Origin: a virus
Taxonomy: Duplodnaviria > Caudoviricetes
Length of the DNA stretch: 64,000 nucleotides
IMG/VR virus record: IMGVR_UViG_3300025437_000009
Direction: 5' to 3' (one strand)
Shown: in pieces, positions 1-64,000 of the stretch
Numbering within the stretch: the stretch's first letter is position 1
How the letters are laid out: each line of letters starts with the position of its first letter
Translations under genes and position numbers: made by a program
The notes under the pieces: generated by a model
What the model saw: the letters and a program-made list of their open reading frames with translations, nothing else
Databases searched by the model: none
What the model was told of the DNA's origin: nothing

Positions 1-1
1 G

Positions 2-487
2 TTATTCCTTGTTTGGTACGCAGTTATTTACACGCACTCCACCTTTGACTTTGGTCTTAGGTGTGCCAATGTGTTTGCCTGACCAGCACTTAGGATCTAA
101 TCGTGTTTTAGTTGCTTTCGCTTCAGTTAATACTTGATTGTACCATGTCATGGCATTTTCTAACATAACCATTAGATCCTGCACCGATTCGCAATGCCAC
201 TTGCGTAGAGCTTTGTTGATACGGCTGTTTGGATCACGTTTAGTTTTTGCACCAGCACGATGTTTCTTCATGCCCTTCATTCGAGCACAAAAACTCTTAC
301 GACGCTTAGAGGCTTTTGACCCCTTCTTTAACTTGCTAGGTTTTGTAGTAACGGCAGTCTGTAGTTTAGAGCCAGGATGACTACGGCGATAAGACGCAAC
401 ACCCTTTTTATTTAGGCCGCCATTTTTGTTTTTGCCTTTACTGGTTTGCCAGGCTTCAGCTTCTACAACAAAATCTGAACTTTTCAT
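2..487 (-). CDS. basic modular phage protein (DUF6321-like), putative internal head protein
   Basis: AWQ..GKN..GGLN.KG.ASY.R..PGS...SFCARM.GMKK....PNSRINKALRKW.C module recognised from T4-like/cyanophage proteins; N-terminus MKSSDFVVE. Confidence 0.65.
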   Translation of the reverse strand: MKSSDFVVEAEAWQTSKGKNKNGGLNKKGVASYRRSHPGSKLQTAVTTKPSKLKKGSKASKRRKSFCARMKGMKKHRAGAKTKRDPNSRINKALRKWHCESVQDLMVMLENAMTWYNQVLTEAKATKTRLDPKCWSGKHIGTPKTKVKGGVRVNNCVPNKE

Positions 488-488
488 A

Positions 489-2543
489 TTACTTGATGCT
501 TTCTTTTAATTCGTCAACTAAACTATTTAGTTTTTTGCTTTTTTCGTTCTGTAGCTTAGTCCAGTAGTCGGTGGATTCATCTACATGTTTAGGTTTCTTA
601 TGTGCCTTCTTCATAGCAATAGCAATAGCGGCCTGCTGTGCTGGGCTACCAGCTTCTTTCATAATAGGCATAAGTGTAATTTTATCCGCTTTGGTTTTGT
701 CGCCCTGATTATATAACTTCTTCTTCCAGTTATCGTGGAATTGACGAGCTTGTTCATAGTAGTCAAATTGTTTAACAGGTTTACCAGCTAGACAAACAGC
801 ATATGGTTCTACTTTTTTAAAGTCTTGATATCCCTCTGCTACACCCTGTTTTAATTTGCGTTCATAATCAGCTATAATCTCATTGCGATATTGTGGACTT
901 TGTGCAATAGCACGATTGATATGATCAGGATATACAGGAGTCTTGGCTTGTCGGTTTACTACTGCATGGTGACGTGGATCTGGATCATCTTCCCATTCGC
1001 CATCATCAAAATCATTTTCAAATTTCATATTACCACCAATTGGACTTGCGCTATCGTTAGCCATAAAGTCATTACTGTCTTCATCAACACCTGTTAATGC
1101 TATCACAGGATCTGCACTTTCTTTAGCCCATTGATCGTGCTCGCTTGACCAGTCGTTTGTACCATCATACCAACTGTCTTCTTCAAGTCCAACCATTGTA
1201 TACTTGTTAGCAGGATCTCTAACACCAATCTGCATGCCAGGATATTTGTTTTTGATAGCCTGTGCGTGACGCTGTGCCAACTCTTGTGACTCATGCGACT
1301 TAATAGGTACCCAATCTGCTCCTACACGTTTGCATACAGTATGATACCCTGCCGCATTAGGTACTGTAAGTCCTCGAATAGCTAGGTCTTTCATGCCGCC
1401 TTCTTCTAATTCACCTTGATTGGGATCGGATACAGGTTTAACATAAGCGCCTTTGTTGGTAAGATATTCGTGAATAAACTGTAACAAATAACTAGGATTA
1501 CCAAATAGATTTAACACTAGAGTCTTTTTAGTTTCTGAATCAGGCATTGCAGATAGGATGTCCATGACACCTTTAATCTGTTTGCGTTTGATTTTGATTG
1601 GAATCAAACTGCCCGGAGCTTCAATATCTACTGTATCGTGATTCGCTACATACGCATTGACAAATTTTTGTAAATTATCATCTGCTACTTGTTTAACAAA
1701 AGGAGTTGGGTTAACAGCTTCTGCTACCTTTTGTCCACCCACTAGACTTAATAAACTAGCCGCTTTTTGTTGTCTTGCTGTACCTAGGTCTTTTACTTTA
1801 CCTGCACCAGTAGTGGGCTTTGGTTGAACAGTGGGTTGATTAGCAGCCCAATTAGTAGCTGGTTGTGTTTGATACTGAGCCAATTGTTGTTTTGGACTTA
1901 CTACTCGTCCTGGTGTTTGTGTCAATTGACTAGCCATCTGACCTAGTGCAGGACTTGCAGTAGGTTCTTGAGTTGTTTGAGCAGTAGGCTCTTGTGCCGT
2001 TTGTTGAGTCTGTTGAGGCTCGGCGGCAGTTGATGATGTTCTTGGAACAATAAATGTAGGAGCTGTTCTTGTTTGTGCAGGCTTAGTTGAAGCCTTAGGA
2101 GTTCCAGTAACTGGATTAAATAAGTCTTTGGGTTTTTGTGTTACCTTAGGTTCTTCTCCACGCTCAATATCCTGTGCAGCACGTGCTTGCTCGGGCGGTG
2201 TAAGATCCATACCGGCAACTTTTTGTGTAAAGTCTTGGAAACGACGTTCTTTGTCTTGTACAAACTTGTTAGTAGAATCGATCTGTTTATATAAATCTTT
2301 TTCTTGTTTTTGCAGTTGATCAATTTGTTGTTGCTGTTGTTGATTTAACTGATCAGTTTTCCAACTGTGCGCCGCCAGGGCTTCTACATCATTAGCACCG
2401 GGATATTCTTTACGTGCAGCATCAATGGCCTTGCGAGTATCTGCATACTTAGTAGTTTTATAAAGATCTTTATCCTGAGATTTCTTTGCGCTAGCTTTTG
2501 CTTCTGCAAAGGTCAATGGATTAACTAAGTCGTACAAATTCAT
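489..2543 (-). CDS. 684-aa modular protein, putative protease-processed internal head protein
   Basis: long ORF; short modules separated by LEEG/LEED/VDED/VAEG/MKEA/VDES. Confidence 0.55.
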   Translation of the reverse strand: MNLYDLVNPLTFAEAKASAKKSQDKDLYKTTKYADTRKAIDAARKEYPGANDVEALAAHSWKTDQLNQQQQQQIDQLQKQEKDLYKQIDSTNKFVQDKERRFQDFTQKVAGMDLTPPEQARAAQDIERGEEPKVTQKPKDLFNPVTGTPKASTKPAQTRTAPTFIVPRTSSTAAEPQQTQQTAQEPTAQTTQEPTASPALGQMASQLTQTPGRVVSPKQQLAQYQTQPATNWAANQPTVQPKPTTGAGKVKDLGTARQQKAASLLSLVGGQKVAEAVNPTPFVKQVADDNLQKFVNAYVANHDTVDIEAPGSLIPIKIKRKQIKGVMDILSAMPDSETKKTLVLNLFGNPSYLLQFIHEYLTNKGAYVKPVSDPNQGELEEGGMKDLAIRGLTVPNAAGYHTVCKRVGADWVPIKSHESQELAQRHAQAIKNKYPGMQIGVRDPANKYTMVGLEEDSWYDGTNDWSSEHDQWAKESADPVIALTGVDEDSNDFMANDSASPIGGNMKFENDFDDGEWEDDPDPRHHAVVNRQAKTPVYPDHINRAIAQSPQYRNEIIADYERKLKQGVAEGYQDFKKVEPYAVCLAGKPVKQFDYYEQARQFHDNWKKKLYNQGDKTKADKITLMPIMKEAGSPAQQAAIAIAMKKAHKKPKHVDESTDYWTKLQNEKSKKLNSLVDELKESIK

Positions 2544-3301
2544 TATAGTGTTCCTGCTGATTTCTGTTTAATTTGTTGTAGGTTTTGAATTAACTTGTTA
2601 GCATCGGCTGGATTGGCATTTACTAGAGCATCTTCAACACCCTTGCCAAGAGCACCAACAATCTTCTTACCAGTCTGATCCATACCAGCTCCAGTAGTTG
2701 GGTTGACATTAGGATTCTGTGCGTTAGCTACAGCAGTCTTGGCAGCTTGACTTGCACCAACTCCAGTTTTAATTCCAACTAAATTTTGTAACTTTTGGAA
2801 TGCTTGACCAGTCTGTGCTGTTTGCTGAGCCAGTTGTCTTTGTTTAATAGGGTCTTGACCCTGAGGAGGATTATTTGCACCAGCTTCTTTTACTGTTTCT
2901 TGTTCTTTTACAAATTGTTCCCATGCGGCCATTAGTTCTTCTTCTAAGTCACCGTTTATTGGACTGCGACTATCATCAGGACCTGCACCCTGTACATAGT
3001 TCATCTCTAGGCCACTTTCTTCCATACCGCCTACACCCATACCTGGCTTAGGTGGGTTAGGATCAGTACCTTTCCAATAGCCACCAAACTTTGCACCCGA
3101 TGGATGCTTTTCAGCATCAGCCATAGAACCTTCATCCATGTCGCCCATGATGTTGTCCCAAAATTCTGCGTGCTCATGTCCCCATTTTTCACAGAACTGA
3201 TCACGTGTCATGCGCTCGGCATCACGCCACATGGCTTCTTTGGTCATGCCTTCATCTAAGCGTTTGAATGTCTGCAGAATGTTGTAAAAATTATTATCCA
3301 T
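2543..3301 (-). CDS. modular hypothetical protein, putative internal head protein
   Basis: ORF coupled to neighbours; LDEG/MDEG/MEES/VKEA motifs. Confidence 0.55.
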   Translation of the reverse strand: MDNNFYNILQTFKRLDEGMTKEAMWRDAERMTRDQFCEKWGHEHAEFWDNIMGDMDEGSMADAEKHPSGAKFGGYWKGTDPNPPKPGMGVGGMEESGLEMNYVQGAGPDDSRSPINGDLEEELMAAWEQFVKEQETVKEAGANNPPQGQDPIKQRQLAQQTAQTGQAFQKLQNLVGIKTGVGASQAAKTAVANAQNPNVNPTTGAGMDQTGKKIVGALGKGVEDALVNANPADANKLIQNLQQIKQKSAGTL

Positions 3302-3756
3302 TACTTAGGAGCCTTAATTTTAACAGGACCGCCTTTGGTCATTTGATTAGTATAGGTCTTTTGACGCTTGATCATTTCGGTAGGCATATTACCCTGCTGA
3401 GAAAAACTTACGGCAACACTAGGGCTACCAGTAGCACCAGCAGTGGCATTTTCATTCAGACTTTCAGTGAACATACGTTCTGCATCTCTAGCATCAAATC
3501 CTGGAACTTCTGGTTGATGTCCCATTTCGTGCTGACTTTTTAAATAATCAGTAACAGCATCAATCATACCTTTGGCAACAGCAATTTTTTCCTGGCACCA
3601 TTCTGGGATATCTTCGTTATTTTTTAAACTTTTGGCTAGTTCAACTGCATCGCGAACCATAGTATGTAGGTTATTTTTGACCATACCCACTTCGTCACTA
3701 TACTCGTACTTTTCTGCTGATTCTGCGTATTTGTTAATAAAGTCTGTAGTTTTCAT
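3301..3756 (-). CDS. hypothetical protein, putative internal head protein
   Basis: MKTTDFINKYAE start; late motif TAAATA upstream. Confidence 0.55.
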   Translation of the reverse strand: MKTTDFINKYAESAEKYEYSDEVGMVKNNLHTMVRDAVELAKSLKNNEDIPEWCQEKIAVAKGMIDAVTDYLKSQHEMGHQPEVPGFDARDAERMFTESLNENATAGATGSPSVAVSFSQQGNMPTEMIKRQKTYTNQMTKGGPVKIKAPK

Positions 3757-3780
3757 AATATAATTCCGTTGTTAGTGTAT

Positions 3781-4053
3781 TTATTCTGTTGTTGTAAACT
3801 CGTTTGCGGAAACAACATCATCTACTGTTATGTTCTTAGTCTGTATGCTTCCGCTTGAATTTATCTGCTCTACTCGTAACACATGTGATCCGGGCAGTAA
3901 ATTTACTATAATATTTTCACGCACAAATACTTCGTGAGCTGACCAAATAAAATCTCGTTCAGTTAATAAATCACGGTCTACATATATGCGATATGTGGGA
4001 TTAGATTCTCCTCGACGTGCATATACATCTACGGTGATTTTATGTTCGGTCAT
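3781..4053 (-). CDS. hypothetical protein (90 aa)
   Basis: ORF overlapping the stop of the upstream gene. Confidence 0.6.
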   Translation of the reverse strand: MTEHKITVDVYARRGESNPTYRIYVDRDLLTERDFIWSAHEVFVRENIIVNLLPGSHVLRVEQINSSGSIQTKNITVDDVVSANEFTTTE

Positions 4054-5057
4054 GGGTTAAATGCTAACTTAGCACGTTCTGCTTTAAGTTGCTCAATTCG
4101 TTGTTTGAGCTTTTCTTTATATTCTGCAGGTAATTGTTCTGTAGTAATACGTTGTTTAATTTCGTCAATTAAATTTCCTAAATGCTCGATCTCTCGCATA
4201 GTTAAACGATCAACAGCACTGGGCTCTGTTTCTGCTAAATCAAATGCTTTAAGGCTTTTTTTAATCTGTCCGGGACGCACATCTTTAGTCAAACTCATTG
4301 AATAGCGTGGATCATTGGCCTGTGCTTTACTAGCAACAACACCTACACCCGCGGCTTCACCAACTGGTTCGGGTTTTCCTACCTTTTGTAGCTGGGCTTT
4401 ATTTTTTAACTGTGGTGGTTCTACAGATTTTGCTGGCAACAGTTTATTATCCATAATCTGTTGAGCTTCGTGAGTATAACGTCCGTACAAATCTTTGATT
4501 ATTTGTTGACGTTGAGCATTATCGGCTTTTGCGTATAAATTTCTAATGCTAGTAGCACCAGTAATTTTTTGTCCTAGTATTTCAAATTCTTGTACTTTGA
4601 CAGTTTGAACGTATGCGTGTTTATCTGCACTTTCAACTGAGGTTTGATCATTGGGTAAGGGTTGTAATTTTTTTGGAGTACCGTCTGATTTTGTTCCGCC
4701 ATTGAATAAGCCTGGTTTTTCATCTACGTCTTTTTGGCTTACAGGGAAGATCATAACAGTATGGCTAAGATCATTGATTCCCAGTGCTTTGGCAGCAACA
4801 TCGGGGTTATAGTTGTTTGATAACTGTAGTATGCGATCAGATGGAATTCCCAACAAGTTCATGAAATAAACTCGTTCGGAAAGTGTAAAAGGACTGTCTG
4901 GGAGTTCTACTTTACCGCTGGTGCCAATATAGACATTTTCACGTCCGTATGTACCAACTAGGTTGTTGTAGACTGCAGCATGTCCGCGATGGAAGGGCTG
5001 GAATCTACCACAAAAAATAACAACAACACGCCGTTCGGCTAATTCATTAATAAACAT
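4050..5057 (-). CDS. HxGH nucleotidyltransferase (cytidylyltransferase-like) with C-terminal modules
   Basis: GRFQPFHRGH motif; SPFT..ER and SATSIR-like (GATSIR) motifs. Confidence 0.75.
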   Translation of the reverse strand: MFINELAERRVVVIFCGRFQPFHRGHAAVYNNLVGTYGRENVYIGTSGKVELPDSPFTLSERVYFMNLLGIPSDRILQLSNNYNPDVAAKALGINDLSHTVMIFPVSQKDVDEKPGLFNGGTKSDGTPKKLQPLPNDQTSVESADKHAYVQTVKVQEFEILGQKITGATSIRNLYAKADNAQRQQIIKDLYGRYTHEAQQIMDNKLLPAKSVEPPQLKNKAQLQKVGKPEPVGEAAGVGVVASKAQANDPRYSMSLTKDVRPGQIKKSLKAFDLAETEPSAVDRLTMREIEHLGNLIDEIKQRITTEQLPAEYKEKLKQRIEQLKAERAKLAFNP

Positions 5058-5087
5058 AGTAACAGTTCTCTATTACTATATTTATCT

Positions 5088-5543
5088 TTAAATGTTTTCA
5101 AGCAACCATATGTAAAAGGGTGATTCGACCGGTAAGGTCCACGAGCCGTTCCATCCTAGATCTACACAGTTATCAAGCACAGGCCTGGAGGGATCGTCCC
5201 CAACAAATGTGCTTTTTCTCCACGTTAATTCACCTATATCAATATCGTCAATCTCAACGCTATCAATATGTAATAACATGTCTTTGACAATCACAAAATC
5301 TTCTTTGGTTTCGTCATCTTTGACCACTTGATCATTGGTTTTATTTTCAAATCGAATCGTAAGTTTACAGGGACCTTCATCAACTGAAACATCAAATTCA
5401 ACAAATTCAACTATGCCCGACTCTTGGGAGATAATACCTTCGGAGTATTTTGTGTCATTTACTAAGACAGTATACTGGGGTTTTTTATCCCAGTATACGC
5501 CCGAAAGACCAATTTTAAAATGAAGATTTTCTGTACTAGACAT
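5088..5543 (-). CDS. hypothetical protein (151 aa)
   Basis: intact ORF in operon. Confidence 0.6.
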   Translation of the reverse strand: MSSTENLHFKIGLSGVYWDKKPQYTVLVNDTKYSEGIISQESGIVEFVEFDVSVDEGPCKLTIRFENKTNDQVVKDDETKEDFVIVKDMLLHIDSVEIDDIDIGELTWRKSTFVGDDPSRPVLDNCVDLGWNGSWTLPVESPFYIWLLENI

Positions 5544-5545
5544 TG

Positions 5546-6430
5546 TTATGGTGTTGGTGTTGCTTGTAGTGCTTTTTCCATTTGAGCACCCTGTGCTTTT
5601 AGTGTATCTTCAATGATACCCATGCTACCACGCTGACCGATAGCAATCTTATCTAAGTCACCAGCATATTCGTAATGTCCAACGTGGTTCAACAATACTT
5701 TACTGTGTGCCCAAATTTCGCCACCTAGTTCTTGCCAACGACGGCAGAATAGCCAATCTTCTGACAAATAGTGACCACGTTCGTCGATCTTGCAATCGAA
5801 GATTGAGTACATCATTGGCTCGTACTGCTTACCTAGACCTACATCGTCTACATATTTGCACTCTGGATGTGCAGCAATTAACTTTTCATATACTGAACGT
5901 TTGAATAGTAAGAAGCCTGTGCCCATTGTATCTACTGTAAAGATATCGCCTTGAATCTTAGTCTGTGGCATCAAGTTAATAACATAACTTACAGGTAGGG
6001 CCTTCTTAGGATACAAGCCACCGATGACTTCTTTATCGTAAGCCAACATACTTAGAATTGATTCTGGTTGGAAACGAATATCAGCATCAATAAACATGAA
6101 GTGAGTGGCCTGTGTGTTAGTCATCATCTTAGCCATTAAATTGTTACGAGCACGTGTTACTAATGATTCGTTAACCATTGTGTCTAATGACCAATTTAGA
6201 CCAGCTTGTGCGGCTAGTAATGTAAACCGTAGGAAGCTGGTCATTGTTGGTTCTGAAACCATACCACCATAGCATGGGATACCAATGTGCAAGTGAATTT
6301 TGCTAAAGTCAAACGGTTGACCTTGACCTTGTGGTTGTGCCACTGGAGCAGCGGCTGCTTGTTTTTGTTTTGCGGCTGCTGCTTTGATTAAATTCACAGC
6401 ATCGGCTTGACTGATTTTCTTATCGCTCAT
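5546..6430 (-). CDS. GT-A fold (GT2-like) glycosyltransferase
   Basis: IGIPCYGG, FMFIDADI (DxD), LSEDWLFCRRW motifs. Confidence 0.7.
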   Translation of the reverse strand: MSDKKISQADAVNLIKAAAAKQKQAAAAPVAQPQGQGQPFDFSKIHLHIGIPCYGGMVSEPTMTSFLRFTLLAAQAGLNWSLDTMVNESLVTRARNNLMAKMMTNTQATHFMFIDADIRFQPESILSMLAYDKEVIGGLYPKKALPVSYVINLMPQTKIQGDIFTVDTMGTGFLLFKRSVYEKLIAAHPECKYVDDVGLGKQYEPMMYSIFDCKIDERGHYLSEDWLFCRRWQELGGEIWAHSKVLLNHVGHYEYAGDLDKIAIGQRGSMGIIEDTLKAQGAQMEKALQATPTP

Positions 6431-6454
6431 TGATATCTCTCTTTAGTTAATTGA

Positions 6455-6619
6455 TTAGGCTGATGTTACTTCAACAAGTGTGCCTGCACCTGCTAATTCT
6501 TGTACTACTGCTTCTAAACTAGTAATTAGGTCTTCATTTACGGCTGTACCAGCGGTGTCTGAATCTTTAATTAATTTACTGATTTTAATAACCAGCACAT
6601 CTTCTTGTAATTTTGCCAT
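6455..6619 (-). CDS. small hypothetical protein (54 aa, MAKLQEDVLVIKISKL...), absent from ORF track
   Basis: AGGAG SD, TAAATA upstream, open frame to TAA. Confidence 0.7.
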   Translation of the reverse strand: MAKLQEDVLVIKISKLIKDSDTAGTAVNEDLITSLEAVVQELAGAGTLVEVTSA

Positions 6620-6644
6620 CACAGGCTCCTTGAATAATATGCTA

Positions 6645-7370
6645 TTATTTATCGGCCACTACAACCAGCTCGTGAATATTTGAAACCAAACCTGGAGAAA
6701 TTAATGCAATAAAAGTAGTGACACTAGGATCATTTGTGTAAAAATATCCATTCCACATGTAGCTACTAGATTTGGTTAGCATGGTCAAAAATCCATTGGG
6801 TATTTTAACCATTTCTGGCCCAAGAGAATTAAGATAGTTTAGTATGCTGTCCTTAACGTCTTTCGAATACTTACCATCACGGAGCACAACTTTATGGCTA
6901 TAGCCAAGATTCTTTTTGCGTATAATAGCACCAGAATCTAATAAATTCTTTGAAGTATCATCTTCTGGGCCAGTGATATTTTCAATATAGACGTGGTCTT
7001 TGGGACTAAAATATGTATCAATTATAGTTGTTAATTCTTCTTCGGAATTAGCGTATAGTTGTAGTCGAGGCTCTTCAATTCGCATTTTAATATTAGGTAA
7101 TCGCTGATGCCTTAAGGCTTTCATACGCTCAAGGAATTCAGGATCAGCCTTGTCTATATTTTTTGCTAGTCTTTCTCCCCACCATCCTTTGATATTTACG
7201 GATAAGACTCTGCGATGTTCTAATTCATCAACCACTGACCTTTTACTGTCTACAGCACGACCAGCTGGACAAAATACGATTAATCTATATAGATACCGCC
7301 CATAAAACTTTTTAGAAGTATGATCCCGTACAATCTTAGGATTGTACAGAATCCATTTTGATATATCCAT
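6645..7370 (-). CDS. hypothetical protein
   Basis: long ORF following clpA; start codon uncertain. Confidence 0.6.
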   Translation of the reverse strand: MDISKWILYNPKIVRDHTSKKFYGRYLYRLIVFCPAGRAVDSKRSVVDELEHRRVLSVNIKGWWGERLAKNIDKADPEFLERMKALRHQRLPNIKMRIEEPRLQLYANSEEELTTIIDTYFSPKDHVYIENITGPEDDTSKNLLDSGAIIRKKNLGYSHKVVLRDGKYSKDVKDSILNYLNSLGPEMVKIPNGFLTMLTKSSSYMWNGYFYTNDPSVTTFIALISPGLVSNIHELVVVADK

Positions 7371-9624
7371 TAGCATCAATCATAGGAGTTGCTGGGATAA
7401 ATTGACCCAGAGCAGTAAATTCAAAAGCATCATCCCGCCAATCGACTTCAATTACGGTGTGTGCAGGAATAGTGTCGAACAAAATCTTTTTACTTAGTGG
7501 TACTTTAATCAAATCGTTAATCTTACGACCTAAAGGACGAGCACCCATTTTACTATCGTAGCCAACTTCAGCTAAATGATCTGTTGCTGCTTCAGTTAAC
7601 CGAATCTTCAGTGATTTTTCACTTAGTAGATCATTCATTTCGTTAATAAACTTAGCAACAATCTTCTTAATACTGATAGTATCTAACTTATTAAACTTAC
7701 AAACACCATCTAAACGATTGCGGAACTCTGGTTTAAAGAAGTCTTTAACTGCTTTGTCATCTTCACCAGACTTTTGTAATTCACGACCAAAGCCAATGTT
7801 ATTACGTTCGTTATCTGCAGCACCAAGGTTACTGGTAAGAATAATAATGGCGTTACGTGCATCTGCTTTTTTACCGTTACTACTTGTAATAGTACCTTCG
7901 TCCATTAACTGTAGTAAGATATTCATTACATCCGGGTGTGCTTTTTCGACTTCGTCAAATAGAACAACACAGTTAGGATTCTTTTCAATGTCGCTGATTA
8001 ATAATCCGCCACCAAGATTTGAGTCATCATATCCAACATAACCTGGAGGAGCACCAATTAATTTAGCGGCTGCATGCTTTTCTTGATATTCACTCATATC
8101 GTAACGTAGCATCTTCATGCCCATACCTTCGGCCAACAATTTAGCAAGTTCTGTTTTACCAGTACCAGTTGGTCCCAGGAATAAGAAATTACCAATTGGT
8201 TTGTTCATTGATTTTAGTCCAGCACGTGCTACATAAATTTTATCCAGGACTGTATCTACTACAGAATCTTGTCCGTATAGTTTAGTTTTGATTGTTTCTT
8301 CCAGCCCCACAAGACTTTTAGTTGATTCAGATCCAATTTGTTCTGCGGGAATCTTAGTAAACTTACTGATAATGTCAACGATATGACTCTTACGCACAGT
8401 CCATGCTATGGCATTAATTTTTAATTTAGCTGCGGCTGTGTCAATTAAGTCAATGGCTTTGTCTGGTAACTTCTTGTCTGGTTGATAACGAACACTCAAA
8501 TCAACAGCGGCATCAATAGCTTCATCACTGATTGACCCTTCGTGGAATGCTTCAAAATATTCTTTAAGGCCATGTAAGATTTCTTTAGCTACTGCGGGAG
8601 TTGGTTCCTCGATGGTCATACGTACAAAGCGACGCATAAGGGCACGATCTTTTTCAAATGATTGTGTGTATTCTTCCCAAGTGGTTGATGCAATAACTTT
8701 AATTTGTCCTTTGGCCAGTGCAGGTTTAATCATATTAGCAAAGTCTACTGAACTGTTACTAGCTGAACCAGCTCCACGCATTTGATGTGCTTCATCAATA
8801 AACAAGATGCACTTGCCTTTGGCCTGTAGTGCACCAATGACATCTTTAAACTTTTCTTCAAACTCACCACGATATTTAGATCCAGCAAGCAATGACCCAA
8901 TATCTAAATTCCATACTGTGTAGTCGCGTAAGTATTCGGGAACACTACCCTCAACAATATTGCGGGCAAGTCCTTCGGCAATAGCTGTTTTACCCACACC
9001 GGCATCACCAACCATTAAGATATTACACTTGTTACGTTTGGCCAAGACCTGTGCTATTTCATCTAGTTCAAATTCACGTCCGACTACTGGATCAATTTTA
9101 CCGTCTTTGGCCTGCACATTTAAATTTTCACAGTATTCACGTAGAATATCATCGGCACGTGCATTGGCCGGCAAACGTTTGGCTTTACTTTCTACATAAT
9201 TTTGATTATAGAATTCAACCAATTGACTGCGTTCTAATCCATATTTGATAAAGAAATAACTTGCGTGGCTATTTGCTTCGCTGGCTATACTTAAAAAGAT
9301 ATCAATGACTTGTACATGATTACGTCCACTAAACAGGACCTGTGTAAATGCACGATTAAAAATTCTTTCAAGACTGTGAGTTTTCTTTGGAATATGATCT
9401 GCGTCAGGGGAAACTAGATATGTTTGTTTATTTAAATAATCCTCGAGGTCTTTAACTAGAGCATCAGCATCTATACCATAGGCCACAAGTAAATCATTAA
9501 ATGGTTTAAATGTTACAAGTCCGTGTGTTAAGTGTTCTATGGTAACATATTCGTGGTTATAATTTTTTGCTAGATCAGTTGCACTAGCAATAATAACTTC
9601 AATTTCTGGATTGTGTTGGATCAT
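7336..9624 (-). CDS. clpA: ATP-dependent Clp protease ATP-binding subunit ClpA
   Basis: Clp N-domain, two Walker A motifs (GDAGVGKT, GPTGTGKT), GSKYRGEFEE, LIGAPPGYVG, MGARPL; no ClpB middle domain. Confidence 0.92.
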   Translation of the reverse strand: MIQHNPEIEVIIASATDLAKNYNHEYVTIEHLTHGLVTFKPFNDLLVAYGIDADALVKDLEDYLNKQTYLVSPDADHIPKKTHSLERIFNRAFTQVLFSGRNHVQVIDIFLSIASEANSHASYFFIKYGLERSQLVEFYNQNYVESKAKRLPANARADDILREYCENLNVQAKDGKIDPVVGREFELDEIAQVLAKRNKCNILMVGDAGVGKTAIAEGLARNIVEGSVPEYLRDYTVWNLDIGSLLAGSKYRGEFEEKFKDVIGALQAKGKCILFIDEAHQMRGAGSASNSSVDFANMIKPALAKGQIKVIASTTWEEYTQSFEKDRALMRRFVRMTIEEPTPAVAKEILHGLKEYFEAFHEGSISDEAIDAAVDLSVRYQPDKKLPDKAIDLIDTAAAKLKINAIAWTVRKSHIVDIISKFTKIPAEQIGSESTKSLVGLEETIKTKLYGQDSVVDTVLDKIYVARAGLKSMNKPIGNFLFLGPTGTGKTELAKLLAEGMGMKMLRYDMSEYQEKHAAAKLIGAPPGYVGYDDSNLGGGLLISDIEKNPNCVVLFDEVEKAHPDVMNILLQLMDEGTITSSNGKKADARNAIIILTSNLGAADNERNNIGFGRELQKSGEDDKAVKDFFKPEFRNRLDGVCKFNKLDTISIKKIVAKFINEMNDLLSEKSLKIRLTEAATDHLAEVGYDSKMGARPLGRKINDLIKVPLSKKILFDTIPAHTVIEVDWRDDAFEFTALGQFIPATPMIDANGYIKMDSVQS

Positions 9625-9632
9625 AAAAATAT

Positions 9633-10493
9633 TTATTGTGGATTAGTTAATGAACGAACTATTTCTAATTGTTCTGTAGTAAGGTTTTGTGGTACAGTCA
9701 ATGCTACTTCAACGTATAAATCTCCTCGACGATCTGAATTTAATTCGTATAAACCTTGTTCTGGTAATCTAAATTTTATACCAGGTTGAGTTCCGGCAGG
9801 TAAAGTTAATATAAATGTTTTGCTATCTAATCCCACTATGGTAATATCACCACCTGCTGTTGCTAGTAAACAGTTTACACTAGCTCGGTGGTATAAGTCA
9901 ATGCCATTGGTAATAAATCCGTCGGCATTATGTACTTTAAAATGAACATAAAGGTCACCTCGAGGTAAAGTATTGAATAAATTATCTCCAAGTCCGGAAT
10001 ATTTAATTTGTGTACCATTGGTCACACCCCTTGGTATTTTAACTTCTACTGTTTCACGATGACCGTTAGTAGTCTGTACACTGATAGTTTTTGATTGTTC
10101 TTCTAAGGTTGTAACTAGGGGTAATGCAATTTCAATACGCAGGTCTTTGTTGCGTCTTTGTTGTTGTCTAGCTTGTGCAAAAGGATCTCCGCCAAACCCA
10201 AAACCAAAATTTCTAAATATTTCGTCAATGTTGGGATGATTCACGCCACCACTGTGCCAACGGAATATCACATTCTCATCACCGACACCACCACCAAAGC
10301 CATTACGTTGCATGTCATAGTGTTGACGTTTATTTGGGTCACTGAGTGTGTCGTATGCTTGTTGTATTTCTTGAAACTTGGCCTTGTCTCCACCCTTGTC
10401 AGGATGATGCTGACTAGCTAGTTTTCGATAAGCTCGTTTGATTTCGTCGGGAGAAGATTTGTCCCCAACCCCTAAAATTTCGTAATAATTCAT
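9633..10493 (-). CDS. dnaJ: DnaJ/CbpA-class co-chaperone (J domain plus C-terminal domain, no zinc finger)
   Basis: YYEILGV, HHPDKGG (HPD), RGDLYV. Confidence 0.9.
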   Translation of the reverse strand: MNYYEILGVGDKSSPDEIKRAYRKLASQHHPDKGGDKAKFQEIQQAYDTLSDPNKRQHYDMQRNGFGGGVGDENVIFRWHSGGVNHPNIDEIFRNFGFGFGGDPFAQARQQQRRNKDLRIEIALPLVTTLEEQSKTISVQTTNGHRETVEVKIPRGVTNGTQIKYSGLGDNLFNTLPRGDLYVHFKVHNADGFITNGIDLYHRASVNCLLATAGGDITIVGLDSKTFILTLPAGTQPGIKFRLPEQGLYELNSDRRGDLYVEVALTVPQNLTTEQLEIVRSLTNPQ

Positions 10494-10509
10494 AGTGCTA
10501 TTATAAATG

Positions 10510-10540
10510 AAAAAGCCGGCAGAGTCAACTTACCGGCTAT
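10510..10540 (-). terminator. intrinsic terminator containing the -35 of the dnaJ promoter
   Basis: AGCCGG/CCGGCT stem plus U-tract; TTGACT-N17-TATAAT overlaps it. Confidence 0.6.
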
Positions 10541-10558
10541 CAAATTGTAGAAAATGGA

Positions 10559-10714
10559 TTATTTCTTTTTCTTGGCAGGTGCAGTTGGTTTATCGTCTGC
10601 AACCTTGATTGATGCTTCTGCTTTTTTATGCTTTTTAATTTCTTTTTTTGGAGTAGCGGCAACTGCTGTAGTAGCGATCATCGCCATGATTAAGATTGAT
10701 AATAGTTTTTTCAT
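10559..10714 (-). CDS. small secreted Lys-rich protein (51 aa), absent from ORF track
   Basis: MKKLLSILIMAMIATTAVA signal peptide; AAGGA SD. Confidence 0.65.
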   Translation of the reverse strand: MKKLLSILIMAMIATTAVAATPKKEIKKHKKAEASIKVADDKPTAPAKKKK

Positions 10715-10725
10715 TTTTAAATTCC

Positions 10726-11400
10726 TTACATTAAAGGTTGTGTTGTTTGAGGTACAACTTTTTGTCCGCTTGCGTTTAAAGTTGGGGTTGTTGGTGTGGT
10801 TGAACCGAAGCCACCTGTAGTCGGTGTAGTTGCGGTACTACCAAATCCACCTGCACTAGCGCCGCCAAATGAACCTGTGGCTGGTGTTGAACCAAAACCA
10901 CCTGCGGATGCGCCACCAAAACCACCACTGCTTGCTCCGCCAAAGCTACCTGAGCTTGCGCCGCCGAAGCCCCCGGTTGATTGGCCGCCAAATCCACCAC
11001 CCATACCTGAGTTCATACCTCCGCCAAATCCACCACCCATACCGCCACCCATACCACCACCCATACCACCGGCCATGCCAGCTGGTACACCACTCATGTT
11101 AGTAGTGTTAACAGAAATTTGTTCTGTAGCTGTTGGATTAGCTGCTGTGCCTGCTAGTTTTTCTTGTGTTCGACCAAATGCTGAAATACCTAATACAGCA
11201 CCCATAGCAATGTGAAATAAGCCAGCACCTTGAAGTGTTAACGGGTTCCACTGTGTAATAGGTACATGGTTCATACCTTGCCATAAGGCCCATAGTACTG
11301 GAAACACCATCATGTCTGCGACGCATATTAACATATACATCCAGCCCATCATTGGACGCCATAGAGTCTGCATCCAATCTTCTCTTTTATTCTTTGACAT
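10726..11400 (-). CDS. 3TM holin-like protein (gene-transfer-agent holin type) with Gly-rich tail
   Basis: WRPMMGWMY...WNPLTLQG.GLFHIAMGAVLGISAFGRTQEK; SD and late motif. Confidence 0.75.
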   Translation of the reverse strand: MSKNKREDWMQTLWRPMMGWMYMLICVADMMVFPVLWALWQGMNHVPITQWNPLTLQGAGLFHIAMGAVLGISAFGRTQEKLAGTAANPTATEQISVNTTNMSGVPAGMAGGMGGGMGGGMGGGFGGGMNSGMGGGFGGQSTGGFGGASSGSFGGASSGGFGGASAGGFGSTPATGSFGGASAGGFGSTATTPTTGGFGSTTPTTPTLNASGQKVVPQTTQPLM

Positions 11401-11434
11401 ACCTAGCTCCTTATAATTGATTTTATAAGTGTAT

Positions 11435-11632
11435 TTATGCGTAAGTGTTAGTATTTTGTGGGGTTAGCTCGTGTGTTACTTGATCTTGGGCATTGTATAC
11501 TTTAACAGAATGTGCATCAGTTTGATCTTTAGCAAATCCTAATGCTTCTTCAAGTTCCTCAAATAAATGATCTGTAAAATGTAGGATGCCATTGATCCAA
11601 CTGTGTTTTCTTACTTTGTGTGACATACTCAA
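11435..11632 (-). CDS. small hypothetical protein, paralogue of 11636..11833
   Basis: H.VR.H.W.NG...S.KV....TYA shared pattern. Confidence 0.65.
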   Translation of the reverse strand: MSMSHKVRKHSWINGILHFTDHLFEELEEALGFAKDQTDAHSVKVYNAQDQVTHELTPQNTNTYA

Positions 11633-11635
11633 TCC

Positions 11636-11833
11636 TTAAGCGTATGTGTCAGGCGTTTGTCCTGATAAATTGTGTGTAATATTATGTTCGTGATCAAAAA
11701 CTTTAATACTATCTGCCATTTCGACGCTGTTGGCAAATGTCAGTGCTTCGGCTTCTGAACCAAAAAATGCATCTTTGACTTCTAAACGACCATTGCGCCA
11801 GTGATGTGTTCTCACTCTGTGTACTCGGCTCAT
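11636..11833 (-). CDS. small hypothetical protein, paralogue of 11435..11632
   Basis: shared pattern; tandem arrangement. Confidence 0.65.
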   Translation of the reverse strand: MSRVHRVRTHHWRNGRLEVKDAFFGSEAEALTFANSVEMADSIKVFDHEHNITHNLSGQTPDTYA

Positions 11834-11834
11834 A

Positions 11835-12893
11835 TTATTTTTCCTTAAATTGCGTAGTCCATATACGCTTTGTTTTATCTGTGTATTTAGTTAAATTACG
11901 CTGATTAAACCATACGTTAGTTTGTGGACGTCGATAAGTTCTTAGTAGGACGTTGGCTATTTGACTGCTTTCTGTGGGGTCGGCCCAACAAAAACGTGTT
12001 GCCCAAGGAATTTCATTGCAACCTACAATAGGTACACCTTGACTAATCAAATCTGCTGACACAATGTTAAACGTTTCTGAAAAATTACATTGCATACCGA
12101 TATCCATACTAGCACAGGTTTTTAAGAATTCTTCACGTGGAGCCCATTCGTGCCCAATTAGCTGATGTCCAGTGTCGGCCAATTGCTGGAAAAATCCACG
12201 TAGATTATGTAGCACAGGACTGCCCTGCATTTCAACACGGCCCGCATTGATATGAAAACGCAACTGTTTACCAATTTTGTTAGCAAACTTTAGTGCCGCT
12301 ACTGCTTGCACCATATGATTTTTTAAGGGACGTACTGCACCAAAGCACGCAATGTCTACCCAATACTTGTTGCGATCAAATTCTTTAGTTACATAGTCTT
12401 GTGGATAGTAATTTGGAAGATAGAAAATACGACTATCGGTTTCTGTTTGACCCCATCCTTTTTTAGTACTCAGGTATGTTCTAACTTCGTCAAGCATACG
12501 TGGAGCATTTACACCAATATCAATCTGTGGGAAATTGATATAATCCCCTAACCAGTCCATGGCCATACCTTCACCAGCCATAAAGGGCATTTCTGAATGC
12601 AGTCGAATGATCCATCGAACACCAGGATGTAGTTTGGTTAAGACACTAAACTTACTAGGAACTACCCATAGTGCTTCAACAATAACATGTGTTGGTTGAT
12701 GCTTGGTTACTAGCCTATCAATACAGTTATTATCAATAGCAACTTCAATAGTAGTGTCAATACCTAGGTCATTCAACATTTCAACCATAAAGTTGGCAGA
12801 ATTAAATAGGCCAGTTGACAGGCCTAGGGGAGAATGTTTGACAGGATTGAAGTCTTCTCGTCTCTTGAGAATAAACAGTATTTTTGTTTTCAT
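11835..12893 (-). CDS. GT-B fold (GT4-like) glycosyltransferase
   Basis: FGAVRPLKN and SETFNIVSADLISQGVPIV (ExF..E-like) motifs. Confidence 0.65.
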   Translation of the reverse strand: MKTKILFILKRREDFNPVKHSPLGLSTGLFNSANFMVEMLNDLGIDTTIEVAIDNNCIDRLVTKHQPTHVIVEALWVVPSKFSVLTKLHPGVRWIIRLHSEMPFMAGEGMAMDWLGDYINFPQIDIGVNAPRMLDEVRTYLSTKKGWGQTETDSRIFYLPNYYPQDYVTKEFDRNKYWVDIACFGAVRPLKNHMVQAVAALKFANKIGKQLRFHINAGRVEMQGSPVLHNLRGFFQQLADTGHQLIGHEWAPREEFLKTCASMDIGMQCNFSETFNIVSADLISQGVPIVGCNEIPWATRFCWADPTESSQIANVLLRTYRRPQTNVWFNQRNLTKYTDKTKRIWTTQFKEK

Positions 12894-12957
12894 TGAAAAT
12901 CCACAGTATAACACTATTTATGTTTTACTGTGGATTTAAATGTTACAGATTGATTTA

Positions 12958-13347
12958 TTATTGTGCTGGAGCGTCAACTACTGGAGCTGGTGCTGGAGAA
13001 ACAATTTGACTCTGTTGTGTAGCTAAGTCAGCGGCATGAGCAGCAGCTAATGTCTTATATTTCTCAACGTCAGCTTCGGCAGCGGCACGTGCGGCATTGG
13101 CGGCATCAACTGCCGTTTGATGCAGTTCAGCGGCCTTGGTCAATGCGTCTTGCAAATCTGCTTTTAGTTTGTTGACTAAATCGTTTGCGGCTAGCGCATC
13201 TTCGCGAGCTTGATCAAAAACTGTTTTGACTTCACCCAAAATTGCGTGTTCGATTTTTTGTACTTCGTTGATAACTGCCGTCTCAACAGTCTTGGCTTTG
13301 CTAAATGCTCCTAATAGTGCATCTGCAATTTTCTTTTCAATACTCAT
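12958..13347 (-). CDS. Ala-rich coiled-coil hypothetical protein
   Basis: intact ORF with SD. Confidence 0.6.
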   Translation of the reverse strand: MSIEKKIADALLGAFSKAKTVETAVINEVQKIEHAILGEVKTVFDQAREDALAANDLVNKLKADLQDALTKAAELHQTAVDAANAARAAAEADVEKYKTLAAAHAADLATQQSQIVSPAPAPVVDAPAQ

Positions 13348-13357
13348 TTGATTCTCC

Positions 13358-13615
13358 TTAGATTGCTCCAGCGATCAGTAACAGACCGTTGATGCAAGTA
13401 TTTAATGTTTCTTTAAACTGCAACTGGCTCATATCCTGGATAATTTCCAATTGTCGTTGCACGTCTTTTAGCGTTTCCGCTAGCTCTTGTGGACTTAACT
13501 GTCCAGATTGTGCTGCTTGTGTTGCTTGTGCTACATAATTTGCGGCATTGGCAAAGGTAGGATCACCTGAGTTTACCAGTGCTGCTAATTGGTTGTTGAT
13601 ATCATCTAATGTCAT
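13358..13615 (-). CDS. hypothetical protein (85 aa)
   Basis: ORF coupled to upstream lipoprotein. Confidence 0.6.
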   Translation of the reverse strand: MTLDDINNQLAALVNSGDPTFANAANYVAQATQAAQSGQLSPQELAETLKDVQRQLEIIQDMSQLQFKETLNTCINGLLLIAGAI

Positions 13616-14016
13616 CTTGGTCTATTCCCTAGAACGTGTTGTATTGTATCGGCACTATGCTCGATTCCTTCAAACTTCAATTTGCAAAAAAATGGGCTGA
13701 CTGGCGTACCTGTGTTGTATTGTGTAACTAACCCCTGAGCTATTTCGTTTAAGGCTTTAGCAGCTTTAGTACCATCGCCGTTACTAGGTAAGTTTTCACT
13801 GTAGGCTTCGAATAACTCAGTCTTTTGTGCCATAGCTACAGCATTAGGTTGGCTCATAACAGGATTACCGCATGCTTGAGCATAGTGTCGAGCATCAACA
13901 CGTATTTCAGATATTAGCAGATATTCGTTAGGATCATACTTGGTCATAGTCACTGCATCATATACAGCACAACCAGATAAATTCAATACAAATAGGGCTA
14001 ATATGAGTCTGCGCAT
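13612..14016 (-). CDS. lipoprotein
   Basis: lipobox LSGC after a hydrophobic signal. Confidence 0.7.
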   Translation of the reverse strand: MRRLILALFVLNLSGCAVYDAVTMTKYDPNEYLLISEIRVDARHYAQACGNPVMSQPNAVAMAQKTELFEAYSENLPSNGDGTKAAKALNEIAQGLVTQYNTGTPVSPFFCKLKFEGIEHSADTIQHVLGNRPR

Positions 14017-14017
14017 A

Positions 14018-14575
14018 TCAAAACCAAAGCCAGAGGCCTTGACTCATTAATAGTAGGCCTGTGCCGGCAACTAAGAAGCTGGCCCAGAACAGTTCCATAC
14101 GTACTGCCAAGATACTGGCAGATAGTAGCACGATTGCTAACTGATATGCAGTTGACGCATAGCCAATCCAGGGTGATTTCTTTTTAGCTAGGTCGCGTTC
14201 TGCTTCTAGTCGTTTAGCGTGTGCATACAAGGCCTTCTTGCCTTCTTCACCTTCTTCGTAGCTAGCGGCTTTGTCACTAAACTTTTTAGCCAACACAGGA
14301 TCTTTAACTGTTAATGCAGTTAGTTCATATTGTGTTTGCTTGATCGATTTAGCTTGATAAAAGTTCCAAAGATCGTTTGCTTTAATAGTGTTGTTCATTA
14401 CTGTTGAACTAAGACCGCCACCGATAACTGTGTTGAATGCCAACAATGCGGCAAACACGTTGATGACCATACCTGCTTTGTCTTTGATCTTTGCTTCACG
14501 TTCTGAACGTGAGCCTGTTAAAGGTTCTTTGCGACCTTTACTAATCATGTTTAATACTGAATCAATTAATGCCAT
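14018..14575 (-). CDS. membrane protein (DUF4337-like)
   Basis: TM segments; W.FYQAKSIK and LQ.AIVL.S.SI-like motifs. Confidence 0.55.
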   Translation of the reverse strand: MALIDSVLNMISKGRKEPLTGSRSEREAKIKDKAGMVINVFAALLAFNTVIGGGLSSTVMNNTIKANDLWNFYQAKSIKQTQYELTALTVKDPVLAKKFSDKAASYEEGEEGKKALYAHAKRLEAERDLAKKKSPWIGYASTAYQLAIVLLSASILAVRMELFWASFLVAGTGLLLMSQGLWLWF

Positions 14576-14589
14576 CTTCCGCTCCTTTA

Positions 14590-14862
14590 TTATTGTAGGC
14601 CTTGCCAAATTTTTTGTTGGGTATTATACCAGTTTTGCCAACCTTCATACTTTTCTTTGAGTATGTAGTATTGTGTATAGTTTTCGTTTGAATTTTCAAT
14701 CAAATCGCTTAGGTTTCTCTGCTCAGGCGCTAAGGGAGTTAGCTCCGGTGCTGGTTGTTGTAAATCTGTAGGTGCTGTAGGCCACTTTGGAATAATCTGT
14801 GCTTGATTACTAGCACAGGCCGTGAGTGCAAACATTATACATACCAAAATTAATCTTTTCAT
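14590..14862 (-). CDS. o-spanin (Rz1-like lipoprotein)
   Basis: lipobox LTAC, Pro-rich, directly after i-spanin. Confidence 0.75.
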   Translation of the reverse strand: MKRLILVCIMFALTACASNQAQIIPKWPTAPTDLQQPAPELTPLAPEQRNLSDLIENSNENYTQYYILKEKYEGWQNWYNTQQKIWQGLQ

Positions 14863-15332
14863 TTCTTAGTATCCAATATTTTGCTGCCCGAATTTTTTAC
14901 AGCACGGTTATAATCTTCCCATGCATCGTCGTTAAGTTTTGCACAGTCACGATCAATCTTAGCCTTATCTTTTGTGATAATCTGCTTAACACCATATGCT
15001 CGTCCGTTCACCAGATGTTCATTTGCAGCTAATGCATCTGCTAGTTGTTTGCTAGCATCTGCACTTGCTTGTTCGGCTAGCTGAGTTTTCTGTTGAGCTT
15101 CTTGCAGGGCCTGCTGTTGAACAGCAATTACTCCAGCACCGCCATAAAAGAACACACCCAGAACAAATACTATAAAAGCAACGGGACGTGCTATTAAGGC
15201 ATACAGTCTAACAGGTGGAATATGGCTAGCAATACCAGCAATGATGTAGGTAGCTACACCACCACCGGCCATAACGGGAAATACCCAGGTGGGTATGTTA
15301 CCTAAGAAGTGATTGACTATTAGTTCAAACAT
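14859..15332 (-). CDS. i-spanin (Rz-like)
   Basis: N-terminal TM helices, coiled coil, C-terminal Cys; follows endolysin. Confidence 0.7.
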   Translation of the reverse strand: MFELIVNHFLGNIPTWVFPVMAGGGVATYIIAGIASHIPPVRLYALIARPVAFIVFVLGVFFYGGAGVIAVQQQALQEAQQKTQLAEQASADASKQLADALAANEHLVNGRAYGVKQIITKDKAKIDRDCAKLNDDAWEDYNRAVKNSGSKILDTKK

Positions 15333-15967
15333 TATGATTGTAGTATCTGTAGGGCTCGTTGGTAGTGAGCAATACGCTCATCTAATCCAAGGAATCCACC
15401 GTTAATTTTGTGTGTCATGGTTTTCATGTCACCGGCATCAGCAACATCATTTAAACTGTTTGCTTCCCAGAACCAACAAGCTGACTGTACACAACCTTCA
15501 AAGGTCAACAAAAACTCGCTGACCTGTTCTGGTGTACTATCGATACTTTGTCCAAATGCTGTATAGTTGGCACGACCAGTGAGCTGAATCAAGCCACGAC
15601 CACAAAAGCGCCATCCGTCTCCACTAGCTTCGTCACCGTTACCCATGCGATTAGCGTAGATGCGATTAGCAATAGCTTCTTGTTTGTTAGGTTGCGAACA
15701 GTATTGTTGAATTTCATCCATACCGCTAAAATGATGACCAAATAACTTCATTAGAGTCTCTGGACGATAGTTTAGATTTTCTTGGATTGCTGTATAGCCA
15801 GCAGATTCTACTGCTGTCTGACCTAAAAAGGCCGCAACACGTGCTACAGTACTGATGTCATAGTCAGGTAATACTTTGCATAATGCCTCGTACCAATGAG
15901 GTACGTGCTGATTTTGTGGCAAAAATTGCTGTAACTGGTCCTGAGTAAAATTGAATTGAAACGCCAT
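15332..15967 (-). CDS. endolysin, glycoside hydrolase family 19
   Basis: ES..Y..IQENLNY, DGWRFCGRGLIQLTGRANY, WFWEANSLN..AD, INGG..GL.ER. Confidence 0.92.
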   Translation of the reverse strand: MAFQFNFTQDQLQQFLPQNQHVPHWYEALCKVLPDYDISTVARVAAFLGQTAVESAGYTAIQENLNYRPETLMKLFGHHFSGMDEIQQYCSQPNKQEAIANRIYANRMGNGDEASGDGWRFCGRGLIQLTGRANYTAFGQSIDSTPEQVSEFLLTFEGCVQSACWFWEANSLNDVADAGDMKTMTHKINGGFLGLDERIAHYQRALQILQS

Positions 15968-15968
15968 A

Positions 15969-15999
15969 GCTAACTCCTTACTTGATGTAAGTATTTAGC
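15969..15999 (-). promoter_or_regulatory. late promoter TAAATA inside an RBS-occluding hairpin of the endolysin gene
   Basis: GCTAA-ATA-CTTAC-ATCAA-GTAAG-GAG-TTAGC. Confidence 0.6.
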
Positions 16000-16030
16000 A
16001 ATTTATACTATTTGAGATATTACAACTGTG

Positions 16031-16579
16031 TTAGCGTATGATTCCAGCCAGATTTCTTAGAGATTCTGTGTAATCATTTTTGGGTGCTTTGGTAGTAACT
16101 TCTACACCTGCTACAGCTTTTAGTTTGTCAATGGCTTCTTGACCGTATTCTCTCTCGTAGGCTTCTGGAGTTAGGGGAATTAAGTCTTGTAGGGATTCTA
16201 GGCTTAAAGCAGTTTCTTTGTGAGCTTTATAGTAACGTACACGCCAATCTTCAATTTGTTGATCAGTTACATTCATTAGGTCATTCATCAAGCTCATGAT
16301 ATTTTCGGGAGCAGATTTGTCACGATCAAGTTCAACAAACACGATATAACTACCGTCTTCCATTTCACCTGAACTGAGGTCGGCATCTAAAACCCAGTCG
16401 TAGCCTTTTTCAACAAAACTAACCAGATCAGCAGCTGATTCTTTGGCACTGAGTTTAAAACTTAGTACAATAACGTCTGAGTCGTCGCCCAGTTTGCTTT
16501 TAAATTCATCAACGTGTAATTCAGGGTGAACCAAACGCTTTAGATCGCCTAGTTCTAGGCCTTCAAATAACTTATGCAT
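16031..16579 (-). CDS. conserved phage hypothetical protein
   Basis: ORF; start chosen from SD spacing (MHKLFEG). Confidence 0.6.
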   Translation of the reverse strand: MHKLFEGLELGDLKRLVHPELHVDEFKSKLGDDSDVIVLSFKLSAKESAADLVSFVEKGYDWVLDADLSSGEMEDGSYIVFVELDRDKSAPENIMSLMNDLMNVTDQQIEDWRVRYYKAHKETALSLESLQDLIPLTPEAYEREYGQEAIDKLKAVAGVEVTTKAPKNDYTESLRNLAGIIR

Positions 16580-17099
16580 TTTGAACATTTTCCTCAGGAC
16601 CTGACACGTTAGAATTTTCATCTTCACCAGTTTCATATGCTTGGTCAATATCTTCTAGGTCAACTGTACCACTAGCTAATTCTAAAGCACCCTGCTCAAT
16701 GTCTTTCATCAGCTTTTTAGGCATAACAATAGTAACTAACCAAACTGGTGTTTGAACCATTTTAGGTACTTTAGTTCCTGGTTTAAAATCCTTGGGATCT
16801 TTTACTTTTTTTGTGTGCTCAAAAAAGTCTTGTTTGTACTCAACATTACAGTCGTATTCGGCTAATCGTGCTGCACCCTTGGGGTTTGGCATTTTTTTGT
16901 AGGGCCACATAAATGTGCAGGTCACAAAGTATTTTTCGTAGATAGGACCCTCTACAAGTTCACCTTGCTTCCAATGTTCAAAAGCATAAAGATCGAGTTC
17001 ATCTAAGACACGTTCAAAATCCAGCAGGGTTGAGACTGCTGAATCCGTCATGAATATTTCTTTTGTATTGTTTAGTAGGTCTCTAATATTAGCCGGCAT
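16572..17099 (-). CDS. conserved phage hypothetical protein
   Basis: ORF with TAAATA 8 nt upstream. Confidence 0.65.
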   Translation of the reverse strand: MPANIRDLLNNTKEIFMTDSAVSTLLDFERVLDELDLYAFEHWKQGELVEGPIYEKYFVTCTFMWPYKKMPNPKGAARLAEYDCNVEYKQDFFEHTKKVKDPKDFKPGTKVPKMVQTPVWLVTIVMPKKLMKDIEQGALELASGTVDLEDIDQAYETGEDENSNVSGPEENVQNA

Positions 17100-17120
17100 A
17101 GTACAGTTATTTATCTGATA

Positions 17121-18305
17121 TTAGAACTTATAGAATTCGTTAGCACCGGTACTTTGGTAATTTGCTGTGCCAATTTTATAAAATGGACTTAAAAACCCTA
17201 CAAATCCCACAGGTTTTCCTAATTCCTTGTTGAAATATTTAAGGTCTATGTTATCAACTAAGAACGCAAGTCCTGCCTTCCATACATTGTATGCATGGGT
17301 ATCTTGAAAGTTTGTATAGAACCAGTAGTCCATTTCGTTGTAAAAACTATTGGTAGGTTTGCTAGTCTGAAATGTAGTATGATCGTAGTCAGGGTATATC
17401 AAGGGTTTAATAATTTGTTCAAATGTAGTGCGCTGACTAAAACTGTAATTTGGCCAACGTACTAGATGTTGAAGATATTGATTAGACTGTAAATTAAACC
17501 AATTTTTAATTAAATGTGCTTGTTTAGCCAGTAGCTCGGGCAGATCTGGACTCCAATAAAAATATTCATTGGTAACATTGGTATAATCTCCTACATTGGG
17601 ATTGGCACTATTGGCCTGTATATCCATGAAATACAAATACCAATGGCCATCCTTGATACATATCTTGGGTTTATCAATGCCCCATAATAGACAAATACTT
17701 TTGCCTTGATTTAATGTTTCTTTGTGATCGTCTACAGCATCAACTGTAAATTTAAAAGGATGTCCGGGCTGGAAATAATCTCTAGTATCATACACCCAAC
17801 TTTCATCGTGTTTACTATTGAGCATGTCAATGCTGTAATCATGTACTGTTATTTTTGTACTTGGACTGTGTACAGCAATCCAGTCTAACAAGGGTTTGGC
17901 AGCATAGCGCCATTCGCTTAGTGTATTTTCGGGTTTGGTATTAAAGGGATCATCAGTGACATTCTTTTCACCAGCCTTGGGATAACGAAATACAACTTCA
18001 TCGAGATGTATGTTGTTCTTGATAAAACTATAAACTACAGTACTGCTATCACCACCGCCACTGACCTCGAGACGGATATAATCGTAACGTTCTCTAATCT
18101 GTTGAGCACGTATTCGATATAATTCTTGTAGCGGGGTAGACGGTTCAACAAGCCAGTCGACCTGATCAAACTCTTCTTTATTATAATTCCACTCAGGGAA
18201 GATATTTTGTTTAGTAGCTTCAATAAGTGCATCTACTTTATTAAAATATCTCTGTTCCCCTACTTGATAAAAACCTAACCTGGGATTTTGTTCACGTATA
18301 GCCAT
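17121..18305 (-). CDS. PP-loop (adenine nucleotide alpha-hydrolase-like) protein
   Basis: VSGGGDSS motif. Confidence 0.55.
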   Translation of the reverse strand: MAIREQNPRLGFYQVGEQRYFNKVDALIEATKQNIFPEWNYNKEEFDQVDWLVEPSTPLQELYRIRAQQIRERYDYIRLEVSGGGDSSTVVYSFIKNNIHLDEVVFRYPKAGEKNVTDDPFNTKPENTLSEWRYAAKPLLDWIAVHSPSTKITVHDYSIDMLNSKHDESWVYDTRDYFQPGHPFKFTVDAVDDHKETLNQGKSICLLWGIDKPKICIKDGHWYLYFMDIQANSANPNVGDYTNVTNEYFYWSPDLPELLAKQAHLIKNWFNLQSNQYLQHLVRWPNYSFSQRTTFEQIIKPLIYPDYDHTTFQTSKPTNSFYNEMDYWFYTNFQDTHAYNVWKAGLAFLVDNIDLKYFNKELGKPVGFVGFLSPFYKIGTANYQSTGANEFYKF

Positions 18306-19216
18306 TACTTGACTGATATCCCGTCGGTCATCTTTTTCCAGAAATACTTTGATTCGTTGTAGTATGCAACTGGATTTTCATTTAGCATTTCTCTTGTAGG
18401 ACTACAAAAATCATCTGCTATAGCTTTTTTAACTAAAGGAGTTTTTGCGGCTTCCACTAATACTTTGCGCCAGGCTGAATATTTTTCTTCTGATACATTG
18501 GTAGGGACAATTAACTGTGCTGGACTTCCCATACGGGCCATAGCCGGCCCAAACCCTTGATCAAGCAGTAGTGGTTTGTTGTTGATAGAAACAGAACCAC
18601 CTATGCCTAACACATACATGCGTGACTTGGTACTATTTTCTTTTTCGTACTGTGTGGTATCGCCAAGAAGGTTAACTGCAAAATCAGTTTGCCCACTCAG
18701 TGCAGACATAACTGCTTCACTGGTACTCTTAAATGCAAGAATATCTAAATTGGGATATCGTTTGGCAATTTGAATAGCAGTCAAGTGTGTAGTTGTGCCC
18801 ATACCACTCATACCAATGGTCAATCTTTTGTCGGTGGGTACTTCTTTCCAGGACTTGTATTTGGATGAACTAATACCGAATGGTCCAAAACACACAGGCA
18901 TAAGTTCTTGGAAGTTGTCTTGATTGTAACCTGACTCTGGATACAAGTTAGAACGAATAAAGAAAGCCGAACTGGTTGCTAAAATAGTATTAGGGGTTTT
19001 TGCCACATGAGCTGCTGCAATAGCACCTCCAGCCCCAGGCTTGTAATCAACAATAAAGTTGTATTTTGACTGTAGCTTGTTAGCCGATTCGGCCAAAGCA
19101 CGATAGTAGTTAGCGGCAGTATCGCCTGCGGTCCAAGAATAAATGATTGTTACGTTTTCAGCCGATGCCGCAGTCAGTGCAAAGGTAGATAGCAAAATTG
19201 CTATAATTTTTTTCAT
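18305..19216 (-). CDS. Bug/TctC-family tripartite tricarboxylate transporter substrate-binding protein
   Basis: signal peptide; VDYKPGAGG.IA, GSG-like GMSGMGTTTHL, A.MSALSGQTD. Confidence 0.8.
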   Translation of the reverse strand: MKKIIAILLSTFALTAASAENVTIIYSWTAGDTAANYYRALAESANKLQSKYNFIVDYKPGAGGAIAAAHVAKTPNTILATSSAFFIRSNLYPESGYNQDNFQELMPVCFGPFGISSSKYKSWKEVPTDKRLTIGMSGMGTTTHLTAIQIAKRYPNLDILAFKSTSEAVMSALSGQTDFAVNLLGDTTQYEKENSTKSRMYVLGIGGSVSINNKPLLLDQGFGPAMARMGSPAQLIVPTNVSEEKYSAWRKVLVEAAKTPLVKKAIADDFCSPTREMLNENPVAYYNESKYFWKKMTDGISVK

Positions 19217-19253
19217 AAAGATTCCTAATTTAGATTATGTAATTGTATAAGAA

Positions 19254-19284
19254 ATGTAAGTGTATGTCAACCACACACTTACAT
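19254..19284 (-). terminator. terminator after dctP-like gene, with the -35 of the tctC-like promoter in its loop
   Basis: 10-bp inverted repeat ATGTAAGTGT/ACACTTACAT with TTGACA in the loop. Confidence 0.55.
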
Positions 19285-19288
19285 CAAT

Positions 19289-19777
19289 TTAACTACGTTT
19301 GATTTGGTCAATCAAGCCTGGGGTAAAAGTCGGCTCAAACTTTTCATACACTGACTGGGTTTTGGCTTTCCAATCTGCTCGTTCTTCGGGGGTTAGGTCA
19401 TGGATATTAACGCCCTCGGCTAATAAACGTTCGCGAGCTTCTTCACCATCGGCAATAGTTGCTTCGCGTTCTTTACGTCCGGCTTTGATAGCAGCATCTT
19501 TGATTACAGCACGTACTTCTGGGCTTAACTGTTGCCAAAAGTCATTACGCATAATCATAGTGGTTAAGAATAAACTATGCTTGCTATCAATTACACTTTT
19601 AGTAACTTCGTTTTGTCCCAACGGGTAAACACGGCTGTATACACCTTCGCCTGCATCACAATCACCTGCTTTGATATGTTCAGCTAGGTCTTCGATTTCA
19701 CAAACATAAGGTTCATCAACACCCAATGCTTTAAATGTTTCTTGTGCTACAGGATTACGGTTAGTTCTGATCTTCAT
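19289..19777 (-). CDS. TRAP transporter solute-binding protein (DctP-like), C-terminal half
   Basis: MKIRT...TFKALG, FWQQLSPE...I..AA. Confidence 0.75.
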   Translation of the reverse strand: MKIRTNRNPVAQETFKALGVDEPYVCEIEDLAEHIKAGDCDAGEGVYSRVYPLGQNEVTKSVIDSKHSLFLTTMIMRNDFWQQLSPEVRAVIKDAAIKAGRKEREATIADGEEARERLLAEGVNIHDLTPEERADWKAKTQSVYEKFEPTFTPGLIDQIKRS

Positions 19778-20240
19778 CAGTTAACCCTTTTAGTGTACTT
19801 ACTTGTTTGTTGCTCAACACATTGCGGAAACCGCCCGAGTATGTAAATGCCATGCCACGTACATTTGATTTTTCTGTAATCTTGTCTAACAAGAATTCGC
19901 CAACTTCGCCTTCTAACACACGAGTAGCGTGATCATGATCTTCAAAAATAAATGGCATTTCTAATGCCAACATATCTTGTTCATACTTTTCAGCTAACCA
20001 AGTTGTGTACATTTGGCTCATTTCAATCTTACCTTGTTCCATTAGGTCAAGTAAGTCATGTTTAGTAACTACAACACCATCATTATACTTTTGTGAATAC
20101 TCAGCCAATGTCATAACTTCTACTTCAATCTTTTCAGCTGTTTGAGCGGCATTAACAAAGTCTTGGAAATCTTTGGCAGCACGCACAAATAGACTCAATG
20201 GTTCGTGAGCAATAACCCAACGAATTTTAGTTGTTTTCAT
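19761..20240 (-). CDS. TRAP transporter solute-binding protein (DctP-like), N-terminal half, out of frame with C-half
   Basis: LEMPFIFED.DHA.RVL.GEVG..LL, YSGGFRN; no signal peptide. Confidence 0.75.
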   Translation of the reverse strand: MKTTKIRWVIAHEPLSLFVRAAKDFQDFVNAAQTAEKIEVEVMTLAEYSQKYNDGVVVTKHDLLDLMEQGKIEMSQMYTTWLAEKYEQDMLALEMPFIFEDHDHATRVLEGEVGEFLLDKITEKSNVRGMAFTYSGGFRNVLSNKQVSTLKGLTDEDQN

Positions 20241-20396
20241 TTTTAATTCCTTTATGTATATGTATTTTGGCTGGCGTTCTACGTGTATCACAGTAGTAAA
20301 AGGGTACTTACCCCAGGCGTCTGACGTCAACAAGAGTGTCGGCGTTGCTACTATTATTTATCCGTGATTAAAATCTATTGTGGATATTGATCCGAC

Positions 20397-20729
20397 TTGC
20401 AGTTAAGTCTCGAAGACTATGCCAAACAAAACAATGTCATTAGATTCGATGCGGCCTTTTGTCTAGGATCAATCAACTTTGGATCTGTAGAAGATATCGA
20501 ACATCAAATTGGTCTAGTGGTGCAATTACTAAAAACAAAAAATTCGAGAATTTATTGGCGTTGTAATCCCGGCCGTAAAGATCATAAAAATCCAGACTGT
20601 GAATCAATTGACTTTTATCCGTGGTCGTTTGACGATCACCATAGGCTCGCTGAAAAATTTGGTTTTACTGTTAATGAACTTGATTGGGACTCTAATAATA
20701 GGATTTATGCAGAATGGGTAAAGAAATAA
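20397..20729 (+). pseudogene. truncated class I SAM methyltransferase-like fragment
   Basis: FCLGSINFG and IYWRCNPG resemble the C-half of small phage methyltransferases; no motif I, weak TTG start. Confidence 0.35.
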
Positions 20730-20848
20730 CAACTCAGCATAATATTTAATCCAAATGAGTTGTATATAAACACGCTGTTTATCATCAGGAAACCAGAGCC
20801 TAAATACTTGTGTAGGTAGCACGACACTACTACTTCAAGGAGACAAGA

Positions 20849-21616
20849 TTGTCTAGACGTCAAAAGAGAGCTTCCGCTCTATTAGTAAACGATAGCAGTA
20901 TCAGCAGTTTCAGCAGTAACAATACAGTAAGAATGGACTTGTATCAAAAAAATTCAAAACCTCAACAACGTCCAATAACACTTCTACCAAAAAGCCTAAC
21001 ACAAGAAACATATATTGATCTATTAACTGATCCTAGCCGCCTGATAGTTTTTGCAACAGGTCCAGCAGGTACCGGTAAAACTATGTTGGCCGTACTAGCA
21101 GCACTCAAGGCCTTTAGATCGGGTGCATGTGATCGCATTGTGGTTACCAGACCAGCGGTAGGTGTTGATGACGAAGAGCATGGATTCTTACCTGGTGATT
21201 TGAATGAAAAGATGGCTCCGTGGACCCGTCCTATATTTGACATCATTGGAGAATACTATCGCCAAAGCGAAATTGTACGTATGCTAGATGAACAACAGAT
21301 TGAGATATCTCCCCTGGCATATATGAGAGGAAGAACATTTAAAAACTCGTGGATTATTGCAGACGAAATGCAAAACGCGACACCAAGTCAGATGAAAATG
21401 TTACTCACACGATTAGGCGAAGGCTCAAAGATGATTGTTACTGGCGATACACGTCAGGCAGATCGTAGCGAAGGCGAAAACGGATTATTGGATTTCCAAA
21501 ATCTAGTAGAAAGCTATAAAAAGTGTAACTACGTTAGTGGTGTAGAATTTGAACACCGAGACATTCAACGCCATCCTGCGGTACTTGAAATACTTAAGAT
21601 TTACGGGGAGGTTTGA
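20849..21616 (+). CDS. phoH: PhoH-like ATPase
   Basis: GPAGTGKT, GFLPG, RGRTF, DEMQN, GD..QAD; AAGGAG SD and TAAATA upstream. Confidence 0.93.
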   Translation: MSRRQKRASALLVNDSSISSFSSNNTVRMDLYQKNSKPQQRPITLLPKSLTQETYIDLLTDPSRLIVFATGPAGTGKTMLAVLAALKAFRSGACDRIVVTRPAVGVDDEEHGFLPGDLNEKMAPWTRPIFDIIGEYYRQSEIVRMLDEQQIEISPLAYMRGRTFKNSWIIADEMQNATPSQMKMLLTRLGEGSKMIVTGDTRQADRSEGENGLLDFQNLVESYKKCNYVSGVEFEHRDIQRHPAVLEILKIYGEV

Positions 21617-22197
21617 CCTACGATTATTTCGTAAACTTCCCGCCAGTTTTTAACTGTACGTACATGGTCATGATAGTGATTCATATTATGACCATGTTCC
21701 ATGAGTAAGCTATTAAGACCTAGGTCAGCACCTAGTTCAGCATTTTCAACTTTATCTTCAATCCACCAACAGCCTGTGTCCCTGTACTGGTATAGTGCAG
21801 AGTCTTTTGGTGCACCGGTATCTAAACAAATAATTTTTTGAAATACCGTCTTTCCAAACAACTTGCGTAGATTCATTTCACGCAGTTTGACAGCATTAGG
21901 TTCTACGCTTACTGATGTGATACAATGGAATACATATCCATGCTCTTTGTGTAGTTTTTCAACATAGTGCATACTATCACGCAGAGGCGGTAGGAATCCA
22001 ATGGCAGCACTTTCATTAAACATTTTGATTAACTTAACAATCTGCGGTCTTGATATACCGTAACGCACACTCATGTCGTAGTTTAGTTCTCCACCTGGAA
22101 TCAATTCAAAGCCGTGTTGCTCCATCCAAATTTCAAACGCATATTCCCAATTAAGCAGGACGCCGTCGGCATCTACTAGTATAACTGATTCTTTCAT
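21601..22197 (-). CDS. HAD-family 5'(3')-nucleotidase-like protein
   Basis: LVDADGVLLNW motif I; WIED..EN. Confidence 0.75.
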   Translation of the reverse strand: MKESVILVDADGVLLNWEYAFEIWMEQHGFELIPGGELNYDMSVRYGISRPQIVKLIKMFNESAAIGFLPPLRDSMHYVEKLHKEHGYVFHCITSVSVEPNAVKLREMNLRKLFGKTVFQKIICLDTGAPKDSALYQYRDTGCWWIEDKVENAELGADLGLNSLLMEHGHNMNHYHDHVRTVKNWREVYEIIVGQTSP

Positions 22198-22853
22198 AGG
22201 ACCTTTACATAGTTAAGCACAGTAACACGAGCATTATTTTTATACTCGTCCTCACGGTGATCTTTAATACGAGCTGATATCTTACCTACCTCACAGATCT
22301 TGTCTAAGCTACGAGCCCAGTAAAACAACAAATTACCTGCACCGTCATAGCCATATACTGCCCAGCAATCTAAACTTTTAATATAACGCTTTTCAAGCAA
22401 GGTAAAGTCAGTGGTGATTCGATCTCGAGTGTGGCCAACATAGCGACTGTGGTGTTCATAGCGAGCACTGATTTCTCTGACATGATCTTTGCGTTGATAG
22501 TCGTCAGCTAATTTTGGTACCCAAGCAACAATACCAAAATCTCGTGTTGCAATAGTTTGATTAGAGATTAGATCAACTGCTTGTCCTAAAAAACGATCTG
22601 GTGTGCCTTTGAGGCTTTGCATGATTACCGTTTGTTGCAGATATTGAACGATGCCTTCGGCTTCTTTGCGATGAAAATCATTTACCACAAACGGAGCTCC
22701 GTTACCTTCCAAATAGTTGGTGATCAGCTGACGATTTGGATCCTGAACCAAATCTCCTCTAACGGGATTACGCAGTATATTGCGACCATTTGACTCATAG
22801 GCTGCTATAGAAGCAGACAGTACGTCTAAGGTTGGGTAAGATTTTGTTTTCAT
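22194..22853 (-). CDS. hypothetical protein with OB-fold-like C-terminus
   Basis: ORF behind a sigma70 promoter. Confidence 0.6.
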   Translation of the reverse strand: MKTKSYPTLDVLSASIAAYESNGRNILRNPVRGDLVQDPNRQLITNYLEGNGAPFVVNDFHRKEAEGIVQYLQQTVIMQSLKGTPDRFLGQAVDLISNQTIATRDFGIVAWVPKLADDYQRKDHVREISARYEHHSRYVGHTRDRITTDFTLLEKRYIKSLDCWAVYGYDGAGNLLFYWARSLDKICEVGKISARIKDHREDEYKNNARVTVLNYVKVL

Positions 22854-22857
22854 AATA

Positions 22858-22889
22858 CATTATAGCATTTTGGCAATTTGGGGTCAACC
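22858..22889 (-). promoter_or_regulatory. sigma70-type promoter with conserved AATTGCCAAAAT spacer
   Basis: TTGACC-17-TATAAT. Confidence 0.75.
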
Positions 22890-22905
22890 ACCCCATAAAT
22901 ACTAG

Positions 22906-23799
22906 ATGATTAATGTATATCAACGTGGTGGGCATACTATGGGAGATACCCTTATAGCTATGAGCCTTTTCAACAGTTTAAACCAACCAGTAAATTTAAC
23001 CACTTCACCAGAATCCCTATACAATCGGTGGAAAGATATACTTAACATCAACGAACAAATTACAATAACTATTGACAACTACTGCCCATTATATCAAAAT
23101 CCACCTCACCCAAGATTTTTAGAAAGTTTTAAAGTCTTTAATCAATATATAAAGCCTGATTCGGTTCAGCTATTTGGACAACAGTTTACTACAGGACGTC
23201 GTGGCAAACGTGGTGTTGCTGTGCTAATCAACAATGGTGACCAAATAAAAAATAGTGACTATTTTGAACTAGTAACTACTACTAGAGAATATCCTTATAT
23301 TAAATTTCATCCTTGGGAATTATACGAAAAAATTTTATTATTAGTTCAAGCCGCAGGATACGATCCTTACATCATCGACAATAAAAATACATCTGTTGAA
23401 AATAAAATTTTTATCCTTAACGAACTTTGCGATTTTGTAATTGGTTATGAGGGTGGCTTGTGTCACTTAGCACATACTCTACGATTGCCGACTATAATAT
23501 TGCCTTGGCGTACACGTTTGGATGAAATTAATGTTACAGATTTTTTGCATCTCGATAAACAAACATATTTTGTTCGAGACACTAGTGAAATTTTTGGATG
23601 GTCCCCCGAATACCTAACAAATTTAGTTGACGGGTTATACCATGAAGAGGGTTTTAATAATCAATGGATGACGGTTGATTCATTTCCAGATTCTGGACCA
23701 TTTATTGACTATTATTATACCGGGTCAAGCGACCAATTCAGACAACAGTATGAGTGGGTTATACAATACATGGATAAAAAAACACTAGGCGGTTATTAG
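22906..23799 (+). CDS. GT9-like (heptosyltransferase-type) glycosyltransferase
   Basis: MGD.LIA N-terminus; IGYEGGLCHLA..L..P.IIL. Confidence 0.55.
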   Translation: MINVYQRGGHTMGDTLIAMSLFNSLNQPVNLTTSPESLYNRWKDILNINEQITITIDNYCPLYQNPPHPRFLESFKVFNQYIKPDSVQLFGQQFTTGRRGKRGVAVLINNGDQIKNSDYFELVTTTREYPYIKFHPWELYEKILLLVQAAGYDPYIIDNKNTSVENKIFILNELCDFVIGYEGGLCHLAHTLRLPTIILPWRTRLDEINVTDFLHLDKQTYFVRDTSEIFGWSPEYLTNLVDGLYHEEGFNNQWMTVDSFPDSGPFIDYYYTGSSDQFRQQYEWVIQYMDKKTLGGY

Positions 23800-24038
23800 C
23801 CTTTGAGTTTGGTGTGTACGTATTGATGTAGGGTGTTTAAATAGGAGGTTTGATTGGCCAATTTAGACTCTACGGCTTCTAAACGGCTACGCAACTGTTG
23901 ATTTTCTGTTTGAAGTTGCTCTAGTGTTACTTTAGTGTCTTTAAGAACTTTTTCGTGACTCAAGAGATTGGGACGTGGCGGAGCATTGGGATCCACAGCC
24001 CTTTTCTTTTTAGTGCGATACATGTCAAACATACTCAT
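23796..24038 (-). CDS. coiled-coil hypothetical protein
   Basis: intact ORF, overlapping neighbour. Confidence 0.6.
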   Translation of the reverse strand: MSMFDMYRTKKKRAVDPNAPPRPNLLSHEKVLKDTKVTLEQLQTENQQLRSRLEAVESKLANQTSYLNTLHQYVHTKLKG

Positions 24039-24358
24039 ACGTAATATTTATCCTGCGGTAAACTAGGCCATTTAACACATACTGTATCGGTGTCTTCAGT
24101 ATAGTAACCTTCAGCCCAATCGCCAGGTTCTACTACGCAAACATCTCCTGTGCGATATTCTTCACCATTTAAGATCATGCACCCACGAGTGATCAACTGC
24201 ATTTCAGTGACTATCTTGTGATAGTGTCGAGGATAGATTGTGCCTGCGGGGTTGGTTTGAAAACACACTTCATAGTCCGGGGTGCGATGTAGAGCTTCGG
24301 GAAAGTCGCCTACAAACCAACCGCGAGCACCACTATCACTCAGCCGGTGTCGCTTCAA
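24035..24358 (-). CDS. cupin (RmlC-like) protein
   Basis: GWFVGDF; HYH...E...G.M..NG....GD. Confidence 0.65.
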   Translation of the reverse strand: MKRHRLSDSGARGWFVGDFPEALHRTPDYEVCFQTNPAGTIYPRHYHKIVTEMQLITRGCMILNGEEYRTGDVCVVEPGDWAEGYYTEDTDTVCVKWPSLPQDKYYV

Positions 24359-24710
24359 CTTTAACTTCCTCTGTGGCTTCTTCTTGGGGAATAAACTGCT
24401 CTAAGTACGCCATATCCAACTGCGCCATTGTTTGAATAACATACTGTGGATAACCTTCTAAGAAATACTTAAACAAGTCATCAAATGTTTTTTCTGTACC
24501 GAACTTGTTGTAAACAACTTTCTTTTCGTTGAGGTTTAGAATAACACCAGCGTATTGGCGGTCCTTGCTACTCAAACCTTTGGTAAATTCGATACGTTCG
24601 TCGTACTGATAGTTATCAGGATTCTTGTTCCATCCTGCTACTTGTGTTTGTACTCCAGCACGTGGCTTTTGTACATAAAATGCGATAAGATGTATGTCTT
24701 TAATTTTCAT
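24336..24710 (-). CDS. hypothetical protein
   Basis: intact ORF. Confidence 0.6.
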   Translation of the reverse strand: MKIKDIHLIAFYVQKPRAGVQTQVAGWNKNPDNYQYDERIEFTKGLSSKDRQYAGVILNLNEKKVVYNKFGTEKTFDDLFKYFLEGYPQYVIQTMAQLDMAYLEQFIPQEEATEEVKVEATPAE

Positions 24711-25392
24711 AAATTTCCTTATATTTTTTAATTAAAAATTCTGAGTATGCTTTATTTCCTTCCGGACCGTGATGCCCGTCCCATCCATATTGACTATAAT
24801 CTGCTGGCCTGATGTTCAATTTTTGATTGTATGTACCGTAGGTATTGTCAAACAAATTGACGATTTCTTTGTGATTGCTAACTTCTAAATAAAAATCATT
24901 TACTAAAGGAAGTGGATTATGTTCTAATGGTTTAGAGCAAAAGTGAAACATAAATTTGCAGTTTGCATATTTAAAAAATCCATACAGGTTTAAAAGGTTA
25001 GAAAGAAATTGCGTTTCTTCAAATTCTCTACTGTAGGTTATGATGTTTTCTTTAGGTGAATCAATTCCAGAGTGTTTTTTACTTCTCACCCCACGTTCTT
25101 TTGGATTGGGATTTTTTTTGTCAGGTGCATTACCTGTTCTAAACTCCGAAGCAAAGAAATCACGGCGTTCAAGATGTGTAAATCCCAGCAGGAAAAAAAC
25201 TTCTGTATTTTTATTTTCAATAGCAAATCGTGTGGCATTACGCATAATACCTTCGTTTGATTTTCCAATGTATGCATAATTAACAACAGATGATGCATTT
25301 ACATGGTCACCGAATAGAGACCAGTAACTGTCTTGAGCTTCTACATAATACCAAGGAGTAGTGTAACTGTCCCCGTCAACATACAGAATCAT
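24700..25392 (-). CDS. SGNH/GDSL hydrolase-like protein
   Basis: GDSY N-terminal motif; C-terminal GHHGPEG. Confidence 0.55.
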   Translation of the reverse strand: MILYVDGDSYTTPWYYVEAQDSYWSLFGDHVNASSVVNYAYIGKSNEGIMRNATRFAIENKNTEVFFLLGFTHLERRDFFASEFRTGNAPDKKNPNPKERGVRSKKHSGIDSPKENIITYSREFEETQFLSNLLNLYGFFKYANCKFMFHFCSKPLEHNPLPLVNDFYLEVSNHKEIVNLFDNTYGTYNQKLNIRPADYSQYGWDGHHGPEGNKAYSEFLIKKYKEIYEN

Positions 25393-26315
25393 TATTGTTC
25401 AATCTGTGTTAGTTCTACTAGTGTTGCTGAAAGATTAATTTCTTGATCTGCTACTAAGGGAATGTTCACAAGGCCCTTGCGTATGGCTAGAATTGCGGCG
25501 TCTTGACCTTCTTGTGTTTTTGACCATAGCTCTAAGTTATCATACATCCAGCGGAATACATCATCTGTGGCATCTGTATTTGATTGAGCACAAATTACCT
25601 TGCGTGCTTCAACAATCTTACCTGCTTTAAACAAAGCTACAGCATCAAGTTTCCAATCCTTGACACCGCGATCATTTTCTCCAGGTTGACTTAACGTTCC
25701 TGTGGTTGAGTTTGCTTGTAGCAAGTTCAAACATTTGCGTAGATCTGGATATGTTGCTTTGACATACGAGTCTAAAGTATCGAGATCAAACTCTACTGTT
25801 TCGGTCACTAAGATAGTTGCTGCACGTGCAGTAAACTCTGTTACGTCACTTTTATCAATGTGGAAACCTTGACAACGACTGTGTAGTGCATCCATGATCT
25901 TGTGTGGCAGATTACAGGTCAGGATAAAACGTGCAGACTCTTGATATGTTTCCATTAGGCCACGCATGATAGCCTGTGCGTTGTGTGTCAGGTAGTCCGC
26001 TTCGTCTAGGAGCACCACTTTAAATTTGCCCCACGGCATAGTACTAACAAATCCTTCTACACGACTTTTAATAAAATCCACGCCGTTATCACGTGATGCA
26101 TTGATGTGTAATACATCATATTCTTCAATGGCCAGTTCGTTGATTAAGACCTTAGCTAGTGTGGTCTTACCTGTACCCGGTGATCCGCTTAATAAGATAT
26201 GGGGGATAGCACCATCCCGAATCCAAGCATCTACCTGTTCACGTTGATTATTATCAGTAAACACATAATCTGCTACTGTCTTAGGGCGATATTTCTCTGT
26301 CCAAAGTTCTTTCAT
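25392..26315 (-). CDS. clamp loader small subunit (RFC / T4 gp44-like)
   Basis: LWTEKYRP, GSPGTGKT, LLDEAD, ALHSRC. Confidence 0.9.
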   Translation of the reverse strand: MKELWTEKYRPKTVADYVFTDNNQREQVDAWIRDGAIPHILLSGSPGTGKTTLAKVLINELAIEEYDVLHINASRDNGVDFIKSRVEGFVSTMPWGKFKVVLLDEADYLTHNAQAIMRGLMETYQESARFILTCNLPHKIMDALHSRCQGFHIDKSDVTEFTARAATILVTETVEFDLDTLDSYVKATYPDLRKCLNLLQANSTTGTLSQPGENDRGVKDWKLDAVALFKAGKIVEARKVICAQSNTDATDDVFRWMYDNLELWSKTQEGQDAAILAIRKGLVNIPLVADQEINLSATLVELTQIEQ

Positions 26316-26503
26316 TCTTTTACCTGTTGTATAATTGATTGTGCTATTGTATTGGCTTTGTCGTCTTGAATCGAGTATTGATGTAACCGATCTGCATCAT
26401 AACGGATACTTTGACTTAATTCGCATTCTCCAACTTCGGCTTCGACTAAACGAGCAATGTCATGCAGTTGAATTACTGCATCAACTAGTTTAAGATTTCT
26501 CAT
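26312..26503 (-). CDS. hypothetical protein (63 aa)
   Basis: ATGA-coupled ORF. Confidence 0.6.
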   Translation of the reverse strand: MRNLKLVDAVIQLHDIARLVEAEVGECELSQSIRYDADRLHQYSIQDDKANTIAQSIIQQVKE

Positions 26504-26640
26504 ACTAGTTCTTCGGCAATACCCAATAACTCTGCACCGGCTAATAGGCCAGCTGCCATTTGGAAATCACAGTATGCTAAAAAATAACAAGCGGCAATAC
26601 GTACTAGACTTTTAATAAGACTAACTTTGAGATGGTTCAT
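26500..26640 (-). CDS. small membrane protein (46 aa), absent from ORF track
   Basis: MNHLKVSLIKSLVRIAAC...LGIAEELV; ATGA overlaps on both sides. Confidence 0.65.
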   Translation of the reverse strand: MNHLKVSLIKSLVRIAACYFLAYCDFQMAAGLLAGAELLGIAEELV

Positions 26641-26840
26641 TTTGTACCTTTGAAAAATTTAATAATATTATTGAAACGTGTTTTGAATGTTGTTGATGAT
26701 ATCGTTGCTGGCACATGCGGACAACGTCCTTGGCGCCAAGTACAGGAGTCTGTAATGACCTGGCGACAAATACTGCATTTTGGTGGTTGTTTGATTTTTC
26801 CTACTGCTTGAGTAGCTGTACGACTCTGTCCTGTTCCCAT
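26637..26840 (-). CDS. small Cys-containing protein
   Basis: CSIC....C.W.QGRCPH. Confidence 0.5.
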   Translation of the reverse strand: MGTGQSRTATQAVGKIKQPPKCSICRQVITDSCTWRQGRCPHVPATISSTTFKTRFNNIIKFFKGTK

Positions 26841-27022
26841 TGTTCTTCCCCAGTGAATGTTGGCAAACGATTATATTCATCTTCTAGCCAACATTTTAAC
26901 ATATATAATTCTTGTTTACAAGAAGAACTGGTAAAACCGTCATTGTATGGGGATTTTATTTCTGCCAAACTTTTCATTATGGCAAATTTGGCAGGATGTA
27001 GATTGGGTTTTTCAAATCCCAT
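26801..27022 (-). CDS. hypothetical protein (73 aa)
   Basis: ATG one base after the groES stop. Confidence 0.6.
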   Translation of the reverse strand: MGFEKPNLHPAKFAIMKSLAEIKSPYNDGFTSSSCKQELYMLKCWLEDEYNRLPTFTGEEQWEQDRVVQLLKQ

Positions 27023-27023
27023 A

Positions 27024-27398
27024 TTACCAGCGGTCTTTGGAATCGATTTGGGTAGCGTCCGAAACAGTATCATCGCCTGCGGGCTCAACATCAGATACTA
27101 GTAGGATATCATTTGGGTCAATACGGCGTAGTGTAAGTTCACCGGTATCGTCCTCAACTTTGACACCGCGTGTCCAACGACCGTGTGCTACTAGGATCCA
27201 TTGTCCAACTTGGACATCTTGTTGATCTGGACCAACAGAATATACGTTAGCCCAACGTGGACGGATACCAGCACCACGTCCATCATCGTTTAACAAATAG
27301 ATACCACTACTTAGTTTACGTTCTTTAAAATTCATGTCTCGTACCAGCACATGATCGTTTAGTGCCCGTATAGTTTTGATTTTAATTGAGTCAAGCAT
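27024..27398 (-). CDS. groES: co-chaperonin GroES-like
   Basis: IRALNDHVLV, SSGIYL, V.SVGP....VQVG..ILV, DILLV. Confidence 0.85.
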   Translation of the reverse strand: MLDSIKIKTIRALNDHVLVRDMNFKERKLSSGIYLLNDDGRGAGIRPRWANVYSVGPDQQDVQVGQWILVAHGRWTRGVKVEDDTGELTLRRIDPNDILLVSDVEPAGDDTVSDATQIDSKDRW

Positions 27399-27399
27399 G

Positions 27400-27843
27400 T
27401 TAGATTCTTCCTGGACCGTTTGATTTCTTTTGTTCTTTTGGTGAAGGCATAGGTTCTTGAGTAACTGTAGTGGGTTTAGCCACTGAACTTGCTAGACTAC
27501 CACGTGCAGCAGGCGTAGCTGGTTCGGTGTCTGTTGCTGTTGGTGTAACTGGAACTGTTAAATTATTGGATAACTCTGCTAATTTTTGAGCATTACTAGC
27601 TTCAATTAAGGCCTGGCGGCGTGCTGTGTTTTCTGGGCTGTTTGGACTATAACCAGCGTCTGGAACAGAGTAAAGTTGATCCATAATAGCGTTACGGCCT
27701 GTAACAACTTGTTTACCTGAACCTAACAAATCGCCTCTAGCATTTACTCGCATGTTTCCCACAGCTACCGCGGCTTCGTTGGTCAATTTGACCTTGTCCA
27801 TATCAATGGCTTTGCCCCGGGCGGTTTTGTATATCTTTGTCAT
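27400..27843 (-). CDS. hypothetical protein
   Basis: YKTARGK.IDM, VGNMRVNARGD. Confidence 0.6.
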   Translation of the reverse strand: MTKIYKTARGKAIDMDKVKLTNEAAVAVGNMRVNARGDLLGSGKQVVTGRNAIMDQLYSVPDAGYSPNSPENTARRQALIEASNAQKLAELSNNLTVPVTPTATDTEPATPAARGSLASSVAKPTTVTQEPMPSPKEQKKSNGPGRI

Positions 27844-27855
27844 TTACTTCTCCTG

Positions 27856-28380
27856 TTATTTTAAAAATTCTTCAATTGGAAGATCGTAGTACAATGAATT
27901 AATTTTATGTACGCCTAACAAGTATAATACATAACTTGCAACACTTGATCCACGGCCTAATCCCCATACTACATTATTTAATCTCATTGTATCTACAAAA
28001 TATTTTAAATATTTCAAAAGATTAAACAGATCTCGTTCTTGATACAATAGTAGCTCTTTACCAACTCTTTGTAATTCCTCTTCAGTTTTGCACTGATCCA
28101 AAATATATTGGGCAATATCTAAAGTTTTGTATTCCTCGGGCATGTACCAATCAGCCTGCTGTGCTTGATCAAATAATTCAAGGGATATTTCTTCTTTAGC
28201 ATCTAAAGGAAGATATTTCTTTAATTTTGGTAAATCAGAAAACATTTTGCCGTGGCTAGCATTATATTCTTCTGGATCATCTACATAAAATAAATTTAGA
28301 TCCAAGTTGGGATTTTTATACAGTAGGTCGCACAGTTCATCAGTGTTGCAATGAGCTTGTCCGTATTTGTCGTAATTCAT
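27856..28380 (-). CDS. dnaE: DNA polymerase III alpha (DnaE) stand-alone N-terminal fragment
   Basis: RV..EL..Y, GLGRGSSVASYVLYLLGV..I..L.YDL..EEFL matches DnaE GPGRGS..GSLV.Y.LGIT.IDPL...L.FERFL. Confidence 0.75.
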   Translation of the reverse strand: MNYDKYGQAHCNTDELCDLLYKNPNLDLNLFYVDDPEEYNASHGKMFSDLPKLKKYLPLDAKEEISLELFDQAQQADWYMPEEYKTLDIAQYILDQCKTEEELQRVGKELLLYQERDLFNLLKYLKYFVDTMRLNNVVWGLGRGSSVASYVLYLLGVHKINSLYYDLPIEEFLK

Positions 28381-28628
28381 TGAATGTCAATAATGTTCTT
28401 AAAGTTCTTAGAATTTTTTTCTATGGTCTGTTGCATGTCCGCCATGGCCTTTTGATTACGATTGCTGATTTCTTCCTGATAATCTTGCAATAACATTTGT
28501 ATTTGACCAACAACGTCTGATCGTCCAAACCGATGAGCTGCATTTAACTGCGAGACCAATTTACCATAATTGGTATTGAGTTCGTCTTGTGTTAGTTTAG
28601 TTAAGTCTGGCGCTAAAGGATGTCCCAT
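28377..28628 (-). CDS. hypothetical protein (83 aa)
   Basis: ORF with SD behind a sigma70-like promoter. Confidence 0.6.
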   Translation of the reverse strand: MGHPLAPDLTKLTQDELNTNYGKLVSQLNAAHRFGRSDVVGQIQMLLQDYQEEISNRNQKAMADMQQTIEKNSKNFKNIIDIQ

Positions 28629-28645
28629 ACATTCTCCAAAATAAA

Positions 28646-28683
28646 ACTCCTTACATAATTATATAGCAATTTGTGTAAGGAGT
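28646..28683 (-). terminator. terminator after structural genes, overlapping a sigma70-like promoter
   Basis: 10-bp inverted repeat ACTCCTTACA/TGTAAGGAGT followed by a U-rich tract. Confidence 0.55.
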
Positions 28684-28704
28684 CAATGAGTTTATGGTTT
28701 ATTA

Positions 28705-29958
28705 TTACCAAGTGGCTATATTTGCCCGTTTCCAATTATTTGGTCCTAAACAAATATAGATATAATTAGCATCATATGAAATTTGTCCAGTTACACCGCC
28801 GGCTGTATGGCTAGATGGCACATAGGTGTTTGCAGTGATTACGTTGCTGAAAAACTTAACACTTTGGTCATTTTCAATACCAATTGCTTGATTAATTTTA
28901 TTGGCGCTTTGACCACCGTCATCGGCAGTAAAGAATGCAATGTTACCGCCCAATCCATAGGCTACATTAGAACCTGTAGCAAAAAAATCAATACTTGCTA
29001 CCTGTTGGAATACATTACCAGTTCCTGCAGAACCTGTGTAGGCCAGGCCATTTACATATCCTAGTAAATCACCGGAATGAACTGGTTGTATATAACTAGG
29101 AGTAATCAAATTACCACGTGCACCTGTTACAGAGTAACCACCAATACTGCCTGTGTCAAACTGTGTATAGGCCACGTTGGCCAATTGAATATTACCAACA
29201 GCAACAGAGTTAAAACTACCTAGTGAGCTAACGCTGTCTTGTCCTTGCTCCAAAGCCATTGCTGTTTGGAATCCTGTACCATAGTTGATCATTAGAGTTG
29301 AATTGACTTGATCGTTGTAGTACAGTTTGGGATCACGAAGACTTGCACGATTACGTGTAACGTCAAAGATTAAATAGTCAGCACCACTATTGATTGAACT
29401 TATATCAAAAATGTAATTTCCTGGCGCATCAAAAGTAATTTGTTGTGTTGCAACATTGTAGCCAGCAATATCAGCAACCGCAATGTCAACGTTTGATGGT
29501 AGAGTAATAGTATGGGTTACATTGGTTACAACAATCCACACACGCATGACACCGTAACCAACTGCTCCAGTACCTACAGTGGTTGGCCAGTTAATAAAAT
29601 TTAGTGTAACAGGTCCAGCAGTTGTGATCTTTTGAAAGTTTGCACCAGTATTAGATGCAGTACTACCAAAGTCTAAGGTTGCAGTACCATTTACTGCTCC
29701 TAAATCCAAATAGCTTTGAGTCCAAGCACTTAACTGTGGACGACGGATCTGTGTACCCGCCATATCGTTATTCAAAGTTTGACCGTTAAGCGCAGTAGTT
29801 ACCAGAGCTTTAGTCTGCAGATCTGAGATTTCATTTTCTGCTGCTATAAAGTTGTTTTGTATGTTAGTAAAGTTATCACGAAAACCCTGACTGGAATTGT
29901 CTTGGCCTGCAATCGGGAATGTTCCGTCTACTGAGTATGGGTTAATATTTGATGCCAT
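28705..29958 (-). CDS. virion structural protein (tail/baseplate-associated)
   Basis: beta-rich; N-terminal PIAGQDN..QGFR.NF motif; C-terminal G.ISYD.NYIYIC....WKR. Confidence 0.6.
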   Translation of the reverse strand: MASNINPYSVDGTFPIAGQDNSSQGFRDNFTNIQNNFIAAENEISDLQTKALVTTALNGQTLNNDMAGTQIRRPQLSAWTQSYLDLGAVNGTATLDFGSTASNTGANFQKITTAGPVTLNFINWPTTVGTGAVGYGVMRVWIVVTNVTHTITLPSNVDIAVADIAGYNVATQQITFDAPGNYIFDISSINSGADYLIFDVTRNRASLRDPKLYYNDQVNSTLMINYGTGFQTAMALEQGQDSVSSLGSFNSVAVGNIQLANVAYTQFDTGSIGGYSVTGARGNLITPSYIQPVHSGDLLGYVNGLAYTGSAGTGNVFQQVASIDFFATGSNVAYGLGGNIAFFTADDGGQSANKINQAIGIENDQSVKFFSNVITANTYVPSSHTAGGVTGQISYDANYIYICLGPNNWKRANIATW

Positions 29959-29969
29959 TTTTTATCCTG

Positions 29970-30299
29970 TTAACTTATTACCACATTGCCCCAGCGACCT
30001 AGGTGTGAAGTATATGCTTGTACGTTGCCGTAGGTAGTATTATAAACTAACATACCATTGCCTGGTGATGCAATAGATGATACCTGAGACTGTGTTAGAC
30101 TAGCTAACTGCACGACAGTTGCAAATACTCCAGTTTGAAGAGTTGCAACATTGGCCTGAAGGGCTGTGATTTCCGAAGCAGCCTGTGTTAGATTATTTTT
30201 TATGTTAGTAAAATTTGTTCTAAAACCCTGTGTGTCATTATCCTGACCTGCGATTGGGTAGGTAATATCAATGTTTGTTGGATTGATCAGCGATGTCAT
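29970..30299 (-). CDS. small virion structural protein, N-terminal paralogue of 28705..29958
   Basis: shared INP..ID.T.PIAGQDN..QGFR.NF.NI.NN. Confidence 0.6.
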   Translation of the reverse strand: MTSLINPTNIDITYPIAGQDNDTQGFRTNFTNIKNNLTQAASEITALQANVATLQTGVFATVVQLASLTQSQVSSIASPGNGMLVYNTTYGNVQAYTSHLGRWGNVVIS

Positions 30300-33200
30300 T
30301 AATTAAATACTCCATATTGTGGGAATTTAACATATTTATCCTCTGTTCCTGGAGCATAGTAAGTATCTCTATTACTAAAGAATTTAGTAGTGCCGCCATT
30401 AAACGTAGTTTTAGCAGATCTTGCAACACTAGAATACTGTAGTTTATAAACAGTATACGCAGGAACAGTTTGTCCAATAACCAATATTGAATTATAGTAT
30501 AAAATAGCACTTGCATAGGTACCACCAAACAGCACACGAACACGCTGATTGGGTTGTATTTCTTGAACAAAAACTAAATTTATAATATCATTAATAATAT
30601 CAACTCGCCACACTCCACCTCGTTCATTGACTGCACTAGTACCCTGAGCCTTTTCTAAATATCCTGGTATAACGGTATATTCATCGAATCCTTCACCATC
30701 AAAACCTGCATTGTGTCCAGTGTTTATATTTCCTCCACTGTAGGCGTCAATATAATTTACCCAACCGTCATATGGGCCACCGTTAATAAAATTTTCTTGT
30801 TGTACAAATATCAGAGTATCACCAGACTGGAAATTAGTAATTCCATCTAAACCGCCATTGGCAATGACATATTCAACAGAACGGCCATTGATTTGATCAA
30901 ATGGTACTCCGAATATACCGTAGTCAACAGTGGCAGTTATGGTTCCAATATTTTGATTTGGTAGTGCATCAAATGTAGTTTCTCTACCTAAGATATATCT
31001 GTCAGTTGCAGTATCGAAGTTAGTGGTGTAGAAATCATCTAACAAGTATCGGTCAACGGTAAATTCAATATTATTAAAATTAATACCAGCGTTACGTAGT
31101 CTATAAGCAATCAAATTACTTGCACCTGGATTAGTATAGGCCAAGACCACTGCTCGAGTATAACCCAGTGGATTGTTAAATGTATTTGCAGTTGATCCAA
31201 GTTGGTTACTGGTCATCCATTCTGGTAAACTACTTTGATCATAATATCCCACACCTTCAGCTAATCGATCGATCATATTTTGGCTACTGTTGGGGTAAAC
31301 AATCTTAAAGGTATTACCGGCAGCGTCAACGTAAGGATTAGCAATAGTATTAGTTAAATTAATTTCTAGTGCTGGACCATTGCCAGCACTATTCAATTCA
31401 GGATCAATGACATCAATGTAGATAACTTCATACTTTACCTGATAGTTTTCATCTAGGACCACGGCTGTTTTTATGTCACCAAAATTATAAGTTTTAGTCC
31501 AATGATTTTCTACGATTGCGTTAGCATAGGTAGCTAAATCACTAGGTTTTAATCCTGGTAAGAACAACATGTCAATGCTTTGTTGTATACCAAACCATGG
31601 ATCTTCAGGTCTGTAAATTAAGCTAGGAACAAAAATTTCTGTATTTGATACCACACTATTGAATATTTGTCTTTGATCAAAAGCTGGCATTGCACGTAGA
31701 TATAAATTGTCGTAGGGTTCTATATCAACAACATCCAGTGTAACTTTAAATTCTTTAGTGGAGCTAACAGAACCGTCAGTAGCAGCAACCTGCACAGTAA
31801 AATTGTACACACGGTCAATGGTTAATGTATTGTTGTCAAATGTTGTTGCATAGTCGTCAACACTAAATGCTTCAAAACTTACACGACCTGAAATATCACC
31901 GCTAGGCAATAATTCTAATCCCTGTGGTAATCTAATAGGAACATAGGCTTTGTCTAATAGTGTGTAGACTAATTCTTTTCCAGCAACGCTAACCGCCTCT
32001 ACAGCTAATTCGCTTACACTACCATTGACAATAGTACCAAGATCACTTGGAGTTATCCAGTTAATTATATTATTAACATCTCCAAGAACGGGTAGGGTGA
32101 CAAAGTCTGGTGTGCTATAATATGTTTGTCCGTTAACAGTTTTGCTAACTAACACCCCAAATTGATAGGTTTTATATGCTTCAGTCTGAGTAGACAATTG
32201 ACCATATATCCAACCTGTGCTAGAATCTAAAGCTAGTCCGGGCAAGTTTGAAATGGCCACGTTTGCGCTGTTATAACTGTCAAAGCCAACACCACCACGA
32301 TTTTGATCAATCGGAGTTAAATCTTCAGTCGGGGATCCGTTGGTACCAGTACCGCCATAATCAAAACCGTTGTCGTAGCCTACAACCTGTGTATCAAAAG
32401 TTCCTATACTGTTAAACACTGAATAGGTAAGTGTGGCATTTTGAAAATCGTAACCATCAAATTTAAACGCATAGTAACTACCAGCACGTCCTGTTGGTAA
32501 TGTACTGACGTTGGCATTAAGTATTACTGGCAGATAAACGTTACCACTGTCAGCAGTTAGATAAGAATTATCAACTGTAGTTTGACTATTGTCTGCACTA
32601 AAACTATTACGAGCGGTTACGTTAAGAATGTAATTTTGTAAATTATAGTTAACGCCGTCAAACGCTCGAATAGTAAAATTGTAACTAGCAGATTGATTTA
32701 CCTCAGTGAAATCATATGGTGCTAGGCTGTTGTAATCATATTCTTGTAACTCAGTACCGGATGCTATGTATTGACTAGCTGTTCCAGTACCAGTACCGGC
32801 GCCTGTGGCTGTAAAGATTGTACCTAGATTATTATTTGTCGCACCAATTAGAGTAAAATCTGTTGTTCCTACAGTTTGTATCTGATAGTTTATTCCAGTA
32901 ACAAATTTACCAGCAGGTATCACTATGTTGTATAGAGCTACTGTACCAGTGCCGGTTCCAGCACCTGTGGCATAAAAAATTTGACCCACTTTATTAATAC
33001 TTGCACCTACCAAAGTAAAATCTGTAGATCCAAGACTGGTAATTTGATATACTACATTGGCAGTTAATGCACCAGCAGTGATAACGCTGACCTGTGCTGA
33101 ACCATCATAGCCAGCTGGCCCAAATTGCCCAACCAATTGATTTGGCTGTATGTATCCACTGAGTAAACCTGTAGAACTTAGGGTAATTCCTGGAGGTAAA

Positions 33201-33937
33201 GATCCAACGTTTGACCAAGTTATACTTACGTTAGGATTTAGTTCGTTAACCACTAACTGTTGTTGATAGTAACTTCCATCAAAGAAACTGCCAAGATAAC
33301 TATTCTTAGGTTGGATGGTTGGTCCATATACGTTTGTGATTGTTAGACTAAATGCACGATCGCGAACATGTCCTAGGCTGTTTGTAGCACGAATGGTAAA
33401 TCGAAATGTTTCGGATGTATCAACTGCAATGGAATTTAATAGCGTCGGAACACCCTGTAGGTATCCTTTGCTAACAACCTGCATACCAGGTGGCAGTTGT
33501 CCAGAAATAAAACTAAAGGAAGTTGTGACATTAGCAGAAGTTTCTGTGACTTCTAGTGGCAATTGATAAAATTCGCCGTTGGGTACTGTTCCTAAAGTTC
33601 CGGCCGGAGTCACCCATGCAAAGTCACTATTGACATTGTTGGTAATAATTATTGAAAATTGTTGATCGGCCGGAGTAGCTCCTGCGGCACTGGTTGCACG
33701 CACAACAAAAGTATATGTTTGTGTGGTAAAATATGTATTAGTGGTTGTTGGAGTTCCGCCGAGTCTACCTTGACTAGATAGTGTTAACCCAGTAGGTAAT
33801 GATCCGCCGATAACCTGGTAGGTTATAGTGTCACTGGAGTTATCTGGGTTATAGGCCAGCAACGCTTCGGTAAACGCGAATCCAACGAATAAATTTGCAA
33901 GATTACCCGGTGGAGTTACCCAACTTAATTGTGCCAT
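30299..33937 (-). CDS. 1212-aa putative Ig-domain (He_PIG-like) baseplate/tail protein
   Basis: repeated G.LP.GL.L.S.G.L.G.P and F.V.A Ig repeats. Confidence 0.7.
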   Translation of the reverse strand: MAQLSWVTPPGNLANLFVGFAFTEALLAYNPDNSSDTITYQVIGGSLPTGLTLSSQGRLGGTPTTTNTYFTTQTYTFVVRATSAAGATPADQQFSIIITNNVNSDFAWVTPAGTLGTVPNGEFYQLPLEVTETSANVTTSFSFISGQLPPGMQVVSKGYLQGVPTLLNSIAVDTSETFRFTIRATNSLGHVRDRAFSLTITNVYGPTIQPKNSYLGSFFDGSYYQQQLVVNELNPNVSITWSNVGSLPPGITLSSTGLLSGYIQPNQLVGQFGPAGYDGSAQVSVITAGALTANVVYQITSLGSTDFTLVGASINKVGQIFYATGAGTGTGTVALYNIVIPAGKFVTGINYQIQTVGTTDFTLIGATNNNLGTIFTATGAGTGTGTASQYIASGTELQEYDYNSLAPYDFTEVNQSASYNFTIRAFDGVNYNLQNYILNVTARNSFSADNSQTTVDNSYLTADSGNVYLPVILNANVSTLPTGRAGSYYAFKFDGYDFQNATLTYSVFNSIGTFDTQVVGYDNGFDYGGTGTNGSPTEDLTPIDQNRGGVGFDSYNSANVAISNLPGLALDSSTGWIYGQLSTQTEAYKTYQFGVLVSKTVNGQTYYSTPDFVTLPVLGDVNNIINWITPSDLGTIVNGSVSELAVEAVSVAGKELVYTLLDKAYVPIRLPQGLELLPSGDISGRVSFEAFSVDDYATTFDNNTLTIDRVYNFTVQVAATDGSVSSTKEFKVTLDVVDIEPYDNLYLRAMPAFDQRQIFNSVVSNTEIFVPSLIYRPEDPWFGIQQSIDMLFLPGLKPSDLATYANAIVENHWTKTYNFGDIKTAVVLDENYQVKYEVIYIDVIDPELNSAGNGPALEINLTNTIANPYVDAAGNTFKIVYPNSSQNMIDRLAEGVGYYDQSSLPEWMTSNQLGSTANTFNNPLGYTRAVVLAYTNPGASNLIAYRLRNAGINFNNIEFTVDRYLLDDFYTTNFDTATDRYILGRETTFDALPNQNIGTITATVDYGIFGVPFDQINGRSVEYVIANGGLDGITNFQSGDTLIFVQQENFINGGPYDGWVNYIDAYSGGNINTGHNAGFDGEGFDEYTVIPGYLEKAQGTSAVNERGGVWRVDIINDIINLVFVQEIQPNQRVRVLFGGTYASAILYYNSILVIGQTVPAYTVYKLQYSSVARSAKTTFNGGTTKFFSNRDTYYAPGTEDKYVKFPQYGVFN

Positions 33938-33938
33938 G

Positions 33939-36371
33939 TTATAGTATTACCGCTTCAATAGTTTTTAGACCATCTGTTAAATCTGTTTCAAGTGCTTTAG
34001 CAAACACCGCTGGTCCATAAGTACGATCATTACCTACGCTAGCAGCATATCCTGGAGCAGTTGATGTAACCAGTAAATCGCCTTTAGTAACTGGTCCAAT
34101 AACTTGACATGGAACACGTCCGCGTAAAGCCAATGGTAAACCACCGTTAGCACCATTCATTAAGTATGCAGGATTTGTAGATATTGCACCAGCTACACGT
34201 GTATCGGCAAATGTTGTGGTTACAGTAATTTCTTTGTTGCCGCCAAATACCACAACAGTACCCGGTGCATATTCTTCGTCACCTAAATAGTTTTCTGCCA
34301 AGTCCGCATATTGTGCGTGAACTGCTGTACCATAAATGCTGTTAAACCAACTTGTACTAGAACCAATATTTTGTGTTACATTTCCAGCTGGGGTAATATT
34401 ACCAACAGTAATATTTGCTAGAGTCAATGGAGTTGTAGTTGATGCGCCACGACCTGTTACTGTAGCTAGGTTACTTGTGGTATTAACTGTAACAGTCTGC
34501 CCACTTGCTGTAGTACTGATGTCAGTACCACCAGCTATAGCCAAAGATTGTGTTAGTAATGCAACACTACCAGTACCCGATGTTCCCGATATACCTAATG
34601 ATGTAGCAACAGCAACATTAGAAGCACTAAGGATACGACCTTTACTGTCAGTAGTAAATGTAGCGATAGATGAGGCATTACCATAAGTTCCAGCAGTAAC
34701 CCCGGTTGTAACTAAGTTTAATCCAACTGTTCCGCCATTGGGAACGTTGGCTGAAATTTCTGTTGTGTTGGCAATACTAGTTGAAACATAAGCAGTTCCA
34801 TTTGCAAATCTGTAGTTATTGGTATAAACAGATGCCACTGCTAAGTTGGCTGATGCGCTAACACCTGTAATATTTGGTTGATTGGCAGTTAATATAGTAC
34901 CCTGTAGATTGGCATTGACCTGGCTGACTGTTAAGTTACCAGCTGTAATGTTACCAGTAGCATTTAACGTATTAACTGTAACAACACCGGGGGTAGAAAT
35001 ATTACCAGCTGAGATATTTCCTGAACTAGAAATACCACTGTTAATTTCCATGCCAGCAGCAATGATATTAGCTGAAGTATAGATATTACCTGTAGTGGTA
35101 ATGCCAGTATTAATTACTGTACCAGCCGTGACTACAAACGAAGCATTAACGTTGCCTTGAGTAACGATACCTGAAGTATTAGTGATATAACCAGTACTGT
35201 TTAAATTGCCTGCAATGTTTGCACCACCTGAAGTAACGATCAGTGGAGCACCAGTTACACCGGATCCACTGATAAACACAGCCGCAGCACCAACAGATGT
35301 TGAAACCTGTAGTTGATTTAGTGTACCAACTGAAGTAATATTTGGTTGAGCCGCAGTTTGAACAGTTCCGTATAGAGGACCGACTAAAGCACCTGCGGTT
35401 ACGTTACCGGCAATACCTGCTCCACCGTAGGATAAGATCAGTGCACCAGTTGATGTACTTGTACTTACAGTACCGTTGGTAATAATTACCGGAACGTTGA
35501 ATACGTTACCACCACCGTAGATATTTGAAGCACCTGGAGTATTAGTTGTTAAGACCTGATAACCACCAGTGTATATTGTTCCTGATACTACAGCATTACC
35601 ACCAGTATATAAGTCACCTGCAATACCTGTACCACCAGCAACAGTTAATGCACCAGTTGAAGGACTAGTTGCAGGAGTGGTATTGCTTAAGAAAGCACTA
35701 CCAAACTGCACATTACCATAAACACCACCAGCAACAATATTGTTGCCTTTGGTAGCATCGATCGGAGTTATTTTATAGATAAAGTTATTAGTTGTGTATT
35801 GGTGACCAAAGAATGTGTAGGTATTGCTGGTATAATCGTTGGTAATATTTCCAAAAATACCAACGTCTTGTGTATCACCGCCTGGATTAATGTTAGCGTG
35901 AATTTCGAATAGTCCAGCTGATGTTGAACTAGTAACCTGTGTAGTACTAACAGTGGTTTGAACATACAAATTAGCGAAAGGAAATGCTTGGCTACCAAGA
36001 TTATATACACCACCCACAGTAGGAATAATGCTACCAGCAATGTATAAATTGCCATTTAGATTGGTGGTGCCATTGCTGTATAATCCTGTGGCCGCAATCA
36101 CGTTACCGGCGGTTGAGTTGCCTGTAAAGTTAGATACTGTACCTGTTGCATTAGCAACAAATAAATTAGCAATATTAGCAAAATTAAGGTTAGTATTGAT
36201 GCTGACATTGGCGTTTAACCAATCTTGATTGGGGTTTCCTAACTGTGTTGAAATGTTAGCAAAATTGCTGTCAACTTTGATAAAAGCAGTACGAATAACG
36301 TCGCCTGTGCCATCGTTGGGATTTGTACCAACACCAACCGGGTTATATTCTGAATTGTTCCAAAATGCCAT
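33939..36371 (-). CDS. tail fibre/spike with T4 gp9/10-like N-terminus and C-terminal autoprocessing chaperone (peptidase G2-like)
   Basis: VGTNPNDGTGD.IRTAF.K.D.NF; YADLAENY...GTVVVFGG...ALRGRVPC.V.GPV.KGDLLV. Confidence 0.75.
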   Translation of the reverse strand: MAFWNNSEYNPVGVGTNPNDGTGDVIRTAFIKVDSNFANISTQLGNPNQDWLNANVSINTNLNFANIANLFVANATGTVSNFTGNSTAGNVIAATGLYSNGTTNLNGNLYIAGSIIPTVGGVYNLGSQAFPFANLYVQTTVSTTQVTSSTSAGLFEIHANINPGGDTQDVGIFGNITNDYTSNTYTFFGHQYTTNNFIYKITPIDATKGNNIVAGGVYGNVQFGSAFLSNTTPATSPSTGALTVAGGTGIAGDLYTGGNAVVSGTIYTGGYQVLTTNTPGASNIYGGGNVFNVPVIITNGTVSTSTSTGALILSYGGAGIAGNVTAGALVGPLYGTVQTAAQPNITSVGTLNQLQVSTSVGAAAVFISGSGVTGAPLIVTSGGANIAGNLNSTGYITNTSGIVTQGNVNASFVVTAGTVINTGITTTGNIYTSANIIAAGMEINSGISSSGNISAGNISTPGVVTVNTLNATGNITAGNLTVSQVNANLQGTILTANQPNITGVSASANLAVASVYTNNYRFANGTAYVSTSIANTTEISANVPNGGTVGLNLVTTGVTAGTYGNASSIATFTTDSKGRILSASNVAVATSLGISGTSGTGSVALLTQSLAIAGGTDISTTASGQTVTVNTTSNLATVTGRGASTTTPLTLANITVGNITPAGNVTQNIGSSTSWFNSIYGTAVHAQYADLAENYLGDEEYAPGTVVVFGGNKEITVTTTFADTRVAGAISTNPAYLMNGANGGLPLALRGRVPCQVIGPVTKGDLLVTSTAPGYAASVGNDRTYGPAVFAKALETDLTDGLKTIEAVIL

Positions 36372-36380
36372 AGCTTAATA

Positions 36381-36414
36381 ATCCTATATATACGTTATTT
36401 ATCGTATATAGGAT
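36381..36414 (-). promoter_or_regulatory. late promoter in the loop of an SD-occluding hairpin
   Basis: ATCCTATATACG-ATAAATAA-CGTATATATAGGAT, 9 nt before the ATG. Confidence 0.65.
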
Positions 36415-36447
36415 CTAGCCGGCTTTGTCGGGAATTAAGTGGGTATA

Positions 36448-36993
36448 TTATAAACGACGATTAACGGCGTCCCAGTCAATGATACGCCAAATGTTGTCTA
36501 AATATTTTTCTTTGTTTGCATGATAGTCTAGTGACCAAGCGTGTTCCCACCAGTCTACTAGTAAGGCTATATCAGTGCGTTTTGCATGATTACGAATTGT
36601 TTTAATCTGTCCGGATTTACTGAGATAAATCCAACCAGATCCTTGAATCTTCATTGCTTCTGTTTTGAAGTTCTTTTTAAAGTCTACAAAGTTTGTGTGA
36701 TGTCGATTAATAATATCAAGTATAGTGCCACGAGGACGGCTTACCCCCGGGTTCTTGAATTGACTAAAGTAGATGCCGTGCAAGTATGCACCTGCTTCGT
36801 TGAATCCACGATCACCTTCATGTTTGTTGAAACGATCAACATACCCTTTATACAACTTGCCATAGTGATAGTCGATAGTTGCCGAGCTCATCACTGGACT
36901 TAAAGCAGTTTTAGAATAGGGCAGTTTAATTTGCTCTAGTGTGCCTTTTTCTTTTGCTTCTAGGAGGTCTAGTGTTTGTCTTATATCAGTCAT
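36448..36993 (-). CDS. sod: Fe/Mn superoxide dismutase
   Basis: LPY...AL.P, YHYGK, LH..YF, GSGW.YL, DWWEHA...DY. Confidence 0.85.
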   Translation of the reverse strand: MTDIRQTLDLLEAKEKGTLEQIKLPYSKTALSPVMSSATIDYHYGKLYKGYVDRFNKHEGDRGFNEAGAYLHGIYFSQFKNPGVSRPRGTILDIINRHHTNFVDFKKNFKTEAMKIQGSGWIYLSKSGQIKTIRNHAKRTDIALLVDWWEHAWSLDYHANKEKYLDNIWRIIDWDAVNRRL

Positions 36994-36997
36994 ACTA

Positions 36998-37216
36998 TTA
37001 TTTATTGCGGTATACTACACGACCGCGGCTTAGATCATACGTCGACATTTCAACATCAACTCGATCACCTAATAATATGCGTATATTATTCTGTCTTAAC
37101 CTACCGCCGATCGTGGCAGTAATTTTGTGTCCATTTTCTAGTATTACACGAAACATAGCGTTTGGTAGAACTTCGTCTACTACTCCACTCATTTCAATTA
37201 TATCGTCTTTAGCCAT
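36998..37216 (-). CDS. infA: translation initiation factor IF-1
   Basis: [26 protein letters not shown]...G...N.IRIL.GD.V.VE.S.YDL.RGR.VYR. Confidence 0.95.
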
Positions 37217-37266
37217 CCCAACCTTCAAAATATTTCATATATTATCTCCCTTACCGAGTATACTAT

Positions 37267-38001
37267 TTATTGGCGCTCGATGTCTTCTTCTGTACAATCA
37301 TAACCCCACTGTATTTCTACAAGTTTACAAGGTTCACTAAAGGGATTAGTCAGTTGGTGCCATTCTTGGCGTGCTACAAAGTAACTACCGTGTACTCCTA
37401 AGGTAGTTGAGCCTGTGGGATTGATCACACGACACATGCCCTCGGTTACTTTCCAATATTCTGAACGATATTTGTGACGTTGCATACTCAGACTCTTGCC
37501 TGGTTCTACTACCAATTCTTTGACTTTGGTTCTCGGTAATTCATATAACACTCGATAATATCCCCATGGTCTTTGAGTTTTTGGAGATTTCCATTCGTCC
37601 AGTATCCAACTGCTTGAATTGGCTTTATTTTCCCCACCAACACCAAATGCAAACTCTACACCATCAATTGACATTTCAGGAATATTATCTGGTGTACGAT
37701 CACCCCCATTGGCAAATATGATGTCTGCTTGGGGGAATTTAGCCCTGGCTCGATTGATTGCGTCTATAGCAGTACCATCGTCGTCGTTGAACTCTAAGAC
37801 CCAGTCAACCATTTTTAGATTTTTTACAATAGTCAATCGTTCATTGAATGGCATAAACGCTCGGCCCTTTTTGCGTTCTAACCAAGCGTCTGAGTTTAGC
37901 CCAACAACTAGCTGATTGCCCAATCGTTTAGCAGCATCAAAGTATGCTATATGCCCTGAATGTATGGGATCAAATCCGCCGGTTACTATTACAATTTTCA
38001 T
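37267..38001 (-). CDS. sugar-nucleotide cytidylyltransferase-like domain fused to a mannose-6-P-isomerase-type cupin
   Basis: GGFDPIHSGH, ANGGDR, RPWGYY, LSMQRH..RSE.W. Confidence 0.85.
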   Translation of the reverse strand: MKIVIVTGGFDPIHSGHIAYFDAAKRLGNQLVVGLNSDAWLERKKGRAFMPFNERLTIVKNLKMVDWVLEFNDDDGTAIDAINRARAKFPQADIIFANGGDRTPDNIPEMSIDGVEFAFGVGGENKANSSSWILDEWKSPKTQRPWGYYRVLYELPRTKVKELVVEPGKSLSMQRHKYRSEYWKVTEGMCRVINPTGSTTLGVHGSYFVARQEWHQLTNPFSEPCKLVEIQWGYDCTEEDIERQ

Positions 38002-38387
38002 CTACGCATTTTACTAATATCAACAGCTTCTTCGTCTGAGAAAATAGGCACAGCATTTGACTTGTGCATGGTACCGATGCCTTTGACTTTAGTACCAGTA
38101 TACTCTTGATTGGGTGCAGTAGTACAGGCTACCCAGCCAGTGTCTCTAGACTCAATATAAGGAGTTTCACGTCCTGCGGGTATCTTAACTGCGACAGTAA
38201 GTGGAGGAGCCTTCATCGCACGACTGCGTTTCTTAGTGTCTTGTTCTACACCCATTGCCTTGAGCTTTTCTCGCCACATAGTGTCTAGCATTTCAGCCTT
38301 GCGTTTGGCTTCTGAACTAGCCCATTTCTTAGGTCCACGTTTTTTGCCGGTGGTACTGAGCCACGGTCCTTCTAAGTGCATTGTCAT
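37998..38387 (-). CDS. conserved phage hypothetical protein
   Basis: YTG...KGIGTMHKSNAVPIF. Confidence 0.65.
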   Translation of the reverse strand: MTMHLEGPWLSTTGKKRGPKKWASSEAKRKAEMLDTMWREKLKAMGVEQDTKKRSRAMKAPPLTVAVKIPAGRETPYIESRDTGWVACTTAPNQEYTGTKVKGIGTMHKSNAVPIFSDEEAVDISKMRR

Positions 38388-38392
38388 AAGTG

Positions 38393-38424
38393 TATTATAG
38401 CTTATTTAGAATTATTTGCCAACC
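38393..38424 (-). promoter_or_regulatory. sigma70-type promoter
   Basis: TTGGCA-17-TATAAT. Confidence 0.55.
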
Positions 38425-38759
38425 TGTTTTGGTTGCCAGTCGGTTTTGGCACAAATAATGTGGTTAGTGGGAAGGAAAAACATATGGGTCGGGAATCGAC
38501 TTTTTAAACTGTTGATAATCTCTTCGTCTGTACTACCTTGCCCGAGAAACTTGTTATTATCCATATCATACCAATAATACGTATCTCGATCTTTTTCTAC
38601 ACGCACACGGTGTATAATTGAATCAAGGTGTTTGGTTAGTTTAATAGCAAGTTCATCATTGGTTTTTTTGAACGCCGCTTCTACAGCAGTAAAAACTGTA
38701 ATAATGGCCCAAGTACAAATGACCCAACCTATTAACAAACCGGTATCTTCAAATAACAT
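38412..38759 (-). CDS. membrane-anchored hypothetical protein
   Basis: N-terminal hydrophobic helix. Confidence 0.55.
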   Translation of the reverse strand: MLFEDTGLLIGWVICTWAIITVFTAVEAAFKKTNDELAIKLTKHLDSIIHRVRVEKDRDTYYWYDMDNNKFLGQGSTDEEIINSLKSRFPTHMFFLPTNHIICAKTDWQPKQVGK

Positions 38760-38760
38760 A

Positions 38761-39417
38761 TTAATCCCAAAGTGTACGAAAATATTTACCAAAAAGACGC
38801 AATCCATTCTCGATGCGTTTATTATGCGCTTCTAAACCTGCTCGATCTACTTTTAACTTTTTAAAACCCTTCATAAAGTCTTTTTCTTTTTCACTTTCGG
38901 TGTGATCAAAGAACTGATCTTCTCCATCAGATTTGTCAGCTAGTTGCTCAAATGTCCATATTAATTCATTGAGTACCCAATTGAAACGCATTTCAGCATG
39001 GTTATCCCAATCCCATGAATTAGTTAGTCCTTTGCGAGCACCGGGAGCATAACTACGCATTTCTTTAGGTACATCCTTGTTGTCAATCCAACCATATCCG
39101 TGCTTTTGCTTTTGTAGCTTTTTAAGCATAGGCAAGATAATCAGTGCTAGTGTATGATCCATTGACCAAACATCATACGGATCAATGTGAACATACTCTA
39201 TACGCTTCTTTTTACTTTGAATCCATTCGCAAACTCGGGTTAGCCAACTATCGTTACCATCCTTGTCGTTGGCCAACCATGTACCAAAGTCGTGTACCCA
39301 TTCTGGCTTATCCTCGATGCCGTACTCATCCTTGACGGGCTTAACCCAAAAGCAAAGTAATTCTGCTATTTGGTAAGGCCCAATCCAAGATGTGTATTTT
39401 CCTAGGTACACCTTCAT
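38761..39417 (-). CDS. hypothetical protein (218 aa)
   Basis: intact ORF; GL.LFGKYF..LWD end. Confidence 0.65.
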   Translation of the reverse strand: MKVYLGKYTSWIGPYQIAELLCFWVKPVKDEYGIEDKPEWVHDFGTWLANDKDGNDSWLTRVCEWIQSKKKRIEYVHIDPYDVWSMDHTLALIILPMLKKLQKQKHGYGWIDNKDVPKEMRSYAPGARKGLTNSWDWDNHAEMRFNWVLNELIWTFEQLADKSDGEDQFFDHTESEKEKDFMKGFKKLKVDRAGLEAHNKRIENGLRLFGKYFRTLWD

Positions 39418-39662
39418 TATTTTTTAACAGTTTCTTGTAACTTTTTGACGTAGCCTAATTGTGCTACACGAATGTCATACATTGTTTTGAGCAATAGTGC
39501 CATAAAACTTACAGCAATTACTGTACAAATACCCTCGACTACTTGTCGTTCACTGTAGATATTACTGAGATATTCTAATGTGAGACGCATTAAAGCGCCG
39601 ATGGCTAGTGCTGATACTACAAAACCTGCTATTTCTAAACCTGCTTTTAATTTAACGTTCAT
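39417..39662 (-). CDS. small two-TM membrane protein
   Basis: two hydrophobic helices. Confidence 0.6.
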   Translation of the reverse strand: MNVKLKAGLEIAGFVVSALAIGALMRLTLEYLSNIYSERQVVEGICTVIAVSFMALLLKTMYDIRVAQLGYVKKLQETVKK

Positions 39663-39707
39663 AATATATCCTTATTTTCCGAAGTTATTAATAATTTACT
39701 ACAGTTA

Positions 39708-39739
39708 TATTATAGCATTTTGGCAATTATTGGTCAACC
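39708..39739 (-). promoter_or_regulatory. sigma70-type promoter with conserved AATTGCCAAAAT spacer
   Basis: TTGACC-17-TATAAT. Confidence 0.75.
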
Positions 39740-39972
39740 CATTGCTCGCACTTCATACGTGCTGTAGGCTCCCATTCTTCGTTAAACAATACATATTCAC
39801 CTTGACTTCCCAGATCTCCATCTTCACGCATAATTCGGCTAATTTCGGGAAAGTAGTTAAGGAACGCTTGACCAAATCGATAGTCTGGTGCCTTAAGCCG
39901 AACCCACATCAGGTGTTTAAGAAACTCTTCGTACTGCTCTTTAGAAATTTTATATTGGTTTGGATTTGTCAT
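39727..39972 (-). CDS. hypothetical protein
   Basis: ATGA-coupled; R.GQAF.N motif. Confidence 0.55.
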   Translation of the reverse strand: MTNPNQYKISKEQYEEFLKHLMWVRLKAPDYRFGQAFLNYFPEISRIMREDGDLGSQGEYVLFNEEWEPTARMKCEQWVDQ

Positions 39973-40181
39973 AGGTATGTTAGTTGGAACCAAGTGGCAT
40001 CGGCTGGGTTTTTAAAAGCAAATATGGTTTTGTGATCGACGTGTTCATTCATTTCCCACTCAAATCCACCTTGTATAAACTTATAGGTAAAATCCTCGTG
40101 TATAGTTAAACGCTCACGCAGACTTTGAACTATTTCAAGAGTTTCAGTCACGGTAGTAGACTCTAATATAACTTCGGTCAT
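39969..40181 (-). CDS. small paralogue-family protein
   Basis: C-terminal FAFKNPADATWFQLTYL. Confidence 0.6.
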   Translation of the reverse strand: MTEVILESTTVTETLEIVQSLRERLTIHEDFTYKFIQGGFEWEMNEHVDHKTIFAFKNPADATWFQLTYL

Positions 40182-40417
40182 AACCAACGTAATCTAAAAT
40201 GTGTAGCATCTGACGGATTTCTAAATCTAAAGCTGAATCCTTCGGTGCTTTCGTAACCATGTATGTGATATTCTCCACCAGGTGCAGTTTCCAACCACTC
40301 TAAAATTTGGTTAATAGGAAGTCGGGACCCAACACGCATAATATCTTCCCATAAGACTATGACTTCGGTCCAATCCTCTGGTGGAGGCCACATTTCTTCT
40401 GATGTGATGTGTCTCAT
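40178..40417 (-). CDS. small paralogue-family protein
   Basis: C-terminal FRFRNPSDATHFRLRWL. Confidence 0.65.
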   Translation of the reverse strand: MRHITSEEMWPPPEDWTEVIVLWEDIMRVGSRLPINQILEWLETAPGGEYHIHGYESTEGFSFRFRNPSDATHFRLRWL

Positions 40418-40662
40418 TTAAACTTTAGGGTAAATGCTGTTGCATCCGATTCTTCAATGAACCAAAATGCTGCTACATGATCATAATTGTAGTCAATATC
40501 CGATGTATCTACTAATTCTGACCATACTAAACTTAGATCATTGTTCCAGCACCATGTACGCATCTGTTTGAAATGAAAAGCAGGGTCACCTATGTGTACG
40601 CAATGACAACGTTCAAGTATCGAATCGGGTGGTCTTGGTATGGTATAGTTATTTACGTGCAT
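40414..40662 (-). CDS. small paralogue-family protein
   Basis: C-terminal FWFIEESDATAFTLKFK. Confidence 0.65.
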   Translation of the reverse strand: MHVNNYTIPRPPDSILERCHCVHIGDPAFHFKQMRTWCWNNDLSLVWSELVDTSDIDYNYDHVAAFWFIEESDATAFTLKFK

Positions 40663-40880
40663 TATTCACGGCCATCTAATTTATCTATAGTTGATTTAGC
40701 ATACCAACCTATATGTCCTTCTGGGTCCATGCGTTGTATATCATCTAATGCTGTCCGCATAATTTCACGTTCATCTTCTAATTGATAAACACGATTGCGT
40801 AGATTACTAGCATCTACCCAAGATATTAACATAGATATAAACTTAGCAACAAGCACACTCCAGTTGATCACGGTTGCCAC
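40662..40880 (-). CDS. hypothetical protein
   Basis: coupled ORF. Confidence 0.5.
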   Translation of the reverse strand: MATVINWSVLVAKFISMLISWVDASNLRNRVYQLEDEREIMRTALDDIQRMDPEGHIGWYAKSTIDKLDGRE

Positions 40881-41131
40881 TTCAAGTAGTCAAACTCATC
40901 ACCGTAGACCCAGTACCCGCCACCCGGGCTGGGTACAAATCTACGATACACCATATCGCCTGGTTTATACCAACGCTCGTTAATCTGTTTGGGAAATATC
41001 TTTAGACGATACGGTTCCCAGGGATTATTTTTAGGTAGGTCATCAAACGCAACACTTTTGATTTTCCTGCCAGGATGACTGTTAGCCGCTACTTTAAACG
41101 CTGGTTTCATTTTAGGTAATACTGCGGCCAT
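40868..41131 (-). CDS. hypothetical protein
   Basis: coupled ORF. Confidence 0.55.
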   Translation of the reverse strand: MAAVLPKMKPAFKVAANSHPGRKIKSVAFDDLPKNNPWEPYRLKIFPKQINERWYKPGDMVYRRFVPSPGGGYWVYGDEFDYLKWQP

Positions 41132-41364
41132 TATTTAAACCTCAATCTAAACATTATAGCATCTTGTTCATTAGTAAACCAATAACAATCTTCATGTGGG
41201 CCTTCTACAACTACAGCCATAGCAATGTCTGGAAAGTCTCGCCACCAAGCGGCTCCCCATTCACCTATATTTTGATTCAGCCAAGGTTCACACTCGGTAT
41301 AGTGACTGTAGGTCTTTACTGGAACTGATAGTTGCGGTCCGCGTTCTACAGCCATTATCCCCAC
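41131..41364 (-). CDS. small paralogue-family protein
   Basis: C-terminal YWFTNEQDAIMFRLRFK. Confidence 0.65.
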   Translation of the reverse strand: MGIMAVERGPQLSVPVKTYSHYTECEPWLNQNIGEWGAAWWRDFPDIAMAVVVEGPHEDCYWFTNEQDAIMFRLRFK

Positions 41365-41660
41365 CTCAACAAAAACATAGTACGATCTTCTTCAGTATTA
41401 AAATGTACCACCATACCCTTTTGTGTTATGGCGCCATTGCTGTCCTCAATCCATTGATCTATTTCTCGTTGATTTAAATGCCAAAAGGCATAGTCTTCGA
41501 TGATCAACAATAAATCCTTGTCAATGGGAGATGTGGCTACAATAAACCGACCACCTGTCTGCACTTGTATCACGCCGTTAAGAAATGTAAGTTCTTGACC
41601 ATTATGTTCTACTGTAACTTGGTCAAGAGTTGGAGTTAGTTGCTTGCGGTTTTTTTTCAT
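41355..41660 (-). CDS. small paralogue-family protein
   Basis: C-terminal VHFNTEEDRTMFLLRWG. Confidence 0.65.
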   Translation of the reverse strand: MKKNRKQLTPTLDQVTVEHNGQELTFLNGVIQVQTGGRFIVATSPIDKDLLLIIEDYAFWHLNQREIDQWIEDSNGAITQKGMVVHFNTEEDRTMFLLRWG

Positions 41661-42000
41661 AAATCACTGTTACACGGTTAAGTGCTTGTCTTTCGGTATT
41701 ATGTCTAGTCTGTACATAGATTTGTCCATCGGGATAATCATAAGTCAGCATCCAGTTAAAATAACGTTGGTCGTACATTTGGCGCTCTTTATACATTACA
41801 GTTTCTACTAGGTTGGGTAGAGTTCGTTCTACGCTAGGATATGTACCTTCAGGACGTTTGATACGCTCGATTAAAATTTCTTCTTGCAATTCTCGATATG
41901 ATAAAGGTTCTACTTCAATCTCTGTAAATAAAGGATTCTTACGCTCTTTATTCAAAAACGCAATCATATCTTTGTCCCGCATAATAACTGTACGCTTCAT
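41623..42000 (-). CDS. hypothetical protein
   Basis: coupled ORF; start uncertain. Confidence 0.5.
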   Translation of the reverse strand: MKRTVIMRDKDMIAFLNKERKNPLFTEIEVEPLSYRELQEEILIERIKRPEGTYPSVERTLPNLVETVMYKERQMYDQRYFNWMLTYDYPDGQIYVQTRHNTERQALNRVTVIYEKKPQATNSNS

Positions 42001-42275
42001 AGTGATTCTACATCCTTGCAAATTAATTTGAGCCATACCAGCTCTTGCTCGTCAACTCGACCCCACGAGGTATCGGTAACGGGTCCTTTAATTAATGTAA
42101 CACCATTGGCATTTTCCAACCATACTCTAGTACTATTTTTAACTGCTTCGTCGTGCCAGACCGGATTGAACATATCAGTCTTACCCGGATGCACGTCAAA
42201 CTGTGCTAGGTACCGGCAGTTAGTACGTCCAAACATTTTAACATCTCTATTAAGTTCGTAATAGTAGTTGATCAC
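41997..42275 (-). CDS. hypothetical protein
   Basis: coupled ORF. Confidence 0.55.
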   Translation of the reverse strand: MINYYYELNRDVKMFGRTNCRYLAQFDVHPGKTDMFNPVWHDEAVKNSTRVWLENANGVTLIKGPVTDTSWGRVDEQELVWLKLICKDVESL

Positions 42276-42526
42276 TCTTTAATACCTAAATACTTTAAGT
42301 TATAATATGTAAGTGCTTCGCCTTCTAGGGGTGCATAAATGCGTATCTTAAATCCCCAAGTGTTGGGATCTGAGTCACAGAAAAATACCAAATCATTACA
42401 TTTAGATTTGAGCCATTTGGCTTCTTCTGACTGTTCCCATTCGTAGATGGGAAAGGCCGCATACAGGTACGGATCTTCGCAATCGCTCATGGCAATTTCT
42501 TTAACTAAAGTTCCTCTACTACCCAT
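42272..42526 (-). CDS. small protein, divergent member of the paralogue family
   Basis: C-terminal L.GEALTYYNLKY. Confidence 0.55.
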   Translation of the reverse strand: MGSRGTLVKEIAMSDCEDPYLYAAFPIYEWEQSEEAKWLKSKCNDLVFFCDSDPNTWGFKIRIYAPLEGEALTYYNLKYLGIKE

Positions 42527-42773
42527 TGATCATTCTCCCAACAAACTCTACTGCATAGTCTTCATTGTAACGACGCACACCGCCAGTTTTTAATTGAAAC
42601 ATAAGCGCATCCTGTTCATCATTAAACGTAAAGTCCATCCAATTTTCTGTAGGATGAAAACTTACCTTTTCTCCGGGCAAGCCATAGGTTTCCACAGTCC
42701 ATGCAAGTAGTTCGTTCCAAGCATCGCCGTGATTGTATTCATCAGTCCAAGGTACTCTAATTGTTATCGTCAT
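42519..42773 (-). CDS. small paralogue-family protein
   Basis: FTFNDEQDALMFQLK. Confidence 0.65.
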   Translation of the reverse strand: MTITIRVPWTDEYNHGDAWNELLAWTVETYGLPGEKVSFHPTENWMDFTFNDEQDALMFQLKTGGVRRYNEDYAVEFVGRMING

Positions 42774-42981
42774 TCTTTGCCTTTAACATGCGCCAAGCAA
42801 GTGGATCTCTACGTTCCCAACAACCAAAAAACTTTTTCTTTTTCTTACTATATCTAAGCCAGATGTACCAACGATCTAAACTTAATGTAAAGCCAATGCT
42901 ACCAGTATCTTTATAATGATAAATGGATAGTCCAGGCTTAATGTTTTCGCCCTCGTTACGCCACTGTATCATTGTATCCAC
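42757..42981 (-). CDS. hypothetical protein
   Basis: coupled ORF. Confidence 0.5.
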   Translation of the reverse strand: MDTMIQWRNEGENIKPGLSIYHYKDTGSIGFTLSLDRWYIWLRYSKKKKKFFGCWERRDPLAWRMLKAKNDDNN

Positions 42982-43169
42982 CTTAGTCTGAATAGTGTTT
43001 CACTTTCTGCGTCGGGTAAATAGAACCTCCAATGATAACTGGGGAAGTCGGTCATGAAGTTCCATTTATCCGAGTCAAAATGTCTGTGACACCATCGTAT
43101 AATTCGCTCAATCTGTGTTGGGGTTAGATTAGTTGTATTAAGTACTACGCAATTTGATTTAGATTCCAT
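42969..43169 (-). CDS. small paralogue-family protein
   Basis: C-terminal FYLPDAESETLFRLRW. Confidence 0.6.
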   Translation of the reverse strand: MESKSNCVVLNTTNLTPTQIERIIRWCHRHFDSDKWNFMTDFPSYHWRFYLPDAESETLFRLRWIQ

Positions 43170-43173
43170 ACAC

Positions 43174-43203
43174 TATTATAGCATATTGGCAATTATTTGT
43201 CAG
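43174..43203 (-). promoter_or_regulatory. sigma70-type promoter with AATTGCCAATAT spacer
   Basis: CTGACA-17-TATAAT. Confidence 0.6.
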
Positions 43204-43600
43204 TATGTTTGAGTGTCGCCCACATTTGCTTTTGTTCCAAAAATTTTAGTTCAAGTTCTCGGTAACGGTCAGCACAGGCCTTGAGTTCGTCAAACTCCTG
43301 CTCCAATACAGCGTTTCTTTTGATTCGTGTGGGGATCATTAGTTCGTCTCGGATGGTCTGCATGGTTTCTCGGAGACTTAGACCATCAAGTTCAATATCT
43401 TGTTCGGATATTTTGACTTTTGGTTGCTTGTCATAGTAAGGAGTTGCAGTGGTTGTCCAAATTGGGTTTGCTCCAGTTGCAGTAGTATAAACTAATCCGC
43501 TACCATTTCCTCCCGTTATGGTCACGTTACCGTAACTTGACCCGGCCAAGCCTGCAGCAGTGACCGGAATTGTAGTTTTGTATGTTGGTGTTTTGGCCAT
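43193..43600 (-). CDS. hypothetical protein (135 aa)
   Basis: ORF with AAGGA SD. Confidence 0.6.
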   Translation of the reverse strand: MAKTPTYKTTIPVTAAGLAGSSYGNVTITGGNGSGLVYTTATGANPIWTTTATPYYDKQPKVKISEQDIELDGLSLRETMQTIRDELMIPTRIKRNAVLEQEFDELKACADRYRELELKFLEQKQMWATLKHTDK

Positions 43601-43606
43601 AAAAAA

Positions 43607-43650
43607 TCCTTATACGGTTAAGTATAAGGACTTTTCATGGTGTTGTCAAT
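43607..43650 (-). promoter_or_regulatory. sigma70 promoter whose -10 box and the downstream SD form the two arms of a hairpin
   Basis: TTGACA-17-TATACT; TCCTTATAC/GTATAAGGA 9-bp inverted repeat. Confidence 0.6.
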
Positions 43651-43652
43651 CG

Positions 43653-43751
43653 TTAGCTATTCAAAACTTTTGCCACACTATTCATTACTGATGCAATACG
43701 ACCAATGTCACGCAAGTTTTCTACTGTGTAGCCTTCTTGCTTGAGTGTGTC
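43653..43751 (-). pseudogene. orphan duplicate of the ahpD 3' end (32 codons plus stop)
   Basis: translates DTLKQEGYTVENLRDIGRIASVMNSVAKVLNS*, 26/32 identical to the C-terminus of 44677..45192. Confidence 0.85.
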
Positions 43752-44602
43752 AATGAGCCTTCCGCCACACCTTGCTCTACGCTTTCTTTCACTCCGAGTT
43801 TATCAATGATATACTTGCAACTTGATGCAGAAGTATTGATGAAACCCATGAACATTGGCCTATCATCTTTCATCATTGGCATTATATTTTTAACAAAAGA
43901 TCGTGCAGTTTCTTGGGTATAATTTGGAGGAAGTCCAACATAATTGGCTAAAGCAGTCGATGCTTTGTATGATTTATTTGAATACTCCTCTAACATATTC
44001 ATAAAACCATCATCTCTCGGTTGAGTATTTTTGAATACTCCTTTTGCCATTTCAAAAGTTCCAAAGCATTCCGCAGTAATTTTTGCCATTTCTCTGTAAT
44101 CAGAATCGGCGACCGCTTGCTTAGCCGCACCTAATCCGATTGCGCCAACAGCCGCCGCACCCAAGCCTTTCAAAAATCCTCTACGGTCAATTTCATCTAA
44201 CTGTGCTTCCGCCACACCTTGCTGTCCTTGGACAGGGCTGTCTCTAAGTGCATCTCGATAAAACTCTTTGAAATCTTGTGCCAATTCTCTTGCTGACCAC
44301 GCCCAAGTTTGACTGTCCCAATCGTCTGTCATCTCAGCTTCAAGTTTAGTACTCGGGTCTCGACCACGACTAAACCCTATACGAACAGTATGTTCAATTT
44401 GTTTATTAACCAACTTTGCAAATAGTTTGCCATTGGGATTTGGATTAATTGTTACTTTATATCCGTGTTTTTCAGCAAACTGTATCGTTGGCTGTAAGAA
44501 CTGGATTTTAGGATCAACAACACCAGCTTGGGCTGGAATATCTTCCGCCACCGGAGTCTGTGCGGTTTCTATTAAGTTAATGTAATCTCTAAGTGTTTTC
44601 AT
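43721..44602 (-). CDS. modular putative capsid-targeted protein with internal Tat signal
   Basis: MKTLRDYINLIE start after TAAATA (alternative ATG at 44665); LDE-IDRRGFLKGLGAAAVGAIGLGAAKQAVA. Confidence 0.65.
   Translation of the reverse strand: MKTLRDYINLIETAQTPVAEDIPAQAGVVDPKIQFLQPTIQFAEKHGYKVTINPNPNGKLFAKLVNKQIEHTVRIGFSRGRDPSTKLEAEMTDDWDSQTWAWSARELAQDFKEFYRDALRDSPVQGQQGVAEAQLDEIDRRGFLKGLGAAAVGAIGLGAAKQAVADSDYREMAKITAECFGTFEMAKGVFKNTQPRDDGFMNMLEEYSNKSYKASTALANYVGLPPNYTQETARSFVKNIMPMMKDDRPMFMGFINTSASSCKYIIDKLGVKESVEQGVAEGSLTHSSKKATQ
43759..43776 (-). repeat. 18-bp direct repeat AGCAAGGTGTGGCGGAAG, copy 1
   Basis: identical to 44206..44223. Confidence 0.85.
44206..44223 (-). repeat. 18-bp direct repeat AGCAAGGTGTGGCGGAAG, copy 2
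   Basis: identical to 43759..43776; 10-bp core also at 44542..44551. Confidence 0.85.
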
Positions 44603-44676
44603 AATGTAGTATTTATTCCTTGTTCTTACAGTTATCGCCGTGCCAACATAAGATCGATCTCTCATAGAAATATTTA

Positions 44677-45192
44677 TCAACTATTCAACACCTTTGCTAC
44701 ACTATTCATTACTGCCGCTATTCTGCCGATGTCTCTCAACTGCTCAACAGTATACCCCATCTTTTTTAATCCATTATAATGGGCCGAGACACAGAACTTG
44801 CATTTTCCAACAATGCTTGCGGCAAGGCTATATGCCTCAAATCGTTCTTTAGTCGTACCACCGTGGGTTGTGATTGCGTTCATTCTGAGTTGAGCCGGAA
44901 GACCTTTAAGGTTAGCATCTTCTGCCATCTCTACATATGGATACCAAGTGTTGTTCATCGACATCAAAGATGCGGCAGTGAGTGCGGCATCTCGCTCTTG
45001 TGAGTTTTCCATAGAACTTTGAATAAAGGTAACTAATTTCCCGTTACCTGTGCTCATTGCGGCGGCCAGCGCACAACCTTCTGCTTCCTCAACTGCTAGA
45101 GTACTACGCTTAATAACAGCGTCCAAGTTCAACTTAGTGTCCTTGGCGTACTCAGGCAGACCTTCTTTAAGTTGATCTACCCAGGCAGTCAT
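44677..45192 (-). CDS. ahpD: alkyl hydroperoxide reductase AhpD
   Basis: YAKD.KLNL, AASLM.MNN.WY, CKFCVSAH; follows ahpC. Confidence 0.9.
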   Translation of the reverse strand: MTAWVDQLKEGLPEYAKDTKLNLDAVIKRSTLAVEEAEGCALAAAMSTGNGKLVTFIQSSMENSQERDAALTAASLMSMNNTWYPYVEMAEDANLKGLPAQLRMNAITTHGGTTKERFEAYSLAASIVGKCKFCVSAHYNGLKKMGYTVEQLRDIGRIAAVMNSVAKVLNS

Positions 45193-45731
45193 TATAAAGT
45201 CTCTCCGCCAACTGTACGGTTGCAAGCACATAGTTCGCCAGTTTGAAGTGCGTCAAGAATACGCAAAGTTTCTTCAGGGCTACGACCTACGTCCAAGTTG
45301 TTTACAGTAACGTGTTGGATTGTGTTGTCTGGATCAACAATGAATGTAGCGCGAAGTGCCGCACCAGCTGGAGCATAGAATACGCCCAACTGCTCTGCCA
45401 AGCTCAACTCACCACGCTGTGTATCAGCAAATTGGTTGTGCTTGATGTTGATCAAGTCTGGATGGCTCTTCTGCCATGCGATCTTACAGAACTCATTGTC
45501 TGTTGAACCTGTTAGCAATACTGCGTCACGGTCTTCAAAGTCTTGATTCAATTTGTCGTATGCTACGATTTCTGTAGGACATACAAATGTAAAGTCCTTA
45601 GGGTAGAATACGATTACTTTCCATTTACCTTCAAAAGAAGTTTCATCAATGTTGAAGAAAGCATCTTCTGGTTGGCCTGGCTTAACGCCTGTTACTACAA
45701 AGTGTTCTAATTTATCACCGATTGTTTTCAT
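45192..45731 (-). CDS. ahpC: peroxiredoxin AhpC
   Basis: FYPKDFTFVCPTE; GELCAC. Confidence 0.95.
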   Translation of the reverse strand: MKTIGDKLEHFVVTGVKPGQPEDAFFNIDETSFEGKWKVIVFYPKDFTFVCPTEIVAYDKLNQDFEDRDAVLLTGSTDNEFCKIAWQKSHPDLINIKHNQFADTQRGELSLAEQLGVFYAPAGAALRATFIVDPDNTIQHVTVNNLDVGRSPEETLRILDALQTGELCACNRTVGGETL

Positions 45732-45758
45732 TTTGATTTCCTTTAAGTTAATATGAAA

Positions 45759-46409
45759 TTACTTTTGTGAATTGCAGTTATAGCAAATCACTTCTAAATT
45801 GTCTTCTACGTTATTGTAGATGTCGTTGTCCCATTGTGTTACAGTTAACGGTGCTGGACGACCTTGCCATTCTGTAATACCGCAGGTTTCACATTTATGA
45901 CCACGCTTTTGGATAATATAATCTTGGATATAGTCCGGAACAGTTTTCCAGTTATATACACTACAATCGCTCATCCATTCTTCAATTCTTTTTTCACTAA
46001 GTAATTTTTTTCTATGATTTTGCTGGCACTGATTGTTACAATATTTGCTTTGATACGATCCGCCTCTTACAGGATTTTCTCTGTTACAGAATAAACAGTT
46101 GAATATAATTTGTCTAGAATTTAACATGTCAATTGCGTTATGAGATAATCCTTCTCCGCCTGGAGTTTTATTGTGTAATATTCCTGTATTGTTATTTTTT
46201 CTTCCATACTCGGCTATTAATTGTTTTTCTAAATTAAACGCTTCGTCTTCGCTTAAGTTATCTTTATAGAATACAATTCTATTTTTGTCCTCCGGTGGAT
46301 GAACACTTCTTCCATAACATCTTGTAGCTCGACCGTTGCGACCTTTGCCGATATAGTACGGAGTACCATCTTCTCTTAAATACCCGTAAACGTAAAAATC
46401 ATTAATCAT
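45759..46409 (-). mobile_element. free-standing GIY-YIG endonuclease-like gene fused to a degenerate HNH zinc domain
   Basis: FYVYGY..EDGTPYYIGKG...RA; KCETCG...NLEVICYNCNS lacking the HNH His residues. Confidence 0.6.
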
Positions 46410-46549
46410 TTTGATTAGCCATTTAATATTTTAAAACCAACTCTTATTTTTTGTGATGCTTTTAAAGCACTCTTATTTTTACTTATTGCTTTATAGCAAC
46501 CAATTATATACGTAGATAATGGTTTTGTCAAAGATTTTGGTAAAACTGA

Positions 46550-47383
46550 TTAAAGTTCTATGTTGAACTCATCGGCACGGAATTGATCAGCACGTTCTTC
46601 GTAGAGATAGTAGCCCCGTGGGTTACATATCACACGAGTGTTGCCAATCATATAGTCAAACATAGTATGAGTATGTCCGTGAGTCCATAATATGATCTGT
46701 GAGTGATCTAATATAAAATTGCTTAGGTCACTGGCATAAGCGCCATTGGTCAATCGGTCACTCTGATACTGAGGAGCGATACTAGCCATGCTCGGTGCAT
46801 GATGAGTTACTACTACATATTTTTTAGTAGGATCGTTTTCTACTACAGATCTAATATAAGACAATGAACGATAGTGTGTTTCCACAGTTTTCTCTGGAGT
46901 AAGTCTGTGATAGACATTCTTAACTTCATTAAACATAGTGATCTGACGATAGTCGTTCATCATTGAACGCATCTGGTACATAGTAAGATCATCCATCTTG
47001 TTCATGTCAGTCCATAAGGTAGCACCAACAAACACTACGTCATCGATAGTGTGTGTTTGATCCTCGAGCAGGGTAACATTCTCAGGCAAGTTAGCGGCAA
47101 TATGTGCATAGGTTTTTTGAAATTGAAAACCATAGTGTTCGTGATTGCCCATGACCATAACAACTTCGCGATATTTTTTACACTCTTCATTAAAGAAACG
47201 TGCATAACGATCGGGACGTTTGAGTGGATCTTCTTTGGGTAGCAGGACCATGTCTGGGTTATACATGTCTTGTTTTAGATGACGTGCTTCGCAGATATCG
47301 CCAGACAGAATTAGTACGTCACCGCCGGGTAAGGTAAGGTCAGCAAAATCGAGGTGGAGGTCAGAAATGACATTAATTTTCAT
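46550..47383 (-). CDS. calcineurin-like metallophosphoesterase
   Basis: SDLH, GD, GNHE, HH.P, HGHTH. Confidence 0.88.
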   Translation of the reverse strand: MKINVISDLHLDFADLTLPGGDVLILSGDICEARHLKQDMYNPDMVLLPKEDPLKRPDRYARFFNEECKKYREVVMVMGNHEHYGFQFQKTYAHIAANLPENVTLLEDQTHTIDDVVFVGATLWTDMNKMDDLTMYQMRSMMNDYRQITMFNEVKNVYHRLTPEKTVETHYRSLSYIRSVVENDPTKKYVVVTHHAPSMASIAPQYQSDRLTNGAYASDLSNFILDHSQIILWTHGHTHTMFDYMIGNTRVICNPRGYYLYEERADQFRADEFNIEL

Positions 47384-47407
47384 ATAGTAATTATACTACA
47401 GAATAAA

Positions 47408-47776
47408 TTACCAGTCAATGAATCTTTTTTGGCTGACTAGCCAACCGATGCTATTTATGTCCGATTCAATTTCTTCGGTCACATAGCTTTCTTCTACAAA
47501 TCCAGTGAAATCAGTACCAGAGAATCCAGTACCCGAACAATACCAATCTATATAACTGTCATCTTCTCGAATTTCGGCAATCAAAGTAGCCGCATAACTC
47601 CAGGAACAGTCCCAATGAATATTTGATAAAATACCCCAAACATCCTTGGGTTGGTATTGATTGTTGCATAATGCCGCATAGAAATTTTGAGCATAGATTT
47701 CTTGCTTGCGGATTTTGGTTATGATCCAATCCGTACTTCTAACATCACGTTCTAAGTTATAAACCTTGCGTGGCAT
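47408..47776 (-). CDS. hypothetical protein, paralogue of 50081..50458
   Basis: YAQN.Y.ALCN...W.CSW......Y..WYCSG. Confidence 0.65.
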   Translation of the reverse strand: MPRKVYNLERDVRSTDWIITKIRKQEIYAQNFYAALCNNQYQPKDVWGILSNIHWDCSWSYAATLIAEIREDDSYIDWYCSGTGFSGTDFTGFVEESYVTEEIESDINSIGWLVSQKRFIDW

Positions 47777-47799
47777 TAATATATTTAATGCCCCCAAAG

Positions 47800-47826
47800 A
47801 AAAAGCACCGCGAACGGTGCTTTTTT
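47800..47826. terminator. bidirectional intrinsic terminator
   Basis: AAAAAGCACCG-CGAA-CGGTGCTTTTTT. Confidence 0.8.
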
Positions 47827-47847
47827 GACAGTTTTGTTACAGTAGTA

Positions 47848-48153
47848 TTACTCTACAGAAACTAAACCTTTAGCGATTGCAGCATAAGCAATCTGAACCA
47901 TACGACGGCTAGCTTCACCATATGTATACTCAGTTACTTTAACACCGTTGCCAGCAAGGCGTTGGTTGCCGTAGATAGCAAAACCAGCATGACGAATTTC
48001 GCTGATAGTAGCAGTTGGGTTCTTGATACCAAAACGCTTGGCGATTTGAGCAGCGCTCAATGTTTCACGTTCACGTACTAATGCGTTGAACAATTTACCC
48101 TGTTTAGTTTTTGGATCAAACTTCTTGAATTTTACTGAAATAGTTTTAGACAT
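47848..48153 (-). CDS. winged HTH DNA-binding protein
   Basis: LSAAQIAKRFGIKNPTATISEIR..G. Confidence 0.6.
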   Translation of the reverse strand: MSKTISVKFKKFDPKTKQGKLFNALVRERETLSAAQIAKRFGIKNPTATISEIRHAGFAIYGNQRLAGNGVKVTEYTYGEASRRMVQIAYAAIAKGLVSVE

Positions 48154-48289
48154 TATGTCTCCTTTTTAAATTTAAAAGCTGTTTACTAACAGCGTGATGT
48201 TATTATGCACTAACATTCGGACATGTGCAAGTATTATTTTAGCCAAAAACTTATAAATAAGTATATCATTTATCCAAAAGGAAAATAGT

Positions 48290-48514
48290 ATGGCAAATAA
48301 CATTTACAAACAAGGTGTACCAGCAGCTACTGGAGTACCTACAGCAGGTAGTTTAGGAACTCAAGGTGTAGCCGCTACTGCCGCTAGTTACCAAAATATC
48401 TATGGCCCAAACGGTGTACCAGCTACAACCGGTAAAGCAACATATTTAGGTGCAAACGGTGCTAATGGTACAACTGTAACTAAAGCCCCAGCTAAAAACA
48501 CTCCACAGAGCTAA
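48290..48514 (+). CDS. low-complexity late protein (Gly/Ala/Thr-rich)
   Basis: full TATAAATA at 48252 plus AAGGA SD. Confidence 0.6.
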   Translation: MANNIYKQGVPAATGVPTAGSLGTQGVAATAASYQNIYGPNGVPATTGKATYLGANGANGTTVTKAPAKNTPQS

Positions 48515-48517
48515 TGT

Positions 48518-48751
48518 ATGGCTACTAATACAACAGTTACAAACACTATCTATAAAGCAGGTAGTGCAAAAGAAGTGGTTGTTCCCGCGGCAAAGGTTGT
48601 TGTTACAGCACCGGCAGTAGTTCCAGCTAGTACTGTTAGAGCCCTTCCCGGTTCTACAACTACTACACCAGCTCAGGTTGCAGTTACCGCAAACAAAGGT
48701 ACTATCTATAAGATGGGTGTACCACCTGTTGCAGGTAAAGCAAAGTACTAG
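48518..48751 (+). CDS. low-complexity late protein (Val/Thr/Ala-rich)
   Basis: tightly coupled; IYK.G motifs. Confidence 0.55.
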   Translation: MATNTTVTNTIYKAGSAKEVVVPAAKVVVTAPAVVPASTVRALPGSTTTTPAQVAVTANKGTIYKMGVPPVAGKAKY

Positions 48752-48754
48752 TAT

Positions 48755-49084
48755 ATGACATACCCTGGGCAAGGCACTCCCAGTCCTGCAATTGGTGTAC
48801 CGAACCTAGTTCCTACACCAGTTGGCCCAGCGGTAGGTGTTGCTAATCGTACTCCACAGTATACACCACCACCCGTAGTTGCTCAAACTCATTCATCTGG
48901 ACTACAGGCTTCTGTTCCAGCAGTGGGACAAGCAAAGCATAATCCAAATCCCTACAACAACGCAGATCCAGCGATAGGTATTCCTAAGCATACACCAATA
49001 CAAACTCCATTGGGTGTCAATCCGCATTTTGAAACACCTACACAGGATTGGTCTTGGGACTATGGCAACGGTGGTGGTTATTAA
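48755..49084 (+). CDS. low-complexity Pro-rich late protein
   Basis: tightly coupled. Confidence 0.5.
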   Translation: MTYPGQGTPSPAIGVPNLVPTPVGPAVGVANRTPQYTPPPVVAQTHSSGLQASVPAVGQAKHNPNPYNNADPAIGIPKHTPIQTPLGVNPHFETPTQDWSWDYGNGGGY

Positions 49085-49671
49085 ACTCCACGACCCAGTA
49101 TAGTTCCATACACCGGTTGTTCTTCAGTATACAGTACTTTAAATCCTCGATCCAACAGATATGGCACAACTGCTCCACTCTTACCCGAGTAGTGTCCCCA
49201 CCATTTGTTGAACCAGGTATCATCACAAACTACCAAACAGCGTTCAGCCATGTGTGGTAGGGCTAGAATCATCTGCGACAAATGAGCACGTTGGCTATTA
49301 ACATTATTCATTTCTAATCCTAATGTTGCATAACGACTCTGTTGCTCTAAGATGAAATCTGGAGTTTTATCTGGATGCCAATCCCAATCGAAATTATCTA
49401 AATATAAAAAATCAATCGGTCGCATACTGTAGATACGTTGTCGTAGATAGTTTTCGCCAGTTGAGTTAATAATTTCAACATTGGGAAGGTCGAAACCTCG
49501 AACAAAATCGCAGTTAAGGGGATCTACATCAACGGTGATTAAATGATCACACCAACCGGAAAGGATTTTGGTACTGCCGTCATCACCATTTCGGCTAGTA
49601 CCAATTTCAACAAATTCACCGCGATTGATTTGATCTAGATACTGCTCAGCTTCTAGAAATACACGACCCAT
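49081..49671 (-). CDS. class I SAM-dependent methyltransferase-like protein
   Basis: VEIGTS, TVDVD, IDFLYLD. Confidence 0.6.
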   Translation of the reverse strand: MGRVFLEAEQYLDQINRGEFVEIGTSRNGDDGSTKILSGWCDHLITVDVDPLNCDFVRGFDLPNVEIINSTGENYLRQRIYSMRPIDFLYLDNFDWDWHPDKTPDFILEQQSRYATLGLEMNNVNSQRAHLSQMILALPHMAERCLVVCDDTWFNKWWGHYSGKSGAVVPYLLDRGFKVLYTEEQPVYGTILGRGV

Positions 49672-49838
49672 TACTCTTTGTCACCACCGCGATTACGGCT
49701 GGTCTTCATACGACTATTGACCGCTTCAGCCAAGGCAAAACCACGAATATATTCGCGACGTTGTTTTTTATCGGTCATTGTTGCAGCTACTCGTTTGACT
49801 GATTTTGATACTTTTACTGCACGTGGATCGTATGCCAT
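49671..49838 (-). CDS. small basic protein
   Basis: SD AAGGA; coupled ORF. Confidence 0.55.
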   Translation of the reverse strand: MAYDPRAVKVSKSVKRVAATMTDKKQRREYIRGFALAEAVNSRMKTSRNRGGDKE

Positions 49839-49839
49839 T

Positions 49840-50076
49840 TTATTTTCCTTTAAGTTGGTCCAACACCAATTGTTTACTGCGTTCAATATCTTCTTCGGCT
49901 TCGGCTTTGACTAACCTAGGCCCTAGAATGTTAATTATATCAAGTATAGCACGATTTCCTTCTTCGGTCAAATGACAATATTCATGTCCAATCGTTGAGT
50001 GATAAAAGTACTGTCTATCCTTAATAATTTCTTTAATACTACCAACAATCATTTTTTCAACATCGCGTCTTAACAT
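49840..50076 (-). CDS. hypothetical protein
   Basis: AAAGGA SD before MLRRD. Confidence 0.55.
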   Translation of the reverse strand: MLRRDVEKMIVGSIKEIIKDRQYFYHSTIGHEYCHLTEEGNRAILDIINILGPRLVKAEAEEDIERSKQLVLDQLKGK

Positions 50077-50080
50077 TCGA

Positions 50081-50458
50081 TTAATCCTTTTCTTTAGGCC
50101 ATGGACTTGGATGCCAACCCAGAGTCGCAAAATCTTCACGTATTTCATCTGTAACGGTCCCTTCCGGAACATATCCTTTATTTCTATCAGCGTCACCATT
50201 TCCTAATCCATCTCCTATACCACTACAATACCACGACATATAATCGCCACCTTCCGCTTCAAAGTTGGCTACAATACCCCCGGCACTACGCCAACTACAC
50301 GACCACCACTCATCTTTGAGTATGGGCATAACATCAAGTGGTTGCCAACGCATATTGCATAATGCTGAATAGACATTCTGTGCGTAGGTTTTACTTGCCC
50401 TTACCTTTTCCAAAAACCAAGGACAGTTAGAAAGCTCGTCTGCAAGATCACGATCCAT
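50081..50458 (-). CDS. hypothetical protein, paralogue of 47408..47776
   Basis: YAQN.YSALCN...SCSWRSAGG.VA...YM.WYCSG. Confidence 0.65.
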   Translation of the reverse strand: MDRDLADELSNCPWFLEKVRASKTYAQNVYSALCNMRWQPLDVMPILKDEWWSCSWRSAGGIVANFEAEGGDYMSWYCSGIGDGLGNGDADRNKGYVPEGTVTDEIREDFATLGWHPSPWPKEKD

Positions 50459-51769
50459 TTAAATCTTTTCGCCTGGCTCAAATCCACGGAATCCTTTGAA
50501 ACGTGGGAATCTTAAACTGTACGATCCGTCTTGGTTTTGCGTAACTGCGTCTGCACGTACTTCCACAATATTACCGATAAGGTTATCCCTACTGGCCCAA
50601 TAAGTAATGCGATTATCATCTGTAAGTCCTGATCCGACATTAGTACGAATGAGTTTACCATCATCTGTTCCTTCTACAATTAATGCACCGAGACGTCCTA
50701 GATTTTTACCAGTACCTTCTTCGGTGCCTACTACGGTTAGTGATACTTCAATATATGGCTTTTGCTTTAACCAAGCAGTGGTACGCTTACACTCGTATGG
50801 TGCTTCAGGATCTTTGATCATGATACCTTCGTAGCCGCCTGTGATAGCGTCTGCATTGATACGACCAAAACGACGGCGTCCGCCCTGCGAATCTAAATCA
50901 ACAAGCTCTTGTCCCAATACTGTGACATTGGGCATATGATCAGCTATGGGATCAAACCAAATTTTAAGTGCATTACTGCGTTCACGTTGTGGAATTGGAC
51001 TGTACCCTGCTTGAAAATCTTTTAGTGTAAGAATATCGAATAAATTAAGAACTGCATCTTTGGCCGCTACATCACTCTTACGATGTACTTGTTTCATTAA
51101 GTCTTGAAAACTACTTGACATTACTTCGCCATCAAATACCATTGGCTCACGTAGGAGTTTGGCATGTTTGACAAACTGCTGTTTGATGTGCTCGAAGTTT
51201 ACTAGTTCCTTGCCATTACGACTATACTGATCAACATGCCCACTTGGATAGACGATAGTAATAACACGTACTCCATCCAGTTTAACTTCAATAAGTTTCC
51301 GTCCGGAGACTTTGCTTTCATGATTAGCACCATCGTGAGCAAGTTGGCAACTAAAAACAGGTATAACATAAGTTCCATTAATTTTCTCCACTTGTTTATT
51401 GATAGTTTTTTCGCTGACACCACAGCGTAGATCTTTAATAAGAATACGACGATACCATTGATTCCATTCTTGTTCTCGGGCATTCATACGCATATGGTTC
51501 ACTGCGGTAAGTGCGGCATTACCAGTTAATTGACGACCGGATAATTGTTCGGCAGTCCTCCAAAACGTATCAGGATTTAAACCTTTCCCATCGCCCGACT
51601 TTTCTTCAACCTGTCGAATGCCATAGGTAATCATTGGATCCAGTGCAGCACGACATCCACGAAAGAATTCAGCATTGCCAGCATCAGCTTCGCGTTTAAC
51701 TACTGATTCTTTAAACAAGCGACTGTTATCGCTTTCAAGTTCAGCTATGACTTCCCAAGGTTTCAACAT
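50459..51769 (-). CDS. ATP-dependent DNA ligase (T4 gp30-like)
   Basis: EVKLDGVR (KxDG), FDGE, EGIMIK, KQK, SLRFPRF. Confidence 0.93.
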   Translation of the reverse strand: MLKPWEVIAELESDNSRLFKESVVKREADAGNAEFFRGCRAALDPMITYGIRQVEEKSGDGKGLNPDTFWRTAEQLSGRQLTGNAALTAVNHMRMNAREQEWNQWYRRILIKDLRCGVSEKTINKQVEKINGTYVIPVFSCQLAHDGANHESKVSGRKLIEVKLDGVRVITIVYPSGHVDQYSRNGKELVNFEHIKQQFVKHAKLLREPMVFDGEVMSSSFQDLMKQVHRKSDVAAKDAVLNLFDILTLKDFQAGYSPIPQRERSNALKIWFDPIADHMPNVTVLGQELVDLDSQGGRRRFGRINADAITGGYEGIMIKDPEAPYECKRTTAWLKQKPYIEVSLTVVGTEEGTGKNLGRLGALIVEGTDDGKLIRTNVGSGLTDDNRITYWASRDNLIGNIVEVRADAVTQNQDGSYSLRFPRFKGFRGFEPGEKI

Positions 51770-51791
51770 TCTGCTCCTATCTAATATTATA

Positions 51792-51823
51792 CATTATAGC
51801 ATTAACACAGTTTTGGGTCAACC
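51792..51823 (-). promoter_or_regulatory. sigma70-type promoter
   Basis: TTGACC-17-TATAAT. Confidence 0.65.
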
Positions 51824-52446
51824 TTATGGGGTTCTAGTCCTTGGTCTTCGACCCCTTCTTTATACCAGCTTGTTAATTCTTCTTCGTTTTCACGTTCATA
51901 TTCAGCCATAGTTTCTGAAATACCATATGCGTCATCTAATTCCTGTGGCAACTGCTGTTGAACATCTCCAGAATCCAAGCCCGACAAATCATAGTAATCG
52001 TCATAGCCATCTTCAAAGATACCAGCAAAAGCACAGCCAGGTTCATAGTAGGTAGCATAGACAGTAAAGCCTAGATCAATGAGCTTTTCATAGGCCGCAA
52101 TGGGTGGCGACCAAGCAGAGTCAAAGTAAACAACTAAATCATGATCGGACCACGTGTTGATACCTTGACCGTTGCCTATGTCCCACTTTGTACCCCATTC
52201 ATTAATGCACCAGTCATACCAAGATTCATATCCGTGCTTTTCTTTGTTAGCCTGTTTGAGTGCATCAACTGCTTGCTGTTTATCAGGATCACTGTAATGA
52301 GTAGTGGCTTCTTCGTTGAGCAAGTCTGGGGGCACCGGAATAAACTCTTGTAGGAAATTACCGTCGGCAAAGGCGTCTTTAGCACGAGCAATCATAGTAG
52401 GATCTTCGTGTGTTATAGTTAATGTATTACCACACCAGTTAGGCAT
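51802..52446 (-). CDS. DUF1281/YubB-like ferredoxin-fold protein
   Basis: MPNWC.N.L, WYDW.I..WGTKWD, FDSAWSPP. Confidence 0.7.
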   Translation of the reverse strand: MPNWCGNTLTITHEDPTMIARAKDAFADGNFLQEFIPVPPDLLNEEATTHYSDPDKQQAVDALKQANKEKHGYESWYDWCINEWGTKWDIGNGQGINTWSDHDLVVYFDSAWSPPIAAYEKLIDLGFTVYATYYEPGCAFAGIFEDGYDDYYDLSGLDSGDVQQQLPQELDDAYGISETMAEYERENEEELTSWYKEGVEDQGLEPHKVDPKLC

Positions 52447-52807
52447 AAGAGTTTCCTTTCAATTGATTCCACATATACTTCTGTTCGCATTCTTTGTAAT
52501 AAGCACCGCGAGCCTCTTTGTTTACACACCAGTCAGCCACAGCTTTATAACTACCTTGACATTCACGTGGCGCACACTCACGAATCCACATGGCCAAACC
52601 CCAGAAACTTTGTTTATTAGCAGAGTCCGCATTGTATAAAGCACGTTCAAAGTCATAGGCAAACATAGCCTCCAAGTGCCCGCCAGGCGGCAAGCCATCA
52701 AACAAGAAACGATTTAGTGCGTCGGTGGTTTGCTCAGAGAAACGCATACCCATGTATCGGAGATTGTCGTATACTTCTCTTTCAATGTTAAGTCTAATAC
52801 GTTCCAT
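52439..52807 (-). CDS. hypothetical protein
   Basis: GLPPG..L.A.F..D...A...AD. Confidence 0.6.
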   Translation of the reverse strand: MERIRLNIEREVYDNLRYMGMRFSEQTTDALNRFLFDGLPPGGHLEAMFAYDFERALYNADSANKQSFWGLAMWIRECAPRECQGSYKAVADWCVNKEARGAYYKECEQKYMWNQLKGNSYA

Positions 52808-53238
52808 TATGCCGGTACCTTTGCTAGTTCTTCGTGTAAAGGTTTAAACTCACCTTTTCGATCTGCAACATACCAAACACCGTAATCATACAAATAAAAG
52901 TATTCGCTGGCGCAACCTGCATAATGATCTACAAACTCCTCTTCGCTACCAAACGATTTAAACGGAGCATCTTCGCCTCGGTCACGTTGATAAAAAGTAC
53001 ATTGAGTAGCTGCACCATCGGGCAAGTATTCTGCACGAGCACCAAAGTCGTGTTGCTCGCCAATTGTTGCACCAATGCTACTAAGGTCGCCCATTGAGAT
53101 TAGTTTATTAACCGCAATACTGTCTTGATAGTAGACGTTTAATACCGCACCAACGTGCTCAACATAGCCATCCCAATGGCAATAGATTGCCTTGATACGA
53201 TCACCGTGTTTGATACCAATTGCTGAACGTGTTGCCAT
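52807..53238 (-). CDS. conserved phage hypothetical protein
   Basis: MATRS.IG, IYCHWDGY. Confidence 0.65.
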   Translation of the reverse strand: MATRSAIGIKHGDRIKAIYCHWDGYVEHVGAVLNVYYQDSIAVNKLISMGDLSSIGATIGEQHDFGARAEYLPDGAATQCTFYQRDRGEDAPFKSFGSEEEFVDHYAGCASEYFYLYDYGVWYVADRKGEFKPLHEELAKVPA

Positions 53239-53239
53239 A

Positions 53240-53581
53240 TTATTGCTCCTCTACTTGTTTAACATGCTTACAATCACCGCGAAATGTAAAACCAGGACAT
53301 GTACATTGTAACGTACCTTCTATTTTCTGGACAACATATTCATTGCCTTTAGATCCAGTAAATTTCCAAGTTTCTGACGTTACTTCGTCTAGATCAATTT
53401 CACCTAGCTCTTTTACTTCTACAAAGGTACGACCGCGAGCATCAAACCGATAAGGCTTCTTAAATGTTTCTGCAACATCTGTACCACGACGGATGTAGCC
53501 ATACATCTTACTTTTATCTGTTGACAACAAGTAGACGTGATTTGGCACAGCCCATTGAGTAGTTTCTTTAAAGAACTTCAT
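53240..53581 (-). CDS. SWIM zinc-finger protein
   Basis: GSKGN.Y.V, CTCPGF.FR..CKH. Confidence 0.75.
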   Translation of the reverse strand: MKFFKETTQWAVPNHVYLLSTDKSKMYGYIRRGTDVAETFKKPYRFDARGRTFVEVKELGEIDLDEVTSETWKFTGSKGNEYVVQKIEGTLQCTCPGFTFRGDCKHVKQVEEQ

Positions 53582-53582
53582 C

Positions 53583-53813
53583 TTAGAAATGTGGGTCCAT
53601 GTATTCATGTTTACCTGGCATCAAGTAGCAATACTTACAACCAGTTTGGGTGTAATATACAGTACCATCTTTAGCTACTTTACGGGTATATTGACGACCA
53701 GTTTCAGTAAAAATAAAACGCTTGGTCATACGCACAATTTTACCATCATAGTAACGATCACCGCCAATACCGTGGCTAACATCATCACCAATTTTGTATT
53801 CTACTTGTGTCAT
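53583..53813 (-). CDS. hypothetical protein
   Basis: GGAG SD, promoter upstream. Confidence 0.6.
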   Translation of the reverse strand: MTQVEYKIGDDVSHGIGGDRYYDGKIVRMTKRFIFTETGRQYTRKVAKDGTVYYTQTGCKYCYLMPGKHEYMDPHF

Positions 53814-53841
53814 ATCTGCTCCTTATTAGTTACTATACAAG

Positions 53842-53873
53842 TATTATACTATTTTGGCAATTTGGACACAACC
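53842..53873 (-). promoter_or_regulatory. sigma70-type promoter with conserved spacer and leader
   Basis: TTGTGT-CCAAATTGCCAAAATAG-TATAAT. Confidence 0.65.
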
Positions 53874-53939
53874 AAAATTTACCCCGTAAAAAACCCCCAT
53901 TTAAGGGGGTTAAAATGTGTGGCTTTTTTACAACAGAGA

Positions 53940-54254
53940 TTATTGTCCGTAACTTGAGTCCCATGTTAGGGTAGAGTCTGCCATATATCTTTCTTGGAAT
54001 GTTAGATATTCTGCATCTTGTTCAACATCACTGTTGAACGTTATGGTTCTACTGTGCGGGTTATTTCTAGTAATTGTCACATTACCAGCACTTGCTGCAT
54101 TTGCCCAGATTGCTCGCTGACGTGTGTGAGCTTGCGTAAAAGTTATAAACTCTTCAGCAGAAAGAGTCTCCTGTGCCCACGTATCTATACTTATCGGGGT
54201 CGAAACTCCGTCGATAATTTTTGTTGGGTCAGTAAATGTAGCGGTTATTGCCAT
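53940..54254 (-). CDS. hypothetical late protein (104 aa)
   Basis: TAAATA and AAAGGA upstream. Confidence 0.6.
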   Translation of the reverse strand: MAITATFTDPTKIIDGVSTPISIDTWAQETLSAEEFITFTQAHTRQRAIWANAASAGNVTITRNNPHSRTITFNSDVEQDAEYLTFQERYMADSTLTWDSSYGQ

Positions 54255-54290
54255 AACGTAATCCTTTATGATATAGTATTATTTATCATA

Positions 54291-54314
54291 CTAAACCCGC
54301 CGAAGCGGGTTTAG
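54291..54314 (-). terminator. hairpin ending the tmRNA
   Basis: CTAAACCCGC-TTCG-GCGGGTTTAG. Confidence 0.75.
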
Positions 54315-54560
54315 GTTATTTTCTGTTACGAGGTATAACTACCCTAGGCGCTGTTAGGCTGCCAATGCGAACTGTTCGTCGTTTGCGTTTACGTTATTTG
54401 CTTTTTACGTCTACTCCTGACGTGTTGCCTTTGTCGCTATCTCACCATGTCGAAACCAAATACGGGCCCACCGAAATATACTACACAATACACTTCGGTG
54501 GACCCGCCGGGGGTCGAACCCGGGTCCACAATGCCTTTGCTAGAAAGGAATTACAACAAT
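54315..54560 (-). ncRNA. ssrA: circularly permuted two-piece tmRNA, tag (A)ANDEQFALAA
   Basis: T-arm CCGGGTTCGACCCCCGG plus CGGGTCC-A-CC (54497..54523) precedes the 5' end GGGCCCG (54469); G3-U70 pair; tag ORF 54354..54386; outer ends approximate. Confidence 0.9.
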
Positions 54561-54691
54561 TACTTGACTGCTTCTGTGTGCTTGTGCTTCAAGCTCTTCT
54601 TTAGCAGTTTAAACCAAAATTTCTTAACTTTATCAAGGTTATGCTCGATTTCGGCCTTGTAAAGTTTACGAACTAATTTTTCAACTTTCAT
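54560..54691 (-). CDS. small basic protein (43 aa), absent from ORF track
   Basis: GGAGG SD; TTGACC-17-TATAAT at 54711..54739. Confidence 0.65.
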   Translation of the reverse strand: MKVEKLVRKLYKAEIEHNLDKVKKFWFKLLKKSLKHKHTEAVK

Positions 54692-54722
54692 ACAGCCTCC
54701 TTAAAAGTTAATTATACATTAT

Positions 54723-55526
54723 TTATTGAATTTGGTCAACGGTATTTGCGTGTTTTGGACGAGTAACAAACTTTTGTCGAACTGATTCAAATAATTCATA
54801 TTCTTCTGGAGTGATAACCGCCGAATCAATTTCTTTGCGAACAGCCTGATGAAATTCAAATAGTTGCTGGATGTCTGCTTCGTACTTAAAGTATTTGGTA
54901 ATGTGTTTAGTATCATAAGCATCCATAATTAAATGAAATCTATCTTCATTTGAATCATTGCGTATTTGATGCCAATCATTGACCCATACCATATACGCAT
55001 TTCCCGGTTCCATATATAGGTCGGTTCCGTGCATAATAAATTTGCACTTTTCGTTAGTTATCAAAGGTATATGAAGTCTGGCCATATATTCGTGATCGCC
55101 AGAGTCTTTGTGTACTAAACTCTTTGCGCCAGCTTTTAAACAGGTTACACGAGCACGTCTCGGTGTTAGGCCAAATGCTTCTATTTGATCAATGACTTTT
55201 GCGAACTCGCCAACACAGGCCTGAGTTGGTTTATCATGTTCGGTACTCATAGCAATACCAAAAAACTTTAGTGTTTTATAGTTATTAGCGTTCTTAGGAA
55301 AAAATATTTCTAATTCTTTGCCTTCATCGTTTTGAAAATAATCCCAACCGTCACGCCAATCGCCAGTACGAGAAGTAACGGACCAACCACCAAAGCCATG
55401 GTATGCAGGTGTTTCGTATTCTTCGCCTTGAATAACCTGTTGTCCCAATGGAAATATATGTTCCTTAAGATCCTGTACTAACTTACTATGATCGAATGTG
55501 ACCATATCTAATTTTTCATAAAACAT
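54723..55526 (-). CDS. Asp/Asn beta-hydroxylase-like 2OG-Fe(II) oxygenase
   Basis: R.R...L..G....HKD, RLHIPLITN, WH...N.S.EDR.HLIMD. Confidence 0.8.
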   Translation of the reverse strand: MFYEKLDMVTFDHSKLVQDLKEHIFPLGQQVIQGEEYETPAYHGFGGWSVTSRTGDWRDGWDYFQNDEGKELEIFFPKNANNYKTLKFFGIAMSTEHDKPTQACVGEFAKVIDQIEAFGLTPRRARVTCLKAGAKSLVHKDSGDHEYMARLHIPLITNEKCKFIMHGTDLYMEPGNAYMVWVNDWHQIRNDSNEDRFHLIMDAYDTKHITKYFKYEADIQQLFEFHQAVRKEIDSAVITPEEYELFESVRQKFVTRPKHANTVDQIQ

Positions 55527-56058
55527 TTTGAATATCCTTGATCATTTCTTTTACTTCATCAAAACTGTATTTGTTAGTTGCCAATTGTAACACTTCTCGT
55601 ACCGGTTTGTCAAAGTCATCGATTGACACTTCGTGTATTACCTTGTTGTCTATTAGATAAATGTCATACGGATCAGCATTAAATGTTCCCAACAGAGTCA
55701 ACGATTCTTTAGAGTATATATGCCCTTCTCCGTGATCAGCATACTCAATCCCTCCAATACCCAAGTTGTTGGCATACATGTTGGTAGAATATCCGGCTGG
55801 TTGTACGTAGCAATTAAGTCCAGCAGTTTCTACTATGTCAGTGTGCGGCGGTATGTTATCATTTATAACTAATAAACTAGAATAAAAATCACCGTGTACT
55901 TCCTTGGGTAATAAATTATACAATGTTTCCAATATTGTACTTGCTACATCATAGTATCTAATACCATAGAATTTGTCTGCTGGTCTGGTAGCAAACTCTA
56001 TTTGCTTTTTTAAAACAGTTATAAGACCACTAGGTGCTTGACCAACGTACTTAAACAT
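55516..56058 (-). CDS. 2OG-Fe(II) oxygenase-like protein
   Basis: IPPHTD...IHEV (HxD...H). Confidence 0.6.
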   Translation of the reverse strand: MFKYVGQAPSGLITVLKKQIEFATRPADKFYGIRYYDVASTILETLYNLLPKEVHGDFYSSLLVINDNIPPHTDIVETAGLNCYVQPAGYSTNMYANNLGIGGIEYADHGEGHIYSKESLTLLGTFNADPYDIYLIDNKVIHEVSIDDFDKPVREVLQLATNKYSFDEVKEMIKDIQNVL

Positions 56059-56599
56059 CTAACAGTCCGTAATCATTGAGCATAGCGTAAACTTCTGCAT
56101 AGGTCATGTCAGTACTGAGATTAAGAACAAATCTAGGATTGTCTGCTGATAATTCATCTACACTATGTATTGCTGTGGTGTCTAGTAGGTAAACATCGCC
56201 TGGATGCGCTATAAACTGCTCTTCGAAGTTTAAGTTAGTTGGCTTCATACTACATGCACACTCGCCGGCAGTAAACTTTTCAAAGTTACAACCGTTGCAG
56301 TCTTTGGCTAACTCTTTGTAGTCACCAGAATAAAATCTAGTAGTGGCGTTATTTTCTGAAAGATAAATGTTGATCTTACACTGGATGCCTTGGTCTCTGT
56401 GCGGCACAATGCGACCACGCATGGCCAAATGTGTTAGAAAGAATCTCTGCTGATACTCTGGCGGTATAATGATACTGCTGTCGAGATCTACATATGAATA
56501 GGTGGATAAAGTACCGGCGCAGATATATTGAGTACCAAGTAGTTTAAAGTTTTCATATTTGGCAGGGTCAATTGATTTTAAACGAGCATGGTACTTCAT
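56051..56599 (-). CDS. 2OG-Fe(II) oxygenase-like protein
   Basis: IVPHRD...GDVYLLDT..IHSV...R. Confidence 0.6.
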   Translation of the reverse strand: MKYHARLKSIDPAKYENFKLLGTQYICAGTLSTYSYVDLDSSIIIPPEYQQRFFLTHLAMRGRIVPHRDQGIQCKINIYLSENNATTRFYSGDYKELAKDCNGCNFEKFTAGECACSMKPTNLNFEEQFIAHPGDVYLLDTTAIHSVDELSADNPRFVLNLSTDMTYAEVYAMLNDYGLLDV

Positions 56600-57249
56600 A
56601 GTAATCCTTTAATTTTGAGCATAGAATCTACCCAACTTGTTATAACTAATTTATCAGTACTGTCGTCGGTTAGTTTGTAATTAAAATCAGTAGACAAACT
56701 AACACGTAGAGAATTGCTTTTATTTGCCTTAACTCCGTGTAATACATAGGATGGAAAGAAAATTAGGTCTCCAGACACGGGCTGTATATGTTTAATTTGA
56801 GTCTTGTGTTCTCCCACTAACCCAGTATCTAAATAATAAAGTTCTCCGCCTTCTGCGGGAGTAGTTATATAGTAAGTAGAGGCTATAGTCGAATCTGGAT
56901 GTCCGTGAAATTCGATAACTTCGTCAGGTTCTTTTATATTTGGCCAACTCGATAAGGGTGTGAATATGGCCGTATGTGTGTCGGGTAGATAGTCGTTTAC
57001 TGTAAAAGTTATTACATCTACCTTAGTATCTAGTAATTCTTTTAATCGTGGGCTGCTATCAGTATAATCTAATAGACTACTACCAACATTTTTATCTATG
57101 CCCAGTTTAATGTTGCTGGCTATATTGTACAATTCTACCAACAACTCTTGATTAAAGTTATCGTTAAATTTGGTTTTGTAAGTCCAAACAGGACTTTCCC
57201 ATAGTGTTTGTTTTACACTACTTTCGTATATGCCTTTTTCATACGACAT
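56596..57249 (-). CDS. putative 2OG-Fe(II) oxygenase (TIGR02466-like)
   Basis: H.HP.S.I...YY, GDL.FFPS...H.V, R.SLS. Confidence 0.8.
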   Translation of the reverse strand: MSYEKGIYESSVKQTLWESPVWTYKTKFNDNFNQELLVELYNIASNIKLGIDKNVGSSLLDYTDSSPRLKELLDTKVDVITFTVNDYLPDTHTAIFTPLSSWPNIKEPDEVIEFHGHPDSTIASTYYITTPAEGGELYYLDTGLVGEHKTQIKHIQPVSGDLIFFPSYVLHGVKANKSNSLRVSLSTDFNYKLTDDSTDKLVITSWVDSMLKIKGLL

Positions 57250-57252
57250 GAT

Positions 57253-57666
57253 TTAGTTGGTGGTTGGGATTATCCCGTTTTCTTGTTGAAATTTAATCAA
57301 TGGTGCAAAGTCTAGACCTTGTTTTACAGCCAGGTCTTCTGGGAATGGGCGATTGTTTGCGGTCAACCACTCTTTGTATTCTGCTACGATCCAGCTAGGT
57401 GTATAGTCTATGCCCTCATGATGATCGGCTAAGGCTTCATAAAATTCATTACCGTAGCGTACAAAATTTGTAAAAGGTGCGCCCTTTAAAAAGAATAGTG
57501 TATCCAAAATTGGAGAATGATCAGTAATCATTTTAAAAAATTGATCTTTTTCTTCCGCTGATAGGTTATGTATGATTCCGTTTACTTCTGTATCTAAAAA
57601 ATATTTTATACAGTCGTTATATTGGTCTGGTGTTACTTCTTCAAAAATTTTATTCACGTTAGGCAT
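57253..57666 (-). CDS. hypothetical protein (137 aa)
   Basis: coupled ORF within the operon. Confidence 0.6.
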   Translation of the reverse strand: MPNVNKIFEEVTPDQYNDCIKYFLDTEVNGIIHNLSAEEKDQFFKMITDHSPILDTLFFLKGAPFTNFVRYGNEFYEALADHHEGIDYTPSWIVAEYKEWLTANNRPFPEDLAVKQGLDFAPLIKFQQENGIIPTTN

Positions 57667-58656
57667 TTATGCTTCCTTTAACAATTTTGATTTAACACGG
57701 CCGAATAAATTTTTAACATTGAGTATTGCCTTGCCAGTGTAGTAACTGAAATACAATAAAGATAAAATAGTCCAAGAAGTAAAGAAACCGTGTTTTCTAT
57801 ATTTGCGCGGCACTCTTGGAATACTACCAAAGAATTTACACAAAGGACGACCGATGGACATTAAGATACGACCATAGTCGTTGTCTTTGTTTAGAGTACC
57901 CATAATATAGGCCATATGCTCTGACCATGGTTGGCCAACACGATATAGTATATCTGTGGCAAATTCTTTTTGTTTGAGCTTACGTTCTTCTTTGTCTAAA
58001 ATCCAAGGCATAAAGTCTGGACCATGACCATCCATCCATTGAGTACAAATCTTAGCCCACTTGATGTAGCCACGATAAATTGTTTTATCTTTTTTACGTA
58101 GAACTCGACCGTATGCTTGGTCTGCTGACCAAACTTCTTGGCTCATCATTCCCATGTCGTAGAATTTAGCACAAACAATCTTAGAGCAGTTGCAAGCACA
58201 GTTACAGTTGTAGCTTACCAGGCCAGTATTGCAATTATAACTTACTGCACCACCGCAGTTACAATTATATGTACAGGCACAATTACAGTTGGACTGTAAC
58301 CACGCTTGACCGTCGCAGTTAGCACAGTTTACATTAGTTGAACAGTTAGCACAGTTCGAACAATCACTAGGACCAGCAATAACACAATTAGTACACTGAA
58401 TATTACCACAGTTACAGTTGTTGGTACAGTTGCCATTAGGGCCGCCCGATGGCGAACAGTTGCCGTTGTTACAGTTGCCTTGGTTGTTATTTTGAAAATA
58501 AGTTAAACCATAGAATCCCTGTAGGTGTGGGGTGCCGGGACGTTGCCCTGGCGTGATTAAATTGTTAAGAAAACTTAGACTAGCGGAATACCCGGGACGT
58601 CCAGTTTCTGAAAGAATTTGGCTAACTGATATAGGGCCGGATGATGGTAGTGTCAT
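57667..58656 (-). CDS. Asn-Cys-repeat protein: virion-type N-terminus, 22-Cys core, KIVC domain, C-terminal TM
   Basis: MTLPSSGPIS start; Cys-rich residues 62-157; own TAAATA 7 nt upstream. Confidence 0.75.
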   Translation of the reverse strand: MTLPSSGPISVSQILSETGRPGYSASLSFLNNLITPGQRPGTPHLQGFYGLTYFQNNNQGNCNNGNCSPSGGPNGNCTNNCNCGNIQCTNCVIAGPSDCSNCANCSTNVNCANCDGQAWLQSNCNCACTYNCNCGGAVSYNCNTGLVSYNCNCACNCSKIVCAKFYDMGMMSQEVWSADQAYGRVLRKKDKTIYRGYIKWAKICTQWMDGHGPDFMPWILDKEERKLKQKEFATDILYRVGQPWSEHMAYIMGTLNKDNDYGRILMSIGRPLCKFFGSIPRVPRKYRKHGFFTSWTILSLLYFSYYTGKAILNVKNLFGRVKSKLLKEA

Positions 58657-59375
58657 AGTATAGTATTTATCTTGATCAAATTAAGAAACTCTAGTATTTT
58701 TATATAGCACCATCCTAGGTCAATTTCAAACCAACGTTTAGCAAAATTTGCACAGGCCGGAAACTCGTGATGATTATTGTGCAGTTCTTCACCACAGCCT
58801 AGTAGTCCCAAAGGTAAAACATTTGTACTGGTATCGGGCCTATCATAGTTCCTGTAACCAATTTTGTGCCCAAATCCAGTGATAGTGGCATTTACAAACA
58901 GACTCACGGAAAACATGTGCACCAGCCAGGCCACAATACCTAGCCAGCCAAATAAACCAATGTTTATTGTTAGTAGTATTAACAGGCCTAATTTTGTATG
59001 GCAGTAGACATTCTTTTCTAACCAATTCTCTTTAAAATCACGACTGAAGTGTGCGGTTTCCCAATCGGTATTCCAATATTGGTATTCTCTAAAAAAGTTA
59101 GGTATTAAACAATGTCCAGTGACCCGCCAAAAACCAGATAATAACGGACTATGCGGATCACCGTGTACATCGGTAAACATATGATGTATTCGATGTTGGG
59201 CAATAAATGGCTTGGGATAGATTCCCTCGGTTATCCAGAACAAAAAACGGAATACATGCTCGACTATAGGATACTTGATTGTATACTGCCGATGTATCAA
59301 GTATCTATGCAGATATATCGATGTTAATACTATACCAAGATGTGCTGTACATATAGTATATACAACAACGTCCAT
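58653..59375 (-). CDS. membrane fatty-acid desaturase (delta-9 type)
   Basis: His boxes HRYLIH, HRIHH, HNNHH; GDPHSP; EIDLGW. Confidence 0.88.
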   Translation of the reverse strand: MDVVVYTICTAHLGIVLTSIYLHRYLIHRQYTIKYPIVEHVFRFLFWITEGIYPKPFIAQHRIHHMFTDVHGDPHSPLLSGFWRVTGHCLIPNFFREYQYWNTDWETAHFSRDFKENWLEKNVYCHTKLGLLILLTINIGLFGWLGIVAWLVHMFSVSLFVNATITGFGHKIGYRNYDRPDTSTNVLPLGLLGCGEELHNNHHEFPACANFAKRWFEIDLGWCYIKILEFLNLIKINTIL

Positions 59376-60823
59376 TATGCGCTTTCTACGCGGCTTTTCC
59401 CATAAACTTCAACATCATCGATGGTACCAATTTTTTCTGCTACCACTTTAATAGGAATAATCTTCTTAACGGCCTTTTCCTTGTGTTCGTAGATAGTGCC
59501 AAAAATATCCTGGCGTTCTAATGGTAGTGCATCATTTTTAATCAGTGTAGGAATATAACCCGTTATTTTTTCTATAGCTAGGGCAAAAAGAGCCACATTG
59601 TCTGAATAAGCATTGGCACAAGATATTTCCCAAAACTTATTGTCTAAGAACATACAAGCACCCTTACAGACATGCAACACTGGGCAACTGGGGCATTCTG
59701 CACGATTTGACCAATGTGTTGAAGTTTTGATTGCTACATTATCATAGTCATCTAATGTACCGCCTAGGTGACTTTCACCGTTTTTGCTGGTTTCTACTGC
59801 TGAGACGTTTTGACAGGTTATCACATTGCCACGCAGGTCCACAGCGATTGCACGTTGATCATCCATGCCACATTTTTGTCCTAGGGTATCTGCTTCTTGG
59901 TGTGTTAGTACACTTTTAATAAATCCGTCAATCTTACCTAATTGTCCGGTAAATCCAATACGACCTTGGGTTGAAAAAATATCCGCAAATGCAGTACGTC
60001 TAAAATCAAAATGTTCTTCTAGGGTTTGTAGACTGTTGCTCATACCCTCTTCGTCATAAGCATCAACAATAGAACCTTCACCTAACTGTATGTCGGGATT
60101 TCCTGTTAGTTCTACAAACCAATCATAAATTGCCTTACGGCTTTTATTTTTAGCATGCAACATGGGGTTGAAACTGATGCCTTTTTTCAATCGACTCATC
60201 ATGCGATAAAAACCTAATAGTCTTTTCTTTTGGTCTGGATCATCAAACGGATCTGGTCCGCGAACTGACTGCCCAGGACCGTCATGTGAGATACTAACTG
60301 AAAAATTTAGTGCCATTAACCAATCAATCATTTCGTCGGTTAGAATACTACCGTTGGTAATAACAGAAAATAATGGTTTACGTTTCCAGTCTTTAAATCT
60401 TTCTAATAGTGCTTCAGCTAGGGGTTTGAAAGTTTTCCAATAGACAAATGGCTCACCTCCCCAAAACTCTACCTTAAGTCCATCTTCTTCACTGAACTCT
60501 AATACATCCAATTTGGCAAGAAAAGCATCAATATCTTTCTTACTAGTTTCTGGAGCACGCTCTACAAATTTTTGTGAACAGTAATCACAGGTGTAGTTAC
60601 AACTCAGTCCAAGTTGAATTTTTAATAGTTGAATGCCGCGGGATTTTTTAAGAGGACGGTCGCGGTCGAAAGGTATATAAGGTTCTAGTCCCTCTATCTT
60701 GTATGAACCCTTTGGATATTCGTACAAGTTACCTTGTTCGTCTTTGAGTGTATTGGCTTGATTGTCGTAATAAAAAATACGTTTATCGTCGGTGCTGCGT
60801 TCAGCATGAATTTCAAATAGCAT
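59375..60823 (-). CDS. radical SAM/SPASM-domain enzyme (peptide-maturase type)
   Basis: CNYTCDYC; FWGGEP; TNG; S.SHDG; SPASM CG...G.V..C...C..C.....C.G.C....C. Confidence 0.92.
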   Translation of the reverse strand: MLFEIHAERSTDDKRIFYYDNQANTLKDEQGNLYEYPKGSYKIEGLEPYIPFDRDRPLKKSRGIQLLKIQLGLSCNYTCDYCSQKFVERAPETSKKDIDAFLAKLDVLEFSEEDGLKVEFWGGEPFVYWKTFKPLAEALLERFKDWKRKPLFSVITNGSILTDEMIDWLMALNFSVSISHDGPGQSVRGPDPFDDPDQKKRLLGFYRMMSRLKKGISFNPMLHAKNKSRKAIYDWFVELTGNPDIQLGEGSIVDAYDEEGMSNSLQTLEEHFDFRRTAFADIFSTQGRIGFTGQLGKIDGFIKSVLTHQEADTLGQKCGMDDQRAIAVDLRGNVITCQNVSAVETSKNGESHLGGTLDDYDNVAIKTSTHWSNRAECPSCPVLHVCKGACMFLDNKFWEISCANAYSDNVALFALAIEKITGYIPTLIKNDALPLERQDIFGTIYEHKEKAVKKIIPIKVVAEKIGTIDDVEVYGKSRVESA

Positions 60824-60843
60824 CGGGATCCTTGGGATTATTG

Positions 60844-60930
60844 TTATTGATCAGTATCAAGCCAATCTTTGACTGTGATTATTGCATAGATCAAAAGTGC
60901 AGAAAAGATTATAAAGGCTAGATATGTCAT
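60844..60930 (-). CDS. 28-aa single-TM peptide, absent from ORF track
   Basis: MTYLAFIIFSALLIYAIITVKDWLDTDQ; ATG 5 nt after TAAATA. Confidence 0.45.
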   Translation of the reverse strand: MTYLAFIIFSALLIYAIITVKDWLDTDQ

Positions 60931-60935
60931 AACAA

Positions 60936-60975
60936 TATTTATTAATAAGTGCTAACCAGTAACACTTATTAATAA
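60936..60975 (-). promoter_or_regulatory. late promoter overlapped by a 13-bp perfect inverted repeat
   Basis: TTATTAATAAGTG-11-CACTTATTAATAA; TAAATA at 60936..60941. Confidence 0.6.
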
Positions 60976-61013
60976 ATGGGGTCTAATACGCTTCCCAGCG
61001 AAGCCCCATGTTA

Positions 61014-61340
61014 TTACTCAGCTACAGCTTCTTTAGATTCAGCACGTGCTTTAATAGCTTCGAGGCTTGGCTTAACTTTACCAGCTTTAGCTTTAACTAC
61101 GCCATTGTACTTAGCATCAGCCGCATCAATAGCAGCTTTGTAGTCAGCATTAGCATACAATTCTGTAGACTTCAAGAAAGTTACTAACTCTGGCTTAGTC
61201 ATTGCTTTTGGCAACTCAAGCAAATTAATGTCTGAGTTATTTTTAGCCAAAATCTTAATACGAGTCATGTCGTTTGCGAAACGTACTTTGTATTGACCAT
61301 TATTTTTAGAAACACCGCCAACTTTAAACAACTTATCCAT
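61014..61340 (-). CDS. conserved phage hypothetical protein
   Basis: FKV.GVS...G..KVRFAND; GGAG SD; promoter at 61408..61436. Confidence 0.65.
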   Translation of the reverse strand: MDKLFKVGGVSKNNGQYKVRFANDMTRIKILAKNNSDINLLELPKAMTKPELVTFLKSTELYANADYKAAIDAADAKYNGVVKAKAGKVKPSLEAIKARAESKEAVAE

Positions 61341-61463
61341 TTTTAATACTCCGTTTTTAAGTTAAAAAATACTACAATTTAATACAGACACACTCTGTAT
61401 ATTCCATATTATAGTTTATTTCGAATTTGCTGTCAACCATAATATGAAATTCCGTTTACCAAA

Positions 61464-61592
61464 TTATTTGGCTAATTCTTGGCTTTGGGTTTTGACTGTT
61501 TCGACACCCTTGTCCAACATTTTGGCAATACCACTAAAGCCAACGGTTGCAAGGATTAAACCAAAAACAGTACCCAGAATAAATGATCGCAT
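61464..61592 (-). CDS. small membrane protein (42 aa), absent from ORF track
   Basis: MRSFILGTVFGLILATVGFSG; TAATG coupling. Confidence 0.6.
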   Translation of the reverse strand: MRSFILGTVFGLILATVGFSGIAKMLDKGVETVKTQSQELAK

Positions 61593-61732
61593 TATGCACT
61601 CTCCTCTTCAAAAATTCTAACTACATCTTCCATACTAACATAATCTTTCCAATAAATGTAAATATCATTGATAGTATGCCCACGGTGAATCATACTTCTA
61701 ATGTCTGCATCAATTTGACTAAAAGAACCCAT
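61592..61732 (-). CDS. small protein (46 aa), absent from ORF track
   Basis: TAATG coupling on both sides. Confidence 0.55.
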   Translation of the reverse strand: MGSFSQIDADIRSMIHRGHTINDIYIYWKDYVSMEDVVRIFEEESA

Positions 61733-62010
61733 TATGCACTCTCCAACATATTTGCAGGTACACGATATAAACCAACAGGGGTACGGACTACTACATTCTT
61801 CCTACCTACCCGTTCAACCACACCGTTATATCGCTGACCGTTGCGGTTGCTTGTAAACTTAACTACACTACCTTTAACAAATTGTCCAGTATTACGAAGT
61901 GCCAATTGATTGCGTGCAAATGTCAAGGCCTGCTGGATAGAATCCAAATCTGCATTGGTCATATGACCCGATACAATCGCACCTCGAATATCAACTAAAT
62001 CCGGAATCAT
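61732..62010 (-). CDS. SH3/KOW-like small protein
   Basis: G..V.F...R....G.V..V.RK.V.V. Confidence 0.6.
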   Translation of the reverse strand: MIPDLVDIRGAIVSGHMTNADLDSIQQALTFARNQLALRNTGQFVKGSVVKFTSNRNGQRYNGVVERVGRKNVVVRTPVGLYRVPANMLESA

Positions 62011-62020
62011 TGTTATCTCC

Positions 62021-62362
62021 TTAGTCTAAACGTGAACCAGCATAAGCGGTAAAACCATACTTTTCAAAAACCTTGGCAGCTGCTCTGGCACCTTCTTCTA
62101 GAGTGTCAATGTTTTGGCAACCATACCCACTTGGGTTCCAAATCTGAAAACCACCAGTGTAACTCTTACGAACACCTGCGGCCTTAAGAGCACGTCCTAA
62201 ACGAGTGTTACCTTTGATGCCAAAAATATCTACCCAAGCAAAACCACATGAGTATTTGTCCTCACCACCCAATTTTTCTTTAAAAAACTTATCAGCGGCC
62301 AAGTAAGCTTCATGTTTAGCTTCGGCAATAATTGTTTGAATTTGTTCTTTAGAGTAGTCCAC
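62021..62362 (-). CDS. conserved phage hypothetical protein
   Basis: CGFAWV.I, QNID.LE.GA.A.A; GTG start with AGGAG SD. Confidence 0.65.
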   Translation of the reverse strand: MDYSKEQIQTIIAEAKHEAYLAADKFFKEKLGGEDKYSCGFAWVDIFGIKGNTRLGRALKAAGVRKSYTGGFQIWNPSGYGCQNIDTLEEGARAAAKVFEKYGFTAYAGSRLD

Positions 62363-62390
62363 GTCAGCTCCTAATTAATTACTATACAAG

Positions 62391-62422
62391 TATTATACTA
62401 TTTTGGCAATTTTGGGTCAACC
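62391..62422 (-). promoter_or_regulatory. sigma70-type promoter with conserved spacer and leader
   Basis: TTGACC-CAAAATTGCCAAAATAG-TATAAT. Confidence 0.75.
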
Positions 62423-62426
62423 AAAA

Positions 62427-62582
62427 TCAAACACCGCAGGCCGCATAAAAACGGGTACGATCAAAGTTATTATTGTGCTGTCCAGCGGCATTTGCCACAG
62501 CAAGAGCGGCTAATTTACGGGCAGTTAGGTCACTGATATAGCTGATTTCTTGGGCTAAAGTAATAAAGTGTTTACGGCTCAT
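62427..62582 (-). CDS. small protein (51 aa), absent from ORF track
   Basis: MSRKHFITLA...FDR.RF..ACG; AAGGAG SD. Confidence 0.7.
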   Translation of the reverse strand: MSRKHFITLAQEISYISDLTARKLAALAVANAAGQHNNNFDRTRFYAACGV

Positions 62583-62610
62583 TTCAACTCCTTGTTAATT
62601 ACTATACCCA

Positions 62611-62641
62611 TAGTATACTATTTTGGCAATTTTGGGTCAAC
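62611..62641 (-). promoter_or_regulatory. sigma70-type promoter with conserved spacer and leader
   Basis: TTGACC-CAAAATTGCCAAAATAG-TATACT. Confidence 0.75.
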
Positions 62642-62715
62642 ATTTTGGTTGTGGCATTTTTACAACATTTTTTCGATACGAATAAATATATGATAACAAC
62701 AAGGAATTTTATCCC

Positions 62716-63303
62716 ATGAACGCTACAATTAGCACAGTTAGAACTCGTCCAAATACTGATACTCCATTTTTTGCCAATACAGCGGTTAGATCGTTGTTAG
62801 ATTCATTGGTTACTGCTGGAAGTGTTACCATTAACAGCGGAGATACTTCAGGCCTATCATATACAGAAGATAAAATCTTTAACAATGTATCAGATTTAGA
62901 AACCTATTTAAATCTACAAGAAGGACTACAGATAAAGTCCGATTATCGAGATTTTATTTCTGCTAATCCTGGATACAACACCTCTAAAACCATTACTTTT
63001 AACCAAGACGGTGCATCATCAATTACAGCCAATGTTGCTGTAACCTATTCTTTTGCTAGCGGCACAAATGTAAATTTTTTAATATTAAATTTAGTTTATG
63101 ATAACACAGAAGTTGCGTCAGACCCAATAGTCACCGATACATCATTGGTTCGATACTTTGAATGGTCATCCAATTCTAGTTCACTGGCTGTTGGATTCGA
63201 TTCTTCCGTCCTTAATTATTTTATTACTGATTCCTCAATAGCAAAACAATTAATCTCAAACGGGATAGATAGACAAATTACATTAAATGTAACATCCAGT
63301 TAA
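62716..63303 (+). CDS. hypothetical late protein (195 aa)
   Basis: ATAAATA and AAGGA upstream. Confidence 0.6.
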   Translation: MNATISTVRTRPNTDTPFFANTAVRSLLDSLVTAGSVTINSGDTSGLSYTEDKIFNNVSDLETYLNLQEGLQIKSDYRDFISANPGYNTSKTITFNQDGASSITANVAVTYSFASGTNVNFLILNLVYDNTEVASDPIVTDTSLVRYFEWSSNSSSLAVGFDSSVLNYFITDSSIAKQLISNGIDRQITLNVTSS

Positions 63304-63334
63304 TAGTGTAGATAAAAACAATAATACATCAATT

Positions 63335-63358
63335 AAAAACCCGCCTAGTGCGGGTTTT
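63335..63358. terminator. bidirectional terminator between convergent genes
   Basis: AAAAACCCGC-CTAGT-GCGGGTTTT. Confidence 0.75.
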
Positions 63359-63363
63359 GTGTT

Positions 63364-63963
63364 TTATACAGATTCGTTAGTGCGCTGATATTCCGAAGCT
63401 CGACCGTCAAGGCTAACATGCCAAGCATAGAATTTGGTATTGGGGTACTCCTTCTTTAGGGCCACAAAAGACTCTAAATTAGGAACAGCATCATCATACA
63501 TGATGGCTTTGCTATAAGGATGTTTCTTTAACAGTTCGCTGATGATGAGTTGTTTCTTGGTTTCTGTGGGTATACGATCTTTGATGTTACCCGCACGATA
63601 CACGTGTACACGACTCATATCTATACCATACTTACGGAAGGTATCCAAGAACAGCTCACGGTCATTGAAATCTTCGCGTGCCGTGACCATGACCACTTTG
63701 TTGCCGGTATTGATGTCCTGTTTGAGTTGATTGATCATTGGTATGATTGGACGTGCTTTTTCAAAGAATTCGCGTGCATCACGGAAGTCGCCAAAGTCAA
63801 ATGATTCTCCAGGCTGTAGTTTATAGTGTGTGAATTCGTGGCTGTTGAGACTTTTAACAACTCGACCGCCTTTGATCACGTGTACCTTGGTCTGAGTATG
63901 AACCAGAGTATCATCAATATCAAAGATCACCAGTTTTGTTGGCTGTATTTCTTGAGCTCTCAT
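63364..63963 (-). CDS. HAD-family phosphatase (polynucleotide-kinase/phosphatase-like)
   Basis: LVIFDIDDTL, VTAR, MYDD. Confidence 0.75.
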   Translation of the reverse strand: MRAQEIQPTKLVIFDIDDTLVHTQTKVHVIKGGRVVKSLNSHEFTHYKLQPGESFDFGDFRDAREFFEKARPIIPMINQLKQDINTGNKVVMVTAREDFNDRELFLDTFRKYGIDMSRVHVYRAGNIKDRIPTETKKQLIISELLKKHPYSKAIMYDDAVPNLESFVALKKEYPNTKFYAWHVSLDGRASEYQRTNESV

Positions 63964-64000
63964 CTGGCGCTCGCTACAAAACGCAGGTCTCTACTGATAG

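What the first reader, a model, noticed from the sequence alone, without database searches (positions are those of the whole stretch)
54291..54560. Phage-encoded circularly permuted (two-piece) tmRNA
Seen: the acceptor piece (T-arm, CGGGUCC-A-CC) comes first, then a 27-nt spacer closed by ACCGAA/TTCGGT, then the coding piece starting GGGCCCG with G3-U70 and the tag ANDEQFALAA. The 3' end is encoded as ACCG rather than ACCA. Known: permuted tmRNAs occur in Alphaproteobacteria, some cyanobacteria and some Betaproteobacteria. It is compact and co-transcribed with a 43-aa basic ORF from a sigma70 promoter. Inference: it keeps ribosome rescue running when host tRNA/tmRNA is attacked.
Basis: partly seen in the sequence, partly recalled or inferred. 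Interest (0 to 1): 0.65.

Follow-up and report, generated by a model that had tools for sequence, protein, structure and literature searches.

The report
Two-piece tmRNA gene in freshwater jumbo phage
A giant uncultured lake-water phage carries its own complete gene for tmRNA, the RNA that frees stalled ribosomes, written in the swapped "two-piece" order; it is real and probably works, but phage copies of this kind are already known, so it is a solid annotation, not a discovery.

Summary
ARAGORN calls a permuted tmRNA with tag ANDEQFALAA. Rfam gives beta_tmRNA 186.9 bits (cut-off 84) and tmRNA_permuted 132 bits.

The window is part of an uncultured freshwater T4-like/Rak2-like jumbo phage. Its relatives are IMG/VR contigs of up to 374 kb. 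A permuted tmRNA was found in 8 of 9 large relatives searched. In 14 distinct copies the acceptor and T stems change by compensating substitutions, G3:U70 never changes, and the ALAA end of the tag varies only synonymously.

Complete relatives encode no SmpB, CCA-adding enzyme or integrase. The RNA must therefore use host factors, and it is not an attachment-site relic.

The "ACCG" end and the compact size are normal for the betaproteobacterial type. The 27-nt spacer is the short, empty form of a slot that is 24-104 nt long in relatives. The 43-aa ORF is probably a real gene and probably co-transcribed, but it is not a conserved partner of the tmRNA.

Phage two-piece tmRNAs are published (53 listed in 2022; 79 unique phage tmRNAs of all forms in the 2025 database), and this scan has found them repeatedly on other DNA. 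My verdict is a new member of a known kind, of low to moderate interest.

The parts
54711..54739 (-). Sigma70-type promoter TTGACC-17 nt-TATAAT, the likely start of the transcript that carries the small ORF and the tmRNA.
   Evidence: 11 of 12 consensus positions. No other minus-strand promoter-like site lies between it and the tmRNA. Relatives have TTGACA/G-17-TATAAT either directly before the tmRNA or before a tRNA-tmRNA pair.
54560..54691 (-). 43-aa basic ORF (MKVEKLVRKLYKAE...), preceded by AAGGAGG at 54702-54696. Its stop codon TAA (54562-54560) overlaps the first conserved base of the tmRNA.
   Evidence: It has weak homologues, about 52 aa long with the same MK..KLVRKLYKA start, in L101, L029 and L042, not next to a tmRNA. 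No Pfam or PHROG family matched.
54497..54560 (-). Acceptor piece. It comprises AUUGUUG...; the strands that pair with the coding piece; the T arm at 54523-54507; the acceptor 3' strand CGGGUCC at 54506-54500; discriminator A at 54499; and CC at 54498-54497.
   Evidence: Rfam alignments, direct reading. The conserved start ATTGTTGTAA is present in all 14 distinct relatives. In three relative types a promoter lies 6-7 nt before it.
54470..54496 (-). 27-nt intervening segment that is removed on maturation. Its ends extend the acceptor stem into a 21-bp hairpin with a 4-nt loop.
   Evidence: -35.1 kcal/mol, z -9.3. Relatives have 24-104 nt at this place with the same conserved ends.
54289..54469 (-). 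Coding piece. It comprises the 5' acceptor strand GGGCCCG (54469-54463, with G3:U), the UGGUUUCGAC motif, the strands pairing with the acceptor piece, a small hairpin, the tag frame, a post-tag hairpin and a terminal hairpin.
   Evidence: Rfam RF01850 full-length match, model positions 1-331. Covariation in relatives.
54354..54386 (-). Tag reading frame with resume codon GCA, coding ANDEQFALAA, stop UAA.
   Evidence: ARAGORN, direct reading. Across relatives, positions 4-6 of the tag vary, while the ALAA codons vary only synonymously (GCA/GCC/GCG, TTG/TTA, GCC/GCT/GCG).
54291..54314 (-). Terminal GC-rich hairpin CUAAACCCGC-UUCG-GCGGGUUUAG, a likely terminator or 3' stabiliser. Here it is followed by AGUAUGAU instead of a run of U.
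   Evidence: -17.1 kcal/mol, z -5.1. Relatives have a hairpin with covarying pairs at the same place, most followed by a run of U.

Best explanation
This is a working, phage-encoded two-piece tmRNA of the betaproteobacterial type.

Likely maturation:
- Host RNA polymerase transcribes it early from the sigma70-type promoter at 54739-54711, on one RNA with the 43-aa ORF.
- The precursor folds so that the acceptor stem and spacer form a 21-bp hairpin.
- Host RNase P cuts before G54469, which separates the two pieces.
- Host exonucleases trim the 27-nt trailer back to ...ACC.
- Host CCA-adding enzyme adds the terminal A.
- The 5' end near 54560 is made by an endonuclease cut in the A/U-rich junction.

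Likely action:
- The two pieces stay base-paired.
- Host AlaRS charges them with alanine through G3:U70.
- With host SmpB and EF-Tu they enter ribosomes stalled at the ends of broken mRNAs.
- This adds rescue capacity while the phage shuts down the host and needs every ribosome.
- The rescued peptides receive the tag ANDEQFALAA. Clp proteases recognise its ALAA end. The phage encodes its own ClpA, and its relatives encode ClpP, so the tagged peptides can be degraded and their amino acids reused.

What is shown: the gene's identity and integrity, its conservation with compensating changes, its phage context, and the absence of SmpB, CCA-adding enzyme and integrase in complete relatives.

What is inferred: expression, processing, charging and the benefit to the phage.
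For: - Identity: ARAGORN and two Rfam models score far above their cut-offs.
- Selection: 14 distinct copies from 21 IMG/VR contigs keep all 7 acceptor pairs through compensating changes (CGGGUCC/GGGCCCG, CGGAUCC/GGGUCCG, CAUCUCC/GGGGAUG, CACCUCC/GGGGGUG, AUGCUCC/GGGGCAU). G3:U70 is invariant. T-stem pairs covary. 23 of 57 predicted pairs show changes on both sides. The ALAA codons change only synonymously.
- Phage context in the window: clamp loader, ATP-dependent ligase, tail-fibre-like proteins, ClpA and DnaJ.
- Phage context in relatives: ligase relatives are IMG/VR contigs of up to 374 kb. A permuted tmRNA was found in 8 of 9 large relatives searched, one of them below the RF01850 cut-off.
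- Dependence on host factors: no SmpB (PF01668) in four relatives, and no CCA-adding enzyme (PF01743) in the same four; two of these are rated 100% complete.
- Early expression: strong sigma70-type promoters in front of the tmRNA or its operon, here and in relatives.
- Degradation arm: the 762-aa protein at 7336-9624 is a full-length ClpA homologue (620 bits to E. coli ClpA, one stretch). ClpP was found in 7 of 9 large relatives.
- From established knowledge: ClpXP and ClpAP degrade ssrA-tagged proteins.
Against: - There is no expression, processing or charging evidence of any kind. No RNA run holding this DNA was listed.
- ClpP was not found inside this window, and the window's whole genome is not held. 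ClpP in this particular phage is therefore assumed from relatives.
- The terminal hairpin lacks a clear run of U here.
- The tmRNA has no promoter of its own, so its level depends on processing out of an mRNA.
- The host is unknown, so compatibility with host SmpB and AlaRS is assumed.
- ClpA and DnaJ in Rak2-like jumbo phages have been given other explanations, as stress chaperones (PMC6102473).
Confidence: 0.7

Rival explanations
1. The phage copy is insurance against host defence or toxin nucleases that cut host tRNA or tmRNA during infection, replacing what is destroyed so that ribosome rescue continues.
For: By earlier notes of this scan, which I did not check, the same genome carries a tRNA array elsewhere. 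Phage tRNA sets are often explained as replacements for cleaved host tRNAs (own knowledge). The tmRNA is under early-type promoters.
Against: Nothing in the sequence differs from cellular beta-type tmRNAs in a way that suggests nuclease resistance. The tag, the resume context and the loops are canonical. No defence nuclease that targets tmRNA in the unknown host is indicated. The simpler supply argument explains the same facts.
Confidence: 0.12
2. The RNA acts against the host rather than for it. It would compete with host tmRNA for SmpB and stalled ribosomes, or sense the level of stalling, and so redirect or block host quality control. A CDS-less tmRNA-like RNA of mycobacteriophage DS6A is reported to inhibit E. 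coli tmRNA.
For: No SmpB in the phage relatives, so the RNA must take host SmpB. The DS6A precedent is cited in PMC11915505. More distant clade members have long, unusual tags.
Against: Here the tag frame is intact, canonical and conserved with synonymous changes. That pattern is expected for a tag that is translated and recognised, not for a decoy.
Confidence: 0.08
3. It is a passenger: a recently captured host gene, a relic of an integration site, or host chromosome wrongly taken for phage, with no role in infection.
For: tmRNA genes are common integration sites, and prophages can carry fragments of them (PMC9004378).
Against: The gene is complete. It is kept, with covariation, in contigs whose ligase is only 60-83% identical. 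Its core is only about 62% identical to two of the three cellular beta-type genes found, but 74-82% identical to other phage copies. No integrase (PF00589) was found in two complete relatives. The only 'bacterial' contig with a permuted copy and this tag is itself a phage contig binned into a Haliscomenobacter MAG.
Confidence: 0.03

Closest known systems
Cellular two-piece tmRNA of a betaproteobacterial lineage (Rfam RF01850 beta_tmRNA; Sharkady & Williams 2004, as cited in PMC9004378)
   Same: Same gene order and piece sizes. Same short spacer: the two cellular copies parsed have 25 and 31 nt (after taking off the two C). Same helices between the pieces. Same UGGUUUCGAC motif, UAAA(C/U)-GCA resume context and AND..(F/Y)ALAA-type tag. 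The terminal A of CCA is usually not encoded. The window scores 186.9 bits, and three cellular Burkholderiales genes score 169-296 bits.
   Different: It sits in a phage genome. Its core is only about 62% identical to two of the three cellular copies found. It has no promoter directly in front, whereas the cellular genes have a TATAAT-like -10 box just upstream. Only 3 of 151 Burkholderiales genomes sampled have this form.
Phage two-piece tmRNAs of marine T4-like myophages (Methylophilales phage Melnitz, pelagimyophages; Buchholz et al. 2022, PMC9004378)
   Same: A complete permuted ssrA in a lytic, aquatic, T4-like phage, downstream of an early promoter and without an integrase. That paper counts 53 two-piece tmRNAs in 18,146 phage genomes, 50 of them from aquatic samples.
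   Different: Melnitz's gene is of the alphaproteobacterial type and is reported to carry a glutamine riboswitch. The gene here is of the beta type, and Rfam found no riboswitch anywhere in the window. The phage is a freshwater jumbo phage, not a phage of about 140 kb.
Unannotated beta-type permuted tmRNAs in Synechococcus phage BUCT-ZZ01 (ON615601) and Ralstonia jumbo phage RsoM2USA (MG752970)
   Same: About 80% identical to the window over 67-77 nt spanning the tag frame and the stretch just before it. Both score above the cut-offs of RF01850 and RF04321. Both are large lytic phages.
   Different: Lower scores (92-94 bits). Longer or different tags (ANDETFSMALAA; ARAGORN's tag call for RsoM2USA is doubtful). 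The phages are unrelated: the best cultured ligase match to the window is only 37% identical.
One-piece phage tmRNAs (cluster C1 mycobacteriophages) and tmRNAs of huge phages (Al-Shayeb et al. 2020, PMC7162821)
   Same: Large phages carrying ribosome-rescue RNA along with other translation genes.
   Different: Those of mycobacteriophages are in the standard one-piece form. Some huge phages also carry SmpB (PMC7162821), which was not found in this clade.

Membership tests
tmRNA, permuted (two-piece) form, betaproteobacterial type (RF01850 / RF04321) | Covariance-model score above the curated gathering threshold over the full model. | tested here: met
   RF01850: 186.9 bits against 84, model positions 1-331. 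RF04321: 132.1 bits against 47, positions 1-213.
tmRNA, permuted (two-piece) form, betaproteobacterial type (RF01850 / RF04321) | Permuted order: the acceptor (3') piece is encoded before the coding (5') piece, separated by an intervening segment. | tested here: met
   Acceptor piece 54560-54497, spacer 54496-54470, coding piece 54469-54289, all on the minus strand.
tmRNA, permuted (two-piece) form, betaproteobacterial type (RF01850 / RF04321) | tRNA-Ala-like top half: a 7-bp acceptor stem with G3:U70, discriminator A, and a T arm with a UUCGA-type loop. | tested here: met
   GGGCCCG pairs with CGGGUCC, including G3:U. A54499 is the discriminator. T arm is CCGGG-UUCGACC-CCCGG. G3:U is invariant, with compensating changes around it, in 14 distinct relatives.
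tmRNA, permuted (two-piece) form, betaproteobacterial type (RF01850 / RF04321) | Tag reading frame with an alanine resume codon, a hydrophobic ALAA-type end and a stop codon. | tested here: met
   GCA...GCC UAA codes ANDEQFALAA. Relatives show synonymous changes in ALAA.
tmRNA, permuted (two-piece) form, betaproteobacterial type (RF01850 / RF04321) | Structure maintained by selection (covariation across homologues). | tested here: met
   23 of 57 RNAalifold pairs have changes on both sides. There are five acceptor-stem variants, all fully paired. The pairing partner of the 5' UGUUG could not be settled, because both candidate partners are invariant.
tmRNA, permuted (two-piece) form, betaproteobacterial type (RF01850 / RF04321) | Maturation into two base-paired RNAs, CCA completion, alanylation and tagging activity. 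| not testable with these tools
   No RNA run holding this DNA was listed. This needs Northern blot or RACE, and charging and tagging assays.
Trans-translation system (tmRNA plus SmpB) | A dedicated SmpB partner encoded by the same genome. | tested here: not met
   PF01668 was not found in four relatives, two of them rated 100% complete. Controls gave a match in 10 of 14 genomes. The window's own genome is not held. The phage therefore carries only the RNA half and must use host SmpB.
Phage (not host) origin of the locus | Phage hallmark genes around it, and synteny with viral contigs. | tested here: met
   Clamp loader, ligase and tail-fibre-like proteins in the window. 596 IMG/VR ligase relatives, with the tmRNA 2-7 kb upstream of the ligase in the closest four. 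No integrase in complete relatives.

The most novel reading that the evidence does not exclude
In this clade of freshwater jumbo phages the tmRNA may be the front end of a phage-owned tag-and-degrade pathway, not a simple spare part. The phage would supply the tagging RNA, the unfoldase ClpA, the peptidase ClpP and DnaJ, and borrow only SmpB. Nascent chains on host mRNAs broken during takeover would then be turned into amino acids for phage protein synthesis. The gene would also serve as a cargo slot: relatives place small SD-led ORFs inside the excised spacer, and the window shows the empty 27-nt state.
Probability: 0.2. Interest if true: 0.5.

Novelty: new member of a known kind. Interest (0 to 1): 0.25.

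Why it matters
It adds a well-supported case of a phage carrying the RNA half of the ribosome-rescue system. The case comes from an uncultured, widespread freshwater jumbo-phage clade, and two cultured phages (BUCT-ZZ01, RsoM2USA) turn out to have the same gene type unannotated.

It shows that the betaproteobacterial two-piece form circulates among unrelated phages. It also shows that such phages lack SmpB but carry ClpA and ClpP. That gives a testable idea of why phages keep tmRNA: ribosome supply plus amino-acid recycling.

It does not change what is known about tmRNA itself.

Tried and rejected
- Exact 31-mer of the T arm and acceptor strand in IMG/VR: no match, so the window's own phage is not in that collection.
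- Megablast of 24 kb against cultured phages: no match. The best cultured ligase relative is only 37% identical.
- The whole genome of the window is not held.
- Host inference by tag: ANDEQFALAA occurs in 41 bacterial loci (Rhodocyclaceae including Uliginosibacterium and Dechloromonas, Limnobacter, Pasteurellaceae). Thirty-nine of these are one-piece genes, one gave no ARAGORN call, and one is permuted but lies on a phage contig binned into a Haliscomenobacter MAG. The host therefore stays unknown; the AND-type tag only points loosely to Beta- or Gammaproteobacteria.
- A promoter between the 43-aa ORF and the tmRNA: none. The TTGAAG that Rfam aligns to the cellular -35 box has no usable -10 box.
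- The 43-aa ORF and the downstream 104-aa ORF: no Pfam or PHROG family.
- ClpP inside the window: not found by tblastn.
- Sharkady & Williams 2004 (PMC516066) could not be read.
- Sequencing runs: no RNA holder listed. DNA holders are freshwater or lake metagenomes. I did not lay reads.
- In one search I gave wrong coordinates for two phage rows (L102, L098). Those two rows are meaningless, and only the window-versus-cellular rows were used.
- RNAalifold pairs the 5' UGUUG with UAACA after the tag, whereas Rfam pairs it with CAACA. Both partners are invariant, so covariation cannot decide.

Full report
**What is there**

The flagged stretch holds a circularly permuted tmRNA gene on the minus strand. 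ARAGORN reports one gene in the whole 64-kb window, a permuted tmRNA with tag ANDEQFALAA. Rfam reports a full-length match to RF01850 beta_tmRNA (54606-54289, 186.9 bits, gathering score 84, E 1.5e-58). It also reports a match to the general permuted model RF04321 (54558-54354, 132.1 bits, gathering score 47).

- The acceptor piece comes first. Its T arm is CCGGG-UUCGACC-CCCGG.
- The acceptor strand is CGGGUCC, followed by discriminator A, then CC, then G where the terminal A of CCA would be (54496).
- A 27-nt spacer follows (54496-54470), closed by ACCGAA/UUCGGU.
- The coding piece starts GGGCCCG (54469-54463) and pairs perfectly with the acceptor strand through G3:U.
- The tag frame is at 54386-54354.

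The acceptor stem and the spacer together form one uninterrupted 21-bp hairpin (-35.1 kcal/mol; shuffled sequences average -12.7; z -9.3).

**Is it a phage?**

Yes. GC content is an even 37-42% across the window, and the genes are tightly packed, mostly on the minus strand. The window encodes:
- a clamp loader, an ATP-dependent DNA ligase, tail-fibre-like proteins and a 3-TM holin-like protein;
- a full-length ClpA homologue, with DnaJ directly next to it.

The ClpA-DnaJ pair is the arrangement described for Rak2-like jumbo phages such as Atu_ph07 (PMC6102473).

The ligase has 596 relatives in IMG/VR. The closest are 83% identical and lie on contigs of 157-357 kb, two of them rated 100% complete. 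No cultured phage is close: there is no megablast match, and the best ligase identity is 37%. DNA runs that hold the stretch are freshwater or lake metagenomes.

**Is the RNA under selection?**

The four closest ligase relatives carry a permuted tmRNA 2-7 kb upstream of the ligase, as the window does. A pattern taken from the coding piece found 21 IMG/VR contigs, which give 14 distinct sequences including the window.

- All copies in which both strands could be read keep seven acceptor pairs, in five different sequence versions. The G3:U pair never changes.
- The T stem has at least five versions.
- RNAalifold finds 23 of 57 pairs with changes on both sides.
- In the tag, positions 4-6 vary (EQF, NTF, NVY, SVY, SQF). 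The ALAA codons vary only at synonymous sites.
- The window's core is 74-82% identical to the other phage copies. It is about 62% identical to two of the three cellular beta-type genes found among 151 Burkholderiales genomes.
- A permuted tmRNA was found in 8 of 9 large contigs of the wider clade, one of them below the RF01850 cut-off.

This is a maintained gene, not a relic.

1. *ACCG instead of ACCA.* The base after ACC is G, A or T among the phage copies. One group lacks even the CC (CAUCUCC-AAAAAG). The three cellular genes have T, C and A. The tmRNA database paper states that this position does not always encode CCA. No CCA-adding enzyme was found in four relatives, two of them complete, so I infer that the host enzyme completes the end.

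2. *Compactness.* The sizes of the pieces and the spacer match the cellular beta type; the two cellular copies parsed have spacers of 25 and 31 nt. Within the phage clade the spacer ranges over 24, 27, 56-58, 81 and 93-104 nt. Its conserved ends (AAGUGUAUU ... AGUAUAUUU) form the base of the extended helix. The window therefore has the short form.

3. *Co-transcription with the 43-aa ORF.* This is plausible.
   - The only good minus-strand promoter is TTGACC-17-TATAAT at 54739-54711.
   - An AAGGAGG site precedes the ORF.
   - There is no promoter or terminator between the ORF and the RNA.
   - The ORF's stop codon overlaps the first conserved base of the RNA.

   But the pairing of ORF and RNA is not conserved. 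Three relative types have TTGACA/G-17-TATAAT just 6-7 nt before ATTGTTG, which also marks the likely mature 5' end. Others have a 26-aa hydrophobic ORF, a CspA-like gene, or a tRNA(CAU) in front. The 43-aa ORF resembles a 52-aa protein in L101, L029 and L042. In L101 that gene lies about 4.7 kb from the tmRNA, and the L029 and L042 loci hold no tmRNA call. The ORF is probably a real small gene whose promoter the tmRNA now shares. It is not a dedicated RNA-binding partner.

**How it most likely works**

The sequence has what a tmRNA needs, judged against established knowledge of the E. coli and Caulobacter systems:
- alanine identity (G3:U70 and discriminator A);
- the UGGUUUCGAC motif at the D-loop position;
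- U and A at positions -5 and -4 before the resume codon;
- a ten-codon tag ending in ALAA.

No SmpB was found in four relatives, two of them complete. The RNA must therefore use host SmpB, and also host AlaRS, EF-Tu, RNase P and CCA-adding enzyme.

One RNase P cut before G54469 would separate the two pieces. Exonucleases would then trim the 27-nt trailer. The 5' end, where there is no adjacent promoter, needs an endonuclease cut in the A/U-rich junction. These steps are inferred.

The most economical purpose is extra rescue capacity during takeover, when host mRNAs are being broken and host transcription falls. Tagged peptides would be fed to Clp proteases. The phage's own ClpA, and ClpP in 7 of 9 large relatives, fit this. 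ClpP was not found in the window itself.

**Rival readings**

- A decoy role is unlikely, given the conserved canonical tag.
- A passenger gene or attachment-site relic is excluded by the gene's completeness, its covariation, and the lack of an integrase in complete relatives.

**Comparison with what is known**

Phage tmRNAs, including two-piece ones, are in print.
- Buchholz et al. 2022 found tmRNA genes in 402 of 18,146 phage genomes, comprising 133 unique tmRNAs. Of those, 53 were two-piece and 50 of the 53 came from aquatic samples. They discuss the same possible roles.
- The 2025 tmRNA database lists 79 unique phage tmRNA sequences.
- Huge phages with tmRNA and SmpB are mentioned in Al-Shayeb et al. 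2020.
- A Sinorhizobium jumbo phage related to Atu_ph07 is annotated with a tmRNA.

This scan has also noted phage two-piece tmRNAs many times on other DNA, including protein genes inside the spacer.

What is modestly new here:
- the beta type in a freshwater jumbo-phage clade;
- the unannotated beta-type copies in Synechococcus phage BUCT-ZZ01 and Ralstonia phage RsoM2USA;
- the combination of tmRNA, ClpA and ClpP without SmpB.

**Verdict**

- Observation: confirmed.
- Interpretation: partly supported.
- Novelty: a new member of a known kind.
- Interest: 0.25.

Noticed in passing
L097/L099 (spacer within L097:2505-2857), L096:5437-5782, L093/L111 (L093:6351-6685): In relatives with long tmRNA spacers, the excised segment holds a small ORF preceded by a Shine-Dalgarno site. 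The ORFs code hydrophobic peptides: MFNDWHWTYLWGIAVVANYLFWIV... (L097/L099), MFEHGIYFWGIAATVNLWFWLIV... (L096) and MDHEAVLLGAFVLIGLVLVFF (L093/L111). The window has the empty 27-nt form. This agrees with earlier notes of this scan on other genomes.
   Followed up: partly
window 7336-9624 (-) and 9633-10493 (-): A full-length ClpA homologue (762 aa; 620 bits to E. coli ClpA over residues 5-720) lies directly next to a DnaJ homologue (286 aa). ClpP (PF00574, 207-270 bits) is present in 7 of 9 large relatives but was not found in this window. Together with the tmRNA, this could form a phage-owned tag-and-degrade route.
   Followed up: partly
L001 (ON615601 115456-118532) and L002 (MG752970 330230-333297): Synechococcus phage BUCT-ZZ01 and Ralstonia jumbo phage RsoM2USA each hold a beta-type permuted tmRNA (RF01850 at 92-94 bits, RF04321 at 97-112 bits). 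Neither GenBank record annotates any feature there.
   Followed up: partly
L114 / L154 (NZ_JBBAKG010000090.1, 23-kb contig of a 'Haliscomenobacter sp.' MAG): This contig carries a permuted tmRNA with the same tag, and its proteins match the IMG/VR phage loci. It is a jumbo-phage contig binned into a bacterial MAG. That is either contamination or a weak hint to the host.
   Followed up: partly
L001:2871-2946, L012:14249-14324, L055:9539-9614, L174:1887-1961: ARAGORN calls tRNAs with anticodon CUA (amber suppressors, labelled tRNA-Pyl) in three contigs of the clade and in cyanophage BUCT-ZZ01. This may point to TAG read-through or recoding in these phages.
   Followed up: no
L172:1470-2025, L055:4353-4874, L027:1445-1893: More distant clade members have permuted tmRNAs for which ARAGORN reads long tags of 28-32 residues (for example ANTSKFGTAKVSMGRGFRFGTRSAEAVAA). 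ARAGORN fails altogether on others that Rfam detects (L089, L090, L175). The tag region is much more variable outside the window's subclade.
   Followed up: no
L098/L105 (L098:1254-1650, minus strand): In these contigs the tmRNA follows a tRNA(CAU) by 14 nt, under a single TTGACA-17-TATAAT promoter. This is a tRNA-tmRNA co-transcript with a 24-nt spacer, the shortest seen.
   Followed up: no
window 54723-60823 (-): Directly upstream of the tmRNA operon lie genes for Asp/Asn beta-hydroxylase-like and 2OG-Fe(II) oxygenases, a fatty-acid-desaturase-like protein and a radical SAM protein.
   Followed up: no

Follow-up and report, generated by a model that had tools for sequence, protein, structure and literature searches.

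A conserved phage gene cassette whose radical SAM/SPASM enzyme and hydroxylases probably modify an Asn-Cys-repeat protein, a likely fibre or adhesin part

The closest described counterparts of the locus analysed here are found in ranthipeptide and NxxC maturation (PapB/freyrasin, CteB/SCIFF, NxxcB), where a radical SAM (rSAM) enzyme that has a complete SPASM domain stands beside a Cys-rich ribosomal product with a conserved N-terminus. NxxcB, itself an rSAM enzyme, makes thioethers joining Cys to the beta-carbon of Asn (PMC9389541), a precedent that the Asn-Cys (NC) pairs of the phage protein described below recall. CXXX-repeat systems pair TIGR04115 enzymes with TIGR04114 targets. In the QhpD/QhpC system, an rSAM/SPASM enzyme installs thioether cross-links in a protein subunit of quinohemoprotein amine dehydrogenase; this Cys-containing protein is retained in a larger assembly, and oxygenase tailoring follows. 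Human AspH acts on Cys-rich EGF-like domains, and the family to which it belongs also includes lipid hydroxylases. Finally, endosialidases and tail-fibre proteins carry the S74 chaperone typical of trimeric fibres and tailspikes. No published description of an rSAM/NC/hydroxylase cassette in any virus was found in the literature, in agreement with the sequence-only reading of this DNA, which knew of no such phage system.

The cassette lies in a stretch of 64,000 nucleotides (the window) from a freshwater giant phage, in which nine tightly packed genes occupy positions 54723-60930 of the minus strand. These genes and the promoter-like boxes associated with them are the following.

60936..60943, minus strand: late-promoter-like box AATAAATA (ATAAATA = 60936-60942), 5 nt upstream of the 28-aa ORF, of putative function
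60844..60930, minus strand: 28-aa hydrophobic peptide (ORF), accessory and lineage-specific
59375..60823, minus strand: radical SAM/SPASM enzyme, 482 aa, core component (PF04055, TIGR04085, invariant Cys)
58664-58670, minus strand: second ATAAATA box, 7 nt before the start codon of the NC-protein gene, within the 3' end of the desaturase gene
58653..59375, minus strand: membrane di-iron enzyme of the fatty-acid-desaturase family, 240 aa, accessory (PF00487, three His boxes, TM-like segments)
57667..58656, minus strand: Asn-Cys-repeat (NC) protein, 329 aa, core component and presumed substrate (ORF, alignments, composition)
57253..57666, minus strand: all-helical protein, 137 aa, accessory (AF2)
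56596..57249, minus strand: 2OG-Fe(II) oxygenase of PF13759/TIGR02466 type, 217 aa, frequent accessory (Pfam, invariant residues)
56051..56599, minus strand: small protein resembling 2OG oxygenases, 182 aa, paralogue 1 of a core family (invariant HxD...H...R, hhalign, Atlas neighbours)
55516..56058, minus strand: small protein resembling 2OG oxygenases, 180 aa, paralogue 2 of this core family (alignment with the 182-aa family)
54723..55526, minus strand: AspH-type (PF05118) 2OG hydroxylase, 267 aa, core component (Pfam, invariant iron ligands)

All nine ORFs are found at these coordinates with short junctions, which bears out the tightly coupled minus-strand unit, and its gene content, that had been read from the sequence. 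The 28-aa ORF and the rSAM gene are separated by a 20-nt gap, the rSAM and desaturase genes overlap by 1 nt, the desaturase and NC-protein genes by 4 nt, the NC protein and the 137-aa protein abut (0 nt), and a 3-nt gap precedes the 217-aa oxygenase, after which the 217-/182-aa, 182-/180-aa and 180-/267-aa (AspH) junctions are overlaps of 4, 8 and 11 nt. Within the nine-gene unit, the minus strand has no terminator-like site >5 bp. That this unit is a late operon, as first proposed, is suggestive only: ATAAATA boxes are present, strand-biased (20/23 copies on the coding strand) and in many cases just upstream of starts, but this short motif is the whole basis of the proposal and its count (23 found vs 25.7 expected) reveals no overall enrichment. 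No RNA run was found to contain the locus.

The rSAM enzyme belongs to the radical SAM superfamily (34.6 bits against PF04055, cut-off 29.5) and has a SPASM domain (32.2 bits against TIGR04085, cut-off 27), with a CxxxCxxC motif (C75/C79/C82) and seven SPASM Cys (C318, C337, C377, C380, C386, C390 and C402) that are invariant in a 48-sequence alignment. It matches phrog_1802 (3e-63), the solved chains closest to it by sequence are 8vpo_A and CteB (5wgg), and its near-full-length NCBIfam alignments are only to maturases of Cys peptides or proteins (PapB, DynA, anSME). It scores far under the cut-offs of every characterised maturase family in NCBIfam, which counts against a cross-linking function. 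PapB-family ranthipeptide maturase (NF047865), the best NCBIfam match, was rejected at 80.2 bits vs a cut-off of 340 (residues 66-392), and QhpD (TIGR03906), the second best, at 69.6 bits vs 453, over the rSAM core alone and with no dehydrogenase genes nearby. A CXXX-repeat maturase system was also rejected, TIGR04115 lying outside the best 25 of the 45 NCBIfam matches of the enzyme and the NC protein having no NCBIfam match.

The phage locus departs from each of these systems in its composition. Unlike in ranthipeptide and NxxC maturation, the setting is viral, the presumed substrate is a protein of 130-420 aa that contains NC dipeptide repeats and in some cases ends in a folded C-domain, and the enzyme is accompanied by 2-4 2OG hydroxylases but by no protease or exporter. 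The sequence-only reading had asked whether the N-terminal domain of the rSAM enzyme is RRE-like; no such recognition domain was found in the enzyme, whose N-terminal extension is only about 65 residues, or in the 137-aa protein. Unlike the QhpD/QhpC system, to which the proposed maturation of the phage protein would be comparable, the locus has no dehydrogenase subunits, and its presumed substrate, which is unrelated, contains far more Cys. Unlike CXXX-repeat systems, it has an Asn-Cys repeat and adds AspH, 2OG oxygenases and a desaturase.

The NC protein, which has no match in Pfam, PHROG or NCBIfam, consists of a family-specific N-terminus (residues 1-55), an NC core (56-160) and a helical domain (160-329). 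Its Asn-Cys-repeat character, already recognised from the sequence, holds: the core contains 22 Cys (a density of 21%, with CxC and CxxC spacings) and 28 Asn, which form 18 Asn-Cys dipeptides vs 5.9 +/- 1.9 expected, with a maximum of 14 in 20,000 shuffles. Nine core Cys never vary and five others hardly do, most of them in NC pairs, and the conserved positions of the core are its Cys and Asn, while the number of repeats differs between NC proteins (260-420 aa, with a core of about 75-160 aa). The N-terminus was found only with NC cores, in 21 matches among 1.84 billion representatives, and 123/123 matches to its HMM in the examined loci carry such a core. There are also stand-alone forms of 113-161 aa (e.g. 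L042) made of N-terminus and core and nothing else. Judged from these alignments, the constant unit of the family comprises the 55-aa N-terminus together with the NC core.

The C-terminus of the family is exchangeable, being helical here, a Peptidase_S74 domain (PF13884) in some relatives and absent in others. S74, which trimeric fibres and tailspikes carry as well, is fused directly to the NC core in L035 (29.1 bits) and L039 (22.6 bits; cut-off 22), where it begins exactly after ...CACFW; the free short forms terminate in ...CACACW or ...CTNCW. Unlike these fusions, the NC protein of the window ends in a different, uncharacterised helical domain and contains no PF13884 by Pfam search. Two other proteins end in this helical domain: a 616-aa cyanophage protein whose gene lies beside that of a 'fiber protein', and a DUF4815 protein.

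Four oxygenases had been counted in the cassette, and the four 2OG-type genes stand, but two of them are one local duplication (the 182- and 180-aa paralogues). The 267-aa protein belongs to the AspH family (45.9 bits against PF05118, cut-off 22.6; H139/D141/H186 invariant) and is encoded with a Cys-rich, Asn-rich putative target, which recalls human AspH and its EGF-like domains; unlike human AspH, it has the usual HxD...H triad, and the NC core to which it is putatively linked has no EGF consensus. The 217-aa protein is a 2OG-Fe(II) oxygenase (58.4 bits against PF13759, cut-off 27; H115/H117, H171 and R182 invariant). So are the 182- and 180-aa proteins, which have no match in Pfam: H67, D69, H145 and R156 are invariant in their family, whose motifs are in register with those of the 217-aa family (E 2.6e-4 and 42% probability in hhalign), and the named ESM Atlas structural neighbours of the 182-aa protein are all 2OG/cupin oxygenases (TM 0.57-0.66). 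Many loci have a single copy of this small oxygenase. The desaturase belongs to its family by score (39.3 bits against PF00487, cut-off 29.7), His boxes (HX4H, HX2HH and HX2HH at H23, H61 and H199) and TM-like segments; assignment as a DesA equivalog (NF049918) was rejected at 231 bits vs a cut-off of 400. It is present in 30/74 NC-protein loci, either after the rSAM or before the AspH gene. The 137-aa protein, all-helical in an AF2 model (pLDDT 85) for which no fold match was found, was detected in 41/74, and some variant cassettes add an enzyme of the flavin Trp-halogenase family (PF04820, 312 bits).

For the comparison across phages, frequent occurrence of the rSAM enzyme without NC-repeat neighbours had been set beforehand as the outcome that would speak against a connection. 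The opposite was observed: the rSAM gene lies directly upstream of the NC-protein gene in 74/74 informative viral contigs with an NC protein, a linkage that is therefore beyond chance, and in a reverse test covering about 43 loci, an NC-repeat neighbour was almost always present beside close rSAM homologues (62-77% identical, forming about 37 clusters at 90% identity). In 74/74 loci, as in RiPP clusters, a protein with a conserved N-terminus and a core of variable length is encoded beside a presumed modifying enzyme. AspH and at least one small oxygenase occur in nearly all complete cassettes, so the single cassette first described holds for a core set (rSAM, NC protein, AspH and one or more small oxygenases) but not for the 28-aa peptide, desaturase, 137-aa protein and 217-aa oxygenase, which are accessory. 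Peptides resembling the 28-aa one are found upstream of the rSAM gene only in the closest relatives (L005, L017, L086, L116 and L143), which by sequence places it outside the conserved cassette. Gene order differs among loci, which argues for selection on the gene set rather than for frozen synteny, and flanking genes differ among contigs. These observations on gene content, motifs, strict co-occurrence and domain swaps are joined by observations on fibre-gene neighbourhoods: in many contigs the genes just before the cassette encode tail fibres, and 29 loci, among them those of Ralstonia phage RSP15 and Achromobacter phage JWF, have distant rSAM relatives (42-49% identity) inside tail-fibre modules.

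We slightly favour the view that this is a conserved, mobile phage cassette making a post-translationally modified NC protein, likely a fibre or adhesin part. The substrate would be the NC protein, with its N-terminus of about 55 aa serving for recognition or attachment and its core being the modified part. From the strict rSAM/NC/AspH/oxygenase linkage, a complete SPASM enzyme akin to Cys maturases, core Cys and Asn that are conserved while repeat number varies and an N-terminus exclusive to NC cores, we infer that the rSAM enzyme acts on this core. It would most likely bond the sulfur of Cys to a carbon in the side chain or backbone of a residue close by, and so make thioether staples like those of ranthipeptides, NxxC or QhpC, a bond suggested by family resemblance, as is Asn hydroxylation. 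The AspH-type and small 2OG oxygenases may hydroxylate the same core, Asn and Asp being the obvious candidate residues, and the desaturase-family enzyme and the 137-aa protein may be optional tailoring or helper parts. The C-terminal domain (helical, S74 or absent) would be an exchangeable assembly module, and the mature protein would more probably be built into the virion, as a fibre, the tip of a fibre or an adhesin, than act as a diffusible peptide. This part of the proposal, guessed at from the outset, draws on the S74 fusions, the C-domain shared with fibre-module proteins, the tail-fibre neighbourhoods and the distant rSAM genes in fibre modules. Counting against it, the flanks of the cassette in the 64-kb window are DNA-metabolism and small unknown genes, with no tail module, and the predicted structure of the NC core (pLDDT about 30) counts against reading a fibre-like fold from the model. 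Against the proposal as a whole stand the RRE-like domain that was looked for and not found, and the Cys-poor neighbours in the distant rSAM clade, by which the ancestral chemistry of this rSAM family need not be Cys cross-linking.

A bolder version, which we entertain only tentatively, is that (i) the rSAM enzyme and hydroxylases build a covalently stapled Asn-Cys 'ladder' as a fibre or adhesin shaft or receptor-binding tip, (ii) this ladder is an enzymatic substitute for disulfides in phages that assemble in a reducing cytoplasm and (iii) the exchangeable C-module (S74 or helical) guides assembly and is then removed. If true, no earlier case of a radical cross-link installed by an enzyme in a virus particle would be known, and RiPP-type chemistry would gain a new class, of protein scale and built on NC dipeptides.

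The same stand-alone forms of 113-161 aa resemble long RiPP precursors, and together with the many tailoring enzymes (to which variants add the PF04820 enzyme), an N-terminus that is family-specific rather than a general virion adaptor and a location outside any structural module in the window, they fit a true phage RiPP. The N-terminus would then be a leader, and the NC core, once set free as a cross-linked peptide or small protein, would be no virion part but an effector with an antimicrobial, anti-defence, signalling or metal-chelating role. We judge this unlikely, since no protease, transporter or RRE was found in the cassette, a core of 75-160 aa with variable repeats far exceeds usual RiPP cores, NC cores are fused to a trimeric-fibre chaperone or to a C-domain common to fibre-module proteins and tail-fibre neighbours are frequent.

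Rather improbable is a role of the NC protein as a metal or Fe-S partner (metallothionein-like store, cluster scaffold or electron carrier) serving the rSAM enzyme and oxygenases, whose real substrate would be some other molecule, for instance a tail fibre, lipid or small metabolite. Its Cys density and spacings would suit this role, as would the desaturase-family enzyme and the lipid hydroxylases of the AspH family, and rSAM relatives in other phages operate beside Cys-poor neighbours. A family-specific N-terminus, variable repeats and swappable fibre-type C-domains are, however, unexpected for a cofactor carrier, strict Asn-Cys pairing is no known metal-site signature, and the desaturase is missing from over half of the cassettes seen. 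That these are unrelated auxiliary genes brought together by chance in one phage's variable region is effectively refuted by the 74/74 co-occurrence despite different flanks and by the overlapping reading frames, even though 2OG oxygenase and AspH-type genes are singly common in aquatic phages (PMC7029224).

Also counting against the favoured reading, the C-terminal 'membrane' helix of the NC protein is only weakly hydrophobic, with a Kyte-Doolittle maximum of 0.96 in a 19-residue window. On the question of a virion protein, the ESM Atlas gave a weak lead, from a low-confidence model, to a Gp38 adhesin (TM 0.42).

The pairing of a radical SAM/SPASM enzyme (rSAM) with an Asn-Cys-repeat protein (NC protein) is real. 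The sequence-only reading had taken the genes in question for a late operon by which the phage, in the manner of RiPP biosynthesis, crosslinks and hydroxylates its own Asn-Cys-repeat protein, and the neighbourhood that it singled out proved to be widely shared. Homologues of the rSAM were found in ~43 IMG/VR loci (62-77% identity), nearly all with an adjoining NC protein and with oxygenases and an AspH-type enzyme downstream of the pair, while among the NC-protein contigs with enough flank the rSAM is directly upstream in 74/74, at times with a desaturase in between, the loci behind these counts amounting to about 37 rSAM clusters at 90% identity. Four of the related viral loci (L035, L039, L041 and L042) have a short NC protein directly upstream of the rSAM instead. 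A genome collection scan found no NC-family member in bona fide cellular genomes, only three short MAG contigs, which are probably misbinned phage DNA.

In the window, this cassette consists of nine ORFs with next to no intergenic space, of which successive neighbours are 20 nt apart, overlap by 1 nt and then by 4 nt, abut (0 nt), are 3 nt apart and then overlap by 4, 8 and finally 11 nt, and no convincing minus-strand terminator was seen within the nine-gene unit.

Cassette ORFs, in order along the minus strand from 60930 to 54723
first ORF (-): 28-aa hydrophobic peptide
59375..60823 (-): 482-aa rSAM
third ORF (-): 240-aa desaturase-family protein
57667..58656 (-): 329-aa Asn/Cys-rich protein (NC protein)
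fifth ORF (-): 137-aa unknown protein
sixth ORF (-): 217-aa protein
56051..56599 (-): 182-aa protein (small oxygenase)
55516..56058 (-): 180-aa protein (small oxygenase)
54723..55526 (-): 267-aa protein (AspH-type)

The core set comprises the rSAM, the NC protein, at least one small oxygenase and AspH, and the accessory parts are the 217-aa oxygenase, the 137-aa protein, the desaturase and the 28-aa peptide, the last of which is found in the closest relatives only. Since gene order within the cassette varies among loci and the genes ahead of it differ (tail fibre, terminase, PhoH, exonuclease and small zinc-ribbon-like proteins), it behaves as a mobile unit held together by selection. Variant cassettes, in which a short NC protein with an S74 domain is followed by the rSAM, a 217-aa unknown protein and a PF13759 oxygenase, add a flavin-dependent enzyme of the Trp-halogenase family (PF04820, 312 bits in L035; look-alike ORFs in L039 and L041, that of L041 called by sequence similarity only).

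Trp-halogenase-family ORF (L035) and look-alike ORFs (L039, L041) of the variant cassettes
L035: 10722-11876
L039: 10668-end
L041: 8122-9279

The core of the NC protein (residues 56-160) contains 22 Cys and 28 Asn, and an Asn directly precedes 18 of these Cys, against 5.9 +/- 1.9 expected. With 475 proteins at E <= 0.001 among the candidates that were scored, the family runs to several hundred members, whose length ranges from 260 to 420 aa in the 120 best matches because the number of NC repeats varies. Conservation in the core falls mostly on Cys and Asn, where nine Cys never vary and another five hardly do, most of them in NC pairs. Residues ~1-55 are highly conserved (MTLPxSGxI..sD...E.G...L.FLN...) and were seen only before NC cores, both in a search of 1.84 billion representatives (21 matches, each ahead of such a core) and with an HMM, which matched 123 ORFs in related loci (123/123 with an NC core). 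This exclusive company leaves a role of the N-terminus as a general phage virion adaptor unsupported. Scans of the NC protein against Pfam, PHROG and NCBIfam were empty, nothing was found for the core among PDB sequences, and AF2 left the core unmodelled (pLDDT about 30); a low-confidence Atlas model of residues 11-157 offers a weak lead to Gp38 fibre adhesins (TM 0.42).

The C-terminus of the NC protein is exchangeable between family members. Some members, including that of L042, are N-terminus and core alone (113-161 aa), ending in ...CACACW or ...CTNCW. In L035 and L039, the core leads into a Peptidase_S74 domain ('chaperone of endosialidase'; 29.1 bits in L035 and 22.6 bits in L039, cut-off 22), which begins at a Ser directly after ...CACFW, where the short forms stop. 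S74 domains are chaperones that assist the assembly of trimeric tail fibres and tailspikes and that self-cleave. Their place is taken in the window by a helical domain (residues 160-329; 57667-58176) with a confidently predicted fold (pLDDT above 90), which no solved structure matches convincingly (the top Z, 6.1, is noise level for helical folds). The domain also terminates a DUF4815 phage protein and, in Synechococcus phage SynMITS9220M01, the 616-aa product (L075, 4669-6519) of the gene that comes immediately after that of a 'fiber protein'. Cellular proteins of 127-943 aa likewise end in it. As a clear transmembrane anchor, the C-terminal helix is a weak candidate (Kyte-Doolittle maximum 0.96).

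The rSAM is a complete SPASM enzyme, for which PF04055 and TIGR04085 both exceed their cut-offs, and an alignment of 48 sequences (43-76% identity) shows its CxxxCxxC motif and seven Cys of the auxiliary clusters to be invariant. PapB heads its NCBIfam matches, with 80 bits where the cut-off is 340, and few NCBIfam alignments extend through the SPASM region (PapB, DynA, anSME, Clo7bot and TIGR04083), the QhpD, geopeptide, Nif11, CcpM and SCIFF maturases being lower-ranked matches to the core only. By type, it is a SPASM peptide or protein maturase, with a sequence that places it outside every characterised family. An anSME-type formylglycine role was rejected, with no sulfatase in the ORF lists or scans and no CxPxR-type motif in the NC core when its translation was read by eye.

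The four 2OG oxygenases proposed from sequence were borne out, one recent duplication included. Pfam places the 217-aa protein with the PF13759 oxygenases and the 267-aa protein with those of PF05118 (AspH-type); in the latter, HxD...H is invariant, and it had no match among PDB sequences. The 182-aa and 180-aa proteins are paralogues, represented by a single copy in many relatives, which have no Pfam match; HxD...H...R is invariant in their family, which aligns in register with the 217-aa family, and in the ESM Atlas, all named structural neighbours of the modelled 182-aa protein are 2OG/cupin families. The desaturase-family protein matches PF00487 and has all three His boxes. As for the 137-aa protein, Pfam, PHROG and NCBIfam scans were empty, scores in the Atlas were all low, and its AF2 model had no Foldseek match in PDB or AFDB and did not look RRE-like in fold. 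The search for an RRE thus yielded none.

A functional link between rSAM and NC protein is highly probable, and the NC protein is likely to be the substrate of the rSAM. More tentatively, the rSAM might form thioethers, by analogy with PapB, QhpD and NxxcB, which joins Cys to the Asn beta-carbon (PMC9389541), and the AspH-type enzyme would, going only by its family name, hydroxylate Asn/Asp. A co-fold of the rSAM with NC residues 1-110 scored 0.17, which speaks neither for nor against binding.

On the question of a structural or a diffusible product, a structural (virion) role is, in our view, about as likely as not. A structural role is supported by the S74 fusion, by the C-domain common to fibre-module proteins, by the tail-fibre genes upstream of the cassette and by the presence of the wider rSAM family in tail-fibre modules. 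The upstream neighbour is a tail-fibre gene, as detected by HMM, in at least five sequence-distinct loci (L009, L012, L016, L112 and L150), and about a dozen further upstream proteins end in the C-terminal motif of L009/L012. A second rSAM clade (42-49% identity; L001, L002 and L046-L074), which includes Ralstonia phage RSP15 gp045 and Achromobacter phage JWF gp030, is always found within tail-fibre modules (29 loci), where it adjoins a conserved Cys-poor partner of 153-309 aa without Pfam match (directly upstream in 23/29), with fibre proteins alongside and sometimes 2OG oxygenases and tandem small Cys/Asn proteins. A structural role is opposed by the position of the cassette outside any tail module in the window, and by the short NC forms, which resemble oversized RiPP precursors. 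In two second-clade loci, three small tandem paralogues lie upstream of the rSAM: those of L046 (6017-7096, preceded by a 500-aa ORF at 4490-5992) have 113-119 aa, 6 Cys and an Asn content of about 12%, and those of L073 (3793-4602) have 86-87 aa and 3 Cys; these may be another type of rSAM substrate.

The cassette can be classed as SPASM-type maturation of a Cys-rich ribosomal product in a viral, protein-scale and probably structural setting. It falls outside the CXXX-repeat rSAM system of NCBIfam, with TIGR04115 absent from the 25 best of 45 matches to the rSAM and no model matching the NC protein, and it is set apart by its NC dipeptide repeat and its set of oxygenases. Our literature search found no description of it or of rSAM modification of phage fibres; a pelagimyophage paper does no more than name rSAM cassettes and AspH among phage genes, and the rSAM 'maturase' of a cyanophage paper is an unrelated one. 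In metagenomes, relatives of the rSAM number at least 2,889 and NC proteins several hundred, all unnamed in databases. If the proposed maturation is true, (i) viruses apply RiPP-type radical chemistry to their own protein-sized products, at large scale, (ii) phage biology gains a form of covalent stabilisation, or of receptor-binding surface, that is new to it, (iii) enzymologists gain a new SPASM enzyme, one that comes with partner hydroxylases and whose natural substrate is highly repetitive, and (iv) some of the many orphan AspH/2OG oxygenase genes of aquatic phages are assigned a substrate. The S74/helical-domain swaps would be a direct handle on product assembly.

At the operon start, a AATAAATA box ends 5 nt ahead of the first cassette start codon, and a GATAAATA box is located 7 nt ahead of the NC-protein start. 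The 'late box' claim stands in part: 20/23 ATAAATA copies are on the minus (coding) strand of the window, and many lie ~30 nt or less upstream of starts (for example at 3778, 5079, 9630, 12915, 17108, 36396 and 36999), a distribution in keeping with a late-promoter motif of the T4-like kind whose leaders are very short, yet the motif is not over-represented (23 observed, 25.7 expected), which makes 'late promoter' plausible but unproven. Two short inverted repeats (60975-61010, minus strand; ATGGGG...CCCCAT then AATAAGTG...CACTTATT), located after the stop of a 108-aa gene upstream and before the late-type box of the first ORF, could be a terminator or a regulatory hairpin at the operon boundary.

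The window comes from a large freshwater phage known from metagenomes: contigs with the NC protein reach 267 kb, and the sequencing runs that contain the stretch are freshwater. The region, megablasted against 50,697 phage records, had no match, and the isolate collection searched contains no cultured phage with the cassette. A sigma-70-like TTGACC-17-TATAAT (54739-54711) overlaps the end of the AspH gene, and just downstream of the cassette (54289-54606, minus strand) is a betaproteobacterial-type tmRNA gene (Rfam beta_tmRNA, 186.9 bits, gathering score 84; the permuted-tmRNA model matches too), with the tag peptide ANDEQFALAA according to ARAGORN, a tmRNA type that suggests a betaproteobacterial host.

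Follow-up and report, generated by a model that had tools for sequence, protein, structure and literature searches.

The window, a stretch of 64,000 nt from a tailed-phage record (IMGVR_UViG_3300025437_000009), contains a gene whose product, P0001, carries a long Asn- and Cys-rich region between two other parts. This raises the question whether the protein is a precursor with a leader, a core and a membrane-anchored release domain, as a sequence-only reading had proposed, or a protein of another kind. The gene and the parts of its product are:

57667..58656, minus strand: P0001 coding sequence (329-aa tripartite Asn-Cys protein), with at least 475 homologues
58483..58656, minus strand: N-terminal domain (residues 1-58, MTLPSSGPIS...FYGLTYFQ), proposed as the docking domain of small phage proteins that associate with fibres
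58186..58476, minus strand: Asn/Cys-rich core, residues 61-157, with 22 Cys, 18 NC dipeptides and the end YNCNCACNC; proposed radical SAM substrate region
58171..58185, minus strand: junction S158-K159-I160-V161-C162, without variation in the close family and directly preceded by the point where stand-alone homologues end
57802..58185, minus strand: helical 'KIIC' C-terminal domain, residues 158-285, AF2 pLDDT >90; generic C-terminal module
57718..57786, minus strand: hydrophobic/aromatic part of the last helix, residues 291-313, with basic flanks; candidate tail anchor, weakly hydrophobic

The homologues come from metagenomes, where they belong to large freshwater phages, and their conservation extends to all three parts. 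The ATG of the P0001 gene overlaps the stop codon of the upstream desaturase gene (ATGA). The whole protein matched no family in Pfam, PHROGs or NCBIfam, and neither residues 1-125 nor residues 158-329 matched a Pfam family at E-values up to 10. When the full model was compared with the PDB by Foldseek, no match reached E<=0.001, and only generic helical bundles came up. The sole PDB sequence match, to a cytochrome c555 trimer, was triple-counted and was rejected as spurious. With megablast, 12 kb of the window did not match any cultured phage.

The Asn-Cys richness of the core was confirmed by translation, by counting and by shuffling. Of residues 62-157 (nt 58186..58473), 22 are Cys and 24 are Asn, and there are 18 Asn-Cys dipeptides when N61 is included. 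Shuffling of the 97-residue core gave a mean of 5.7 NC dipeptides and a maximum of 15; the number 18 was reached in none of 200,000 shuffles. Asn stands at -1 or -3 of 21 of the 22 Cys, and within each NCNC unit there is an N-x-x-C, of which the core contains 10. Across the family the residues that most commonly precede Cys are N, A, Q and D. At about 23% Cys, the core has the highest Cys density among the window ORFs of at least 100 aa. The Cys pattern is conserved among the homologues while the number of repeats varies, the core being 63-188 aa long. At the DNA level the core has no tandem repeat other than a weak 9-bp array at 58316..58356. AF2 gave the core a pLDDT <50, both in the full model and in a separate run on residues 1-158, and a homotrimer prediction (residues 1-158, three copies) with a score of 0.00 and a fold confidence <50 argues neither for nor against such an assembly. 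Because AF2 was unable to fold the core, there is no structural support for any particular cross-link pattern.

The P0001 gene is part of a cassette, all on the minus strand, whose other members are:

59375..60823, minus strand: radical SAM enzyme, 482 aa, with CxxxCxxC and the full seven-Cys SPASM pattern; proposed core maturase
58653..59375, minus strand: DesA-like compact membrane desaturase, 240 aa, with three His boxes; facultative
57253..57666, minus strand: 137-aa protein of no assigned family; facultative
56596..57249, minus strand: 2OG-FeII_Oxy_5 (TIGR02466-type) oxygenase, 217 aa; facultative
56051..56599, minus strand: 182-aa protein with faint AspH/HalD-type oxygenase similarity only; present wherever the flank allows
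55516..56058, minus strand: 180-aa protein without a family match; present wherever the flank allows
54723..55526, minus strand: aspartyl/asparaginyl beta-hydroxylase-family protein, 267 aa; present wherever the flank allows

The radical SAM enzyme matched PF04055 with 34.6 bits (cut-off 29.5) and the SPASM family TIGR04085 with 32.2 bits (cut-off 27), and its CxxxCxxC and seven-Cys SPASM pattern were invariant in 7 orthologues. Its best sub-threshold similarities were to the PapB, QhpD, CcpM, SCIFF and TIGR04463 maturases; anSME-like Cys oxidation was also among these matches. In the NCBIfam search it reached no curated thioether-family equivalog cut-off (bits/cut-off: PapB 80/340, QhpD 70/453, SCIFF 45/425, TIGR04463 44/525), so that thioether formation should be read as the nearest known chemistry only. 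CteB (5WGG) was one of the two solved chains nearest to the enzyme. The enzyme has only about 65 residues ahead of its radical SAM motif, and the cassette family searches matched no RRE family.

A SPASM radical SAM gene was located directly upstream of the P0001 homologue in 79 of 80 IMG/VR loci (the single exception has no upstream DNA), a linkage much of which reflects shared ancestry of related phages, whereas independent support comes from the loci of distant orthologues of the enzyme. The gene remains adjacent to the P0001 homologue as other cassette genes shuffle, and the cassette also occurs in another backbone, where it is flanked by terminase and head protease genes. The distant orthologues (36-60% identity) belong to Burkholderiales-type prophages and to the phages JWF and RSP15. 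A same-strand ORF with a (C-x)n-C run and Asn was present within 3.3 kb upstream in 53 of 55 such bacterial-genome loci, compared with 5 of 2691 control ORFs that have such an Asn/Cys run. At 50 of the loci the run ended no more than 8 residues from the C-terminus, and in two it was followed by a Hint domain. The genes with these (Asn/Asp-Cys)n runs are tail-fibre-type, and such Asn-Cys tails end tail-fibre-type proteins of 200-620 aa. In Achromobacter phage JWF, gp028 contains ...NCNCDCNCNCS and then Hint, and gp030 is the radical SAM enzyme. The same pairing with an Asn-Cys protein was observed in Ralstonia phage RSP15, where this protein is gp048, and at the loci L094 and L096, where the N-terminal parts are different. 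As closely as genomic data can reveal it, the core is thus tied to the neighbouring enzyme, and a core that is independent of it, the outcome named as contrary to the proposal, is not what is seen.

For the chemistry of the core, several characterised systems offer a comparison. CrpC of Methanococcus voltae is a SPASM radical SAM enzyme that puts ranthionine links on the Cys-rich CrpA, whose conserved N-terminal part aids substrate engagement (PMC13692751). In both systems the gene of the enzyme lies beside that of a large protein rather than a short peptide, the conserved N-terminal part of this protein is followed by repeated Cys motifs, and the AlphaFold confidence is low for the Cys-rich part. 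The CrpC family TIGR04463 is among the sub-threshold matches of the window enzyme, but a score of 44 bits against a cut-off of 525 places the latter outside it. Further, CrpC and CrpA form an archaeal cellular system and not a phage system, the motif of CrpA is C-x-x-Q/D in 17-residue repeats instead of the Asn-Cys, CxC and CxxC of P0001, CrpC has an RRE while none was detected in the window enzyme, and CrpC/CrpA comes without fibre context, oxygenases or a KIIC C-domain. By profile and solved structure the nearest characterised relatives are PapB/PapA (freyrasin), CteB/CteA (SCIFF) and QhpD/QhpC. PapB, CteB and QhpD make Cys-to-carbon thioethers on repeated Cys motifs, and QhpD also resembles the proposed maturase in acting on a protein subunit. 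Their substrates are, unlike P0001, short peptides or an enzyme subunit, and their acceptors are Asp/Glu in CX3D-type motifs and not Asn-Cys runs. In the streptococcal RaS-RiPP system NxxcB/NxxcA a beta-thioether is formed from Cys to Asn in NxxC, where Ala, Gln and Asp are tolerated in place of the native Asn (PMC9389541). N-x-x-C is found in the NCNC units of P0001, and the residues most common before Cys in its family are N, A, Q and D. NxxcA differs in being a short quorum-sensing-regulated streptococcal peptide, and the resemblance is a lead at the level of the motif only.

The N-terminal sequence MTLPSSGPIS...FYG was present and conserved across 99 aligned homologues. It had been taken for a leader, which finds no support in the RiPP sense. 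Residues 1-58 are a conserved and confidently folded domain (AF2 pLDDT 81-90), and a similar domain starts small proteins without a Cys-rich part that are encoded right after tail fibre genes. Its matches in BFVD were the N-termini of small phage proteins, including gp18 of Ralstonia phage Anchaing, which has a head of this type and no Cys-rich part and whose gene directly follows the tail fibre gene. Two 'Gp38 domain' proteins were matched with E 0.04-0.5. Among 48,161 PDB chains the only one with Z>=2 was 6F45_D, the gp38 of phage S16, of which residues 2-46 gave a weak similarity (Z 2.2, rmsd 2.3 A, 45 residues). 6F45 was not matched by the PDB sequence search, and the GP38 family (Pfam PF05268) did not match residues 1-125 at E up to 10. 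Judged from the models, the domain may resemble the fibre-attachment domain of the gp38 adhesin. In the stand-alone homologues described below, the likeness to T2/S16-type gp38 includes the position of the gene, as both are small proteins encoded right after a distal tail fibre gene, and an N-terminal domain of about 50 residues precedes a compositionally extreme module. This module is a glycine-rich sandwich in gp38, whereas P0001 has an Asn/Cys module instead; gp38 has no maturase, and the P0001 gene of the window is not beside a fibre gene.

Some homologues stand alone: they correspond to residues 1-157 and finish exactly with the Asn-Cys tail. They are encoded in prophage-like tail modules of Polynucleobacter and Paraburkholderia, between the gene of a tail fibre with the self-cleaving Peptidase_S74 domain and the radical SAM gene; at the loci L100 and L101 their genes immediately follow that of the distal tail fibre, and the homologue at L100, a Polynucleobacter locus, has 131 aa. 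Neither the stand-alone nor the fibre-fused relatives have an anchor. The division into three parts is well founded, since the C-terminal part is separable at the very junction where these homologues stop, and in JWF-type fibres the self-cleaving Hint domain sits exactly where KIIC begins in P0001.

As anticipated, the segment SKIVC...ADQ.YG...GY..WA was present and conserved across the 99 aligned homologues. A profile search with the KIIC domain retrieved 1139 representatives, every one with the domain at the C-terminus. It occurs on diverse phage proteins with or without a radical SAM enzyme, many having none nearby, and its passengers include DUF4815, Gly_rich_2 and Hint domains. DUF4815 corresponds to PHROG_358, which is virion structural (PMC8341000), and DUF4815-KIIC proteins are encoded among large structural-type genes. 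By this distribution, KIIC is a C-terminal module of a generic kind, shared by structural or fibre-type proteins of phages. It resembles Peptidase_S74 and Hint in its place after a linker at the extreme C-terminus of such proteins, and Hint in having an invariant Cys, four residues into the domain. It differs from both in being all-helical with a hydrophobic tail and in the absence of a sequence or fold match to them. Among 135 diverse representatives C162 and D179 were invariant; S158 was not conserved, and S158-K159 as a general S74-like dyad was for this reason dropped. In Pfam the domain matched neither Peptidase_S74 nor Hint nor another protease family, and its all-helical AF2 model had no fold match in the PDB. 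Some KIIC proteins carry a Hint domain ahead of KIIC, which suggests that KIIC is perhaps not self-cleaving. The term release domain is thus not borne out for a module that has no recognisable protease family, whose proposed S158 is unconserved outside the close family and which also ends many proteins without a radical SAM enzyme nearby. As to the putative TM helix (about residues 291-313), the equivalent helix in the family is typically TM-like (151 members; median hydropathy 1.71, at least 1.6 in 89), whereas that of P0001 is weakly hydrophobic (best 19-residue Kyte-Doolittle mean 0.96). For P0001 itself we infer both the cleavage of the C-domain and the anchoring in the membrane.

The desaturase is present in a sizeable minority of the cassette loci, and an Atlas search with the 137-aa neighbour gave low-score unnamed clusters only. 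The cassette genes searched yielded no peptidase, exporter or transporter. The cassette of the window is not next to fibre genes, its nearest identified neighbours being DNA ligase, clamp loader and tmRNA genes, and related phage records of 236-357 kb have one S74-type fibre match each, far from the cassette where it was located. Of 51 distinct regions upstream of homologues, 28 contain (T)ATAAATA, a T4-type late promoter motif, in most cases some 20-30 nt ahead of the start codon. The exact TATAAATA is absent upstream of P0001, where the following was found:

58664..58670, minus strand: ATAAATA motif, 7 nt before the P0001 ATG, within the desaturase coding end

This is possibly a late-promoter core, about which its proximity to the ATG leaves doubt. 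Since only this ATAAATA is available, 7 nt upstream and inside the desaturase coding end, no promoter of its own is claimed for the window copy.

P0001 has three conserved modules and is linked to a radical SAM gene. The explanation that we favour, and consider rather probable, is that it is a late-expressed, fibre-associated phage protein whose Asn-Cys module is modified by the radical SAM enzyme and whose C-domain is probably removed; the chemistry of the core and a location in the virion are what we infer. Residues 1-58 would be a small docking domain of the type that heads proteins encoded just after tail fibre genes. Residues 61-157 would be the protein substrate to which the adjacent SPASM enzyme is dedicated, the likeliest product being thioether cross-links from Cys to Asn/Asp (beta- or gamma-carbon) that might harden or staple the module. 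Hydroxylations are the probable contribution of the cassette's oxygenases, the AspH-like one among them. Residues 158-329 would form a helical domain that is independent of the enzyme and probably serves in transient holding or assembly, perhaps at the membrane. Its later removal would leave the (Asn-Cys)n run as a free C-terminus, as it is in the stand-alone and fibre-fused relatives.

On this reading, P0001 is not a classical leader-core peptide precursor. That its leader is removed, that a modified Asn-Cys peptide is released and active and that the C-domain serves to anchor or release it is very unlikely, although the cassette does resemble a RiPP cluster (a radical SAM/SPASM enzyme and tailoring oxygenases beside a Cys-rich product), the core repeats vary in number like those of multi-core precursors, and CrpA likewise has a conserved N-terminal part that aids substrate engagement (PMC13692751). 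Against it, the N-domain is folded, conserved and common to non-Cys proteins encoded after tail fibre genes, and P0001, at 329 aa and with two confidently folded domains, is not a short precursor. The same Asn-Cys tails end tail-fibre-type proteins of 200-620 aa, T4-type late promoters precede many homologues, and the cassette offers neither a peptidase or exporter among the genes searched nor a matched RRE family, its enzyme having those few residues ahead of the radical SAM motif. It is likewise improbable, if a little less so, that the module is an unmodified metal-binding or disulfide domain, in which CxC and CxxC coordinate Zn or Fe, or become disulfide-linked once the cell has lysed, and the radical SAM enzyme acts elsewhere. 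T4 gp37 binds iron via HxH motifs. The CxC, the CxxC and the Cys content recall the composition of metallothioneins or zinc ribbons, alternating residues in a strand would place all Cys on one face, and the failure of AF2 on the core fits a fold that depends on metal or on oligomerization. However, the enzyme tracks the Asn-Cys motif over at least four unrelated protein contexts and in 53/55 distant loci, versus 5/2691 control ORFs, as an enzyme acting elsewhere would not. Metal binding could also coexist with enzymatic cross-linking.

Unlikely, too, but the least so of these alternatives, is a permanent inner-membrane protein, the tail anchor of which keeps the modified module at the cytoplasmic face, for example beside the desaturase, where it contributes to infection, for instance in exclusion, in the timing of lysis or in redox/metal handling. 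The TM-like last helix of the wider C-domain family (89/151 reach 1.6), the membrane desaturase at a sizeable minority of loci and the position of the window cassette among non-structural genes would all agree with this. Yet the desaturase is facultative, the helix of P0001 itself is weakly hydrophobic, the stand-alone and fibre-fused relatives do without an anchor, and the passengers of the C-domain include DUF4815 virion structural proteins among large structural-type genes.

The favoured reading, of a fibre-associated protein modified by the enzyme, can be extended to a more tentative proposal, which we regard as possible rather than probable: that phages of freshwater Burkholderiales-type hosts and many related prophages have a dedicated pathway, of a SPASM radical SAM enzyme and oxygenases, for the covalent cross-linking of an (Asn-Cys)n module at the distal end of the tail-fibre apparatus, and that KIIC is a new kind of membrane-tethering assembly domain, whose removal exposes this end. 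The known substrates of SPASM thioether enzymes are short antimicrobial-type peptides, the QhpC subunit and, since 2026, the archaeal CrpA. Literature searches on a link between phage fibres and radical SAM enzymes yielded nothing relevant. If the proposal is true, it would provide the first case in which radical SAM chemistry modifies a host-recognition structure of a virion post-translationally. If phages treat fibre-type proteins in this way, virion protein modifications would gain a new class, similar in spirit to the cross-links of the HK97 capsid but enzymatic and on the host-contact apparatus. The stability of fibres and the host range might be affected, and phage engineering as well. 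Two phage modules that lack annotation although they are very widespread are also defined by the analysis: the N-domain of the MTLPSSG type, and KIIC, for which the representative clusters number over 1,100. Cultured carriers are Achromobacter phage JWF, Ralstonia phage RSP15 and prophages of Polynucleobacter and Limnohabitans.

P0001 is a protein of 329 residues, translated from an ORF on the minus strand of the window (57667..58656). There are 22 Cys and 24 Asn in residues 62-157, and counting from N61 the Asn-Cys dipeptides number 18; this recount agrees with the sequence-only reading. In shuffled cores the mean number of such dipeptides was 5.7, and 18 were reached in none of 200,000 shuffles. 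Asn is present at -1 or -3 of 21 of the 22 Cys, and a simple tandem repeat at the DNA level was looked for in this region and not found. P0001 had no family match in Pfam, PHROG or NCBIfam. A metagenome-wide search yielded at least 475 homologues (42-77% identity), none of them annotated; some come from freshwater contigs 200-365 kb long. Short units (GGPNGNC, the 11-residue xNCxNCxxCxx and AVSYNCxTx) have been gained and lost in the Cys-rich middle of these homologues, giving it a length of 63 to 188 residues; a fixed set of Cys and Asn positions is kept throughout, as is the end ...YNCNCACNC-SKI(I/V)C.

The proposed tripartite architecture was borne out, as the three parts are separable and each is conserved in 99 aligned sequences. 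In an AlphaFold2 model built with the homologue alignment, residues 1-58 form a small N-terminal domain (pLDDT 81-90), on which strand 119-121 packs, and residues 160-329 form an all-helical C-terminal domain (pLDDT above 90). No confident fold was obtained for the Cys-rich part (pLDDT below 50). The terminal 'TM helix' of the earlier reading is weakly hydrophobic in P0001 itself, but TM-like in the wider family (hydropathy 0.96 versus a median of 1.71 for the same segment; Kyte-Doolittle, 19-residue window).

The P0001 gene lies inside a co-directional block in which neighbouring stops and starts overlap. The order of this cassette is a SPASM radical SAM enzyme (rSAM), a DesA-like desaturase, P0001, a 137-aa protein, a 2OG-FeII_Oxy_5 oxygenase, a 182-aa and a 180-aa protein and a protein of the Asp/Asn beta-hydroxylase (AspH) family. 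Its first gene is located as follows.

59375..60823, minus strand: SPASM radical SAM enzyme

Among 80 IMG/VR loci, rSAM was directly upstream of the P0001 homologue in 79, the remaining locus having no upstream DNA. Every locus with enough flank contained rSAM, the P0001 homologue, the 180/182-aa proteins and the AspH-like protein, whereas the desaturase, the 137-aa protein and the Oxy_5 oxygenase were variable, being gained, lost or relocated. In one lineage the cassette is found between the terminase and head-protease genes, not near DNA ligase.

More distant orthologues of the enzyme are encoded inside the tail-fibre modules of two cultured phages, RSP15 of Ralstonia (47% identity) and JWF of Achromobacter (45%). 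The JWF fibre protein gp028 contains ...QNCNCDCNCNCS, which runs straight into a self-cleaving Hint domain matched from residue 308 onwards (Hom_end_hint, 47.5 bits), and the side tail fibre gp048 of RSP15 ends in ...NTNCQCGN. A scan of bacterial genomes revealed 80 further enzyme loci, most of them in Limnohabitans, Polynucleobacter, Paraburkholderia, Burkholderia paludis and other Burkholderiales, and some in Alphaproteobacteria. Pairing was scored in the 55 loci whose sequence extends 3.3 kb or more upstream of the enzyme, as a same-strand ORF within that distance with (C-x)n-C plus Asn. Of these loci, 53 had such an ORF; among 2691 control ORFs the pattern was seen in 5. In 50 loci no more than 8 residues separate the run from the C-terminus (e.g. 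...YNFNCNCNCACDCCC), and in two it is followed by a Hint domain. These ORFs resemble tail fibre proteins, with N-termini like that of JWF gp028. The interval between fibre and enzyme genes holds 2OG oxygenases in all three loci checked, and lysis-type genes are downstream in at least two. Contig L094 encodes three paralogues with Asn-Cys runs at their ends, one of which also has the C-domain of P0001; they adjoin a giant DUF4815 protein and the enzyme is 2 kb away. The enzyme follows the Asn-Cys motif through at least four unrelated protein contexts, and no other observation argues as strongly that this motif is what it acts on.

The L094 paralogues (L094:6001-8230; metagenomic, ENA ERZ28593573) are tandem proteins of 353, 187 and 195 aa with a common MTKARNLA... 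N-terminal region. Only the first carries the C-domain, and anchored and unanchored forms are naturally comparable in one phage. Many prophage loci (L109:6574-7350 and 40 of the 80 bacterial loci, L097-L176) share a gene, placed between the Asn-Cys-tailed fibre gene and the oxygenase and rSAM genes, for a protein of about 260 aa with faint Ig-like similarity that resembles RSP15 gp047 (L012:5314-6129). This protein is absent from the window and may act as an additional partner in the system.

In the window enzyme the CxxxCxxC motif is accompanied by a complete seven-Cys SPASM pattern, and both are invariant in seven orthologues. The segment ahead of its radical SAM motif is only about 65 residues long, and no match to an RRE-type family was obtained. 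Its best similarities, all below cut-off, are to the thioether-forming maturases PapB, QhpD, CcpM, the SCIFF maturase and TIGR04463; only two solved chains, 8VPO and CteB (5WGG), matched by sequence. The nearest known chemistry is a thioether from Cys-S to an acceptor carbon. CrpA, a Cys-rich protein, receives ranthionine links from CrpC with the help of its N-terminal part (PMC13692751). A second precedent is NxxcB, which forms a beta-thioether to the Asn of an NxxC motif and also accepts Ala, Gln and Asp there (PMC9389541). N-x-x-C is contained in each NCNC unit and occurs 10 times in the P0001 core; across the family, the four residues most often found ahead of Cys are N, A, Q and D. We infer that rSAM would modify the Asn-Cys module in the cytoplasm by forming thioethers, and that the AspH-family protein and the other oxygenases may hydroxylate remaining Asn and Asp. 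anSME is also among the sub-cut-off matches; an anSME-like oxidation of Cys by rSAM is conceivable instead, and so is a role of the enzyme in the assembly of a metal site.

Stand-alone proteins of about 130 aa, which align with P0001 residues 1-157 and end at the Asn-Cys tail, were found in Polynucleobacter (L100, whose enzyme is 60% identical to the window rSAM) and Paraburkholderia (L101); L129 is a third locus with a comparable ORF. The L100 and L101 genes are flanked on one side by the enzyme gene and on the other by a tail fibre gene whose product has a Peptidase_S74 intramolecular chaperone (Pfam, above cut-off); in L100, lambda-like tail genes, central fibre J among them, come before it. 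This is the position, after gp37, of the genes for gp38-type adhesins. The only PDB match of the N-domain at Z>=2 among 48,161 representatives was the N-terminal part of the S16 gp38 adhesin (6F45_D residues 2-46), a weak match (Z 2.2, rmsd 2.3 A, 45 residues). Weak BFVD matches were the N-termini of small phage proteins, two with an annotated Gp38 domain. Another, gp18 of Ralstonia phage Anchaing, has 170 aa without Cys repeats, and its gene overlaps the end of the tail fibre gene. Sequence methods did not confirm any of these matches. A fibre-docking domain is the likeliest reading of the N-domain, short of an assignment to a family.

A profile of P0001 residues 158-329 (E<=0.001) matched 1139 representative proteins of up to 1859 aa, at the C-terminus without exception. 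This KIIC domain starts with (G/C/S)-K-I-I-C-T-K-L, and its fold showed no match to solved structures. Across 135 diverse members C162, D179, G196 and Y197 do not vary; S158 lacks conservation, and that of H247 is under the 60% level. The linker ahead is nearly always of low complexity: poly-Gly, poly-Pro or, in rSAM-linked members, Asn-Cys. Passengers include Gly_rich_2 and DUF4815 (PHROG_358), whose members are annotated variously as virion structural, baseplate, neck or tail protein (PMC8341000). In cyanophage SynMITS9220M01 a Gly-linker member is encoded after the fibre genes and no rSAM was found in the whole genome; none was found within 8 kb or the contig extent near Gly-linker members in two other contigs. 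The KIIC domain is therefore independent of the enzyme.

Some KIIC proteins contain a Hint domain ending in ...VHN just before the KIIC domain. Because of this interposition, because Hint holds the same place in JWF-type fibres and because the stand-alone relatives stop at the junction, it is suggested that the KIIC domain may be removed, leaving the Asn-Cys run as a free C-terminus. The hydrophobic end of the domain suggests that it may provide a transient membrane tether. In the C-domain family proteins P0145, P0157, P0205 and P0233 (Gly_rich_2 proteins where checked) the Hint/intein-like ...VHN is directly ahead of KIICTKL. The next residue is Cys in P0233, as at a true intein junction, and Lys in the other three, which suggests that these may undergo cleavage, not splicing.

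Iyer et al. (2010; PMC2938197) noted cyanophage dioxygenase arrays, as well as operons in which a beta-hydroxylase is encoded together with phage tail-collar-type proteins. In the literature searched, no link between a radical SAM enzyme and phage fibre proteins was described. A SPASM maturase with a Cys-rich protein substrate is known and the biological setting is new; added here are the tripartite anatomy, the stand-alone forms, the gp38-like position and the distribution of the KIIC domain.

The motif (T)ATAAATA, taken as the T4 late promoter consensus, was present in 28 of 51 distinct regions upstream of the homologues, in most cases some 20-30 nt ahead of the start codon; where it is missing, the P0001-type gene is coupled to the rSAM stop. 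The window copy is not credited with a promoter of its own, because its ATG overlaps the desaturase stop and ATAAATA is merely 7 nt upstream. In the window, ATAAATA occurs 20 times on the minus (coding) strand, mostly about 30 nt or less before gene starts, versus 3 times on the plus strand, and the exact T4 late consensus TATAAATA was not found on the minus strand. This suggests that the phage may use a variant late-promoter core. Features around the cassette and examples of the motif are as follows.

3784, 5085, 9636, 12921, 36402, 54286, minus strand: ATAAATA sites (examples of the 20)
54263..54588, minus strand: permuted two-piece tmRNA gene, tag ANDEQFALAA (ARAGORN)
60844..60930, minus strand: 28-codon ORF MTYLAFIIFSALLIYAIITVKDWLDTDQ, a single hydrophobic helix
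60936..60943: motif AATAAATA

The 28-codon ORF is just upstream of the radical SAM gene and begins 5 nt after AATAAATA. The tmRNA gene, which is unusual for a phage, is directly downstream of the cassette. In related large phages the cassette is flanked by genes for TctC (Bug-family) periplasmic binding proteins (L006:7619-8536, L006:15797-16753 and L007:13604-14566), which fit Burkholderiales-type hosts and look like auxiliary metabolic genes.
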